From contig OX597822.1 of the NCBI GenBank assembly GCA_951406725.2, positions 102,610,001-102,674,000 on the forward strand: 64,000 bases of DNA, read 5' to 3'. Both the position numbers and the translations under genes were made by a program. The stretch is from Octopus vulgaris (Eukaryota). Of this stretch, positions 1 to 64,000 are shown in pieces; within the stretch, counting starts at the first letter, position 1; the number at the start of each line of letters is the position of its first letter. The notes beneath the pieces are model-generated. The model worked only from the letters and a program-made list of their open reading frames with translations. It had not been told where the DNA came from and did not search any database.

Positions 1-626
1 ATACCAGCATGGACAACAAATGTTAAATGATGATGATGATCTTGTTGCAGATAAAAACAAATTGTTATATTTATTGATGTGCTCATTGCACTTCACAGTT
101 AAACAAATGTTGTGGTCAAAATTATGCTTCTTCAAGCTCACCTAATCTGTACATAGTGACAACCAATGACCAAAAGTGAACATTATGCCCATAGTCATTC
201 TTGAACTAGTTTAAAATGTTAGCCACTTAGTAACAGGGAAAAACTCAACTCTAATTTCATATCCTGTTCTACATTATAACGTGTGGCTTTAATGTATATA
301 TATTTGTACATACATGCCAGCATTTGTGTGTATGAATGATTCATTAAACTTCCTTTCTCAGTTATTTTCAGTCATGTTTTTTTTATAAATGCCTGTATGT
401 GAGAGGGTAATATAAATTATGATTAAACACAAGTTTATATCATAATTTACCCTACATTTGCTGTTTATCATAACCAGTGGTACTACAAAGTACAGTAACA
501 GCCACACCACTATACTGAATGCAGACTGGATGGTAATGCTCTGTAAGGAACTCTAAACTCACCCGTAGCAGTCGTATCATTTGTGAGTTACAAGCTCTGA
601 TTAATGTATAAAAGTCACAAATATCA

Positions 627-966
627 AGAGCAGCCAACTGGCTTCCGTGCCAGTGGCACATAAAAGGGCACCATTCGAGCGTGATCATTACCAACGTCGC
701 CTTACTGGCACCCGTGCTGGTGTCATGTGTAAAAGGATTCGAGCGAGGTCGTTGCCAGTAACGCCTGAATGGCCCCCGTGCTGGTGGCACGTAAAAAGCA
801 CCCACTACACTCTCGGAGTGGTTGGTGTTAGGAAGGGCATCCAGCTGTAGAAACTCTGCCAGATCAAGATTGAAGCATGGTGCAGCCATCTGGTTTGCCA
901 GCCCTCAGTCAAAATGGCCCAACCCATGCTAGCATAGAAAGCGGACGTTAAACGATGATGATGATG
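627..966 (+). mobile_element. SINE family A ((GAT)n tail), 5'-truncated
   Basis: Shared core gttaggaagggcatccagctgtagaaac...aacccatgctagcatggaaagcggacgttaaacgatgatg, repeated at least 18 times in the window. Confidence 0.8.
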
Positions 967-1368
967 AGGAGGAGGAGGCGAGATGATTTCAACAGGTTGC
1001 TATAGTATAAGTGGTTTTTTAAAAAGCACACATGCTAGCCTAAAAGAGCATCAAAAAATAACAGGACAGGAAAACGTAGCATACCTACTTCAACTATCAA
1101 TATAACAGCTGCATAATACCAAAATCAACAAGGTTCAATAGTTTTTGCAATTCAAGGGAAATAAATGCAGCACAAAGTGCTTTATGATATTCAGATATGT
1201 CCTTTTACGCTCTGATTGCAGTTGATTTTGCCTAACCTCATTCCTGGGTCACTGAAATTAGTACATCTATCAATCAACTATATTTCCTCCACTAAAACAA
1301 AAAACAACCTGTGGTCAAGTATCAAGTATACCAGATATTCAGTTACAATAGCAAAATAATTTAATTCT

Positions 1369-1632
1369 CTATCATGCAAAGTAACGTGAAAGGTAGAAGA
1401 GTCCAGTTTGCTGGACATTGTTGTAGAGCTGAAAACGAGGTAATTTCTACTCTTCTCCTCTGGAAGCCATCTACTCACGATACCAGAGGGCGCACACTCT
1501 CCTACCCTGATGTAATCTCCAGGGATACAGGCATCCAGCAACAGGACCTCCGTAATGCTATGATGGACTGTGAAGTCTGGTGTAGCATAGTAAATTCCAT
1601 TGTCTCAACCATGGTCGAACAATGAATGAATG
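1369..1632 (+). mobile_element. RTE-clade LINE 3' fragment
   Basis: ORF VKGRRVQFAGHCCR...W resembles the RTE C-terminus; (AATG)n tail. Confidence 0.7.
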
Positions 1633-1968
1633 TAAAATAAGGGACCAGTAAATAATTAAATTTAAAAAACCCAGCTTTCCCACCCATGTGCATTTTATTC
1701 AGTTCTTAGCAGTTCTGTATCTTAGCTGTCCAGTTGTTACTCTGCTATATATTTAATAACTAAGAGATTCCCCTCTCTCTATAATTCAAACACAAATACC
1801 CACCCAACTGCTACGTGCTCTAATCCTTACACTGACACCACAGTCTTTCTCAGGAAGATATACTATTTTAGTAATTTAATCTCAGACTGAAAGTAAAACT
1901 ATTCTGAATAAGAATTAAAAGAGTTTAGATTCAGTTCAGTGATGCATTTTAATATGAAAATATATAGA

Positions 1969-2112
1969 GGTGTAGGTGTGTCTGTGTGGTTAAGAAGTTT
2001 GTTCCCTAGCTACATGGTTTTGGGCTCAGTCTTATTGTGTGGCAACTTGGGCAAATGTCTTCTACTGGACAGATCAATGCCTTGTGAGCGGATATGGTAG
2101 ACAGAAACTGAA
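1969..2112 (+). mobile_element. tRNA-derived SINE family C, partial
   Basis: Head ggtgtaggtgtgtctgtgtggttaagaag...ttgggcaaatgtcttctac shared with other copies. Confidence 0.65.
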
Positions 2113-2262
2113 ATATTACCTTGTTTGGAAACAGTTGAGGGTTGGTGTCATGAAAGGCATTTGACCATAGAAAAAAATCTGCCTCACTAAACCCTGTCTG
2201 ACCCATGCAAGCATGAAAAGTAGATGGTAATATATATATATATATATGGAGAGAGAGAGAGA

Positions 2263-2601
2263 GAGATGTACTTGCATAGCAAGTGACCTGATCTGAGATC
2301 GTGTGCTGAAACAAAAACAATTGCAGCATGGAAGGTATTTATAAGCCATTTAAGAAACACACAAAACCGTTAGATTCACTTCAACATTTAAATTTAATTT
2401 GCCAAAATATTTTTGTCGCTTTGAGACCGCGACCTGTTCTCCAACAACATGAGATGTACTACGGAATTTTGTCAGTGAACAGGTCACGGTCTCAAAGCGA
2501 CGAAAATATTTTGGCAAATTAAATTTAAATGTTGAAGCGAAGCTAACAGTGTTTGTGTGTTTTTAAATGGCTTATAAACACCTTACACACTGCAATTGTT
2601 T
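2263..2601. repeat. Inverted pair of partial repeat copies (foldback)
   Basis: About 2315-2439 is the reverse complement of about 2477-2601; gagatgtact occurs at 2263 and 2451. Confidence 0.8.
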
Positions 2602-2604
2602 ATA

Positions 2605-2778
2605 TCATCATCATCGTTTAACGTCCGTTCTCCATGCTAGCATGAGTTGGACGGTTCGACCGGGGATCTGGGAAGCCAGAAGGCTGCACCAGGCTCCGGT
2701 CTTATCTGGCAATGTTTCTACAGCTGGATGTCCTTCCTAACGCCAACCACTCCATGAGTGTAGTGGGTGCTTTTTACA
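2605..2778 (-). mobile_element. SINE family A
   Basis: catcatcatcgtttaacgtccg... (reverse complement of the family A tail). Confidence 0.75.
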
Positions 2779-2791
2779 TGTATATATATAC

Positions 2792-2840
<49 letters not shown>

Positions 2841-3402
2841 TCGTCATCAGTAATATTTTACCGTCTACTTTTCATGCTTGCACGGGTCAGATAGGGTTTA
2901 GTGAGGCAGATTTTTTCCTATGGTCAAATGCTTTTCATGTTACCAACCCTCAACTGTTTCCAAGCAAGGTATTATTTTCCCATGGCCAGACACGTTTTCA
3001 TTTGGAAATGAACGACACTGCGTGTATGACAGTGACACTCATTTACAACTATGTATGCATGTATGTATATATGTGTAGATGTGAATGTGTTTATGTTTGT
3101 GTCTCTTTATCTTGACATGATGTGAAGGTTACAAAACAAGCATCACCATCATCCAAATGATGTTTGTTTGTTTTCAGTCTTCCATGAAGAACGTGTCTGG
3201 CCATGGAGAAACATTACCTTGCATGAAAAATAGGTGAGGGTTGGTGACAGTAAAGGCATCTCTGGTCATACAAAGCCTGCCTCAATAAACTCCATCTGAA
3301 CCATGCAAGCATAGAAAAAGTGGACACAAAAACAATGATGATAATGATCATCATCATCATCCTTAACATGAAGCAATGTAAAAGCAAGGCAGGCTCTTGA
3401 AA

Positions 3403-3579
3403 TCATCATCGTTTAACGTCCGCTTTCCATGCTAGCATGGGTTGGACGATTTTGACTGAGGGCTGGTGAACCAGATGGCTGCACCAGGCTCCAATCTTGA
3501 TTTGGCAGAGTTTCTACAGCTGGATGCCTTTCCTAACACCAATACCCTTCCTAATGCCAGGATGCCCTTCCTAACGCCA
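3403..3579 (-). mobile_element. SINE family A, 5'-truncated with triplicated truncation end
   Basis: Family core; ccttcctaa(c/t)(a/g)cc repeated three times at 3527-3578. Confidence 0.8.
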
Positions 3580-3591
3580 AAAAAATGTATC

Positions 3592-3650
3592 AGGTTCTAC
3601 CGAGACACGAACTCGGATTGCTGGATTCAGAGTCCAGAGTGCTAACCATT
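3592..3650 (-). pseudogene. 5'-truncated tRNA-Gln(CTG) pseudogene
   Basis: Minus strand AATGGTTAGCACTCTGGACTCTGAATCCAGCAATCCGAGTTCGTGTCTCGGTAGAACCT matches eukaryotic tRNA-Gln; anticodon at 3628-3630; about 13 nt missing at the 5' end. Confidence 0.88.
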
Positions 3651-3768
3651 GTCATTTTTATGCCAGCTTTTATGATCAGTTCATCAGCATTTGTTACCAT
3701 ATACCAAAGCATGCTATGTCTCAAGTTTCCTGTGTTTGCAGTATTGTAATCATACAGAAATCACTTAC

Positions 3769-3862
3769 CCGCTCTAGCTCATCACTAAGCCACTCAACTG
3801 CCCAAGTCCACTTCCTTTTCAGATCACCATTACTCTGTAACATCTGAGCTGCAGGGATACAA
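3769..3862 (-). CDS. USP9X: USP9X exon ([31 protein letters not shown])
   Basis: 94 nt, TAG/GTAAG; last exon found in the window. Confidence 0.94.
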
Positions 3863-6800
3863 CTAAAAAATAAGAGGGAGAAAACATTTAAGAGATAAGC
3901 TTCAAATAGCAAATCACAACAATCCAACTCACGTAACCTACTTAAACATAATGAAATTATTGTATACAGTGCTCAGGTACACCACAAAGTGCTCAGATGC
4001 ACCACAAGTTCTCAGGTGCACCACAAGTGCTCGGGTGTACCACAAAATGCTCGGGTACACCAGAAGTGCTCAGGTGCACCACAAGTGCTCGGGTGCACCA
4101 CAAAATGCTCGGGTGCACCACAAATGCTCGGGTGTACCACAAAATGCTCGGGCACACCATAAGTGCTCAGGTGCACCACAAAGTGCTCAGGTGCACCACA
4201 AGTGCTCAGGTGCACCAGCATATACTTCTTCCCTTCAGCTGGAACACAAAACTAGAATTGCTCCAGTTTCGTTACCTTTCTGCAGTACCATTTATTTTAT
4301 AGACAAGTCCTCAATCTTTTAACTAACTCATATACTCAAATCACAAGTATTTGATAACAAATCTGAGCCATGACTAAGTTCAGCGGGATTCTATGAGAAA
4401 TCATTGAACCTAGTCCTTTGGAAACTACTCTTTATCCATGCCACCCTCTGCATAAAATTCTCAAACATACATCATTAAGTACCTGAGATTTTCCAGGCTC
4501 TTTCACATACAAAATTTGGTGAAGATGACATCGTTCTGGCAAAACTATTGGAATAATAGCTGGGGGAACAAACATCAATGCTCTTATATCAATCTTACTG
4601 CATCTCAGATGTTTCAATAGCTGAGAAATAATTCTTTAGCCATGTTCTATTATAGTTCATCATCATCATCATTGTTTAACGTCCGCTTTCCATGCTAGCA
4701 TGGGTTGGACGGTTCGACTGGGGCTCTGGGAAGCCAGAAGGCTGCACCAGGCCCAGTCTGATCGGGCAATGTTTCTACGGCTGGATGCCCTTCCTAACGC
4801 CAACCACTCCGTGAGTGTAGTGGGTGCTTTTTATGTGCCACCGACACAGATGCCAGACGAGGCTGGCAAACGGCCACGATCGGATGGTGTTTGTTATGTG
4901 CCACCAGCACGGAGTCCAGTCGATGCGGTACTGGCTACGACCACGTTCGGATGGTTTTCTTATGTGCCACAAACAAAATCTCTACGACACAGTTCTGATC
5001 TCCACTTAAAAGTTATTATATGATCAGTGTGGGGTAGTGTATTTAAAACACCCTCATACATAGCTATTAATTTATTCACTGCAAGAAAGAAAAATCAAAT
5101 TTTCTGAAACCGCAATTTTCAGAAAATAAAACAAAATTTCATAACAGCGATAATTCATTAAGAAAAACTTACTGTGTAAAAAGCAACACCATCATTTTGA
5201 TGCATTGATAGGCTCTCTTTTGATAATGATTTTTAGACCGTTGAATGGTATCAAATAAGCCATCTCTATCATCAGGAATACCTACAGACAAAAGAATTTT
5301 TAACTTTATATGAATTCATTTAAAATTTAAAACGCATAAGCATGATCAAAATATAAATGCATTAATATATTAAGTGATTCAATTTTAAGTCTAATTCTAA
5401 AATACTGCAATCATATGTTTTATAGAAAGAGACAGACAGACAGACTGGGATAGAGTCACAGAGAGACAGACAAAGTTTCTATGTACAAAATATATCAGAA
5501 ATCAACACAATCAAGTTTAACTTGTCTTTGAAAAACTGTTCTTCAAAATGTTCTCGGCTAGTGTTTCAACATTTATGAATATTCATAATAAAACTATTAC
5601 GACTTGTCATTTATTACTGAAATTATTGTTTTTGATCTTGTGTTCAAGAATAGGTCATTAAACGGTCATAATTCCAGTTATTTCCAGTCATTATTCAAAG
5701 TAATGGGAATTATAAGATAGACAGAGACCCAGCACAGAATTAAAATTCCATGAAAGAAAGGGCCTGAAATGAGAGATGTTTTAATATCCTACAGAATTAA
5801 GTGGTCAGGAAAAGGTTAAGCATTGGTACAGTTCTACAGTAAGAAACAAGCATTAAGCGTTAGTAAATTTACCTTTAAGTGCATTGTGAATTCGATGATT
5901 TTGCCACGAATCATCAAGCATTAACATTTGAAATAAAAGTTCCAAATAGGGTTTCAATTCATAAGTGTATGAGTAAGCCACCTGTAATAAAAAGAAAATA
6001 TATCATTCATCAACATTTTGATTTTGTCTTCTTCATACAAAACAATAAACATTAAAAAAAAATAATTTGCATAAACAAATTTATACAACTTCTGCAATAA
6101 AGAAATTTTTCTTATACCGACTTGTATATTTCTTGTACTGACTAAACTAAAAATACATTTTTCTTATATTCGCACACTGACACTCTCTGCCACCTTAATC
6201 ATTACCTTTAGTCATATTGAGAATATTTAGTCCTTTTGGATACTAATCTGACAGAGACTGTCCCTATAACAAAGTGCTGGTTCTGTAATATTAAATACTG
6301 GTTCTCTATACAAAGTTTCCATTTTAAAGAGATCTAAATTAAAATCTTCCATCAACATGTCATATTCCAAACATCAGCTTAATAAGGATCGTTATTTTAC
6401 TAAATCCTTCGTTATTTTCAAAATTAATTGAAACAAACCCAGTGTATTCCAACAGAAATATAACAAAGGGGTTAAAGTAATTAAAATGAAAGTGAACAAT
6501 GAAAGCAAATATTTTGACATCCCCCAACAAACTACAATCTCTATCCTCATACAATTTGAATTTATTTAAAAACAGAAAAAGAGGGAGAAGTTATCTTTTA
6601 ATCCTTGACTAACACACAAAGCATAGGCTTTAATCTTCATTTCTATAGAAGAGATGTGTATCTGAAGCTGGCTAGAAACTTAATCAATGGTTTGTCATGC
6701 AGACTGTTCTCACACAATCTGGACCATAAGACCCATAAAAATAAGAGCCTCCAAACTGCTACAAAGTCATACAGAAAAACAAGAGAAGCTGAGAAAACCA

Positions 6801-9097
6801 GTAATGCTTTGCCATTGACAAACAGAATTCAAAAAAAAGTATTCTGCCAGAAACATTAGGCTTCACTTCTTCTTGACATTAAATTGTTTGTGCTACAAAG
6901 TCAGTTTGATGCTTATTTACAAATGTAATCATACTATTCAATATTTTTGAGATGAGAAATTATGTACGTTATTTACAATGGACAGACAGGTGTCCTCATC
7001 TTGTTTGTTGTTATTACGCTTCAGCTGATGTACTCTCCAGCCTTTATCAGGTGTTCTGGTGGAATTTCAAACCCAACCCTTTATTTGACTAATGGGGTAC
7101 ACTGTTTTCATTCCTAAGGTATGTTGCTGATGTTATTTTTCTGTTGATATTATTTTTCAAGTCTCTGCCTGAGAATCCAAGGGTTAGTAGCCTGTGCTTT
7201 TATCCACTAAACTATATGCCCGTAGGCAATCATAGAGTGAATTTTAGGGCTTATAAACTTCATATTTTATCGCTTCTTAATACCGGTTCCCATATATCAG
7301 CTCATATCTGCACTTAGTCCGCTTAGGAGGTTATTGTGTCGTATGTGCAGCTTCTTTTAATTTTCGTATTTTCCAGTGGTGTTCTCTGTCGATTATTTTA
7401 ACTTCATCCCACAGCGGGAGGTGGTCTCCGTTTTTCCATGCATGATTGGCGATACCTGATTTTTCAACAACCCCTCATGTCACAGCTTTACGATATTCCT
7501 CTACCCTTACTTTAAGTGGGTGGCAAGTTTTGCCTTTGTATAACCTACCACAATTGCATGGGATGGAATACACGCAGTTTTTGGTCATATTCTCTTCTAC
7601 GGGTGGTTTTACTCAGAGAAGATATCTGCAAAGTGTTGTTTTACTTCTGAATACTCTCCTGATGTCATATGGACAGCATATTTTCCGAGACTCCTTGACA
7701 TAGGGTAAACAGACTGTGCTCAGTTTATGAGTTTTATCTTCTCTCCTCTTCCTAATAAGAGTGGACAGTGTGTTCTTTGGGTAGTTGTTGCATAGCAGAT
7801 TGTCTCTTAACCTGATCATTTCTTCCTGGTGCGTATCAGGATCGCTACTTATAGTCTTTGATCGATGTTTTAGGCACTGAACAATCCCTCTCTTTATACT
7901 GTATGGCTGGTGAGAATTGAAGCTGAGGTATTGTCCAGTGAAGGTTGGCTTGTGGTATACAGATGTCCTGGACAAGCATTAAGCATTAATAAATTTACCT
8001 TTGAGTGCTCTGTGAATTCGATGTTACTAATACGTCCAGGAATGTCAGCTGATTGTCCTTTTCCTTTTCCGTTGTGAACCGTATGGATGGCTTTATTGAG
8101 TTCACATGATCTAGTAGGTTCAAAATTCCACCAGAACACCTGATGAAGGCTAGAGAGTACATCAGCCAAAACATTGTGATAACAACAAGCAAGATGAGGA
8201 CACTTATCCATCCAGTGTAAATAAAAAAAATGTAATCATAGTTTCCAGGTAGACTTGTAAGCTTCTAACTGCTGCTGCTGCCACCTCCATCATCATCATC
8301 ATCATCATGTATCAATACTCCAGATCCACCAAAACAATGTGTCAAAAGTAAAATTCTTGAAAGCTCTCAACTGCCAAAAATTTTGCATGTTGCTAATTAT
8401 GTTTTTCAAATAAATTAAAAGTTAAAAAATACTTATATAAAACTATAAAATATATGAAATTACTCACCTGCCATAACAGTTCACTCAAGACTGTTGAGGA
8501 GAAATGAGGATTTTCCCAACTGCAAAACTGTAAAGAGAGATTTTTCAAATTAATTATCAGTAAAAATTTACAAGAAATTAACAATGTAATTGGAAAAAAA
8601 AAATTTTCAGCAATCTAAATCAAAAGTAATTTCATATATTACGTGCACTTTAAAAGTGTTCTCATAAAAATTCTTTCAGTCTCAGACAGAAATAAATAAA
8701 TTAAAAAAATTATAAATATCTTGAAGAATGTTTCCAGCAGTTTCAAATTTTTGATCGCTTTTCTATTTAAATGATAAAATGGTGTCTCTCCAAATATTCT
8801 TAATTATTTCTAATTAAATGATTATTTAACTGGTGAACAATATTTCACCAGCTTTAGGCCCCAGCAAAAAATCTGACATTTGAATAATTCGCTCTCTTAG
8901 AATTAAGTAAGTCCTATTTAGTCACAAGTGTGGCCATGTATTTAAGAAGCTTGACCTCCCAACTGTGTAGTCTCAGGTTCAGTCCCACTGCATGGCACCT
9001 TAGGCAAGTCTCATCTACTATAACCTTGGGCCGACCAAAGCCTTGTGAGTGGATTTGGCAGATGGAAACTGAAAGAAGCCCATCATGTATGTGTAAG

Positions 9098-9147
<50 letters not shown>

Positions 9148-12100
9148 GTATATGTTTGTGTGTCTGTTTGTCCCACTGCACCATCACTTGACAACCGATG
9201 TTGGTGTGTTTGCGTCCCCGTAAATTAGCAGTTCAGCAAAAGAGACCAATAGAATAAGTACTAGGCTTACAAAGAATAAGTTCTGGGGTCAATTTGTTTG
9301 ACTAAAAGCGGGGCTCCAGCATGATCGCAGTCAAACGACTGGAATAAGAGAATATATATGTATAGGTATATCAATCACCACTATCATTTTAATGCCCACT
9401 TTTCCATACTTGCCAAGACAGATTCTCTACAGCTGGATGCCCTTCTTGTCAGCAACTCCCACCTGTTTCCAACCAAGGTTATATTTTTCCCATGGCCAAC
9501 CATGCTTCCATGGAAGATTGGAAATGAAAACCATCACTAGTTTGTTGAACAACCATTACATGATGTCAAGACAAGGACACATACATGTGTACATATGTGT
9601 GTGTGTGTGTGTGTTCTTGTCTTGACATCTAATGATTGTTGTAAATGAGCATCACCACCACACAAGCGGTGTTATTCATTTCCAGTCTTCTGCAAAGAAC
9701 CTGTCAAACCATGGAGAAATATTAGCTTAAAATTTTTGCACAAGGCCAGTAATTTTGGGAGAGTGGATAAGTCAATTACATGGACCCTGGTGCTAGCTGG
9801 CACTTATTTTATCAACCCCCAAAAGGACAAAAGCAAAGTCGACTTCAGTGAAATTTACTCAAAACATAAACATGGACGAAATGCCACCAAGCATCTTGCC
9901 TGGCGTGCTAATGAATCTACCAGCTTGCCACCTTCATCCACGAAGAAATATTACCTCGCTCTGAAAATAGGTGAGGATTGGTGACAGGGAGAGCATCCAG
10001 CTGTAGAAAATCTGCCTGACCCATGTAAGCGAAGAAAAGTGGATATTAAATGATGATGGTGTAGATATCCAACATACCCCGTCTCTCAAATCCTGAGGTT
10101 GATGCATAGTGGATGTGCACACACATTCACATCATCATCGTTGTTTAACGTCCGCTTCCCATGCTAGCATGGGTTGGACGGTTCAACTGGAGTCTGGGAA
10201 GCCAGAAGGCTGCGCCAGGCCCAGTCTGATCTGGCAGTGTTTCTACAGCTGGATGCCCTTTCTAACGCCAACCACTCCGTGAGTGTAGTGGGTGCTTTTT
10301 ACATGCCACCTGCACAGGTGCCAGATGAGGCTGGCAAACGGCCATGATCGGATAGTGCTTTTTACATGCCACCTGCACAGGTGCCAGATGAGGCTGGCAA
10401 ACGGCCATGATCGGATGGTGCTTTTTACGTGCCACTGGCACGGGGGCACACAATAATATATTTCACCATGCTAGTAAACATATAAAATGTAGAAGAGAAA
10501 GCAAAATCTTACTCACCCTCAGCAACTTTGTTGTGTCCTCAGAGTTATTACAATCTTCAATGACCTTTTTAACATAGCTGGATCTGTTATACAATATATC
10601 AGCTACCTGAGTTTGTATAGGCATGAGTGAGGCACAACATGTAGGGTCACCATGCGGATTGGCTAAAGGAGATGAACCCTGAAATAAAGCATGAAACGAA
10701 AACTCACAGAAAGGATTCACAAAACAGTCATTGGTTACAATCCACTTAAATGTTGTTGCCATAAAAATTCATACAACTTACACTACAAAGAATACGAAGA
10801 ATATCATACTAAAGGGTTAAAAAATTTGAATATTCCCATATAAGTAGAACAAAAAGTTTAGGAATAAGATTATCTACTTAAAGTTACTAAAATAAATTAT
10901 TCATGAAACAGGAGCGGTATCTCAGAAAACTATACGGACAAGTGGCAAGCAGAATGATGTAACTGGTTCAAGTATACAACATATAACAAAACTTAAATTC
11001 ATGATCATATGGTCTACAGACTTGCATCTTAACCTCACAGCTAAATGCTCAGGACATAACTAATTTTTAACAAATTATTATAAGTTTCTGATATATCATT
11101 AACCCTTTTGTTATAATATTTGTAACTATAAATTATGAAGAATTTGGTGAAATAGCTTTTGTCATTAAGTTGATGTCTGGAACACAAATTAGTGTGTAAT
11201 TTAAGAAAGGTTTTAGATCAATTAAAAAACAGGAAGTTTGTATGATAAAACTAGTGGCAATCTTGGGCAGGTAGGTATCAAAAGGGTTAATGTTAATGAA
11301 AAACTGAATCTCAGTATCTTCAGGCTTGTACAGTTAAAAACCTGTTAATAGTTCAATTGTAACCCTAAATTGTTACACATTTAACCTGAAGAAAATCAAA
11401 TTTGCCTGACTTGAGAAAGTAAGAGCTCATAAGATTGTAGCTTCATGGAAGTGGTAGTCTAATTTATCTACAAGTGTCATCAGGATTAACGAAGACTAAA
11501 TTAATGAAAATAAAAGAAATGAAAGAAAAAAAGCAGTTAAAAAAATGCTAAATCATAAAATAATTGGTTCTTACATTGACTGATGACTGACATTTGGCTG
11601 ACACATCACAGCAACGCGTTAGGTGAGAAACAACAGAGAAAAGTTTACTCAGATCAGCATACTGGTACTTGATGGCAGGTCCTGGGCCTTCGTCAAGAGC
11701 CACCAACATGAACTGAGCAGGAACATTTAACCTCAACAGCTGTTGCTTCTGCAATCAAAGAAAGAAAAATCAAATGAATTCACTTTTTTTTTTTCACACA
11801 AAATTTATGGAATATTTTTTAGTAAAAATTCATTTCATTAATTCATAGAATTACATAGCTCTGGTGGATGTTTGCTGAAACAGTGGTTACATAACTATAT
11901 ATGTGTATATAACAACACACTCTCAAAAGGAAACTGCAACCATATGTATTTATTCAGAGAAAATAATAGCAATTATATATCAACGTCTTCTATAACTGAA
12001 ATGCCTGCATTAGCTTAAATGATTTAAGCCTTTTGTGATTGTATTTCTAATATAGACAAAGTCCATGTGTTTCAATCAAAAGTCAAAGTGAAATTCGATG

Positions 12101-15100
12101 ACAGGCACGAGCACCATACGAGCGGGATTGTTGACAGAGTGGCTAACCGGCTTCCGTGCCAGTGGCACATAAAAGGCACCATTCGAGTGTGATCATTACC
12201 AGCTTCGCCTTACTGGCACTTGTGCTCCATGCTAGTAGGGTGCTAAGAGCACCATCTGAGTGTGATCGTTGCCAGAGCGGCTAACTGGCTTCCGTGCCGG
12301 TGGCATGTAGGAGGCACCATTCGAGTGGCATTATTACCAGCATCGCCTTACTGGCACCTATGCCGTTGGCATGTATAAAAAGATTCGAGCGAGGTCGTTG
12401 CCAGTACCACCTGACTGGCCTCCGTGCCGGTGGCACGTAAAAAGCACCCACTACTCTCTCAGAGTGGTTGGCATTAGGAAGGGCATCCAGCTGTAGAAAC
12501 TATGCCAAATCAAGATTGGAGCCTGGTGCAGCCATCTGGTTCGCCAGCCCACAGTCAAACCATCCAGCCCATGCTAGCATGGAAAGCGAACGTTAAACGA
12601 CAATGATAAATATTCCAAAAGATTCCATAAAATAATTAATTTCACCACATTCAACGTGTGTGTGTGATTCTTAAATAAAATTATGATAAAAGCTTTTCAT
12701 TTAAATATGAAGAGATTCAATGTTTTGTACGCTAGAACTCGAAGCAGTACCAGGCAAGTTTGTCTCAAAAGGGAGCAAGAATTCAAATTTTCAATGTGAT
12801 GTGAAGACACTTTTTAACTTAAAATGGATAAGCTTATTGCAAAAAAAAAAAAAAAAAAAAAAAAAAAGCAACCACTATTAGGTTAAATATATCAAATGAG
12901 ACTAAAATGTTTTGTTCAGGGATTGCCATATGTTACAAATTCACGACTCAATAGACATTATGATAGCTGGTATCCTTCTAAAGAAATCTTGTCAGAATAA
13001 CCTCAGCCAGAAACAAATAAATAATACCACCTTGTAACCAAAGGGAAACACAAACCTTGTTTTACGTGGATAAATTACATATAGCAGTGTGTATGTTTAT
13101 ATATATATATATATATATATATAAAGCACACAGTCGGTTACAACAACTAGGGTCCCAGCTGATACGATCAACAGAACAGCTTGCTCGTGAACGTGCAAGT
13201 GGCTGAGCACTCCACAGGCATGTGTACCCTTAATGTAGTTCTCAGGGGGATTCAGCATGGCATGGAGTGTAACAAGGCTGGCCCTTTGAAATACAGGCAC
13301 AACTCTTTGAAATACAGGACTACAGCAACGTGAAATAAAGTGTCTTGCTCAAGGAAACAATGTGTCACTGGAAATTGAACTTACGACCTTACAATTGTGA
13401 ACCGAATGCCCTAACCACTAAGCCATGTGCCTTCACTACAGACACACAGAGCTGGAAGCCATGTATCTCTTCTACAACAAGACACCTGTGCCTGTCTCAC
13501 TATCATATTTTGGCCTTTCAACACTTGGAATAAATCCACCTCTCGCAAGACCGCCCCCCCCCACTCAATCAAGGGCTTTTGTCACGCAAGTTACTTGTTG
13601 ACCTCACTAGTACCAATGCTGCAAAAGTGGTAGGCTTTAGAAAGGTCATTCAGCTATAGAAACCATTTTCCAAGGCAAACACTGGAGCTTGGCACAGTCC
13701 TCTGACACACCACATCTTGTCTAAACGTTCAACCCATGCCAGCAAGGAAAACAGACATTAAATGGTGATGATGTATACACACATGTAATTGTATCTTCTT
13801 ACCAACAACCATCATGCAGCTGTCTACCATGCTCCCACTAACACTCTCACTCTGCCCCCCTCTTTCATCGTTTTCTTTTCTATCCTCTGGTGTTGGAGAA
13901 CAAACATATGGTAGGAAAGGGGCCAGATGCCCTTCGTAGTATTGATGCCACAATGAAATAAATCCAGGCTACTCTATAATGTAGAGAGACATTTAGGGAT
14001 GAAAATCCTTTGATCTTCCCAAGCAACTTCTGAAGTGCTGGTGGCATGATAAAATGCATCCAGTACACTCTGTAAAGTAGCTGGTAATGGGGAAGGGCAT
14101 CCTGTTATAGAAAACATACCAAAAATGGATGTGGTCTCTAACCAATCAAGGAGGACAAATAAGTCTCAATAAGGACTTGGTCTGTAACAACTCATTCAGC
14201 CCATTCCAACCGGGAAAAGCAGACATAAAAATGATGATGATGACAATGACTATACTTACTTCTTCTGTGCCAAGATTGGAGTAAAGGAGAAAGAGATTAA
14301 AATACTGTTGCAGGTGCCTTCCATGCTCAGACACTTCCTTTTTCAGCAGATTCAGGATCTCTGTCAACAAGTGATCACTAAGTGTAGCACTTGGATCAGT
14401 GGCTTGGCCAACTAGAAACAAATAAAAGACAACGTTCACAGTTTATAGAAGGAAAATAACAATTTCTATCTGAAGTAACATTCAACAGTTTTAAATGTTC
14501 AAGTGAATTTTTCCAATTGAAATGAAACTATTTTTCCATCACTATTTCCCATCATTTGATATTTAAGTCAATATGTTCAAATCACTATCTGAAACATGAC
14601 GTTGTGTACATATATATATATATTTATACACTAGTAGAGAGACCCAGGGTTGCCCGTGTTACATGCAATTGAAGAATTGGACTTTTCTGTTATATTTTCT
14701 CTAATGAACTGGAATACCTACGATTCAAATTTCATCAAAATTGCAGATGAGGGTTCTTTCCCTCTTTACACACCTTAAAAGATTCTAATCATGACACATG
14801 TATCCCATACTACTGATCTTTATGTGCAGATTCCAAAATTCTAGTCTTATGGAACCTGTTAAAAGGATTTTGCTCCTGAAAAATGGAGGTCATTGAGCTC
14901 TAAAATGTGGGAGTTAACTTGGGTCTTATATCTATTGTTCGAATTTCTTTGAAATAGGAAATATATGTTCACTGGGTTTGTAAAAGAGAGCAAAGCTACA
15001 GGAAACCAAAAGACGAATGATCACAATAAGCAGTCAGCTACCCTACCCTAGTCGTTACCACTCCCCAATGTAGGATTCCTCACCATCCAGGTGACAGGCA

Positions 15101-15721
15101 CAGCCGTAAGATGCATTATGGATCTATAGCAATTGGAAGGGTGTGACCCAACTCAACTAAACATTAACAAGTGTATGACATGAGGGGTAAGAGGAAATGA
15201 AAGTGTCCCCTCTGGAGTTTGCAAATGATCACTATACCGTTAGGGAAACTGGACAGAATAAATTTACAGTCTATAAATGTCTTTGAAAAACCAGTCACTC
15301 ATTTGGGAAGGCCTTGAAATCAATGTTACCATCTGAGGACTATGTGTGACCCAGTAATAATAAAAAGACTCAAAGGCTTATATATATATATGCACTTCAT
15401 ATATATATTATATACATGTATGTCTGTATATACATGAGATAATAGTTTCACTTTAATAGTTTCAGTATTAAAGTGAAACTATTAAAGTGAAAATATCTGA
15501 CATTACATTAGAGAGATGTAATTGTTTCACTTTTGACACATAATACCGGAATAGTGGAGGAGATATGATATTGCTCTGGGCTTGCACTAGGGAAGAAGTT
15601 AAAAAATTTTTTCGCCTAAGACACTACATGGATCGTAAGGCATGTGTAAAATTTGAATGAAATTGGTTGTGTAGTTCTCAAGTTTTAGGGATTCACACAG
15701 ACACACACATCTCATGTTTAG

Positions 15722-15757
<36 letters not shown>

Positions 15758-18700
15758 TGGCAGCTAAGATACTGAAGTTTTCATCTAAGATAAAATCTCT
15801 TACAGGTGTGCTGTGTTAAAAAAGCAATATATACGTAAGAGTGATATTGTGAATAGCCACCAGGCTGAATAAAAAAACCAATCTACACAAGTGAAGTAAT
15901 ATTAAATTAAATAGCCATCTATCTATCAGATTTTTACTTTAATGAGAATATATTAATTCTTTAGATGAATTACAATACATTCTTTCTATATGCATTTTAT
16001 AATTACGACACTGAAAAGCCTCTTTATTTAAGGCATAGAGCCACTTCCTCCTTTCCCAAGTACAACCCTACCATCACCACTCAGTCTAGAAAGCTTTTTC
16101 CCTTTCTTGTCTTCCAAGTTACTCGGTGACCCACTATTGCTGGTGGCACAAAAAAAAAAAAAGCACCCAGTACACATTGTAAAGTGGTTGGTGTTAAGAA
16201 GGGCATTCATCCAAAACTGGCGTTGGAGCTTGACACAGTCCAGTGGCTCTTTGGGGTCCTATCAAACTGTCCAACTCATACCAGCAAAGAGGACAGATGT
16301 TAAAGGATGATGAAAAATCCTGAGTTGTCAGTAGTTGGCCATTTTTAACAATAGGAAATTATTAAATCAAAAGATAAAGATTTTTTTTTCTTTTATTATT
16401 TTTATAATTTTGCTTAATTGATATTATTATTCTAGGCATGAAGGAAATGGCAAAGTGAATTTGTTATCAAAAATATTGAACTTACCCTGAATAAATGGAG
16501 AAGGACATGGTCCATCTTGCAAAGTATAATGAGCAAGAAAAACCAGCATTTTCGCAAATGCTCCTCGTACCTGAAGAGAAAATACCAGATACAAGAGTTT
16601 ATTCAATTTTCCTTCAAGTTAATCTACTGTTTAAATTAAATAACAAAATATATGAAATACAACTGTTTTTTCCCTTTTTTTTAAAAATTCTGATATTAAA
16701 AAGAATAAATGAAAAAATAGTGGTTTTAAAGATTGTAATATTTAAAGAAAAATAAAACTAATGAACTCCTCACAAAAACTGTAGCTAGACATATTTCAAA
16801 ACTGAAATATTTCCCTAAACAGAAAAAGAAATGAGTGGTTGTATACTGTCAACATAACATGACAGTCCCGTAAAGGGAATTACACCACCGCTATTTAGCC
16901 CAAGGAAGCATCGACGCTTCCTGTTGGCTTTGACACATTTCCTGAGTCCTTTGCTAGTCCTAGCTGGTGGGGGTGCTTGCCTCCCCTTCGCAGATATAAG
17001 GATAAATAGCGGTGGTGTAATTCCCTCTACGGGACTCATGTTATGTTGACAGTATACAGCCACTCTATCGCTTCACCTCCACTCATGTCTCTTCGAGACA
17101 TTTAGAAATTCAATATTTCTAAGAAAAAGAAAATTTAAATGTTAAATGGTCTTGAAGGCAATTACCTCTCCAACTATTTCATAAAACAACTTTATACAGT
17201 AAAATAATCCGTAAAATTCTAACACTGAAGGAAATACATTTGTTAAATTAAGTGAAGCTAATAATCACCATGTGGAGAAACATACTAGTATTAATATTCT
17301 TAAATTAAATACTGATATAATTAAGTCTATGAATTATATAAAATTAAATACAAACAAAAATAAATTAATTAAGTAGTTTGTTATGCTAATTCCTGAACTC
17401 ACCTCTGAACTGGGGCATTCCAAAAGGTATTCTGCAAAGCGATTAGTATGAGCAAATAAAACATTATGCACAAACCAGCTGCGCACAGATTTGCTGTTTC
17501 TCATATGGATACACAATGCATCATACCATTCATTGGCCGGACCTCTGCAATTAAGAATGTCACAAAACACTTAAAATTTCTAAAGAGAAACTGAAGTTGA
17601 ATATTAAAACTAATTACAAGTATTCCTATTTATTATCTATTATGGATTTAATCACAAAATTTTAAGTCCTAAAATATGACCTTGATTTTGTCTACAAGCC
17701 TCAAATTACTGTACAAAACTATAGTATGCCACTTTACTATTCAGAACATCTTAAAAGTCTCTCTGACTGAATGGCATAATTAAACTATAGTGTTTTTAAA
17801 AATAATTCTCGTAATAGTTTGGTGAAATTTAAAAACAATTTATCGTTTTGGATAGTATACTGAGTCACTTCAGTAGAAATCCAATTTTTACAATCAATAA
17901 ACTCTGACATTTTTGTAACAAGAATATTTCTAGAACTACATTTCTACAATGATTCACCATTTATCAGTTTCTTTACAACTATCAAAAGCTTTCTTAAGAT
18001 ATTTAAATACAATTGTAGCTGGCATTAAGACAACAAACTAAACAGCAGATTATGAAATTAAAAAAACAACCATCTTAATCAAAACGCTTAAAAGCATGTC
18101 ACAAGGAAATAATCTACGAAAACTTATATTCAAACTATCATCATATTTCATTTTCAGTTTCTTGGGAGTTTAATTGTTAGGATCTATATCTTTTATCTTT
18201 TAATTGTTTCAGTCATTTGACTGCAGGTATGGTGGGTCACCACACTGAAGTGTTTTAGTTGAACAAATCGACCCCAGGTTTTTTTTTTGTTTTGTTTTAA
18301 AGCCTGGTATTCATTCAATCAGTCTCTTTTGCCAAACTGCTAAGTTATGGGGATATAAACACACCAAAACCAGTTGTCAAGGGGTGGAGTGGAAGAAACA
18401 GACAAAAATTCACAGATATATGCATATATACAACAGGCTTCTTTCAGTTGCTGTCTACCAAATCCACTCACAAGACTTTGGTTGGTCTGAGGCTATAGTA
18501 GAAGACACTTGCCCAAGGTGCCACAGAGTGGGACTGAACCTGGAACCATGTGATAAGGGAACAAGCTTGTTACCACACAGTCATACCTGTGCCTATGATA
18601 TGGCAAAAAAAATATTTTCTTTGATAAAGTAAAACTATAATGTATTGAAAGCTCAAGTCTATGAATAATCAATAACTTATTTTATAGACTAATTCAGTGA

Positions 18701-21654
18701 TACACGATAAATATAAAAGTTCTCACCGTAAAGACTTCTTGGTATGAAAACCAACAGTGAATAAAAATTTTGATCCCAGCTCAACACTGATTAAGGCCAT
18801 TTGTTCAGCATCAGCAGGCTTAAAAAAAAAAATTCAGTATTAATATTTAAACAAAAAACAAAAAAAACCCACTTAATATTAAATGTCTAGCAATAAGTTA
18901 ATATCAATTTTTGTCAACTAAGAACATTAAAAGAGCAACTGAAAATTGCTGCTTTAGAAAACAAATAGCTAATGCCCTAACAAGTGGCCCCTTTAAATAA
19001 TATGGTAAATATTCTAATTAATTTTAACGAAAGAGGAAGATAGAAATCTTTACAAGCCACACTGTTAATGGTTCTGGTTTAACTGACTTCTTTAATTCAC
19101 TCAAGTTACTTTGAAACAAGGACATGTCTACAGACCATCTTTGTTTCTCTTGCCGAGATTTGAACGTAAAGACACTGATTTTTCTCTTTAACACCTTCAC
19201 AACCAGAGAAAATTGATCCCATTACATACCCCAAAATATGTCGTCTAACATGAGTGTTAGAACTACAAACTACTCGAGAAATTTTGAACACTGGAAAAAG
19301 TTAAAGAAACAAGTATTTGACAAAATATATATCTATGAAATACTAAAAATGTTAACAGTGATAAGGAAGAGCCTTTTATTTATTTTTTTTTTTTGCTTTT
19401 TTAAAGCACATCATTTTTTTTAATAATCCGTATTTCCACGATGGTAAATGCCAGACAGGACTTTCGGAGACGTAATGTTTTATGGCCAGATGCAATTTCT
19501 GATGCCAGCCCTTTTAGTCACATCTAATGACATGCAGGAACACAGTGTACCCATTCTAAAAACAGGTTCGGGGCATGGATAACTATGATTATATGACAAT
19601 GCTATTTATAGACCAAATACTTGGAACTTCAACAATTTGTTTAAATAAATTTTTTTTTAATTTAGCAATATAATAGAAACTTTTGTTTTTAAATTAAGCA
19701 GAAAGCCACTTTTGTGGATGAATCTTACACATTTCTGGTAACTTTTTGTTTTTAATTAATCCCAGAAAAATCACTACATGGATACATTGAAACTCCGACG
19801 TCTGGCAGCTAACTTGGCAGACACCCATAAAATTATCAACCATCGTACAAACAATAACTCTGAGCACCTTTTCAAACTCCACCCATCTAACACCCGTGGA
19901 CATATTTACAAAGTCAGAAAACAGCACAGCTCCCATGACTTCAGGAAACATTTTTTTCACGCTGAGAGTTGCTGAAGCATGGAACAAACTGCCGGCATCA
20001 GTTGTTAGTTGTCGGAGCACTGAATCCTTCAAAACTTCCATGCTTCCTGAGATTCGCCAACACTACACCTGATTTTCTCCCCTCCATACACGCACAAGCA
20101 TGTATCTGATTCATACATTGTTCGCTTTCCAGACATTTTTTACATTACTGCATGTACTTTATAAGCACTTTCTGACAAGTCGTGGTGCACCTGAGCACTG
20201 TATACAATAATTTCATTATTATTATTATTATATAAATCTTGTAAAGCATCTAGTCTGGTGCCTTATTACTGAAGCTTTCCCAATCATCATCATCATCATC
20301 ATTTAACATCCATTTTCCATGCTGGCATGGGTTGGATGGTTTGACAGGAGGTGACATGTCCAAAGACTGTGCCAAGTTCTACTGTCTTTCTGTTACAAAA
20401 GGAATTTCAATTCAAATAAATGGTGGTGGGGGTGAAAAAACAAACTTTTTTATATCTCACCAGCCTATCCTGTGGACAAGGGATAGATAAAAATGGAGCA
20501 TTGCACATGAGAAATTTTTTCATGAATTGAAAATATTCGGGTGAAAATTGGTTCTTCTCGTGCATGAAAAGGATGTTTTGCCGCCGAACGCAGCGCTCAA
20601 TTGCAGCAGGCATCTTTAACCTCTCTTGCCTTGAAACTGAAAGGAAGTCATTTAAGAAAGATTCTTATTAATCTGGAAGTCATTTAAAATTATTTACTAA
20701 AATATACCAATATGTATACATTGACTAATTTAAAGCTGCTACCTATATATCATACTAAATGTATATAAACTGTTGAAAGAAATGGTGCTGCAATTTTTTT
20801 CTGAGACAGAAAATTTCTCTATGGACATGTGTTAAAACCAGTTTTATATATACAGGAAACAGGGAATAATCCATCTGAAAGAGCATTAAGTTAAATTTGC
20901 TATCTGTGTAGTATATTAAATGCATATACACATACACCATTGAAAAGCAAATTGCTTTAAATTTAATATTTTTGCAAATGGAAATGTCACTTTATTTTTA
21001 AATTATTTTAAAAGTTTGGGTGTTAAATTTTTGAGAAAAAATTAATTTTCTGTCCTCTTTAATTAAAAACGGAATGAAATTTCTATTATTTAATATTTTT
21101 TATTATCCCTATGTACATTCAATGCACAACTGAGGACTGTTTCAAGTGCTTATGTAAAAGGTTCTTAGATTTGTCCTAACTTCATACTCCATGAGTAAGA
21201 TATGCAATACCTAATACTTTTGTGTATACTTCTGTAATTGCATAAACTTGATTGTGTATCCATGTCCTAGGATTTTGTATGTGTTTGTATATACAGTTGT
21301 GACCAAAAGTTTGGAACGTAGGTCTGAAAATTAGAATTTTTATATTAAATGTCCAAATATAAACGTTGTATATATATTTGAATCAAATTGTACTTGGGCA
21401 TATCATCATCATGATCATCATCATTTAGCGTCCGCTTTCCATGCTAGCATGGGTTGGACGGTTCAACTGGGGTCTGGGAAGCCAGAAGGCTGCACCAGGC
21501 CCAGTCTGATTTGGCAATGTTTCTACGGCTGAATGCCCTTCCTAACGCCAACCACTCCATGAGTGTAGTGGGTGCTTTTTTACGTGCCACCAGCATAACA
21601 ATTTTAATTTCTTAAAAAGTGTCCCAAACTTTTGGCACAACTGTGTGTGTGTGG

Positions 21655-21691
<37 letters not shown>

Positions 21692-24116
21692 GGGCCTCTA
21701 AACAGTTTCCATCAACTAAATCCACTTGCAAGGCTTTGGTCCATGTAAAGGGACTGAACCAAGGACCAAGTGGCTAGGAAGAAAACGTTTTACCACGCAG
21801 CTATGCTTGTGCCTATAGTAATATATTACTGTTTAGAATTTATGGACACTGAAGATGTATGAAACAAGAGGAAAAAAAAAAACTTTCAATGATGCAGGAT
21901 TGAAAACTGAATCTTACTTGTGAGGTCCAGTACTCTTTTTGAGACCTCGGCTAAGTCATCTTGAGGTTCTATCCGTTCATAGAACAATATATAGGCATTC
22001 CACCATCGCTTCTGTCGCCTGTAAGACATCCTATAGCAACAGGATAAAATCAAGTTCAAATTATAAAAAAAGAAATAAACGAAAAAAGAAATAAAAGACA
22101 GAAAAGAGCACTATGACATTACCAAGATATTAAAATTTGATAAAGTGAAAAAGAAAAAAAATGTTTTTTTTTAAATTTAAAATCATAATACGACTTCCAT
22201 ATTGAACAAAACAAATCACATTCAATTCATTTTTATACAGTAACTGACCTCTTAACTGGCTTCCAGAAATCAAGAAATAATGTGCACAATATCCTGTACT
22301 TTAAAGTTTAATCTGTACTTTAAAGTTGGTTAATCTGCATAAAGTGCATTAAATATCGTTTTGTTCTTTATTTTTGTTATGTGGATTGATAAAGATTAAA
22401 CATACACTTCTTCAAAAAGTGTAACAATTTGTACCTGTGTCTGTTAAACAAAATAGTTTTCTCTCCTTTTCTTCACTTAATTTTCATCCTATAAATATTT
22501 CATTGAGCAGTATGACACATTTTAAATGGATTAATAACAAATAGATCCCACTTTAGAAGTGCATTAATTTGAATTTGTTAAATACAATTTAGTTCTTTAC
22601 TTTTTATAATTCAAGTATATATTTAGGCTGTCTCCAGAAAACAAAAGAATCCAGAAATCCAGGCCACTTTAAGTTTTAAGATTCCTGGATATTTGGTCCA
22701 GTACTGTATTGCATCAATATAAGGGAAAAAAATGCTCATTTCCATATTTACATTTAATATGAACAAATATATTTTCCGAAGTCCTCAGCTGACTATTAAC
22801 TGAATATTTAAATATTTCAAATAGCCTCATAAGAAACTTACCTATTTTACTACTTATAAGACATTTTTAGCCCCTCAAAAATAAATCATTCAACACCATA
22901 ACATATCAATATCTAAAACAAATAAGATTTGCAGGGACAAACCTCTTCATCATATGATCGAACACCTCTCCAACATATTCACCACCAAAGCACTGGTTTT
23001 TCATTTCCTGAGAAGAGAAATGTTAATAAGAATTCAGTCAACAATACTAAAATTCCTCTTTAATAAAAATAACAAAATTCTTTTTTAAATCAATTTAGAG
23101 CATGTTACCCAAGAACACAAACAACACATGAATATTTCACCAAGAAAATCTTAAAAGAAAGCCAAATCTACAAATTATGATAAATTCCTTTAATCAAATT
23201 AATTGTTATAAACCAGTTGTTCTCTATTGATAATTCCTTCAAGATTACATTTTCATTCTGATATTTTTTTTAAATTGACAATATTTGATGAAGAAAAACT
23301 ATTATGTAATCATCATCATCGTTTAACATCTGCTTTCTATGCTAGCATGGGTTGGACGATTTGACTGAGGACTGGCGAACCAGATGGCTGCACCAGGCTC
23401 CAATCTGATCTGGCAGAGTTTCTACATCAGGATGCCCTTCCTAACGCCAACCACTCCAAGAGTGTAGTGAGTGCTTTTACGTGCCACCGGCACGAGGGCC
23501 AGTCAGGCAGTACTGGCAACAGCCACACTCAAATGGTGTTTTTCACGTGTCACCTGCACAGGAGCCAGTCCAGTGGCTCTGGCAACAACCTCACTCGAAT
23601 GTTTTTTAATGAACTTCGCAAATAGAATTCAACCTTTTTCACAGGCTTAAGAAATTTAACCCTTTTGTTACCGTATTTCTATTGAAATACACTGCATTTG
23701 ATTCGATAACTTTTGAAAATAACGAAGAGATTAATAAAATAATTTTGTGATTATTATATTGGTGTTGAAACGTATATTAAGAGGAAATTTTGATAAGAAG
23801 TTATAATTTAGATCACTTTAAAACAAGAAGTATGTATCAAAGGACGAGGAGTAGTCTCAAGTGGTTTGGTATCAAAAGTGTAATAATGATTAAAGTGGGC
23901 CAATGAAAATAAAGCAGTAAATCTTAGAAAATTTATGAAGTTATTCTATCAGTGAAATATGAACTTATTCAAACTCCTAATATAATTTTCAATGTAAATG
24001 AAGATCTATTAGTTGTGAGGTTAAGGTATCAGGTTGTAAAATGACAACATAGCAGAAGCCTGCTACAAGCATTCTGTTGTGTAGCACAAGTTACTTTAGT
24101 AGTGTTCCCTGCTAAG

Positions 24117-24181
<65 letters not shown>

Positions 24182-24316
24182 ATATCATCATCATCATCAT
24201 TTAGCGTCTGCTTTCCATGCTAGCATGGGTTGGATGGTTCAACTGCGGTCTGGGAAGCCAGAAGGCTGCACCAGGCCCAGTCTGATCTGGCAATGTTTCT
24301 ACAGCTGGATGCCATT

Positions 24317-24353
<37 letters not shown>

Positions 24354-25125
24354 TGTGTGTGCTTTATAAGAAAAATCTTAACAACCAGAAACATGAAACT
24401 CAGAGTTATAATTCCAGAAAGTTCAGCTTCTAATATCATCATCATCATCATCATCTTTTAACATCCATAGTTCATGCTGGCAGGATTGGGTGGGTTTGAG
24501 GACTGCATTGTGCTCCAGTGTCTACATGGGTGTAGTTTCTATGAATGGTTGCCTTTCCTAATGCCATCCACTTTTAGAGAGTGAACTGGGTGCTTTTTGT
24601 GAGCCATATATAAAACACAACACACACACATTTAAATTTGAAAAAAGCTACAACAATGCAACCCATGCTAGCATGGAGAACGGACGTTAAACGACGATGA
24701 TGAATGCAAGTTGAAAATAAATTTTCAGTCCTTTTATTTCAACTGTGATTGTAGTGACTTCCTAAAACACCTTCAACTTATAAACTTTATATATATATAT
24801 ATATATATAGGGTGCGAAACTGAAGGGAATCTCTCAAGGGCAAGCCACTGCTTCTACACATTTAGAGGTCATAACTCTTGTTCTACAGACATGTGATTAG
24901 AATATCACAGAAAAGAATTACATGACAGATTCTTCAAGCTGAGCAAACCAGCAGGTAACTTAAAGGTAGGCCAATAACACGATGGCTGGATAATATCCAT
25001 AGTCTCAAGTTGGCCATGTTTGGGAATCCAATCAGAAAGTCTAATGATGTTTACTTCTGATAGGACCCTATGGAGGAGGTGCTTGCCAACTCTACCACCA
25101 TGTTTCCAGGAATAGTGGCAAAAAT

Positions 25126-25163
<38 letters not shown>

Positions 25164-28100
25164 TCATCATCATCATTTAACGTCTGCTTTCCTTGCTAGC
25201 ATGGGTTGGACGATTTGAAAAAAGTGGATTGAAAGAATTTTTTTTTTTAAACCAAATCTAGAGCAGTAATAGAACATAGCTAGAAAATATTACATCTTTA
25301 CAAAAACAGAATCAAACGTAAAAATTTTCTTGGTTATAATTAAAATGAAAAACCTACTTCCCATTCAGCATATGTAATACAGATTGTTTAACAATATGCA
25401 TCTACATATATAGATATTTACACTTCACAGCTAGTGCAAGAAAATATAAAAATACTTGCTCCCACAAAATTAGGTAAAAACTTAAATTAGTATTCCCACA
25501 CTATTCTTCTTGCAGAGTGTAGTTGCATACAGTAATTAACTATTTGATGATAGTCTACACATCATTCATTCAAGTACTAAACATATTTGTATAAACCTGT
25601 GGAGCTTCCTTATTTATTCATCCCTGCAGTTATTACTGACATAAAGAAAAAAAAAATGAAAAACTGCAGTGAAAATGCAATTTAAGATATCAAAATAAAA
25701 GTTTTACCTCATCATCATCCATTTTACATTCGGTGACATCGCCATCATCAAATTTATACCATTTCGGAAGAACATCATCAGCACCTCTGTGGATGAGAAA
25801 ACAAAGAAACCATAAGAAAAACAAAGCAAAAAAGATACAGAAAATAATTATTTTCTAATGTTTCAAACAACAAATTTGACACTAGGAAATATTAAATGGC
25901 CTTTGAATTTAATAATTTCTGTGAAAATTTTATACCTAAGCAAAGGCATGCATGACTATGAGGTAAAATGTTTCCTTTGCAACTACATGGTTCTGGGTTC
26001 CATTCTACTACACAGAACCTTGGGCGAGTGACTTTAACTTCATGTTGACCAATACATCATTAGGGGATTTTGGCAAATGTAAACTGTAAAGAATTCTATT
26101 GTTTGTGTGTACCTGAATCCAGAAATTAAGCAGACTAATCAGACATGTATAAGAGTGATTCATTTTTCCTTTACATCTCATTATGATCATTCAAGTCCAG
26201 TAACCTTGCAATCCAACCATTAGGAATTAATGAAATAAATTCCTAACTAAAATAAGTACCGGGATTGGTATGATCAACTATACATATGAAGGCAGTACTC
26301 CAGTATGGTCATAAACCAGTAAAAGAGTATCTGTGGAGGTAATTGTAATTCAGCTTATATCAATAACCACAAACATCACAGGAAGTCAGGCTTAGTTCAG
26401 CTTAGGTGGCAGAACCGTTAGCACACCGGGCAAAATGCGTAGTCGTATTTCGACTGCCGTTACGTTCTGAGTTCAAATTCCACCGAGGTTGACTTTGCCT
26501 TTCATCCTTTCGGGGTCGATAAAATTAAGTACAAGTTGCGCACTGGGGTCGATGTAATCGACTTAATCCGTTTGTCCTTGTTTGTCCCTTCTATATTTAG
26601 TCCCTTGTGGGTAATAAAGAAACATATATTGGTAAAAGCAAACATCACAGAAAGTCAGTCTTAATGTTTCAGTTTAAATACTATTAAAAGTCAGAGCTAA
26701 ACTAGTTACATTTTCTAAATGAAAATCTAAGTCTTTTTGGAATATGCCTCAATATTGTAAATGTGTGACCCAAATCAGAGTATAAATCAACTCATAAAAA
26801 GTGGATTTCATCTCTATCTCTACTTAAATATTGGAGTTTAACCCTTTAGTGTTCACATTATTCTACCAAAATTAATGCTTCTTCATCCACATTGTTTTGA
26901 ACTAATCATGCATCATCTTGTAGCTATGAGATTTTGATGAGGTAGCTGTTCATTTTTAAGATGGTATTGTAGGGTTGGTGTGAGAGACCAGATCTGACTA
27001 GTTTGAACATAAAACAGGCAGAATACTTTTGGCCGGATATGGCCGGTTTAAATGCTGAAGGGTTAAGTCTAATCATGAAAAATTAAGATGAAACCAAAAG
27101 AATAAAATAAACCAAAGCATTTATTTTTAAATGTTCCTCTCATTGTAATTTTCTTGTTTGAACTTCTGCAGCAAATCTTTTGTCAAGGCACTAGAAATCC
27201 AAACTTTAAAGACAAAAAATAGGTTTAGTGTAAAAAAAAAAAAAACAACAACCTAACAACCTGAAAGTTCCCCTTATTCTAACAGCTGAAACCATTAGTA
27301 CAAAGTATGAAAGATACTGCATGAATGGATGAACTGAAAAATCAAAATCTAAATCCTCTACTGAGCTTCATGCCATACATCAAGCTCAGAACTAGTTATG
27401 TGATGCCTGTCACAAGAAGAGGCTGAAGAAATTGTCTGCTGTCAAAACTGCAAATATTTGGTCCACAAAGGACATGCTGGTTCAAAGAATAAACTAAACC
27501 CAAAACTTCCATCAAAAATATACTTCCGTAAGTACTGCAACTGAAGAAAATAGCTGTATATAGGCAGGTTGTTCTGGTGCCACAGCAACGAAAATTTGGT
27601 CTCCCTGGAAGCAAATCTGTGAACTACCCCGTAGTCTGAGCAACTCAAGTACATGCATAATTGTTAAGAAGGTTTATTCACAATGCTTTGATACGTTGGT
27701 CTGCTACTTTTCTGCAAGTGAAACCTGGCCCAACACGACTGATAAAAGCAATGGTCCCAAGTAAAACAGTACTTGCTCTTTTGGACATTCAAATGTTGTA
27801 TAAGAAACATCATGGACAGAAACACCTGAACAATGATGTCAACTGGAGCAATACTAAGAAGACAGAAGATTATAGTAACTTCATCTCAATCACATTGAAA
27901 AAAATACAGCAAATGGGAAAGTTGTACAGCAATTGAAGCAAGTATGCCATAATATAAATTAGAGACATTATACTATTATAAGAATACTTGTATATACAGG
28001 GTGTCCAGGAATTAAGGCAACCAAAGTTTTGGGCTTTGACAACTATCAATAAATGTGATAGGATATGAAAAATATACATCATTATAAAAGCTTAGTGTGT

Positions 28101-31100
28101 CTTGTTTTTGTTTCAGACTAAATAAATTTAGATTTATAGATTAGAAGATAATGGCTAGAGACCAAAATACAATCATAGCCTTCCACAAAGGAAGTGAAAG
28201 TAATACAGCTATAGCAAAAAAAAAAGTTTTAAATTAACCAAACAGCAGTCTGAAAAAATTGTCAAGAAATTTTAAGAGACTGATTCCACTGCTGATCAAC
28301 CTGGACATGAACAAAAAAGGAGTGTGTGGACCCCTCAGTTTATCAAAAGTATCAGAGAAAAGATATGGCAAAATTCTTATCATTTCATCAGAAAACTGGC
28401 TCCCACAGCAAAAAATAAGCTGAACATCGATACACCAAGCACTGAAGGAGGATCTCAGGATCCACCCTTACAAGATGATCCACTGTCATGAGCTCACACA
28501 AGTTCATAAGATCATGAAACTGGAGAGAGAAGTCATCTTATCCTGCATCAGATTGTTGAAGGCACGCTGCTCAACCTGGTGTTCACTGATGAAAAAACTG
28601 ATGAAACTTGACTTCGAACAGACAGTAAATCAGGGGAATGACTGACTTTGGAGTGTGTTTAGCTCCATTGAGAGTAGACTGATAAATCAACGTCAAAATC
28701 CACAATCAGTTATGGTTTGGGCATCTGTGACAGCCACTGGACCCGAAATATAACAACATTTTGCTCTGGAAAAATTGAAAAAGCTGGTTGCCTTAATTTT
28801 GGGACACTATATATGTATGTATATATGTATATATATATATAGCGACAGAGAGAGAGATAGAGAGTAATGTTTCAGTTAGACATAGTAATACTAATAACCA
28901 GGCATTAGAACACAATATACATATGCTTCAGAACAAAGTTTAAGTTGGATAAATAGCATTATATGTAATTAAATAAATGACAAAGGAATAGGAAATATAT
29001 GCACACAACACACACACACACCAAAGATAATCAGAATGTAAATGGAAAATTTGTTCAAATAATGTCTCAGTAGAAAATATTGTTTTACCTGTGTAAAATA
29101 TAAGAGTAATAATGTCCTCCACTAGCTTGTCCACTATGGACCACAACCCCAACTAGCTTGTATTTTGTACTTTGCTCTTTATCATCACAGTCAGCATCAA
29201 TAATTTCTCCTGAAATAAAATTTTATTTTGTTTAATTTCAAACAAAGTCTTATCAAATAAATGCAGCCTTACTTACCGGTGACAATACAAATAAAAAAGT
29301 GTTAATTTGTACCTCATTCCCCTAAGCTCTCCCTGCTAATACAAATTGGATAGACTAGAAAATTTCAATAAACCATGTTTTGTAACTACTCCAATGCCAA
29401 ATTTATATTCTCCAGCCTTCTCTCCAGCCTAGTACCTTCCCTACACCCAATACAGGCATACTCCAACTTACATCAGTTATTAGTTCCAAGAGATGCAACT
29501 TAGCTCAAAAAAATGATGTAACATGAAAAAAACATTAAAAAAAATTTATTATCTTATATTTGTTTTAATAAATGATTTATACATATTTTCACATGTTTTT
29601 CATTTGATTTTTCCACTTCAGCATTGGATAAATCAACTGAAGGTGAGATTCGTTTTCCCATTAGTTTCTTTAAAAGCGATATCAAGTTGAAAAAGACCTA
29701 ACACAAAAGGACGTAAGTTGAGGTATGCCTGTAAAAATATTTTAAGATGGTAAAACAGATTGCCTTTAACTTCACATTTTCATTTTCCTCTGTGTGTATA
29801 TATAGCAAGGGCTAACCTTAATTTAACCTTTTCATTACTGTATTTATTTTGAGATGCTCTGTGTTTTTTTCAATTAATCTAAATATAACAAAGAATTTAG
29901 TAAAATAACTTAGTTATCATTAAGTTAGTGTTAGGAACATAAATTGTGACTAAAGTTTGGTGGAAGATTTTAAATGAAAACTTATGAAAACAAGACATTT
30001 GTACTACAGAGCCGGTTTCAGCCGGGTTGGTAACGAAAGGGTTAAAGACCAAAACTAACTTTTTATTATCAAGTCTACATGTTTTGACAAACTAAACTTC
30101 AGCTAAAGTTAGCTTTTGACAAATTTGGAACAAACGGTTTCAGCCATTTTTAAATTCACAAACCATAGATAAACAATCATGAAAATGATGATGATGGTGG
30201 TGACGATGTTAGAAATTGGGGTGGGTAATATCTACATTTGGGTCTCTCCAATTACCATATTCAAATTAAATGTCACTAAATATCACTCTCATATCTGTTG
30301 CTCATCCCACCCCATCCCATCAATATGCTTCCCTACTGTCACTCTTTCCATCCAATACTCACCTAAACATCTCCCTCCCTCTCTCCCATTACTCCCTTCT
30401 ATCACTTTCTCCTTTCCTTCCTTCCTTCCTGCCATTCATGTTTCTATTGAATCTCTTGATCAACATGCCTCATACAACTGATTTTCTCTCTCTCTCTCTC
30501 TCTCTCTCTCCGCTATAACCCTTAAACTCTTCCCATTAATTCTCTTCAATTACCCATTTCCCTCTCTCACTCTGGTCTTCTTTCATTACTATCAACTCTT
30601 AGCTACAGGTGAATAAAGAGAGATAAAAGAGATTACAAAAGACTCATTAGTCCAGCTGGGGACAAAGTAACCTCACTTATGCTGATGCCCTGATAAAAGG
30701 CAATCAGTACACTCATAAAGTGGTTGGCTATAAGAAAGGTAAATAGCCATGGAAAACATCCAGAAATGCAACATACAAGCAAGGTGTGGTCCTTAACTTA
30801 TCTAAAAGAGCAGTAACTTCAAATAATTAATTTAATTCATGACAACCTGCCCTAATCATAAAAAAGATAGAAAAATAGGTTGATGGTAGTGGTGGGTGCA
30901 GTAAAAGATATTTACCTTCAATTTTTGCTAATCCCTGTACAGTATAAGGTTCCATATCAAACTCACGTGGAAACTCAAAGTAGTCATTGAATTTGATTGC
31001 ACATTCTCTGCAATGATAAAAATATTATATAACAATAAGAGGATAAACATTACAGCTGTTCCTTCTTTAAAAAAAAAAAAGCAACTAAATAAAATAAAAA

Positions 31101-34100
31101 AAAAAACGATTACACAAAGGCTAGAACTTACCGTTCCCAGTCATAATCAAATCTCTTGAGCTGGATAGCCAAAATTTTTGGCAATTTATTTATCACGAGC
31201 CTTTTAACAGTGTCTACCTGAAAAAAAGCCAATACAAAACCACATGTTAATACAATCCCAGCAACATGGTTAGAGTAGATTAACACTTTAGTAACCATAT
31301 TTCTGTTGAAATTCCCTGTCTTTTTTCAATCAATTTTGAAAATAATTAAGTATTTAATAAAATAACTATCATAATTATACAGAGGTTTGGAACAAATTTA
31401 ACATGAAATTTTGCTGAAAGGTTTTAATTTAAATCACTTTAAAACAAGAAGTTGCTTAAACAACCAAGGCCAGTCTTGGGTGGGTTGGTATCAAAAGGGT
31501 CAAAAGGTGAAATAGTATCAGTTATTTTACCTCAAAGTTCAAGCAAGGTTATTCAACAATTTACATCATTTAGAAACATCAATGAGGTTCTTTTTGAAAC
31601 TGAACTCTTTGCCTGTCCTAAGTATCATGTGTGATGCACAGGAGATATTTTCCTGGTGCTTATGCATTGTGTATAATATACACATTCCCATTTTTTTTTT
31701 AACCACCAGAGTAACTTGGGGCTTATGAAAGTAAAGCTTTATATTATTCAGAACATAAACAATGGCTAACTAAAAGTCTGAAAATAAGCACAGACATTTA
31801 GGGCAAACATATGTAAATGCTTTGGACAGGCAAAGAGTTCATTTCAAAACAATGAACAACAATGTGAAGTCTTTAACAATTTTGCTTTAGTGAAAATCTT
31901 AATTGCAATAATTTTACCCCTCTAATTTAGTGTTTCTTCCATGTTGTACAAGTGTGAATGTGCAATGTGAATATTTTAGGAAATTACACACAAAAAAAAT
32001 GTAACTATGTACAACAATGGAGGTGCAGTATTTGGTTAAAAGGGTTTGATTCTTAGGCTGAAGATGATAAATTTGTGAAGTTGGCATTTTTCGTCATCAA
32101 TTTTTTTTTTTTTAAATCTTAGAGTAGGAAGGACAATACCAGTAGTAAGCTTGAGGCTATGATAGAAGACATTTGCATACGGTACCACAACAGGACCAAC
32201 CCCTAAACTGTGTTGCTATGAGACAAATTTCTTAACCACAAATATTTACAGGAAGTATGCAAAATTATGTCAGAAGTATTTACTATAATCAAGTTAACAT
32301 GCGATCGAGATTTCAGTGTATATTTGCATATGATAACATTTTCAGAGACAAAAGCTTGATAACATCGTTCTTATTAGAAAGGGACAAAACTCAAAAGTAA
32401 TGAGATTTTGTTTACCAAAACTGAAAAAAGAAAATCAAAAGATTTTTGAAAAAATACAATATATTTTTAAAGTGAGAAATTGCCAACATACCTTTTTATT
32501 ACATTTTTCACAGTGATATGCATTTGCCCCTTCTAAAAGATCACCTTTTACATACTGCTCTAAAGATTCAAGTAAATTTTGATGATTTCGAATATCTACA
32601 TTTAGAGTTGTAAAAGTTTCTTCTCTTTGATATCTGAAGAAAATTCACATTTGAAAGAAAATTTTAGCAACAAGTTATATCAAAAGCAAGTTATGATTAA
32701 ATGTTGGTATATATGTCATATCATGAAGTAAAATCCAATTCTTGCCCTATATCTCATATAAAACAATGCTTACACACAACTTTCTTAAAAGTAAACAGTT
32801 AAGAAAATAAGTAGTTACATTGAAATTTTAAAATTCAATGGACTGTATACAACATATCATCATCATTTAACATCTAGTATGTTTTCTCTATGATGGGTAC
32901 ATGTTGGATGGCTTGAGTGGTGCTGGCAAAGCCAGGGTTAGGGTAAAGCCAGGGGCTGCACCAGGTTCCATAATATGTTTTGGCATGGTTTCTACAGTTG
33001 AATGCTCTTCCTAACGCCAACCACTTTACAATGTACTGGGTGCTTTTTACGTGGCCCCAGGGCATTTTACATAGCAGCAACATTGGTGTTTTTTTACATG
33101 GTACCAAGAGTCAATATTGGTTTCTGTCAATAAAACTCAAAGCCACATACTTTTAAGTGTGACAAAATGAACTGCCATAATACTCATGATTTTTCTAAAA
33201 GGTATTAACAACTAAAGGGAAATGAAAACACTTCTGCTGGCAATCAGAACTGGATGGTGGACTCAGTTCTGTCAGTGCAATAAAAACAGTTAATAAAATG
33301 CTCTAAAAACTACAATAAAAAAAAAAAATCAAATGTGCTTTAACCTACATTTAGTTCTGCTTTAAATAAAGAAAACATTCAACACTTACCTATGTGGACA
33401 ATCTTTGCAAATTTTTTGGTCAGCGAATGACCCTCCCAGAACTTTACTGAGAATCATAGTCTGACCAAGTTCTTTAAGAGCTTCATCTAAACTATCTACA
33501 AGACTGTTGAAGAATTCTAATGCATCATGTTGTTCTCTCAAGTTCACCGGTTCTCCCCATAACCTGAAATTATAAAGTTTAGGATTGGAAATAAATTGAT
33601 ATTCAATAAAATTTTAAAAACTTAAACTTAATTTTTTAAAAAGGTTTACTTTTCAGGTAATTTCTATAAATAATGAAACAGGACCGACGTGAGGAAATAG
33701 TCTTTTTTAAAAGCAATAATGTAATATCTATCAAAACACCAATTAGAAACAGAGAGAGAGAGAGAGAGAGAGAGTGTGTGTGTGTGTGGGTCTATCTTTT
33801 ACCTTTTATTTGTTTTAGTCATTAGACTGTGGCCGTGTTGGGCACTACCTTAAAGAATTTTAGTCAAATCAGCTCCAGTATTTGACTTTTTAAGCCTGGT
33901 ACTTATTCTATCAATCTGTTTAGTCAAACCACTAAGTTACAGAGATGTAAACACACCAAACACTATATATATGATGGACTTCTTTCAGTTTCTGTCTACC
34001 AAATCCACTCACAAGGCTTTGGTTCGCCCAAGATGACAGTAGAAGACACTGAAGGATACAACAATGCAAAGTGCATTGTGACCAGTGATGTGTAACAACA

Positions 34101-37100
34101 TCTGATAGTCTGGTTAGTCACGTGATCACATAATATATATAAAACTTGGAAGTAAAACATTTAAAATGTTATATACTTGGGGGCCAGCTAGTTATACAGT
34201 ATTTTTATTCTGTAATCTAGATAATGGTCCACATAAATATATTCGTTTGGCTCTTATTTCTTTTATTGCCCACAAGGGGCTAAACATAGCGGGGACAAAC
34301 AAGGACAGACAAAGGGATTAAGTCGATTACATCAACCCCAGTGTGTAACTGGTACTTAATTTATCGACCCCAAAAGGATGAACGGCAAAGTCGACCTCGG
34401 CGGAATTTGAACTCACAACGTAACAGCAGATGAAATACCGCTAAGCATTTCGCCCAGCATGCTAACGTTTCTGCCATAACATTTTTTTAAAATGAAAGTA
34501 AAAAAATTTACTTCAAATTCTCTGCTACTTACTTGAAGTGTTTCCAGAAGCCTCTGGGTACATAATACTGCAGCTTGCTACAAGCCAAATGACCAAAGAT
34601 CAACTGGACATGTTTCATCACACCCAGATTGTAATCTTTCCTTTCACCTTGTTTATTGGAACTCTTTTCTTCATCCTTCCGTTCTTCATCACCAAGATCA
34701 ACATTTGTCTAAGAAAAGGAAGGGAGAAACAAAAGAAAATTCCTTATTTAGTAATTATATTAAGAATGAACAAACTGAAAATGGAAAAAGATGGTTCTAT
34801 TATTGAGTCAACAATCAACTGTATGTAACAAAGATATCTTTACTAAATACTTGTTCAACTATAAATACAAGACTTGCAGGTTCTCATCACGTATAATCAT
34901 GTGTATTTACGACCATTTGCCAATGTTGGACCACTGAACTCTACAAGTTTTTTCTTTTTTTTCATTCTCTCTCTGTTTATTTTCTCTTATTCCTTTCTGG
35001 TGAAGAGCATAGGCTCGAAACATAAAAGACATTTTCATTTTACCTAAGTGTCAAACTGTTACACTTGCTTGTTGTTCATACACCTGTCTTCGTCTTTTGT
35101 TTTTCTATAAATTTCAACTATATTTATGACCATCATTGTAACATTCATTAAGCTATGTTGGCATGGGTTGGATGAACCTGCAACACATTTCTTTACGCAT
35201 TCCACTTTTGAAAAACTCAACATTCTCAGCTATGATCCATGTTACATAATACCAAGTATTAGATATTTTACTTTTATAAAGGGTAGTGTTAGAAATTTAG
35301 TTTTTTGTTTTTCTTTGATATTTATCCAAACTAGAATGAGTTAGCATGAAATTACTGAAAGAATAAATTTTACAAATAACTGCACTTCCTAATGTCATTC
35401 ATTTGACCACACAATAAAAACAAATTCTATTTATGTTAGTTTTACCAAGAACTAAAAGTATGCAGCATATTTCAAGTATAGGAACACATTTTGCATTTGG
35501 CCATGTTTTCACAAGATTATTACTAAATAAATATTCGATAAATATTTATTTTTCCTGAAGTAATTCTGTCAGTATATTTCCAAATGAATTTATTACATCA
35601 TCCAAAATTTTAATCATTTAATTTCACAGCATACATCTCCCTTTTACTTTTACTGTCAATTCACAACGGTAAAGAACAGCGAGTGACCCGTTGTTCTTGA
35701 GGGGACCTATTCAGTCAAGTACGTCAACACCAACATCAAAACAAAAATCAAATGGAAATTGTAGTTGTGATACCCATGCCGGTGACACATAAAAATCACT
35801 GACCGAACGTGGCTGATGCCAGCGCTGCCTCACTGGCGTCCGTGTCGGTGACACGTAAAAGCACCAGCTGATCGTGGCTGTTTGCCAGCCTCCTCTGGCC
35901 CCTGTGCTGGTGGCATGTAAAAAGCAGCCACTACACCCACGGAGTGGTTGGCGTTAGGAAGGGCATCCAGCTGTAGAAACACTGCCAGATCAGACTGGAG
36001 CCTGGTGCAGCCTCTTGGCTTCCCAGACCCAGGTCGAACCATCCAACCCATGCTAGCATGGAAAACGGACGTTAAACGATGATGATGATGAAAGAATATC
36101 ACTACCTGTCAAATCTTATAACAATACTGAATTTAAGTCAGTATAATACTGGTATGTATTATATCCTGAGAAGATGATACTAAAGTTGTCACTGGTAACC
36201 TATCAAGCATAGCATTGTAGTATTTTCATCTTTCAAATTACATCTTCAGTTTATAGTCAAGGCAGTGATTTTTAAAAAATATTTAGAAGGAAATTATCTT
36301 AACATGATCATTTAAGTCATCATCATCATTATCTTTCAATGTCCATCTTCCATGCTAGCATGAGTTGGATAGTTTGACAGGATCTAATGGGTATGAGGAT
36401 TGTATTGTGCCCCAGGTTAGCTTTGGTATGGTTCCTACAGCTGGATGCCCTTTCTAATGCCAACCAATTTACAGTATGTACAGGGTGCTTCGTTTGTGGC
36501 ATCAGCGCTAGTGAGGCTGCCATACAGCCTGCAGAACTAAGATGCCTTTGACTGAGTGGAACTATAGAAGTGAATGAGGGAAGCTCTAAGATAGGAGGTG
36601 AGAAATTAAAGTATGCGGGTTATATAACCATTCACATTATTGAAGAGAGGGCAAGAGTAACTGGGATGCAGCTAGAAAGGAAGAGCATTTTTTATTTCAC
36701 TAATTATTACATGATTTTCAGCAGAATTATGAACAAAGTTAAAGTTACCATGCTTTGGACAGTCTTCATACTCTTTGAAAATACATTAATATGGACAATA
36801 ATAGAAACTAATGAAAACTGAACTGTATATATTTGTAGGACAACATGTTGAAGAAGAATCCATTACTAAATATAAGTGAACACAAAAATATTTTACCTCA
36901 TTCTCCCCCTTCTCGTCTCCTATATATTCATCCTCGATGTCGTCTGCTGCTCCTTCCACAGCAAGTATTCCATGACGAATCTGTTCAATCATGAAGAGCT
37001 GAAAAGAAGAAATTTTAGAAAATATTATTTCATCTAAAAGTGGTGCCGAGGGGAAAAAAATACTCAGATTCAATCCACCAAGTTAAAACTGAATTGCTTA

Positions 37101-40100
37101 AAAAAATTATTTTCTTGGTTTAAGATTTATTGTAATTTTAAGCCAATATTTTCATTAAGAATAAAAACTCAACCTAACATAACATTTTCACAACTGCAGA
37201 TAAGAATCCCTTATTTGAAAAACAGATAAGAGTTGGTGACAGGAAGAGCATCCTGCTTCAAATAACTCCCCCTCTAATGCATTCTAGCATGGAAAAAAAA
37301 TGGATGTTAAAACAATCTTTAATCAAATAATAAAAATAAAATATATTTATAAAATATGTAAAAAGCGACAAAGCTTTTGTTTATTCATTACAATTTTACT
37401 AAAAAACTTATCCTTAATAGAAAAGGAAAAATATATAGGATACAAATCTTCATTGAATAGAGAGTTTGTTTTCCATTGTTTTCAAGCTAGATGAGACATT
37501 ACATGGGATTTTGTTAAAAAAAAAAAAGTCTTTAAAATTTAATCAAGTGTTGGCTAACCTGTTGTAAAACAGAATTCATATAACATGTAGCACCAGCATT
37601 CTTAAGGCCAACAAAACCTTTAGGAGGTCTTGGACCCACAGGGGGTACAAACTCCCATTCCACTAGAGGTAATTCTGAAAAAGTGAACATTTCATCTGGA
37701 AAATAAAAAATTTTTTAAAAAGTTAATTTTTTTTTCTCAGACTAAAGGAAGAAGCACAAAGCATTATAACTTTCATGTCAACAATGATTATATAAGATGA
37801 CCTCTAAATAGTTTTTGAAATACAATTATTCTCAGTAAATTTACACTGTAGGATAATGAAGAAATCAGCAAAATTAAATACTGAATATTAACCCTTTTGA
37901 TGCCAACCTACAAGAGACTGCCCCAGGTTCTTTAATACAAATTTCTTGTTTTAAAATGATTTTGAGCTAAAAATCTTTCATCAAAATTTAATGCTAATTT
38001 ACGTTCCAATCACCAATGTCGTAATGACAAAATTATTTTATTAAATTCATTATTTTCAAAATTAATTGAAACAAAGCAGTGTACTTGAACAGAAATATGG
38101 TTAACAAAAGGGTTAATGAAAAAAATGATTTAGCTATTTGAAAAAAAAAAAAAAACAACTATTCATTGTAAATTGTTTGATGACAGATAAAAAATAACAT
38201 CCAGCCACGTAAACCTAGCTCCCAACCCTTAACAAAAATTTTACATACACAATAACAAAGATTGCTGCTTTCTCTTTTGGACAGGTGGGTGAGGCTTCTC
38301 TCTCACAACTTAAAAAACAAAATTCACTGTGACTGAGTTACAATTCCTCAGTCACATTATTTAGGGAAAATACTAAAATGCCCCTCACAGACTGTAAGCC
38401 ACTATCTGGGTTTCCTGTGCCTGGAAATTTCAAGGAATTTGAGCATTTCATTGGGCTAATAGCTGATGTCTGCTTTGACATGGTTTCTATATCTAGATGC
38501 CCTTCCTAATGCCGAACACTTTACATCATGTACTGGGTGTTTTTTTCGTGCCACCAGCACTACTGAGGTTACTGTGCAGCTTGCAAGACTACAAAGGAAA
38601 TGCAGATGGCTTTATGCTAGGGCTAAAGTGTGAGAGAGGAAGGGGAAGAGCAGGTTCTTTGAAGGAGTTGCATGGCTATTCACATTTAGTAGGTGAGGGA
38701 GAGAATGATCATAGGTGTTAAATAAAATACAAGACACATTTCATCATCATCATCATTTAGCGTCCGCTTACCATGCTAGCATGGATTGGCCGGTTCAACT
38801 GGGGTCTGGGAAGCCAGAAGGCTGTACCAGGCCCAGTCTGATCTGGCAGTGTTTCTACGGCTGGATGCCCTTCTTAACACCAACCACTCCATGAGTGTAG
38901 TGGGATTATAAAATGGAGCACATGTTTGTAGCAGAGAATGGAACCACAGATGCTATTTTGCTGGTGAATGAACTGTCAGTGAAATACTATTTTACAATTG
39001 TTAACCTAAACGAGGATTTTGACAGGATCCTATGATCACTAGTCTAGCTGGCAACCAAGCAGTTCAAAAAAACATGTTTAGATTATAATAAAAGCATTAA
39101 AAACAGAGTAAGATCAACAATGTACCCACCAATTTGTCTACCAAACTACACTCTCAATCATCTTTTTATACATGTACTCAAAAAGTTCAAGACTATAGTG
39201 CACCTACCTATTTCTTTCCTACCCACAAGGGGCTAAACATAGAGGGGACAAACAAGGACAGACAAATGGATTAAGTCGATTACATCGACCCCAGTGCGTA
39301 ACTGGTACTTAATTTATCAACCTCAAAAGGATGAAAGGCAAAGTCGACCTCGGCGGAATTTGAACTCGGGACATAACGGCAGACGAAACACCACTAAGCA
39401 TTTCGCGCGGCATGCTAACGTTTCTGCCATTCCCATCTTAGAAGCACAGAAAGAATTGCACATGAAGTTTTTAAAATTAACACAAACGAATGACCTAAAG
39501 TTTAAATATGACCAAAATTAAGATATTAATTAAAGACATATGCCATGTAAGAGTAACAACACCAGAGAAAGACCTAGCTCAGTATGGAGATGGGATAATC
39601 ATGTTAGAATTTTTTTCAAAAGTTTAAAAAATACCAACCTGTGTAAAACATGTCTATTAGCATATTGGCCAAACACTTGAGGTTTTTCACACAGCGTGTA
39701 CATAAGGAAACTAACAAATCAAATGCTGCCGTAACAGTGGCTGGAGTGGTGCATACAGGAACAGCTTGCTCTGGTGGAAAGTCATTGAGTTTTCGACATT
39801 GAACTACAATCTTAGAAGCGGGAAAGATGAAATCCTCTACTAATTCCTGAAAATAGCATATGAAGAAAATTTACTCATTCATGAATTTCTTTATTTTAGT
39901 GCAACATGGTAAAAGCAGCAGAAATTGCCAAAAATCAATAACAAAAGGAATGTGGACACATACTCTGATGAGATCTAAACCTCCTTTTTCTGCACCAATG
40001 TGAAATTTCTTGTCTGGAGTCTGGAATGAGAGAAGTTCTCTGGTAATTCCCAAATGTCCTTCCAACAATGCATTATCAACTCTGATGTTAAGTTAAGAAA

Positions 40101-42682
40101 TTTACCCTTGTCACAGGTAGTAAGAAATCAATCAGCTGTGGTTTCACAATCAAGATACAACTGAGATCAAGTCAAAACATACTATGGACACATTTTTCAA
40201 TTATTAACCCTTTTGTTACCGCATTTCTGTTGAGATGTTCTGTGTTTCTTTCAATTATTTTAAATACAACAAAGAGTTTAGTAAAATAACTTCGTTATCA
40301 TTAAGCTGGTGTTAGGAACATAAATTGTGACTAAGGTTTGGTGGAAGATTATAATTCAGAACTTATGAAAACAAGACATTTGTACGACAGAGCCACAGGC
40401 GGTTTCAGCCGGGTTGGTAACGAAAGGGTTAAAAGAAACATTTCAAAAAGGAGTTGACTTTTAAAAGAGGGAACTAACAAGAATATCCTTCATTACTTTA
40501 ATAATTAGCATTAAATTTTGTCTCTTTTTAGCTTTATTCCCAACTCTTACACCAACAACAACACTGAACACCTTTTTGATCTCCATGTGTCCAACACACG
40601 TGGACATGCCTACAAAGTCAGAAAGCAACACAGCTCCCATGACTTTCGGAAACATTTCTTCACGCTCAGAGTTGCTGAAGCATGGAACAAACTGCCTGCG
40701 TCAGTTGTTGACTGCCATGACACTGCATCCTTTAAGGCCCTCATGCTTTACGAAATCTGTCGAAACTACACCCGATTATATATGCACTTTAGATGAGTTG
40801 TAGTGCACCTGAGCACTGTACACAATGTTTTATTATTATTATTATTATTATTATTATAAAGTTTAATTAGAATGCAAACATTTTCTAACGTTATAGTATT
40901 GTAATCCCCAAAACGGGAGTATACATTAGCTAACATTTTCTAACGTTTTGAACGTTAGGAAGGGCATCCAGCCGTTAGGAAGGGCATCCAGCTGTAGAAA
41001 CACTGCCAGATCTGACTGGCCTGGTGCAGCCTTCGGGCTTGCCAGACCCCAGTTGAACCGTCCAACCCATGCTAGCATGGAAAGCAGACGCTAAACGATG
41101 ATGATGTATAAATGGTAATAATATGTAATTTCACCCTGATTCAAATTATCCTAGCAGGTTTATGCAGTAAAACCAAGGTATGGTGCCTATTTCAAAAATT
41201 ACCGTAACAATCAAAATGTTATGACTATTTTATTGACATCATCCACAATTTTTCCTGTACTTTTATCACCAAATCAAAATCTACAAACAGTCAGTAATTA
41301 TTTGTTAGTATCTGATTCCTTCCATGGGTTTGGACAGAAATTTTTCTGAGTTAGAATTTTACAGTCAAATGCTCTTCCTGTTACCAACCCTTACATGTTT
41401 TTGAAGTAAGGAATGTGTTTATCTCATGTCAAGTAAAGTATATATAAAATAGTAATAAAGATGAAATGAATGGATAATTTGGATATTACTATACATATTT
41501 CAGTAGCAAAAGTTTATTAACACATCATACCATATGATTTGGTATGCAGTAACGTGTGAAATTATATAAGATTATGCAGTAACAGGTTTCCTTAACATTG
41601 AAGGCAATACTTCATTAGGGGTTTATTAGGTGATTATGTACCAACGAAATTATGGTAGCATAAGAAATTTTCAAATAAAGGATAATTAAATATATAATTT
41701 GATTCATTTAGAGACAGTAGTGCTTGCGTAGAGCCAGTAACCAATCAAAATCATAAACTTCACATGCAAACCAAATTCATTATTTTCAACAAAAAAGACA
41801 AAGCAAAAATTGAGTGTTTAAGGTAGTTTACATAAAGCTAATGTATACTCCCGTTTTGGGGATTACAATACTATAATCCCATCAAAGCATTTCACCTAAT
41901 GAACCTCTAATGGAGTATTACCTGACAAAGTCGCATTAAGTAAACATTATTATGTAATCTTATATTAATGTATGCCAAACTGTATGATGCAATGTGTTAA
42001 TAATAAATATTTGCTATTGAAACACAGACAGTAGCACCCAAATTATCCATTAGTTTCATCTTTATCACTGTAATTACACTGCATTAAACACACCAGTAAA
42101 TCTTGGATACTTTTGGATTTGCAGAATACTGGATACCAGTGAAATATCCTTTCAGCTTAACCACTAATCTGAATGCTTTATTGACCTAAGTTTTTCGAGT
42201 TATTCTGTTTAGCTAAAACTGGCAGTGTGCTTCACTGTTGATTTGCCTTGATCTGTCTAAATGATCCTTTTATCTTTTACTATACCTATATATATATATA
42301 TATAAAGCTGAAGTTGTCTGTGTATGGCAGGTTTGGTAGCCTTCAACTAACACAATCTCCTCCAAGACCCTGCGGCGCAAGTTGACCAAAATTGAGAGTA
42401 TGATAGAAGAAGGCTTGCTCTTCCTTCCATAGAAGAAAGAATTCAAATCAGACCATGTTAAGACCAAAAATTATTTACATTAAAAAGGTGCCTTTTTTCT
42501 ATGAAAACCCCTTTTTTACAATTTTTTTACTGCTGTGTTGCCATTTTTCGGTGTATTTCAACCAGAAAAATGTCCACTTAAAGAGAATAACAAGCTACAT
42601 AATGCAAAATTTTTACTTATCAAAAATTCTAATTCTAAAGGGTCAAAAAGAAAACAAGCCCAAGCAACGCTGGGCTATGCTA

Positions 42683-42728
<46 letters not shown>

Positions 42729-45700
42729 CATGATGGGCTTTCTACAGATTCCATCTGCCTAATTCCCTTATATGGTATTGATCATCTCAGAGCTTACACT
42801 ATAGTCCCAAGACAACTGAACCCAAAATCATGCAGTTACAAAGAATACCTGCATAGTTAGAAATTCCTATCTACTGTGCACAGAATATCTCCCAAATGAC
42901 AGAACAACTTCATTTAAAATAGCCGATGCCAGAGATTTAAATACATTTTGAAAGAACATCAAGTAAACTTACACGAATTTTCTTCAACCAGATTATTTCA
43001 TTATTCAATAAAGTTTCAGCGTTTGGTAAACTAACTTCACTACTATAAGCATGATTGAGTAGCCTGAAGGTAAAACCAAAAGAATGTTATTTTTACAATC
43101 AATAAAACCAAATTTGAAAAAAAATTTTAAACAAATTTAAGTTAAGCCCCTTGGCATTTAAAGTGGTGATATCTGGCCCCAATATTCTACATATGTTGGA
43201 AATGACTAGATCCAAACTCTCTCACCAATCCTACAATGTCATTCTAAAAATATACAGTCACATCACTAAAATCTCAAAGCCACGAGGTAATGCAGAATTA
43301 ATCCAAAATGATGTGAATAGATAAGAATTACATTTGACAGAATATTTTGAATGAGAAACAGCTGAACACACAATACAAAATTTAATTGCAAATATTAAGT
43401 CAAACAAAACATTTGTTTTGAAACAAATATTTCCAGATCAACTAGAAGGTTTATAAATTTACTTATCATCGTTCACCATCATTTTACATAAACCTCATGC
43501 CAGTATGTGTTGGAGAGATCATCACAGTTTAAGTTATTTCTTATCTGTTGTTACTGCTCTCCTACATGGATTGGAAGACAACTTTACAGAGTGTACTGGG
43601 TACATTTTGGAATGACAGCGACAGAGAAGAGACTGTTACATCTGCAACAAGACTAAATTCTCATCATTGATCAACCACTTCAAAGAATCTACTGAGTGCA
43701 TTTTACCACAGCACCAGCAACTAGAGACTTTGTCTTGTCTTCTGCAAGAGGAGAGTCCCACTTTACTGTATGTTGCCACTATTCATTCAAGGCAAAAAAT
43801 GATCAAATCAAGAGGGTGAGTATGAGTTTAGATGTGATAAGAGAGACAGAGTAATAAGGCGGCATGCTGGCAGAAATGTTAGCGTGCCAGACGAAATGCT
43901 TAGCAGTATTTCGTCTGTCGTTACGTTCTGAGTTCAAATTCCACCAAGGTCGACTTTGCCTTTCGTCCTTTCAGGGTCGATAAATTAAGTACCAGTTAAA
44001 CACTGGGGTTGATGTAATTGCCTTAATCCCTTTGTCTGTTCTTGTTTGTCCCCTCTATGTTTAGCTCCTTGTGGGCAATGAAGAAATAAGAGAGACAGAG
44101 TAATAATAAAAAGAGGGTGGTAGGAGAGGGAATAATGGAAGAGAAACTGACAGGATGACAGGAGAGGTAATGTTTAAGAAGAGACATCTCGAGGAAGGAA
44201 GCAAACATTTAGTGACCAAACAAAAATGTGTTAAATGAGCTATGGGTTTTCAAATTACACTTTTGCTTTAAAAAGGGGGCAGACACATTGGCTAATGTAG
44301 TTCTAATCAATGAGCATAAAAAGGATGGGATGGATATGACTTGAATGCCGTTGCGTTCACTCAGAGCTGACCAGGGGCTAAAGACAGAACTTGTAAATTG
44401 ATATCAAAACACACCAAGAAACTATTATTACACTGTCATATATATGTCCTTCACAGAGAAAGGGCTAGATCAATCTTAAGTTAATGAAATCAACTGGTCA
44501 ACTGTGTATATTTAGTTACCATAATAGGTTAAGTTATTGCATGACTTTAGTAAAGTCCACTAGAAGTACCAAATAATTAAAGAAAGCCTTGGTACTCTGG
44601 TTACTTTCTGTTTAAAATCAATGTTCTTGCTCAGTACATTTACAGTAAAACAGAACTCAATCAAAACAAACTGACATTGCAGTTTTGAGCGAATTTAAAA
44701 CAGTCGGTTCTAAGTAGAGATACAGCACTTTGATGTGTGGAAATCTAATGCAATAAAACAGGTTTACATTTATAAAATTTCAATGACTACCAACCCCTGA
44801 GCTTACTTTCACTAAGATTACTTTTTCTATAAAATTGCTATAGAAGTTTTGGGGAAAAACAAAAGGATAATTTCTGTTATTGTAGCAGTTATTGAAATAA
44901 GAGAATAACATTAACATACCGACACAATAAATGAAAATATTCGTGTGCTTGCTTTGCATTTTCCTTCACTGTACTCTGAAATGAAATACAAATTGACTTT
45001 TGATATTTTTCATTAACAGTTTTGACAGTTATTGAAATCTCTAAATAGTTTTTATTGTTCAAAGACAAAACAGACATACGCAGAGAAAGGAACAGATAAA
45101 TTACTTGCAACTATGAAACAACTTTAAATGATGAAATAAGATCAAGCTAAGGGATTTGGTAAGGAAAAGGATTTATTCTCCTGATTGGATGAATTAAAAC
45201 TGATATGGATTTTTAGCTTTTTAATTAGATGTGATAAGAGAGCCAGAGTAATAATATTACTACACTCACAGAGTGGTTGGCGTTAGGAAGGGCATCCAGC
45301 AGTAGAAACACTGCCAGATCAGACTGGGGCCTGGTGCAGCCTCATGGCTTCCCAGACCCTAGTCGAACCGTCCAACCCATGCTAGCATGGAAAACGGACG
45401 TTAGACGATAATGATGATGATGAATTAATAATTTTTGTAAAATATCATTTAAAAATTGGGAATTTGTTGAGGATGTATTGGTTTTAGCAAATAGTTTGGT
45501 AAATAAGATAGAGTTACAAATGGGGCATAACCAAAAAGTGTTATATAATCATCACACATAACTGCACAGGTTTGTCAAGCTAAATTTTACTCAAGGAATT
45601 TAGTCAGCCTGAGGAGGCAGGAGAAGACACCAGTTCAATAGACAGTACAGTGGGATTGAAGCTGGAATTATGTAACTGCTAAGTAAACTTTTTAAACCAC

Positions 45701-48700
45701 ACCATCCGAGAGTGATCATTGCCAGAGCAGCTAACTGGCTTCCATGCTGGTGGCATGTAAAAAGCACAATTCAAGCTTGATCGTTACCAGTATCGCCTTA
45801 CTGGCACTTGTGCTGGTGGCATGTGAAAAAACATTTGAGCGAGGTCGTTGCCAGTGCCACTGGAGTGGCTCCTGTGCAGGTGGCATGTAAAAAAACACCT
45901 TTCCGAGCGTGGCTGTTGCCGCATGTAAAAGCACCCACTACACTCTCGGAGTGGTTGGCATTAGGAAGGGCATCTAGCTGTAGAAACTCTGCCAGATCAG
46001 ATTGGAGCCTGGTGCAGCCATCTGGTTCGCCAGTCCTCAGTCAAATCGTCCAACCCATGCTAGCATGGAAAGTGGACGTTAAACAATGATGATGATGATG
46101 ATGACAGCTATGCAGGTACCAACAAAACTGCCACAAACCAAAAACCTGTCAAAATCAAGGGTTTACTTACAGACAGCACAGTAAAGAGCAAAGTGATGAA
46201 GAAGGGTAGAGGTCGATTTCCACTACTACATTTTGTAGCCATTTGGAAAAACTGCTCAGCAGCCCATGTACGGATCTCCCTGAAAATAACGAATAAATAT
46301 ACAAAATGAATAACAAATAATAAACTGCAATGTTATATTTAAAATTTAGAAAAAGATTTTTTCTCCTGTTTTTCAAGTCAAACTTAAGAGAAAAGAAGGG
46401 AAACTAGCAAACATTACAAACAAACTGAAGATTATGAATTCACAAATACATACCTGTTTTTACAAAGAAGGAGAAGATCGATGATGAAGATCTGCCATGC
46501 TTTGTCTTTATTAAGTGACTCTAAAGCAGCAGGACAAAGTGCCAAACATACAGAAAGCAGTTCTAAAGCTTCACGGGTAACTTCAATGTCTTCGGGTTCA
46601 GTGTTTTCTTTACCCTGCATAAAACATATTTGCAAAAATCATGAGATAAACATACATTCATTCATCTGTGTATTGTCTCGATTTAGAAACAACAATTTTT
46701 TAAAATAATAATTTTTTTAAAAATAACAAAGATGACAGATATAAGTACACAGTCCTTACCTTTTCAACAATCCGATGAATTTCTTCATTAGAGTCATGAA
46801 CCAAATGCAAAGAACCCGTGCATGATGACCAGGCTATTTTCTGAATAGCTTTAATAGTGTTCAAATCAGGAAGAGCACCGAAAGCCTAGAAAACAAGGGA
46901 AACAATATATTATATCATATTACATACATACACCATCACCATTATCACCATTTAATGCCTGCCTTCTATGCTGGCATGGTTGTCAAGCTAATTTTTACTC
47001 AAGGCATTTTAGTCAGCCTGAGGAGGCAGGAGAAGACACCAGTTCAATAGACGGTACAGTGGGATTGAAGCTGAAACTATGTAACTGCTAAGTAAACTTT
47101 TTAAACCTCACCATCCGAGAGTGATCGTTGCCAGAGCAGCTAACTGGCTTCCATGCTGGTGGCATGTAAAAAGCACAATTCAAGCTTGATCGTTACCAGT
47201 GTCGCCTTACTGGCACTTGTGCTGATGGCACATGAAAAAACATTCAACAAGATCTGACGAGCCAGAGGACTGCATCAAGTTCCAAAGTCTGCTTTTGCCC
47301 AGTTTTTATGGATCAAAGCACTTCCTAATGCCAACCACTTTTCAGAGTGTATTGGGTGCTTCTTTCGCAGCACTTCCCCTCAACTAAGGGGTGGTGCAGT
47401 ATTGAGGGAAGTGGCTTATGCCAAATGTTGAGAGGTTTAAGTGTGAAAGAAGGACAGGAACGGGTGACTTGCAGAGGAGATATATTGTTACTCCAGCTAA
47501 CAGGAAAGAAAACAGATGGTAGTGGTAATGAGATAAAAAAAAAAAAGGCAGCAAGCTGGCAGAATCGTTAGCATGCCAGGCAAAATGCTTAGCGGTATTT
47601 CATCTGCCGCTACGTTCGGAGTTCAAATTCAGCTGAGGTCAACTTTGCCTTTCATCCTTTCGGTGTCGATTAAATAAGTACCAGTTTAGCACTGGGGTCG
47701 ATGTAATCGACTTAATCCGTTTGTCTGTCCTTGTTTGTCCTCTCTGTGTTTAGCCCCTTGTGGGTAGTAAAAGAAATAGGTATAAGAAAGTATAAGAAAG
47801 AACATGGACAGAGGATTTGAAAGGGTGAGTGAGAAGGTAATTTGTGAAGGTTTGAATGGAGAGTGGCAAATGGTTAGAAATAGAGATAGAGATGAATGCA
47901 GTAAACAAGGGTGGAAGTATAGTTAATGGTGAATATCAATTTGAGGGAAAAGGTGAACAAAAAAGAGATGGGTCAGACAGAAGGAGGTAACAAGTAACTA
48001 TACAAATGAAAAAGGAGAGTGAGGGACAAACAGTATAATAAAACTGTAGATGGAAGTGAAGTGAGGTAGTGAGAGAGGAGTGCAGAGCAATAGAGGAGGG
48101 GGTGAGAGGAACATACAGGTAGAAAGATGGAGAGGAGTGTTGAAGGCAGATAGGAGAGAGTGTTTTGGAGAAAGAGGCATTCAGTGCAAAGTATCGTGGT
48201 TTGGAGTGATAGTGAAAATGTGGGATTAGTGACAAAAGATGTGGTTCCAAAGAGAAGGATAACTGATAGCACAGAAGAGGGTCATATAAATACAGCACTT
48301 GAGTGAGTGGTGTCATAGAAGAGTGATGGAGTCATAGAATGTGTAGAGAAGGGCTTCACAGAGACAGATTGGGTGTTGAGGGCAGAGACATAAGATGCTT
48401 TCAAGATGTCATTTTTGCTGAGAAGGAACAAAAGGAATGCAAACTCTACTTTAGGTATTCCACAGGTAGTGCCATTGATATCATAAACTGCACCCAGTCA
48501 ATGCTGAACAAGGGTTGGTGCAGGAAATGGTACTTGGTTATTAAACATAACATACACCACAACAAAGTTGGCAGTGTTGTTGTGCATGTCAGATGATGAA
48601 GGACTATGACAAGTGGTAAGACAATGTAAGACCCATTTGTGCCAACATGAAAACATGAATATAAATATGATATTTGTCTTTGTTTTTATGAGAGGCTTCC

Positions 48701-51700
48701 CCCCCCCCGTATTGATATACTTTAGTCTATCAGCCTCCTCTGGCATGCCAGCTTCCTCTAGTCCCAGCCTCCTCTGGCCCCTGTGCCGGTGGCACGTAAA
48801 AAGCACCCACTACACTCATGGAGTGGTTGGCATTAGGAAGGGCATCCGGCTGTAGAAACACTGCCAGATCAGACTGGAGCCTGGCGCAGCCTCCTGGCTT
48901 CCCAGACCCAGGTCAAACCATCGAACCCATGCTAGCATGGAAAACAGACATTAAACGATGATGATGATGATGATATATACATATATCTCACCCTGTTTTG
49001 GGGAACTTTTTAAAAATTCAATTCCCTATCATTTTATACATTGTTTAAAAATCTATCATTTACTCTGAACAAATGATAACCACTCATATTCGGAATCACA
49101 GTACCAGAGTGACCGCTCATAGTTTGGCCATTTAGTTACTGTCACTGAAAGTTGTTCTACTAATGAGAATTTGGTTGGCTCAAATTCTATTGCAGGTACA
49201 GCACAGAAAGATGAGCTCTGCCAGGTTGAAGTTCTCGATATACTAATAATGCAATTAATTAAGACCACTACTGCTTTCGTTTTTTCAATTATGTCTCATC
49301 ACTTGGATACATTTATTCAAAAATAACCATCAAAATTTGACTAATCAGTGTATGATATGATTGTATGATTGAGCTGCCTTTAGCTGAAATTCATAAGACA
49401 TGATAAACTTCTATAATGCATCTAATTACAAAAGCAAAATACCACAAATCCTAATTAATTTTCAATATTTTCGAAAATATCTCATTTAAATATGTTTCTA
49501 GAAATAAAAGGCTCCTTTTAACTCTTTTGATACAAAGCTGCCTGAGACTACTTCCAGCATCTATGATACTAACTTCCTGTTTTAAAATGATTTAAATTAA
49601 AAACTTACTTTAAGAATACTAGCTTAATAATGTTAAAAGTTATTTTACTAAATTCTTTATTATTTTTGAAGTGCATCTCTACAGAAGAAGATAATGTTAA
49701 CAAAAGGCTTAATCCTCTCACATAGAACAATGATCTCCAACTTCAACAGCAGACAGCAAATTTTGAAATATTGAAGAGTTGTTTAAGCTGACCTTAAAAC
49801 ATGACTGGTATTTTATCAACCCTCAAAAGGATGAAAAACAAAACTGACTTTGGTATATGATCGAAAAAGAATATAGCTCATAAATAAGATAAATGTTCGG
49901 CAAGCGCAAGTGTGGTCGGCAAGCACAAATGTGACCATAACCTTGAGACCTATGCTAGGGGGTGTAACCAGTCCACTTATGCATGCCTTTTCTTCATTGG
50001 ACACTAAACTCTGCTTGCGAAGACCAGTTGAGGCAAGTGAAATCAAAGTCGAAATCAAACTCAGTGACTGGCATCTGTTGCTAGTGGAGCACTGAGAGTA
50101 CCATACGAGTGAGATCGTTGCCAGAGCAACAAGCTGGCCTTCGTGCCGATGGCATGTTAAACACACCATTCGAGCGTGATCATTACCACACCACCTTACT
50201 AGCACTTGTGCTGTTGGCACGTGAAACATTCAAGCGAGGTCATTGCCAGTGCCGCTGGACTGGCTCCTGTGCAGGTGGCACATAAAAAGCACCATTTGGG
50301 CGTGGCCGTTGCCAGTACCACCTAACTGGCCCTCATGCCGGTGCACATAAAAGCACCCACTACACTCTCGGAGTGGTTGGCGTTAGGAAGGGCATCCAGA
50401 TGTAGAAACTCTGCCAGATCAGATTGGAGTCTGGTTCGCCAGACCTCAGTCAAATCGTCCAACCCATGCTAGCATGGAAAGTGGACGTTAAATGATGATG
50501 ATAAGTTAGAGGATATAAATGTACATCCTAGATGATTAATAATTAGAATTGTGTTAATTAGTTTTACCTGTTCTTTCAGTTGTTGACCAAGGCGTGCAGC
50601 CACATTCCTCAATGTGAACTCAGATGTTGAGTTGGGGATGTATATCAATGCTTGTTGAAGAGTAACTGCATAATTATGTTCATTAACAGGGATTGGAGTG
50701 GTCTGAGAATCAGCACTACAAGCATCAACTGCAACTTGAACTTTGGCATGGCCAACAGTTGTGGTCATCAATTTGCAAATCTTCAGAACTGTCACATAGG
50801 CACTCCTAAAAACCAAAGAAATTAATAATAGATCACTGGAATTTACATCAATCAATTATATTATTTACATAAGATTAAATTATGTAAGAGCATCGTATTG
50901 GATAGTGAAATAAAAGATTGATGAGAAAAAAGGAGCTTTTAAGCAGTACATTTTTGATTTATAATATTCAATGATATGACAGTGAAATAAGTGATGAGAC
51001 AGTTAAATAGAATATTTATGGAAAAAAAAATACAAAGACAAAGTCTTCTAAATGGTACTTTTCATATATTTATAAAGAGACTATTTCTTAATTTTTACCG
51101 GTTTTACCAATCGGACAAGAGATGCACAGAAGTAAATCAACAGTCTAGAAATTTTTTACTATATTTCTGCAGATCAAAAATTACCTTTGATCTATAACCA
51201 GAGGAGGATCTTTGTATTTAAGAGCAACCATGCATCCCGCTGTCTGGTGAGAATGAAATTGATCTGGCTAGCAGAGTCACCTGATTGATAGGTTATCAGG
51301 TGGCTAGTTGGCTTCCCAAAGTTGGGGTTGCAGATCAATAGGTTATTTGCACACCCTCACTACCTCTATGACCTTATCCACCCATTTCTCTGCAAGAAGT
51401 ATGCCCACACCTTCTTTTCCATCACTATTACCTTCCCAGAAGAGTTTATACCTATGTGTTTTACCTGTGAGGACTCTGGCTGAAGCTCCTCTCCATCTTA
51501 CCTCTTGTACGCAACATACATCAACATCATTTATTTCTTGAGTGAAACCCTATTGTTTTATGATGAAATCAACCAGGTTATGGTCCAGAAACTAAGGCAG
51601 GTATACAGCATTTCATGTTTCTGTCTTGTTTCTATAGCTTTAATGGACTACAACATAATGTCGAACAACTGTTTTGCTTGTAGAAATATGTGTACTCCAG

Positions 51701-54700
51701 TATAACTTCTAGAATTTCTGAAGATATTTTATATATTGACTAGCAGTATCGCCCAGCGTTGCTCGGGTTTGTAAGGGAAATGACTATATAAGCATTTTTA
51801 GAGAGTTACTTCCTTTATAGATGCCAATTCGGGCTTTCTTAGCCATTTCTGTTTTGGTGTCTTCAAGCCATGAAGTCGTTGTTCTAAAAGAACGCTGGTC
51901 TCCTTGACAACGCATTACGACGTTGATTTCCTTAAACTCCCTTCCCCACAGCTTCACGAGGGAGGGAAGAAGGGGAGAAGCAAACACAGGTGCAGGTGTT
52001 TGAGCGTGGACGCCAACTCCGCTGCCATCGACACACGAAAAATTATGCATTAAAATGGAGAAAAAAATGATGTTAAATTATTTTTTAAATCGTAGACCCA
52101 TCGTAGACGCGCGCTAATAGCCAGACGGGCTCGATATGAATTACGACTATAAGATACCCGGTTTTGGTTAAACTGCACCGCAAAATGTGGGAGGAGTTAG
52201 GAATCTAAATCGTAGGAGACAGACACTCACACAACTACAGTTTTATATATATATTGATTTGCAGCTTGTCTGGTGATTCAAAGGAAATAAGTTAGCTGCA
52301 AATTCTCAGAAGAACAATTTATTTTCTTATATCTTGCTTATCAGAGAGAAAAGCGTCCACATATTTAATGATAATTGTAGTGAAGTTTCATATTAGCAAT
52401 TCGATAAGCTAACTTACCTTCTAGTAGGGAGATCAGCATTTGGCAAGAAATTATTTTTCATTAACATATTTAAAGATAATTGTACACCACCACTACGTAC
52501 AAAATTATACTGGAAAGAGAAAGAAGAGATCTTTTTAAGAATGAGGAAACAAAACCAACAATCACAAAATTCAAATATTAACCTAAAATTCAAACATCAC
52601 TATACTAATTTCATTCAACAGGCCACACCTGTATATTTAAACCTCTAGTAATCGGATTATTCTGTCAAATGTAATGCATATTTATACACGTTGTTTTGAA
52701 TTGATCGTGCATAATCTTGTCGCTTCATTATTTCAATGATGTGACTGTATATTTTAAGAATGACTGGCACTTGTGCCCCTGCTAGTAGGGTGCCAAGAGC
52801 ACCATCCGAGCGTGATCGTTGCCAGAGCAGCCAACTGGCTCCGTGCCGGTGGCGCGCAAAAGGGCACCATTCGAGCGTGATCATTACCAATGTCGCCTTA
52901 CTGGCACATGTGCTGGTAGCATGTGTAAAAAGATTCGAGCAAGGTCATTGCCCTTACCGCCTGACTGGCCCCGTGCCAGTGGCACATAAAAAGCACCCAC
53001 TACACTCTCGGAGTGGTTGGCATTAGGAAGGGCATCCAGCTGTAGAAACTCTGCCAGATCAAAATTGGAGCCTGGTGCGGCCATCTGGTTTGCCAGCCCT
53101 CAGTCAAAATCGTCCAACCCATGCTAGCATGGAAGGCAGACATTAAACGATGATGATGATGATTGTTTAGTAGGTGTGAGAAACTGGATCTGGTTGATCT
53201 GAACATAAAACAGGTAGAATATTTAGGCCAGATACGGTCAGTTTAATTGCTGGAGGGTTAAAGTAAATAGCAAAAAATAAGCACTAGTATGCTACTATTT
53301 GTCCTTTGAGTAATGATAAATAGAATAAAAATAAACAAAAAGGACAAGGAAGGACTGATAATCGCTTTCCATTAGGACATTAACCCTTTCGTTACTAACC
53401 TGGCCAAAACCGGCTCTGGCTCTGTAGTACAAATGTTTTGTTTTCATAAGTTTTGCATCAAAATATACCACCAAACGTTAGTTGCAATTTATATTCCTAA
53501 CACTAGTTTAATGATAGCTAAGTTATTTTACTAAATTCTTTGTTATATTTAAAATAATTGAAAGAAACACAGAGCATCTCAAAATAAATACGGTAACGAA
53601 AGGGTTAAAGAATTTTACCACATGATTTTAGAAATACCTTAACTGTTATGTGACATATTTAACTGTATATAAAATTATTATGTTTGTTTATTGATACACA
53701 TTCTCCAATTATTCCTATGAGAAGTATGAATTTGTTGATAGGTGTAATCAAAGCAATGTTGAAAAAAAAACAAAAAAGCTGCTAATCAGTTCTTGATAAT
53801 CATAATGAAGAAAATTAATATTCTAAATTTGGAAACTATTTCAATAAATTTAAAACTCGAGAATAAAAATAGAGACTTAATTTTAATAGTTAATTATATC
53901 TTTAAAATATGAATAACATACACAACATTAAATAAACTTTAAATCTATTTAATGTCTAATACCAATAATTACAAAAAGGTTTACCAAAACTGTAATATAA
54001 TAAAACAGTTATAAAATAGGAGTATATACGCATATAATTATTTTAATGGCTAATCAAGGAAGGAAGAGCAGCACTCTTCTGAGAGTGGTAGGAGGAAGGG
54101 AGCAAGTTATCTTCAAACTGGAAACCTAGCCCAGATGTTTACAAAAGGGGCCACTGCTACAGACACCCAAGGGCCAGGTGATGGCATTAAACTGAGTAAC
54201 AGATAATGTCTTTCACCAAGAACAGATATTCCCTCCAAAGGGCTTCCACAAAGTTTCCGTCTGCCATATTTTACTTACAACACTTTGTAGAAGATGCTTA
54301 CCTATGATGCCATGTAGTGGGATTGAACCCCAAAACATGCAGTCATGAAGCAAGCATCATAATGACACAGCTATACCTGCACCCATTACACAGATAGAGA
54401 GACTTTTGAATGCTCAATGTTAAAAATGAGCTCTGTCTTGTTTCAAATACAGTCGTCATCATCAGCGTTTAACGTCCGTTTTCCGTGATAGCACAGGTTG
54501 GACAGTTTGACCGGGGTCTGGGAAGCCAGGAGGCTGCAACAGGCTCCAGTCTGATCTGGCAGTGTTTCTACAGCTGGATGCCCTTCCTAACGTCAACCAC
54601 TCCGTGAGTGTATTGGGTGCTTTTTATTTGCCACCGGCACAGGTGCCAGGCGAGGCCGGCAATGGTCACGATCGGTTGGTGCTTTTTACGTGCCACCGGC

Positions 54701-57700
54701 ACAGAAGCCAGTCAAGACGGCGCTAGAATAATCTCCCATAGGTTTTTCTGCTGCACATGGCAGCTAGTAAAGTTAGGCAGGGGGTAATAGCATCTCCATA
54801 TAACTAAACTTTTACCATTTAAAAATTTATTTTTAATTACCAGAATAGTTTGAACTAATGCACATTATGTGTTGGCTGTTGAAATATTAATCAAGAATGG
54901 TAAATCTGGGAGCGGTTTTTTTTTGAGTTGTATGTAACATACAATATAGAGTGAAACATTTAAATGTTTATTAATAGTTTGTATTGAAACAGTGATAAAA
55001 TAGAAGACAATACCTGAAATTCAAAAGCATCATCAGAAATTGGAGCACCTGCTGGCATCAGCAGACTGTAAACCACCTGAAAAAAAAAAAACAACATAAA
55101 TATGTACAAACAAGTATTTATAAGAAAAATTAGTAAATGAATATGAAAGAAAAAGAAAATAGAAATTTGGAAAAAATTAAAGAAAAATGAAAGCCCAAGT
55201 TTTATTTCTACATACCTCTACATTGTAGAGAACTTGAGTTGAGGAGCCAATAAAAAACATGCTCTCAAGGGCAGCTGAAATACCACTTTCAGCTCTGGCA
55301 TGTTCCATACATATACTGCGGAATTTCTCCATTGTATGGGTATCTACAAATAAAAATACAAGGTGAGTGCATATCCATAAAAATGTAGTACAATATCAGT
55401 TCTAGACAATAATACATTACTGTTATGACTTCAAGATCTGCAGGTTGGACCTCACTAATCCAGGTTTCACAAACCCAGAAGTTTTTATGGTCCCAGGACA
55501 GTGATTTGTATCTGATGATCATTAGTTTGCATGGTAGCCACTTGACCAGCTGTAGCACCCCAAAGCTTATGTTATGTTTGTCACAAATGACTTTTTACTG
55601 ACATCTTAACCCCTTAACCCTTTCATTACTGTATTTATTTTGAGATGCTCTGTGTTTCTTTCAATTACTTTAAATATAACAAAGAATTTAATAAAATAAC
55701 TTAGTTATCATTCAACTAGTGTTAGGAAAATATATTGTGACTAAGGTTTGGTGGAAGATTTTAATTCAAAACTTATAAAAACAAGACATTTAGTAACCAG
55801 AGCCAGAGCCGGTTTCAGTCGGGTTGGTAACGAAAGGGTTAAGTCTGTCTACTGAGTGACCAGTTAGTGAACATGGTGGTAACACAGTAAAACATTAAAC
55901 ATGGCATTAACTCTGTTACAAAGGCTGTCAAAGTCAACTACACTTGAACTATGTACTAGCATTAGTAACAGGCACGGGTATAGCCGTGTGGTTTAGTGTA
56001 CTCTCCAACCATGTAGGCTCAGGTTCAGTCACACCGCATGGCACCTTGAGTAAGTGGTTTCTACTTAAGCCCCAGACCAACTAAAGCCTTATCATTGGAA
56101 TTAGTAAATGGAAACTGAAAGAAGTTCATCATATATGTGTGTGTGTGTGTGTAACATTGTTTTGATATCATGTGATGGCTGTAAATGAGTATAACCATCA
56201 TACAAACAATGTTTGTATCCAGACTTCCGTGGAAAACCTGTTTGGCTATGAGGGAAATATTATCTCACTGGAAACAGGTGAGAGTTGGTGACACGAAAGA
56301 CAATCCAACTACGGAAAAGCTGCCTCAGCAAATTCATGGAAAAGAGAACATTAAATGATAATGATGATGATGATGAAAACACGTCTAATACTGCTGGAGT
56401 ATAATATCAGGAGGCAGTAGATAATGTAATATTTTACTGAGATATATACTCTTCACTAGTGATGGGTGCAGAATTCTGTATAAGCTTTATTATTATTATT
56501 ATTATTATTATTTCTAGTATGGCTAATTGGTTAGGGTGTTGCATGAGGGTACATGGCTTAGTGGTTAGACTTACATTCACGATCCAGCAATCATGATTTC
56601 AATTCCTAGACCGGGTGGTATATTGTGTTCTGGAGCAAAACACGTCATCTTACATTGCTCCGCAATCACTTCGATACTTGACGCAGGGTACACCATGCAC
56701 CTGTTCAGACGTCTATTTGATGGAGGGAGTGAGCAAATATGCAGCACCATAAACAAATTATGTGTACAAATCGTTTGGCAAAAAACTGAACACTTATATG
56801 TTGTCTTCGACGGAAGTGTCCATCATTATTATTTCCCACAGTGTAGCATCAATGAATTTAAAAACTTGCAGCAACCTGAAAGATGCATGATGCATTCCTA
56901 AATCTGAAACCCCCTTCGGTCATGACACAGACCATGGCATTGCACCTAGAAAGTTGCCCTCCCAGGCACGTCTGGGCAAGGTTGTTTATGGAAGACCAGC
57001 AGTCACCCATGCATACTGGCCTCCCCTCTCCACGCAACCAGTGTTATCCATGGGAAAGGCCGATACAGCTTGGTACCTGTAATGTCGCAACTCATTTCTA
57101 CAGCTGAGTGAACTGGAGCAACGTGAAATAAAGTGTCTTGCTCAAGAACACAACACGCAGCCCAGCTCAATGCTCTAACCACTGAGCCATGCGCCTTCAC
57201 ATTCCTAAATAGTTCTTTTTAAATTTATATGCAAGGTTCCAAATATATACACATACAAATAATAATAATAATAACATACCAGCTGACATAATTTTTAAAA
57301 GAGCTCTAGCTGTGTCTCTTAATTTTGGTAACTGAAGATGACAACCTAAGTCCGACAGTTGGAAAAGAAATCCTGTGTAGCGATTCACTTGAGCCATAAG
57401 CTGGAAAAAAGACAAGAGGAAGAGAAACATTCAGCAAAAATAGAACAGAGTTAAACTGATTGGTAATTTTAATATGAAGATTATTCTCATATTTACACTA
57501 AAAATAATATTAGCACCATCACGCTGCTGCCCAAAGCATATCTTTTGAGATTTGCATGTACCACATTTCTAACAAACTGTTAAATTTCTCAAAGCTCTAC
57601 ATCTTTACTCCTCATCATTCACCACTTAAATTACTCTATAACAAAATACTTCACTCTTTAACTCCTTAGCATTTCCACTGACAATATCTGAGCCAAATAT

Positions 57701-60700
57701 TCTACTTGTTTTATGCTCAAAACTAGTCGGATCTGGCTTCTCACACCCTTCTCTACAATGTCATTGTAACAATAAACAACCATACTATCAAAATCTTGAA
57801 GCTACAAGAATAAGTATGATTAATTCAAAATAAAGTGAATAAATAAATATTACATTTAACAGCGTAAATCTGAATGCTACATCTCACTCTTCATCATTCA
57901 TCACTTAAGCTCCCCTGTGTAACTGCTTTACTCTTTATCTCACCCTACATCATTCACAACATAAACTGCTTTGTCATTGCTTCACTCATCATTCTCCACT
58001 CTTTAAGCCTCTACAACTCATTCCCCATCATTCATCACTTAAGCTACACAATCACTACTTCTCTTAGTAAGCCTCTGTTTCTCTTCCATCATTCATCACT
58101 TAAGCTTCTCTCTTACTTCTTCAAATGAAGTGACTACATTATTTGCATATCTCAAGATGCTAAGTCTCATGAAAACGATGACAAGAGACCACAGTAAGTA
58201 ATGAGATGTTATGAAGGAACACAGCTGTCCAACCCATGCCAACGTGGGCAAAACAGACATAAAACTGATGACTAAGAAACAAGTACTTGGTAATCAGACA
58301 AAATATTACAATTAAGGTTACTATTATTAAAAAAAAATAAACTTACTAATATTATACAGATTAAAGACATTTTCAATTTTGAAAGTACATATATTCACCT
58401 AACTTTTTATATCTTCAAATAACTCAAAATTCATCTAGATATCCGTTTTCTCCACCTGGAAAGCACCTCTGCCATAGGGTCCCATCATTAGACTTTCCAT
58501 TTGGATTCTCAAGCATGACCAGCAGAGACTATGGTTATTATTCAATCATCTTGTTCTAAGTCTACTCCTAGGTCTTCTGTTGGTTGGCTTAGTTTGAAGA
58601 ATTTTGTCTAGTAATTCTTTCATAAATCTTTATATATAAAAGTCAAGTTGTGTGTCTGTCTCCTACGATTTAGATTCCTAACTACTCCCACATTTTGCGG
58701 TGCAATTTAACCAAAACCGGGTATCTTATAGTCGTGATTCATATCGAGCCCTTCTGGGTATTAGCGCGCGTCTACGATGAGTCTACGATTTTTAAAATAA
58801 TTTACCATCATTTTTTCCCATTTTAATGCATTTTTTTCGCTATTATATAAGGAAAGTAACTCTCTAAAAATGTCTACGATGAGTCAACGATTTAAAAAAA
58901 AAGAATCTCTAATGTCTACATGAGTCATATAAAATTTACCATCATTTTTTCCCATTTTTAATGCATTTTTTTTCTATTTTTGGCTATAACTCTCTAAAAA
59001 TGCTTATATAGTTATTTCCCTTACAAACCTGAGCAACGCCGGGCGATACTGCTAGTCATTTATGTAAACGTAACAAATATTGAGTCAATAATGTACTTAC
59101 CACACCAGGCAGACAGCTTTCAGCTTCTATGTTAGGTCCATCATAAGTATTATGAGGAGAACCTCCAGAGCTATCAGAACTACTGTCTGGGCTGGAAGGC
59201 ATATTACTTCCAACTTGTACCAATTTAGCCGAGACGGCCTGAAAAAAAAGAGGTTTCTTCATGAAAAAAAATATTTCTTCACGTGTTAATAAGAATCATA
59301 AAAAAATTTTCTTTTATTACTGATAAATGTAAAAGAAATTCTGCAGCTCAGCAAACACACAATAGTAATGATATCTAAACAATTTGTTATTCACAATTAG
59401 TGTGATTCTATACTGGTAATGGAGTCAAGTTTGTGAAAACCCAGTCAAACTGATCTTCACAATAAACACAGAGATAGACACAGAAATACATATACACACA
59501 TACATACACAGGCATAAATATACACACATTGTTTCGTTTCAACTGAGGAAACATTTTCTACACAAAATGTTGCTCTTTTCATACTTTTTATTTAAAGTTT
59601 CCAATTTTGGCACAAGGCCAGTAATTTGGGGAAAGGAGTCGATTACATCAACTCCAGTGTTCAACTAACCCCAAAAGGATGAAAGGCGATTTCAACCTCA
59701 ATGGAATTTGAACTCAGAACATAAAGATGAACAAGGCGTAGGAGTAGCTGTGTGGTAAGTAGCTTGCTTATGAACCACATGGTTCCAGGTTCAGTCCCAC
59801 TGCGTGCCACCTTGGGCAAGTGTCTTCTACTATAGCCTCGGGCTGACCAAAACCTTGTGAGTGAATTTGGTAGACGGAAACTGAAAGAATCCTGTCATAT
59901 ATATGTATGTGTCTGTGTTTGTCCCCGCAACATCGCTTGACAACCGATGCTGTGTGTTTACGTCCCTGTAACCTAGCAGTTCAGCAAAAGAGACCGATAG
60001 AATAAGTACTGGGCTTACAAAGAATAAGTCCTGGGGTCAATTTGCTTGACTTAAAAAAGGCAGTGCTCCAGCATGGCCACAGTCAAATGACTGAAACACG
60101 TAAAAGAGTAAAATACTGCTAAGCATTTTGCCTGGCATGCTAATGATTTTGCCAGCATTTCCCCTTAAATCCAAAGATAAAATATCAATAACAAAAAAAA
60201 AATACAACTACATTTTTTCTTCGTTTCTTTTTTTATGAGATGTCTTTTGATTACAGAGTCATGAAATGAAATTACATAAAAAAAGATATAACATTTCAAA
60301 GAGATTACCACTTACAGTTCTATCTCGAAGAGGAATTTGTGATATCAATTTTTTATCTTCACTAGGATCTAGAAGCTCTCCATTAACATACATGTCAACT
60401 TTAATGCTACTACTGCTAACTTTCACTCTGTTTAAAATCTGTCGTCTCACAGAACCTAAAGTGTCATTGGTATGGGACCAGATATCAAGATCTTCTATAT
60501 GCCTCCCTTGGTTAGGAAATCTCACAGATAATGTCACTAGGCGTCCTCGACAAGCTCTGCAAAAGCAAAAATAATTACAATATTAATACAGTAATAAAAT
60601 ACATAGCATTGTCATCATTTTAACATCTACTTTTTCATTCTTACTGGAATATGTTAAGGCAAATTTTCTGTAACCAATGTCCTACTTGTTGCCAACCCTC

Positions 60701-63620
60701 ACCTATTTCCAAGCAAATCATACTGAATTAAAGATATCCGTTATAAAAGTCTATCAAAGAAAACTTGGGAGGCTACAGAATAAATGGATACTATCAATGT
60801 AGTTATTGTAAAATGAATGATAAAATGTTGACCACAATGATGAATATGATATAAATTTGAATATAGGTGCAGGAGTGGCTATGTGGTAGGTAGCTTGCTT
60901 ACCAACCACGTTCTGGGTTCAGTCCCACTGCGTGACACCTTGGGCAAGTGTCTTCTACTATAGCCTCAGGCCAACAAAAGCCTTGTGAACGGATTTGGTA
61001 GACAGAAACTGAAGGAAGCCCATCGAATATATATATATATATGTATATATATATATGTGCATGTGTGTATGTGCTTTTGTCCCCCCAATATCGCTTGGCA
61101 ACCGATGCTGGTGTGTTTATGTAAAATAGCGGTTCAGCAAAAGAGACCGATAGAATAAGTACTAGGCTTACAAAGAATAAGCCCTGGAGTCGATTTGCTT
61201 GACTAAAGGCAGTGCTTCAGCATGGCCTCAGTCAAATGACTGAAACAAGTAAGTAAAAGAAAGAATAATATGATATGAATTTGAAAATTGCCTTTCTGAG
61301 GTAGTTGCAAGTCATCTCTGTTTCAACAGCGAATAAAAACAAAAAAACACTAGACAGGCTTCTTTCAGTTTCTTATTTCTTTATTGCCCACAAGGGGCTA
61401 AACATAGAGGGGACAAACAAGGACAGACAAAGGAATTAGGTCAATTACATCGACCCCAGTGCGTAACTGGTACTTAATTTATCGACCCCGAAAGGATGAA
61501 AGACAAAGCCAACCTCAGTGAAATTTGAACTCAGAACGTAAAGACAGACGAAATACCGTTAAGTATTTTGCCCGGCGTGCTAACGTTTCTGCCAGCTCGC
61601 TGCCTTTACTGAAGGCTTTACAGAAACTGAAAGGCTTCTTTCAGTTTCTGTCTAACAAATTCATTCACAAGATTTTAGCTGGCTCAGGGCTATAATAAAA
61701 GACACTTGCCCAAGGTGCTATACATTGAGACTGAACCTATAATTATATGGTTGGGAAGCAAGCTTCTTAACCACACAACCAGACCTGTACTTATATTCTG
61801 TCATAAAAATCCATTATAAAAAAATTAAAACCCAGCATTTAATGAAGAACAGATTTTATCAATTACAGAAGGATGAAAAAAATGAAAAGCTTTTAACTCT
61901 AATCTGCAGAGGTTAGCCTATTTTATTATCAACATTCATCTAGAAAAATCGAATCTTTTCTCTTTGAATGGCAGATCAAGAAATTAATTTTTTGTAACTA
62001 AACACTTTCAGATTTCGGACACTGGTAGAATGTGTCATATAAAACGTCTTTTACTCTTAGTGTTGTTGAGAAAAGTTTCAATTATCAAAGTTATTTCGTG
62101 TTAAAGTTGTCGTATTTCAGTAATTCCAACCACTCAACAACGTGTATTCAGCTGAATAAAATCACAGCTGTTGTTTGTCAACAACTTCTGGCGGTGTATA
62201 TTTCATTTGTCACTGTTATTTATGACATGTTTCATCTCAGTTACGTTCGCATGAATAAACAAATGTATCTGAAGCATGTTTACTTCATGGCACCACCATA
62301 ACCATTCGTGCATAATTACTGCTTTTAGTTTTTTTTTCCTGTTTTTCAACTACTATTTCTGGAAAGACTTTTTTGCGCCAATTTCTTCATTTTTTCACTT
62401 TTTTCCATAACTCTAACCCTAACCCTAAAACCTTAACCCACTAAAGCTAAAACCAGTACAAACGCACAAACGATGTCATAAATAACAGTGACAAACAAAA
62501 TATACACCACCGATAGTTGTTGTCGACAAACAACGGCAGTAATTTTATTCAGCTGAATACACATCATTGATTGGTTGAAATTACCGAAATACGACAACTT
62601 TAACACGAAATAACTTTGAAAATAGAAACTTTTCTCAACAACACTAAGAGTAAAAGGTGACACATTCTGCCAGTGTCCAAAGTTTGAAAGTGTTTAGTTA
62701 CAAAAAATTAATTTCTCGATCCGCTGTTCAAAGGGTAAAGATCCGAAAAATCCAAGAACTGTCTTGTAACACAGCACTCCAACTTACCAACCAAAACAGA
62801 ATGAGAAAGACATAAAAATAAAACCTACCTTCCCAGAGGTAATATTGATCTTTCTTCCCCATAGGCTTCATCACATTCCGCAACATACTCCTTGAGTACA
62901 GTGAGAACACGAACCATACGCATTGCTTCTTGCATAACTCTATTCTTACTCTCTTTGTCATCCTCTAACACACGAACAATGTCATAAGATGGTTTCAGAC
63001 GGTCTATACAAGTCTGAATGAAGTCTTCATGAATATCTACATGGTTCTGTTGTAATTGAGGACCAAGGTTAGTAAATATTTCCTTTAAGAGAGCAACAGG
63101 TTTCTCAGCAACACTTTCTGGACTGTTTAAGATTACCTGAATATAGAAGAAAATATGTAAATATTAAAAATACTGATTTTTAAAAATCAAAACATATCCT
63201 AAATTAAGAAGTATAAAGGAAAACAATAATAATCTTTAAAATTTTTCCGTCATATTAAGTGTTAAGAAACTTATTAATAGTTTTAGCATGAATTAATTTT
63301 ACAGAAGTAAACCATGGAAAACAGTACATAACAATATAATTAAAACTGTCTTTTTAAATGCGATCTTTAAAAGATAATTATTTCATTAAACTGTGTGTAT
63401 CATTATTTCATTAAAATAATTTTTAAAAGAAACTTTTGCATACTTTAAGATGCTTATAAGATAATTTAATCTCTTAGGCTTATAACAGCATTATATACAT
63501 ACCCTCCATAAATATTCTAAACCAATCAGTTCTAGATCATTCATCATATGACCTCCTCTTCGTTTGACTACGAGTTTGTTTTCTTTCAAATTGACATGCT
63601 TAAAGAATCTCTCATAACAA
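3769..63620 (-). CDS. USP9X: USP9X/fat facets-like ubiquitin carboxyl-terminal hydrolase, partial multi-exon gene (38 exons in window; N- and C-termini outside)
   Basis: Hand-spliced exons give motifs recognisable from USP9X/FAF: [103 protein letters not shown] boundaries have consistent phases at 36 of 37 junctions. Confidence 0.97.
3948..4217 (-). repeat. 19-20 bp minisatellite (about 13 units of gtgctcaggtgcaccacaa) attached to a CR1 3' end
   Basis: Units read directly; 3948-3986 is the reverse complement of the CR1 terminus at about 20181-20219. Confidence 0.9.
4657..4970 (-). mobile_element. SINE family A
   Basis: Family core and (CAT)n. Confidence 0.8.
5173..5281 (-). CDS. USP9X: USP9X exon ([35 protein letters not shown])
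   Basis: 109 nt, TAG/GTAAG. Confidence 0.95.
5873..5981 (-). CDS. USP9X: USP9X exon ([16 protein letters not shown]...[13 protein letters not shown])
   Basis: 109 nt, CAG/GTAAA. Confidence 0.94.
6934..8227 (-). mobile_element. Penelope-like retroelement, 5'-truncated, with inverted pseudo-LTR
   Basis: RT thumb ([18 protein letters not shown]; [20 protein letters not shown]); GIY-YIG region ([19 protein letters not shown]); inverted repeat 6969-7073/8117-8224; 13-bp flanking duplication aaatgtaatcata at 6921-6933 and 8228-8240. Confidence 0.9.
8136..8178 (+). ncRNA. Degenerate minimal hammerhead ribozyme motif in Penelope pLTR
   Basis: acac-CTGATGA-a-ggct...agcc-aAAA-catt-gtg; GAAA is mutated here, second copy at 7013-7054 on the minus strand. 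Confidence 0.6.
8468..8527 (-). CDS. USP9X: USP9X exon ([20 protein letters not shown])
   Basis: 60 nt, CAG/GTGAG. Confidence 0.94.
8927..9353 (+). mobile_element. tRNA-derived SINE family C with internal (TA)n
   Basis: ggttcagtcccactg B-box-like head; matches 59734-60110 and 60865-61260. Confidence 0.8.
10127..10448 (-). mobile_element. SINE family A with near-perfect internal 63-bp tandem duplication
   Basis: Family core; unit tttttacatgccacctgcacaggtgccagatgaggc... occurs twice. Confidence 0.8.
10517..10678 (-). CDS. USP9X: USP9X exon ([12 protein letters not shown]...[10 protein letters not shown]...KLLR)
   Basis: 162 nt, CAG/GTGAG. Confidence 0.94.
11099..11290. mobile_element. Degenerate TTAA/piggyBac-like MITE
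   Basis: ttaacccttttg...caaaagggttaa termini. Confidence 0.65.
11575..11748 (-). CDS. USP9X: USP9X exon ([11 protein letters not shown]...[14 protein letters not shown]...CQSSVN)
   Basis: 174 nt, CAG/GTAAG. Confidence 0.94.
12098..12608 (+). mobile_element. SINE family A, long copy with internal tandem units
   Basis: Repeated gtgcc(a/g)gtggcac...gcaccattcgag units plus family core. Confidence 0.8.
14260..14411 (-). CDS. USP9X: USP9X exon ([15 protein letters not shown]...[16 protein letters not shown]...GTEE)
   Basis: 152 nt, TAG/GTAAG. Confidence 0.93.
14631..15725 (-). mobile_element. Non-autonomous Helitron-like element (extent approximate)
   Basis: CTAG 3' end with GC hairpin (gacccagggttgcccg) at 14631-14656; aaaatttgaatgaaattggttg...cacagacacac near the other end. 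Confidence 0.5.
16486..16570 (-). CDS. USP9X: USP9X exon ([28 protein letters not shown])
   Basis: 85 nt, CAG/GTAAG. Confidence 0.93.
16833..17065. mobile_element. MITE with about 65-bp TIRs
   Basis: 16833-16897 is a near-perfect reverse complement of 17003-17065. Confidence 0.85.
17403..17544 (-). CDS. USP9X: USP9X exon ([11 protein letters not shown]...[13 protein letters not shown])
   Basis: 142 nt, CAG/GTGAG. Confidence 0.93.
18190..18595 (-). mobile_element. tRNA-derived SINE family C
   Basis: agaagacacttgcccaaggtgccacagagtgggactgaacc (reverse complement of the head). Confidence 0.7.
18727..18818 (-). CDS. USP9X: USP9X exon ([30 protein letters not shown])
   Basis: 92 nt, AAG acceptor after a long T-tract, GTGAG donor; phases fit. 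Confidence 0.9.
19776..20231 (+). mobile_element. CR1-clade LINE 3' fragment
   Basis: LRRLAANL...TRGHIYKV...[18 protein letters not shown]-terminal motifs; (ATT)n tail. Confidence 0.85.
20461..20636 (-). CDS. USP9X: USP9X exon ([20 protein letters not shown]...PQDRL)
   Basis: 176 nt, CAG/GTGAG. Confidence 0.92.
21294..21643. mobile_element. Tc1-like MITE with a nested family A SINE (21401-21594)
   Basis: ta-cagttgtgaccaaaagtttgg ... ccaaacttttggcacaactg TIRs. Confidence 0.75.
21918..22030 (-). CDS. USP9X: USP9X exon ([19 protein letters not shown]...VLDLT)
   Basis: 113 nt, TAG/GTAAG; end of USP domain. Confidence 0.94.
22238..22706. mobile_element. Degenerate pogo/Tigger-like MITE
   Basis: ta-cagta...tactg-ta termini, with tccagaaatc subterminal motifs. 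Confidence 0.4.
22943..23007 (-). CDS. USP9X: USP9X exon ([21 protein letters not shown])
   Basis: 65 nt, CAG/GTTTG. Confidence 0.93.
23309..23606 (-). mobile_element. SINE family A
   Basis: Family core. Confidence 0.8.
23657..23883. mobile_element. Degenerate TTAA MITE
   Basis: ttaaccttttgttaccg-type start; body similar to 40204-40432. Confidence 0.6.
24121..24361. repeat. (TA)n microsatellites flanking a truncated family A SINE
   Basis: Read directly. Confidence 0.85.
25708..25786 (-). CDS. USP9X: USP9X exon ([26 protein letters not shown])
   Basis: 79 nt, WYKFDD motif, CAG/GTAAA. Confidence 0.94.
26404..26622 (+). mobile_element. tRNA-derived SINE family B
   Basis: tggcagaaccgttag...gagttcaaattc...cctttcatcctttcggggtcgat. 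Confidence 0.8.
26838..27066. mobile_element. TTAA/piggyBac-like MITE, second subfamily
   Basis: ttaaccctttag...ctgaagggttaa. Confidence 0.75.
27997..28810 (+). mobile_element. Internally deleted Tc1/mariner-superfamily transposon with pseudogenised transposase
   Basis: TA plus TIR cagggtgtccaggaattaaggcaacca / tggttgccttaattttgggacac; relic peptides [27 protein letters not shown] and [12 protein letters not shown]. Confidence 0.85.
29089..29209 (-). CDS. USP9X: USP9X exon with His box ([26 protein letters not shown])
   Basis: 121 nt; catalytic His codon at 29112-29114. Confidence 0.95.
29453..29731. mobile_element. Tigger/pogo-like MITE
   Basis: TA-caggcatactccaacttac ... gtaagttgaggtatgcctg-TA. 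Confidence 0.8.
29823..30045. mobile_element. TTAA/piggyBac-like MITE
   Basis: TTAA ends; ...ggtaacgaaaggg; near-identical to the copies at 40204, 53380 and 55614. Confidence 0.85.
30916..31007 (-). CDS. USP9X: USP9X exon ([30 protein letters not shown])
   Basis: 92 nt, CAG/GTAAA. Confidence 0.95.
31132..31217 (-). CDS. USP9X: USP9X exon ([28 protein letters not shown])
   Basis: 86 nt, CAG/GTAAG. Confidence 0.95.
32492..32633 (-). CDS. USP9X: USP9X exon ([20 protein letters not shown]...[13 protein letters not shown])
   Basis: 142 nt, CAG/GTATG, zinc-finger CxxC. Confidence 0.95.
33390..33563 (-). CDS. USP9X: USP9X exon ([18 protein letters not shown]...[12 protein letters not shown])
   Basis: 174 nt, QHD box, CAG/GTAAG. 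Confidence 0.95.
34252..34476 (-). mobile_element. tRNA-derived SINE family B
   Basis: Reverse complement of the family B sequence. Confidence 0.8.
34533..34708 (-). CDS. USP9X: USP9X exon (TNVDLGDEE...[22 protein letters not shown])
   Basis: 176 nt, TAG/GTAAG. Confidence 0.93.
34993..35028 (+). ncRNA. Degenerate minimal hammerhead-like motif (probable Penelope pLTR relic)
   Basis: cttt-CTGGTGA-a-gagc(atag)gctc-GAAA-cat-a-aaag. Confidence 0.45.
35690..36090 (+). mobile_element. SINE family A
   Basis: Family core and (GAT)n tail. Confidence 0.8.
36897..36998 (-). CDS. USP9X: USP9X exon ([16 protein letters not shown]...GENE)
   Basis: 102 nt, CAG/GTAAA. Confidence 0.92.
37559..37674 (-). 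CDS. USP9X: USP9X exon with catalytic Cys box ([34 protein letters not shown])
   Basis: 116 nt; Cys codon at 37583-37585; an alternative in-frame acceptor would extend the exon to 37695. Confidence 0.9.
37888..38115. mobile_element. Degenerate TTAA MITE
   Basis: ttaacccttttg...caaaagggttaa. Confidence 0.65.
38742..38904 (-). mobile_element. SINE family A, truncated
   Basis: Family core. Confidence 0.75.
39208..39428 (-). mobile_element. tRNA-derived SINE family B
   Basis: Reverse complement of the family B sequence. Confidence 0.8.
39639..39846 (-). CDS. USP9X: USP9X exon ([12 protein letters not shown]...NMLIDMFYT)
   Basis: 208 nt, CAG/GTTGG. Confidence 0.92.
39964..40081 (-). CDS. USP9X: USP9X exon ([17 protein letters not shown]...GGLDLIR); 5' boundary uncertain
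   Basis: The peptide is clearly USP9X-like, but the nearest CAG acceptor is phase 2 while the upstream exon ends in phase 0. Confidence 0.75.
40204..40432. mobile_element. TTAA/piggyBac-like MITE
   Basis: TTAA-cccttttgttacc...ggtaacgaaaggg-TTAA. Confidence 0.88.
40545..40857 (+). mobile_element. CR1-clade LINE 3' fragment
   Basis: [36 protein letters not shown]; (ATT)n tail. Confidence 0.85.
40953..41106 (+). mobile_element. SINE family A, 5'-truncated with duplicated truncation end
   Basis: cgttaggaagggcatccagc occurs twice in tandem. Confidence 0.8.
42272..42683 (+). mobile_element. Non-autonomous Helitron-like element
   Basis: 3' hairpin cccaagcaacgctggg followed by CTAG-T; tatatataaagctgaagttgtctgt 5' motif. 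Confidence 0.7.
42973..43063 (-). CDS. USP9X: USP9X exon ([30 protein letters not shown])
   Basis: 91 nt, CAG/GTAAG; ends in phase 0. Confidence 0.92.
43858..44090 (+). mobile_element. tRNA-derived SINE family B with 16-bp TSD
   Basis: agagacagagtaataa at 43842-43857 and 44091-44106. Confidence 0.88.
44920..44975 (-). CDS. USP9X: USP9X exon ([18 protein letters not shown])
   Basis: 56 nt, CAG/GTATG. Confidence 0.9.
45256..45422 (+). mobile_element. SINE family A, 5'-truncated
   Basis: Family core and tail. Confidence 0.8.
45700..46103 (+). mobile_element. SINE family A
   Basis: Family core and tail. Confidence 0.8.
46171..46279 (-). CDS. USP9X: USP9X exon ([17 protein letters not shown]...[11 protein letters not shown])
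   Basis: 109 nt, CAG/GTAAGT. Confidence 0.92.
46454..46614 (-). CDS. USP9X: USP9X exon ([18 protein letters not shown]...[14 protein letters not shown])
   Basis: 161 nt, CAG/GTATG. Confidence 0.92.
46760..46885 (-). CDS. USP9X: USP9X exon ([21 protein letters not shown]...EIHRIVEK)
   Basis: 126 nt, TAG/GTAAG. Confidence 0.92.
47547..47779 (+). mobile_element. tRNA-derived SINE family B
   Basis: ggcagcaagctggcagaatcgttag head. Confidence 0.8.
48733..48974 (+). mobile_element. SINE family A
   Basis: Family core and tail. Confidence 0.8.
49950..50501 (+). mobile_element. SINE family A, long copy
   Basis: Family core with internal tandem units. Confidence 0.75.
50568..50805 (-). CDS. USP9X: USP9X exon ([12 protein letters not shown]...[14 protein letters not shown])
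   Basis: 238 nt, TAG/GTAAA. Confidence 0.92.
51349..51528 (-). mobile_element. RTE LINE APE-endonuclease fragment
   Basis: Open 60-codon stretch [22 protein letters not shown]...[21 protein letters not shown] with APE motifs QE and GVG. Confidence 0.8.
51740..52254 (-). mobile_element. Non-autonomous Helitron-like element
   Basis: CTAG end with hairpin cgcccagcgttgctcggg; reverse-complement match to 58627-59055. Confidence 0.8.
52418..52509 (-). CDS. USP9X: USP9X exon ([30 protein letters not shown])
   Basis: 92 nt, CAG/GTAAG. Confidence 0.92.
52637..53261. mobile_element. TTAA MITE (second subfamily) split by a family A SINE at 52764-53163
   Basis: Both halves align in order to 26838-27066; ends in gggttaa. 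Confidence 0.7.
53380..53608. mobile_element. TTAA/piggyBac-like MITE (opposite orientation)
   Basis: TTAA-ccctttcgttac...gtaacgaaaggg-TTAA. Confidence 0.88.
54455..54725 (-). mobile_element. SINE family A
   Basis: Family core. Confidence 0.8.
55014..55076 (-). CDS. USP9X: USP9X exon ([21 protein letters not shown])
   Basis: 63 nt, CAG/GTATT. Confidence 0.92.
55216..55343 (-). CDS. USP9X: USP9X exon ([15 protein letters not shown]...TQVLYNVE)
   Basis: 128 nt, TAG/GTATG. Confidence 0.92.
55614..55842. mobile_element. TTAA/piggyBac-like MITE
   Basis: TTAA termini, family body. Confidence 0.88.
57280..57400 (-). CDS. USP9X: USP9X exon ([19 protein letters not shown]...LLKIMSA)
   Basis: 121 nt, CAG/GTATG. 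Confidence 0.92.
57613..58108. repeat. Degenerate minisatellite (catcattcatcacttaagct-like) with an embedded old MITE
   Basis: About 6 imperfect units at about 57613, 57892, 57948, 57987, 58026 and 58087. Confidence 0.6.
58627..59055 (+). mobile_element. Non-autonomous Helitron-like element
   Basis: A/TC start, hairpin gagcaacgccgggc, CTAG/T end; internal tandem duplication of about 100 bp. Confidence 0.82.
59101..59238 (-). CDS. USP9X: USP9X exon ([28 protein letters not shown]...ESCLPGV)
   Basis: 138 nt, CAG/GTAAG. Confidence 0.93.
59734..60110 (+). mobile_element. tRNA-derived SINE family C, nested in a family B relic
   Basis: ggcgtaggagtagctgtgtggtaagtagc head; family B fragments on both sides. 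Confidence 0.8.
60316..60556 (-). CDS. USP9X: USP9X exon, ubiquitin-like region ([18 protein letters not shown]...IPLRDRT)
   Basis: 241 nt, CAG/GTAAG, phase matches neighbours. Confidence 0.93.
60865..61260 (+). mobile_element. tRNA-derived SINE family C
   Basis: Full head; flanked by the duplication aatatgatat(a/g)aatttgaa. Confidence 0.82.
61372..61605 (-). mobile_element. tRNA-derived SINE family B
   Basis: Reverse complement of the family B sequence. Confidence 0.8.
61951..62744. mobile_element. Non-autonomous long-TIR element, Mutator-like
   Basis: About 275-bp imperfect TIRs (61951-62228 / 62473-62744), G...C termini, 8-bp TSD gaaaaatc (61943-61950, 62745-62752), internal taaccc repeats. 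Confidence 0.82.
62829..63136 (-). CDS. USP9X: USP9X exon ([26 protein letters not shown]...EERSILPLG)
   Basis: 308 nt, open frame, CAG/GT boundaries. Confidence 0.93.
63503..63620 (-). CDS. USP9X: USP9X exon ([16 protein letters not shown]...GLEYLWR)
   Basis: 118 nt, TAG acceptor, GTATG donor. Confidence 0.93.
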
Positions 63621-64000
63621 CTAAACAAAACAAAACAAAAAAAAATAATAATTACTGTCCAGTTGTCTTTCAAAAAAAAAAAATGTCAACCAACAAAACA
63701 ATTTCATATTTATTTAAATTTTATTAATTTCAGCAACATAGTAATAGGATAGCAAGGTATTTCTTTCCTCTACAACAACACATTTCTTCCTAACTCTCGG
63801 CCATGGGCAACCACAGAACTTTCTGAATAGCATGCCTAACAAAAAAAATTATCTTCAATTTCATTTTCTAAATTTTTTTTTAGTAATGCTGCCCACCTGA
63901 TGAGGAACCATGTCTCAAGCGGGCCCACTCCTCAAAAAAGGTTGCACAGGCCTGCTTTAGCCTTTCAGCACCTGTCATGAAGCTCCCTCTACTACACTCA

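What the first reader, a model, noticed from the sequence alone, without database searches (positions are those of the whole stretch)
7972..8023. Copy of a host USP9X exon/5' splice-site junction pasted into the Penelope RT
Seen: 7972-8023 matches 5846-5897 at 47 of 52 nt in the same orientation. The source is the last 25 nt of exon 5873-5981 plus its AAG|GTAAAT donor and 27 nt of intron. The copy sits exactly between the RT motifs FLDVLVT and RTSVYHKPT, replaces the short linker, and breaks the frame. Inference: this is a locally templated insertion from 2.1 kb away, either during break repair (polymerase theta-type) or by an RT template jump onto unspliced pre-mRNA. It also places a duplicate sense-strand donor site inside a USP9X intron, which could act as a cryptic exon end.
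Basis: partly seen in the sequence, partly recalled or inferred. Interest (0 to 1): 0.72.

Follow-up and report, generated by a model that had tools for sequence, protein, structure and literature searches.

The report
Host exon scrap inside dead retrotransposon
In an octopus, a 52-base copy of an exon-intron boundary of the USP9X gene sits 2 kb away inside a truncated jumping gene in the neighbouring intron; it was likely pasted there by an ordinary DNA-repair copying slip and likely does nothing.

Summary
7972-8023 matches 5846-5897 at 47 of 52 nt, same orientation; the genome search finds only these two places. The source is the last 25 nt of a USP9X exon plus 27 nt of intron. 108 of 108 other family copies spanning the site lack it. 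It replaced about 13-15 nt of linker, with 2-3 nt microhomology at both ends, in a Penelope copy that already lacks its catalytic motif, so the frame break is immaterial. A second family copy (L042) has the same lesion (source 1.96 kb away) and is demonstrably younger than its element; short local duplications are common in this genome. Best reading: a microhomology-mediated DNA template switch after integration (about 0.6). An RT jump onto USP9X pre-mRNA or flank during integration stays open (about 0.2): the orientation fits and the ages overlap. Canonical polymerase-theta insertions are much shorter and nearer. The copied donor is of normal strength but has no good acceptor. Read support and RNA use remain untested. 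The scan noted a similar Penelope/host-exon capture in a shark genome. A new example of a known kind; low interest.

The parts
7972..8023 (-). 52-nt copy of the USP9X exon/intron junction (about 47-49 nt foreign plus 2-3 nt shared with the element at each end); replaces about 13-15 nt of the RT linker
5846..5897 (-). Source: last 25 nt of the exon (5873-5897), donor GT at 5872-5871, 27 nt of intron; intact
5873..5981 (-). USP9X/FAF-X coding exon (VAYSY...NALK)
8468..8530 (-). Preceding USP9X exon (FCSWENP...LLWQ); the phase-0 intron 5982-8467 holds the element
6934..8116 (-). 5'-truncated Penelope body: last part of RT (starts after the YVDD motif), thumb, decayed endonuclease region, 3' end; same sense as the host gene
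8117..8227 (+). Inverted piece of the element's 3' end joined to the 5' truncation point (84% to 6969-7073), the usual Penelope inverted end
   Evidence: (I5, I11); PMC8557442 passages
6921..6933 (.). Left target-site duplication, 13 of 13 nt identical to 8228-8240
8228..8240 (.). Right target-site duplication
7992..8001 (-). Copied 5' splice site AAG|GTAAAT, unchanged from -4 to +9; use in splicing untested
7999..8139 (-). Hypothetical 141-nt in-frame, stop-free cassette exon ending at the copied donor; its acceptor is weak (-0.8 bits); no evidence of use

Best explanation
The 52-mer is a real, old copy of the USP9X exon/intron boundary from 2.1 kb away that replaced about 14 nt of a truncated Penelope copy, likely through a microhomology-mediated DNA template switch during repair or fork restart after the element had integrated, and it is likely functionless. 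Shown: unique local source left intact, unspliced template, small deletion, 2-3 nt microhomology at both junctions, element with its own 13-nt target-site duplication and no catalytic motif. Inferred: a 3' end at a break or stalled fork inside the element annealed by 2-3 nt to single-stranded DNA 2 kb away, was extended about 50 nt, and re-annealed to the element 13-15 nt past where it left (MMBIR/FoSTeS or synthesis-dependent end-joining type; the polymerase cannot be named). The copy then drifted neutrally.
For: Anatomy: (linker in relatives begins CAC in 69 and CAT in 23 of 102; nearest relatives end GGGT, the copy and source share GT there). A second family copy, L042 4791-4883, has the same build: source 1.96 kb away, direct, only two hits in the genome, about 15 nt deleted, microhomology at both ends. 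Its insert has 0 differences in 44 unique nt and 1 substitution plus one microsatellite indel overall, while its element carries 4.9% private changes (83 of 1680): P = 0.013 (unique part) or 0.0015 (whole) if both were the same age, so this lesion type arises after integration in this genome. Outside recognised repeats, 50 local pairs of 30-200 nt at 85% or more occur in 29 of 100 regions against 0.65 expected from the between-region rate; 30 direct, 20 inverted; 8 at 1 kb or more. No detectable enrichment in Penelope: 1 unascertained case in 222 kb against 0 in 282 kb of other repeats, P = 0.44 (0.19 counting this case). Germline templated insertions of 25 bp or more with microhomology number about 100 per human genome (PMC8421209 section 10). 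The Asn-to-Arg change lies in the copy, since the source matches the conserved residue, which fits decay.
Against: The age test does not separate the two events here: element 7-10% private changes, terminal branch 8-9%; 5.5-7 differences expected if the insert came with the element, 5 seen (4 events); likelihood ratio 0.7-2.0, mostly slightly in favour of arrival at integration. Orientation is the one an RT jump onto pre-mRNA predicts. Both kb-distant cases found inside repeats are in Penelope copies. Source and copy are mirror-placed about the element's 3' end (midpoint 6934.5), unexplained and not repeated in L042. Many of the 50 background pairs are parts of tandem arrays or inverted ends of low-copy elements, not clean templated insertions, so that rate is an upper bound.
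Confidence: 0.6

Rival explanations
1. The insert was made during integration: the Penelope RT, extending cDNA from the nick at 6933, jumped after about 1,040 nt onto the unspliced USP9X pre-mRNA (or minus-strand flank DNA), copied about 50 nt across the donor site and returned to the element RNA 13-15 nt further on.
For: Element and gene share a strand and the copy is direct, as a pre-mRNA template requires; the template was unspliced; ages overlap; source and copy are equidistant from the priming end. Penelope elements keep introns, mobilise host genes, and template jumps were proposed for inserts between core RT and thumb in Adineta (PMC3846280 passages). L1 insertions with nearby templated genomic pieces were seen experimentally (three cases; PMC11702581 passages).
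Against: Needs two jumps with near-exact return; the insert is internal, not at the 5' junction (8116/8117). L042 shows the same lesion after integration. No other age-matched case in 146 further regions. Direct orientation is also 60% of background pairs. Only 1 of 5 differences is A-to-G on the sense strand, so there is no RNA-editing mark. The mirror placement is post hoc, shifts by about 11 nt once later indels are allowed for, and is absent in L042.
Confidence: 0.22
2. After integration, a break in the element was patched with cDNA of the local USP9X pre-mRNA, which contains both the element and the source (class 2 templated sequence insertion).
For: No target-site duplication or poly(A) around the insert, microdeletion and microhomology, donor intact and transcribed: the class 2 features in PMC5110952 (passages).
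Against: Published donors are distant; nothing in the sequence requires RNA; a cDNA patch has no reason to come from within 2 kb more than from any transcript; whether L042's source is transcribed was not examined.
Confidence: 0.1
3. Assembly or polishing artefact that placed a nearby sequence inside a repeat.
For: The site lies in a family with thousands of copies (4304 candidates), where mis-assembly is most likely.
Against: Five substitutions and no indel separate copy and source, two of them C-to-T on the sense strand; junctions fall on microhomologies with the family sequence on both sides in register; the element's target-site duplication is intact; L042 has the same build.
Confidence: 0.04
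4. Whatever its origin, the copied donor is used: a 141-nt in-frame cassette (8139-7999) is sometimes spliced into USP9X mRNA and adds 47 residues.
For: Donor 9.9 bits, above the median of 25 true donors (8.7, leave-one-out) and the only such decoy in this intron; the cassette is phase 0-0 and stop-free.
Against: Its acceptor scores -0.8 bits, below all 21 true acceptors (lowest -0.6, median 9.5); the best of 24 AG candidates within 440 nt scores 2.6 and is out of frame (small matrices from one gene). The 3 named Octopus proteins and 7 unnamed cluster members that cover the spot, of 16 listed, all join WQ directly to VAYSY; the 7 unnamed ones differ in sequence and may come from a species without this element.
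Confidence: 0.05

Closest known systems
Microhomology-mediated templated insertions (MMB-TI, MMBIR/FoSTeS type; PMC8421209)
   Same: Germline insertion over 25 bp copied from a nearby intact template, microhomology or microhomeology at both junctions, small loss at the site.
   Different: Template 2.1 kb away (distance limits of that study not checked); old and diverged by 10%; pathway cannot be tested.
Polymerase-theta templated insertions (TINS; PMC7165422)
   Same: Small deletion plus copied sequence, short (2 nt) microhomologies, AT-rich template, direct repeat.
   Different: TINS templates lie typically within 30 bp and primary tracts are rarely over 10 bp; distal templates are under 0.1% of repair. 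Here one 52-nt tract comes from 2,074 nt away.
Class 2 templated sequence insertion polymorphisms (PMC5110952)
   Same: No target-site duplication or poly(A), microdeletion, microhomology, donor intact and transcribed.
   Different: Donor is local rather than distant; RNA template not shown.
Complex or chimeric retroelement insertions (L1: PMC11702581, bioRxiv 10.1101/2025.02.02.635956; Penelope inserts in Adineta vaga: PMC3846280)
   Same: Host sequence inside a retroelement insertion, same orientation; position at the end of the core RT resembles the Adineta inserts.
   Different: Internal with return to the same template; 52 nt, frame-breaking, in a dead truncated copy, whereas the Adineta inserts are 460-554 aa, in frame and Asn-rich; simultaneous arrival not shown.

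Membership tests
Penelope-like element (host of the insert) | RT domain with the DKG motif | tested here: met
   Family copy L119 has a 569-aa frame with ADKGN and RVT_1 (E 2.7e-6; 27.7 bits, under the 29.6 cut-off); feature from PMC8557442 passages. The window copy lacks this part.
Penelope-like element (host of the insert) | C-terminal GIY-YIG endonuclease with two cysteines between GIY and YIG | tested here: inconclusive
   A VYSIPCSCG..LYKGET motif follows the RT in family copies, read by eye; Pfam gave no GIY-YIG hit.
Penelope-like element (host of the insert) | 5' truncation with adjacent inverted piece, flanked by a target-site duplication | tested here: met
   8117-8224 inverted to 6969-7073; 13-nt duplication at 6921 and 8228.
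Local microhomology-mediated templated insertion | Insert absent from ancestral state and copied from a nearby, intact, unique template | tested here: met
   108 of 108 spanning copies lack it; two hits in the genome.
Local microhomology-mediated templated insertion | Microhomology at both junctions | tested here: met
   CA or CAT at one end, GT or GTT at the other, judged from nearest relatives; the exact ancestral letters are inferred.
Local microhomology-mediated templated insertion | Made on a DNA template by a repair or replication polymerase | not testable with these tools
   An unspliced source fits DNA and pre-mRNA alike.
Polymerase-theta TINS (canonical) | Template typically within 30 bp of the break | tested here: not met
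   2,074 nt between source and copy against PMC7165422 section 7.
Polymerase-theta TINS (canonical) | Primary synthesis tract rarely over 10 bp | tested here: not met
   One ungapped 52-nt tract.
Polymerase-theta TINS (canonical) | Dependence on POLQ | not testable with these tools
   Needs genetics.
Chimeric insertion by RT template switch at integration | Captured piece in the orientation of an RNA template | tested here: met
   Element, gene and copy all on the minus strand.
Chimeric insertion by RT template switch at integration | Captured piece arrived together with the element | tested here: inconclusive
   Likelihood ratio 0.7-2.0 from divergence; orthologous alleles not resolved.
Class 2 TSIP | No duplication or poly(A) at the insert; microdeletion and microhomology | tested here: met
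Class 2 TSIP | Donor in a distant genomic region | tested here: not met
   Donor 2.1 kb away in the same gene.
Cryptic (exonised) exon | Functional-strength donor | tested here: met
   9.9 bits against a true-donor median of 8.7.
Cryptic (exonised) exon | Acceptor of comparable strength upstream | tested here: not met
   In-frame acceptor -0.8 bits; best candidate 2.6 bits.
Cryptic (exonised) exon | Junction reads in RNA | not tested

The most novel reading that the evidence does not exclude
The Penelope reverse transcriptase, while integrating into a transcribed intron, jumped from its own RNA onto the host's nascent unspliced USP9X transcript about 1 kb beyond the insertion site, copied an exon/donor junction and returned to its own RNA. 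That would be a fossil of a double template jump onto pre-mRNA at the target locus, with source and copy equidistant from the priming nick, and a route by which retroelements seed ready-made splice donors into introns.
Probability: 0.15. Interest if true: 0.55.

Novelty: new member of a known kind. Interest (0 to 1): 0.2.

Why it matters
As read here it matters little: one more neutral scar of templated repair, easy to see because it landed in a repeat and came from a conserved exon. Its modest use is methodological. Dead repeat copies give the ancestral state for free, so a genome-wide census of such inserts could measure the germline rate, reach (here about 2 kb in both cases) and timing of templated insertion in an invertebrate. 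It could also test whether Penelope RT jumps onto host pre-mRNA, a step proposed but not shown in the Penelope paper read here.

Tried and rejected
Read support: contigs of 5 public runs were laid (X1, X3, X4, X8 on 5700-8600; X1, X4, X8, X10 on 7935-8060). No listed contig bridges the insert. In one search X1, X4 and X10 have no cover at 7975-8019 and X8 shows only its source contig (5 differences, as in the window). Joints with a short linker in those runs have no unique flank and are taken as other copies. Contigs of X1, X3, X4 and X8 run from unique intron into the left end of the element, and those of X3, X4 and X8 into the right end, so the element itself is shared. No RNA holder was listed as such and none was laid. 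The protein search with the hypothetical 47-aa cassette found nothing but covered only 84-2000 aa, below full-length USP9X, so it is uninformative. One search (mosquito query) listed no Octopus protein among the 120 shown. Rejected: '52-mer is family sequence'; 'dispersed repeat'; 'retrocopy of mRNA' (it includes intron); 'it inactivated the element' (already truncated); RNA-editing signature (1 of 5 A-to-G). A 7-nt likeness between the lost linker and the middle of the source was seen and not pursued, as it is within chance. Other inserts checked for a local source: L069 is a dispersed repeat; L177, L049, L071 and L076 have no convincing local source. Literature searches returned no paper on this locus or on pre-mRNA capture inside a Penelope copy; the library is incomplete and no supplements were read, so Figs S9-S10 of PMC11702581 may hold closer cases.

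Full report
Observation. The 52 nt at 7972-8023 match 5846-5897 at 47 positions, without gaps and in the same orientation. Two searches of the own genome, one with the source region and one with the copy, return only these two places. On the minus strand the source is the last 25 nt of exon 5873-5981, its AAG|GTAAAT donor and 27 nt of intron. The exon encodes the equivalent of residues 2343-2378 of human USP9X, and the window holds about 35 exon matches of this gene. The nearest named proteins are from Octopus species.

The host element. A single Penelope-type insertion fills 6934-8227 of the intron 5982-8467, bounded by a perfect 13-nt target-site duplication. It is 5'-truncated at 8116 and carries the usual inverted end piece (arrangement as in PMC8557442, passages seen). 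Longer copies show DKG, YVDD and a GIY-YIG-like motif and a weak RVT_1 match. The window copy starts downstream of YVDD and has another stop, so the frameshift caused by the insert removed no function. PMC13282606 (passages) lists Penelope as a known repeat class in Octopus vulgaris.

Junction anatomy. Of 108 other copies aligned across the site, 102 are exactly 34 nt shorter and none has the insert (one search shows 29, of which 26 have a 17-19-nt linker, one a deletion and one a broken junction, and one, L031, was the source locus and not a family copy). The nearest relatives begin the linker with CA and end it with GT, letters shared with the ends of the source. So about 13-15 nt were lost and about 47-49 nt gained, with 2-3 nt of microhomology at each end. 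The ancestral letters are inferred from relatives.

Is it special to Penelope? I fetched 146 regions of 10 kb around family copies, chosen as best hits of five searches, not at random, skipping a few near-duplicate hits, and added the window region. An insertion caller recovered the 52-mer and called 47 inserts inside repeats, 24 of them in Penelope sequence. Most are microsatellites, other mobile elements or tandem slips. One more has a unique source kilobases away: L042 4791-4883, copied in direct orientation from 1.96 kb away, with about 15 nt deleted and microhomology at both ends, and only two hits in the genome. That makes 1 unascertained case in 222 kb of Penelope and 0 in 282 kb of other repeats, P = 0.44, or 0.19 counting this case: too few to show or exclude enrichment. 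Outside repeats, 50 local pairs occur in 29 of the first 100 regions against 0.65 expected from the between-region rate, 30 direct and 20 inverted, 8 of them at 1 kb or more. Many belong to tandem arrays or low-copy elements, so this is an upper bound, but local copying is plainly a background process here.

Timing. L042's insert is nearly identical to its source (0 of 44 unique nt differ) while its element carries 4.9% private changes; equal age is unlikely (P 0.013 to 0.0015), barring later gene conversion. This lesion therefore can arise after integration, when no RT is involved. For the window copy the test fails to discriminate: the element is 7-10% diverged, 5.5-7 differences would be expected at equal age and 5 are seen, a likelihood ratio of 0.7-2.0.

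Mechanism. Best supported (0.6): after integration a nascent 3' end inside the element switched by 2-3 nt of microhomology to single-stranded DNA 2 kb away, copied about 50 nt and returned. This matches germline microhomology-mediated templated insertions (PMC8421209, passages and section 10 part 1). It does not match canonical polymerase-theta insertions, whose templates lie within about 30 bp and whose tracts rarely exceed 10 bp (PMC7165422, passages and section 7 part 1). cDNA primed at 6933 runs rightwards on the plus strand and would need a minus-sense template, which the USP9X pre-mRNA is. Penelope elements keep introns, and template jumps were proposed for in-frame inserts at a similar domain boundary in Adineta (PMC3846280, passages). 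L1 insertions with nearby templated pieces are on record (PMC11702581, passages; bioRxiv 10.1101/2025.02.02.635956, abstract and outline only). Source and copy are also mirror-placed about the element's 3' end (midpoint 6934.5); I estimate a few percent chance by rough arithmetic, it is post hoc, and L042 does not show it. A cDNA patch after integration (class 2 TSIP, PMC5110952, passages) gets 0.1 and an artefact 0.04.

Splicing. The copied donor is unchanged from -4 to +9 and scores 9.9 bits against a median of 8.7 for 25 true donors of this gene; it is the only such decoy in the intron. An AG at 8140 would give a 141-nt, in-frame, stop-free cassette, but it scores -0.8 bits, below all 21 true acceptors. 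Of 16 proteins listed in the two Octopus-containing clusters, 10 cover the spot and none has extra residues; only 3 carry an Octopus name. RNA was not examined, so low-level use is open (about 0.05).

What is not shown. No independent read or contig was seen to bridge the insert; the attempts were inconclusive (see Tried and rejected). Presence in related species and RNA use are untested.

Earlier notes. Nothing was on file near this place. A word search returned two unchecked notes from other genomes: a Penelope-like insertion with an inverted host exon in a shark, and an inverted intron copy in a skate. The first gave me PMC11702581. PMC7025897, named in the second, I did not read. They are leads, not support.

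Verdict. Real in the assembly, a new example of a known kind of local templated insertion, probably neutral. Interest 0.2.

Noticed in passing
L042:4791-4883 (source L042:6764-6858; G000:C11 56.85 Mb): Second Penelope copy with a locally templated insert: about 93 nt including a CAC microsatellite, direct, 1.96 kb away, about 15 nt deleted, microhomology at both ends, younger than its element.
   Followed up: yes
window 5846-8023: Source and copy are mirror-placed about the element's 3' end (midpoint 6934.5; the target-site duplication ends at 6933). About 11 nt off once later indels are allowed for; not seen in L042; unexplained.
   Followed up: partly
L041:1570-2475, L053:1998-3038, L130:3574-6099, L078:5879-9607, L101:8505-9325: Short local duplications in otherwise unrepeated DNA, direct and inverted, some in pairs that look like multi-step template switches; genome-wide uniqueness not checked.
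   Followed up: partly
G000:C4:81326882-81327733: A DUF3517 match inside an uninterrupted 3,775-codon frame: an apparently intronless giant USP9X/USP24/USP34-type gene (family names recalled).
   Followed up: no
window 3948-4220: Tandem array of 19-20-nt units in a USP9X intron (D1).
   Followed up: no
L069:4838-5005: 168-nt insert in a Penelope copy is a dispersed repeat of about 146 nt with 2,636 candidates in the genome.
   Followed up: partly
L177:4335-4355: Short insert (net 26 nt) in a Penelope copy with no source found in its 10-kb region or the other regions.
   Followed up: partly
window, USP9X gene: Two public proteins labelled Octopus vulgaris FAF-X are 964 and 1,443 aa, against about 2,500-2,600 aa in relatives, which suggests a split gene model in that annotation.
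   Followed up: no
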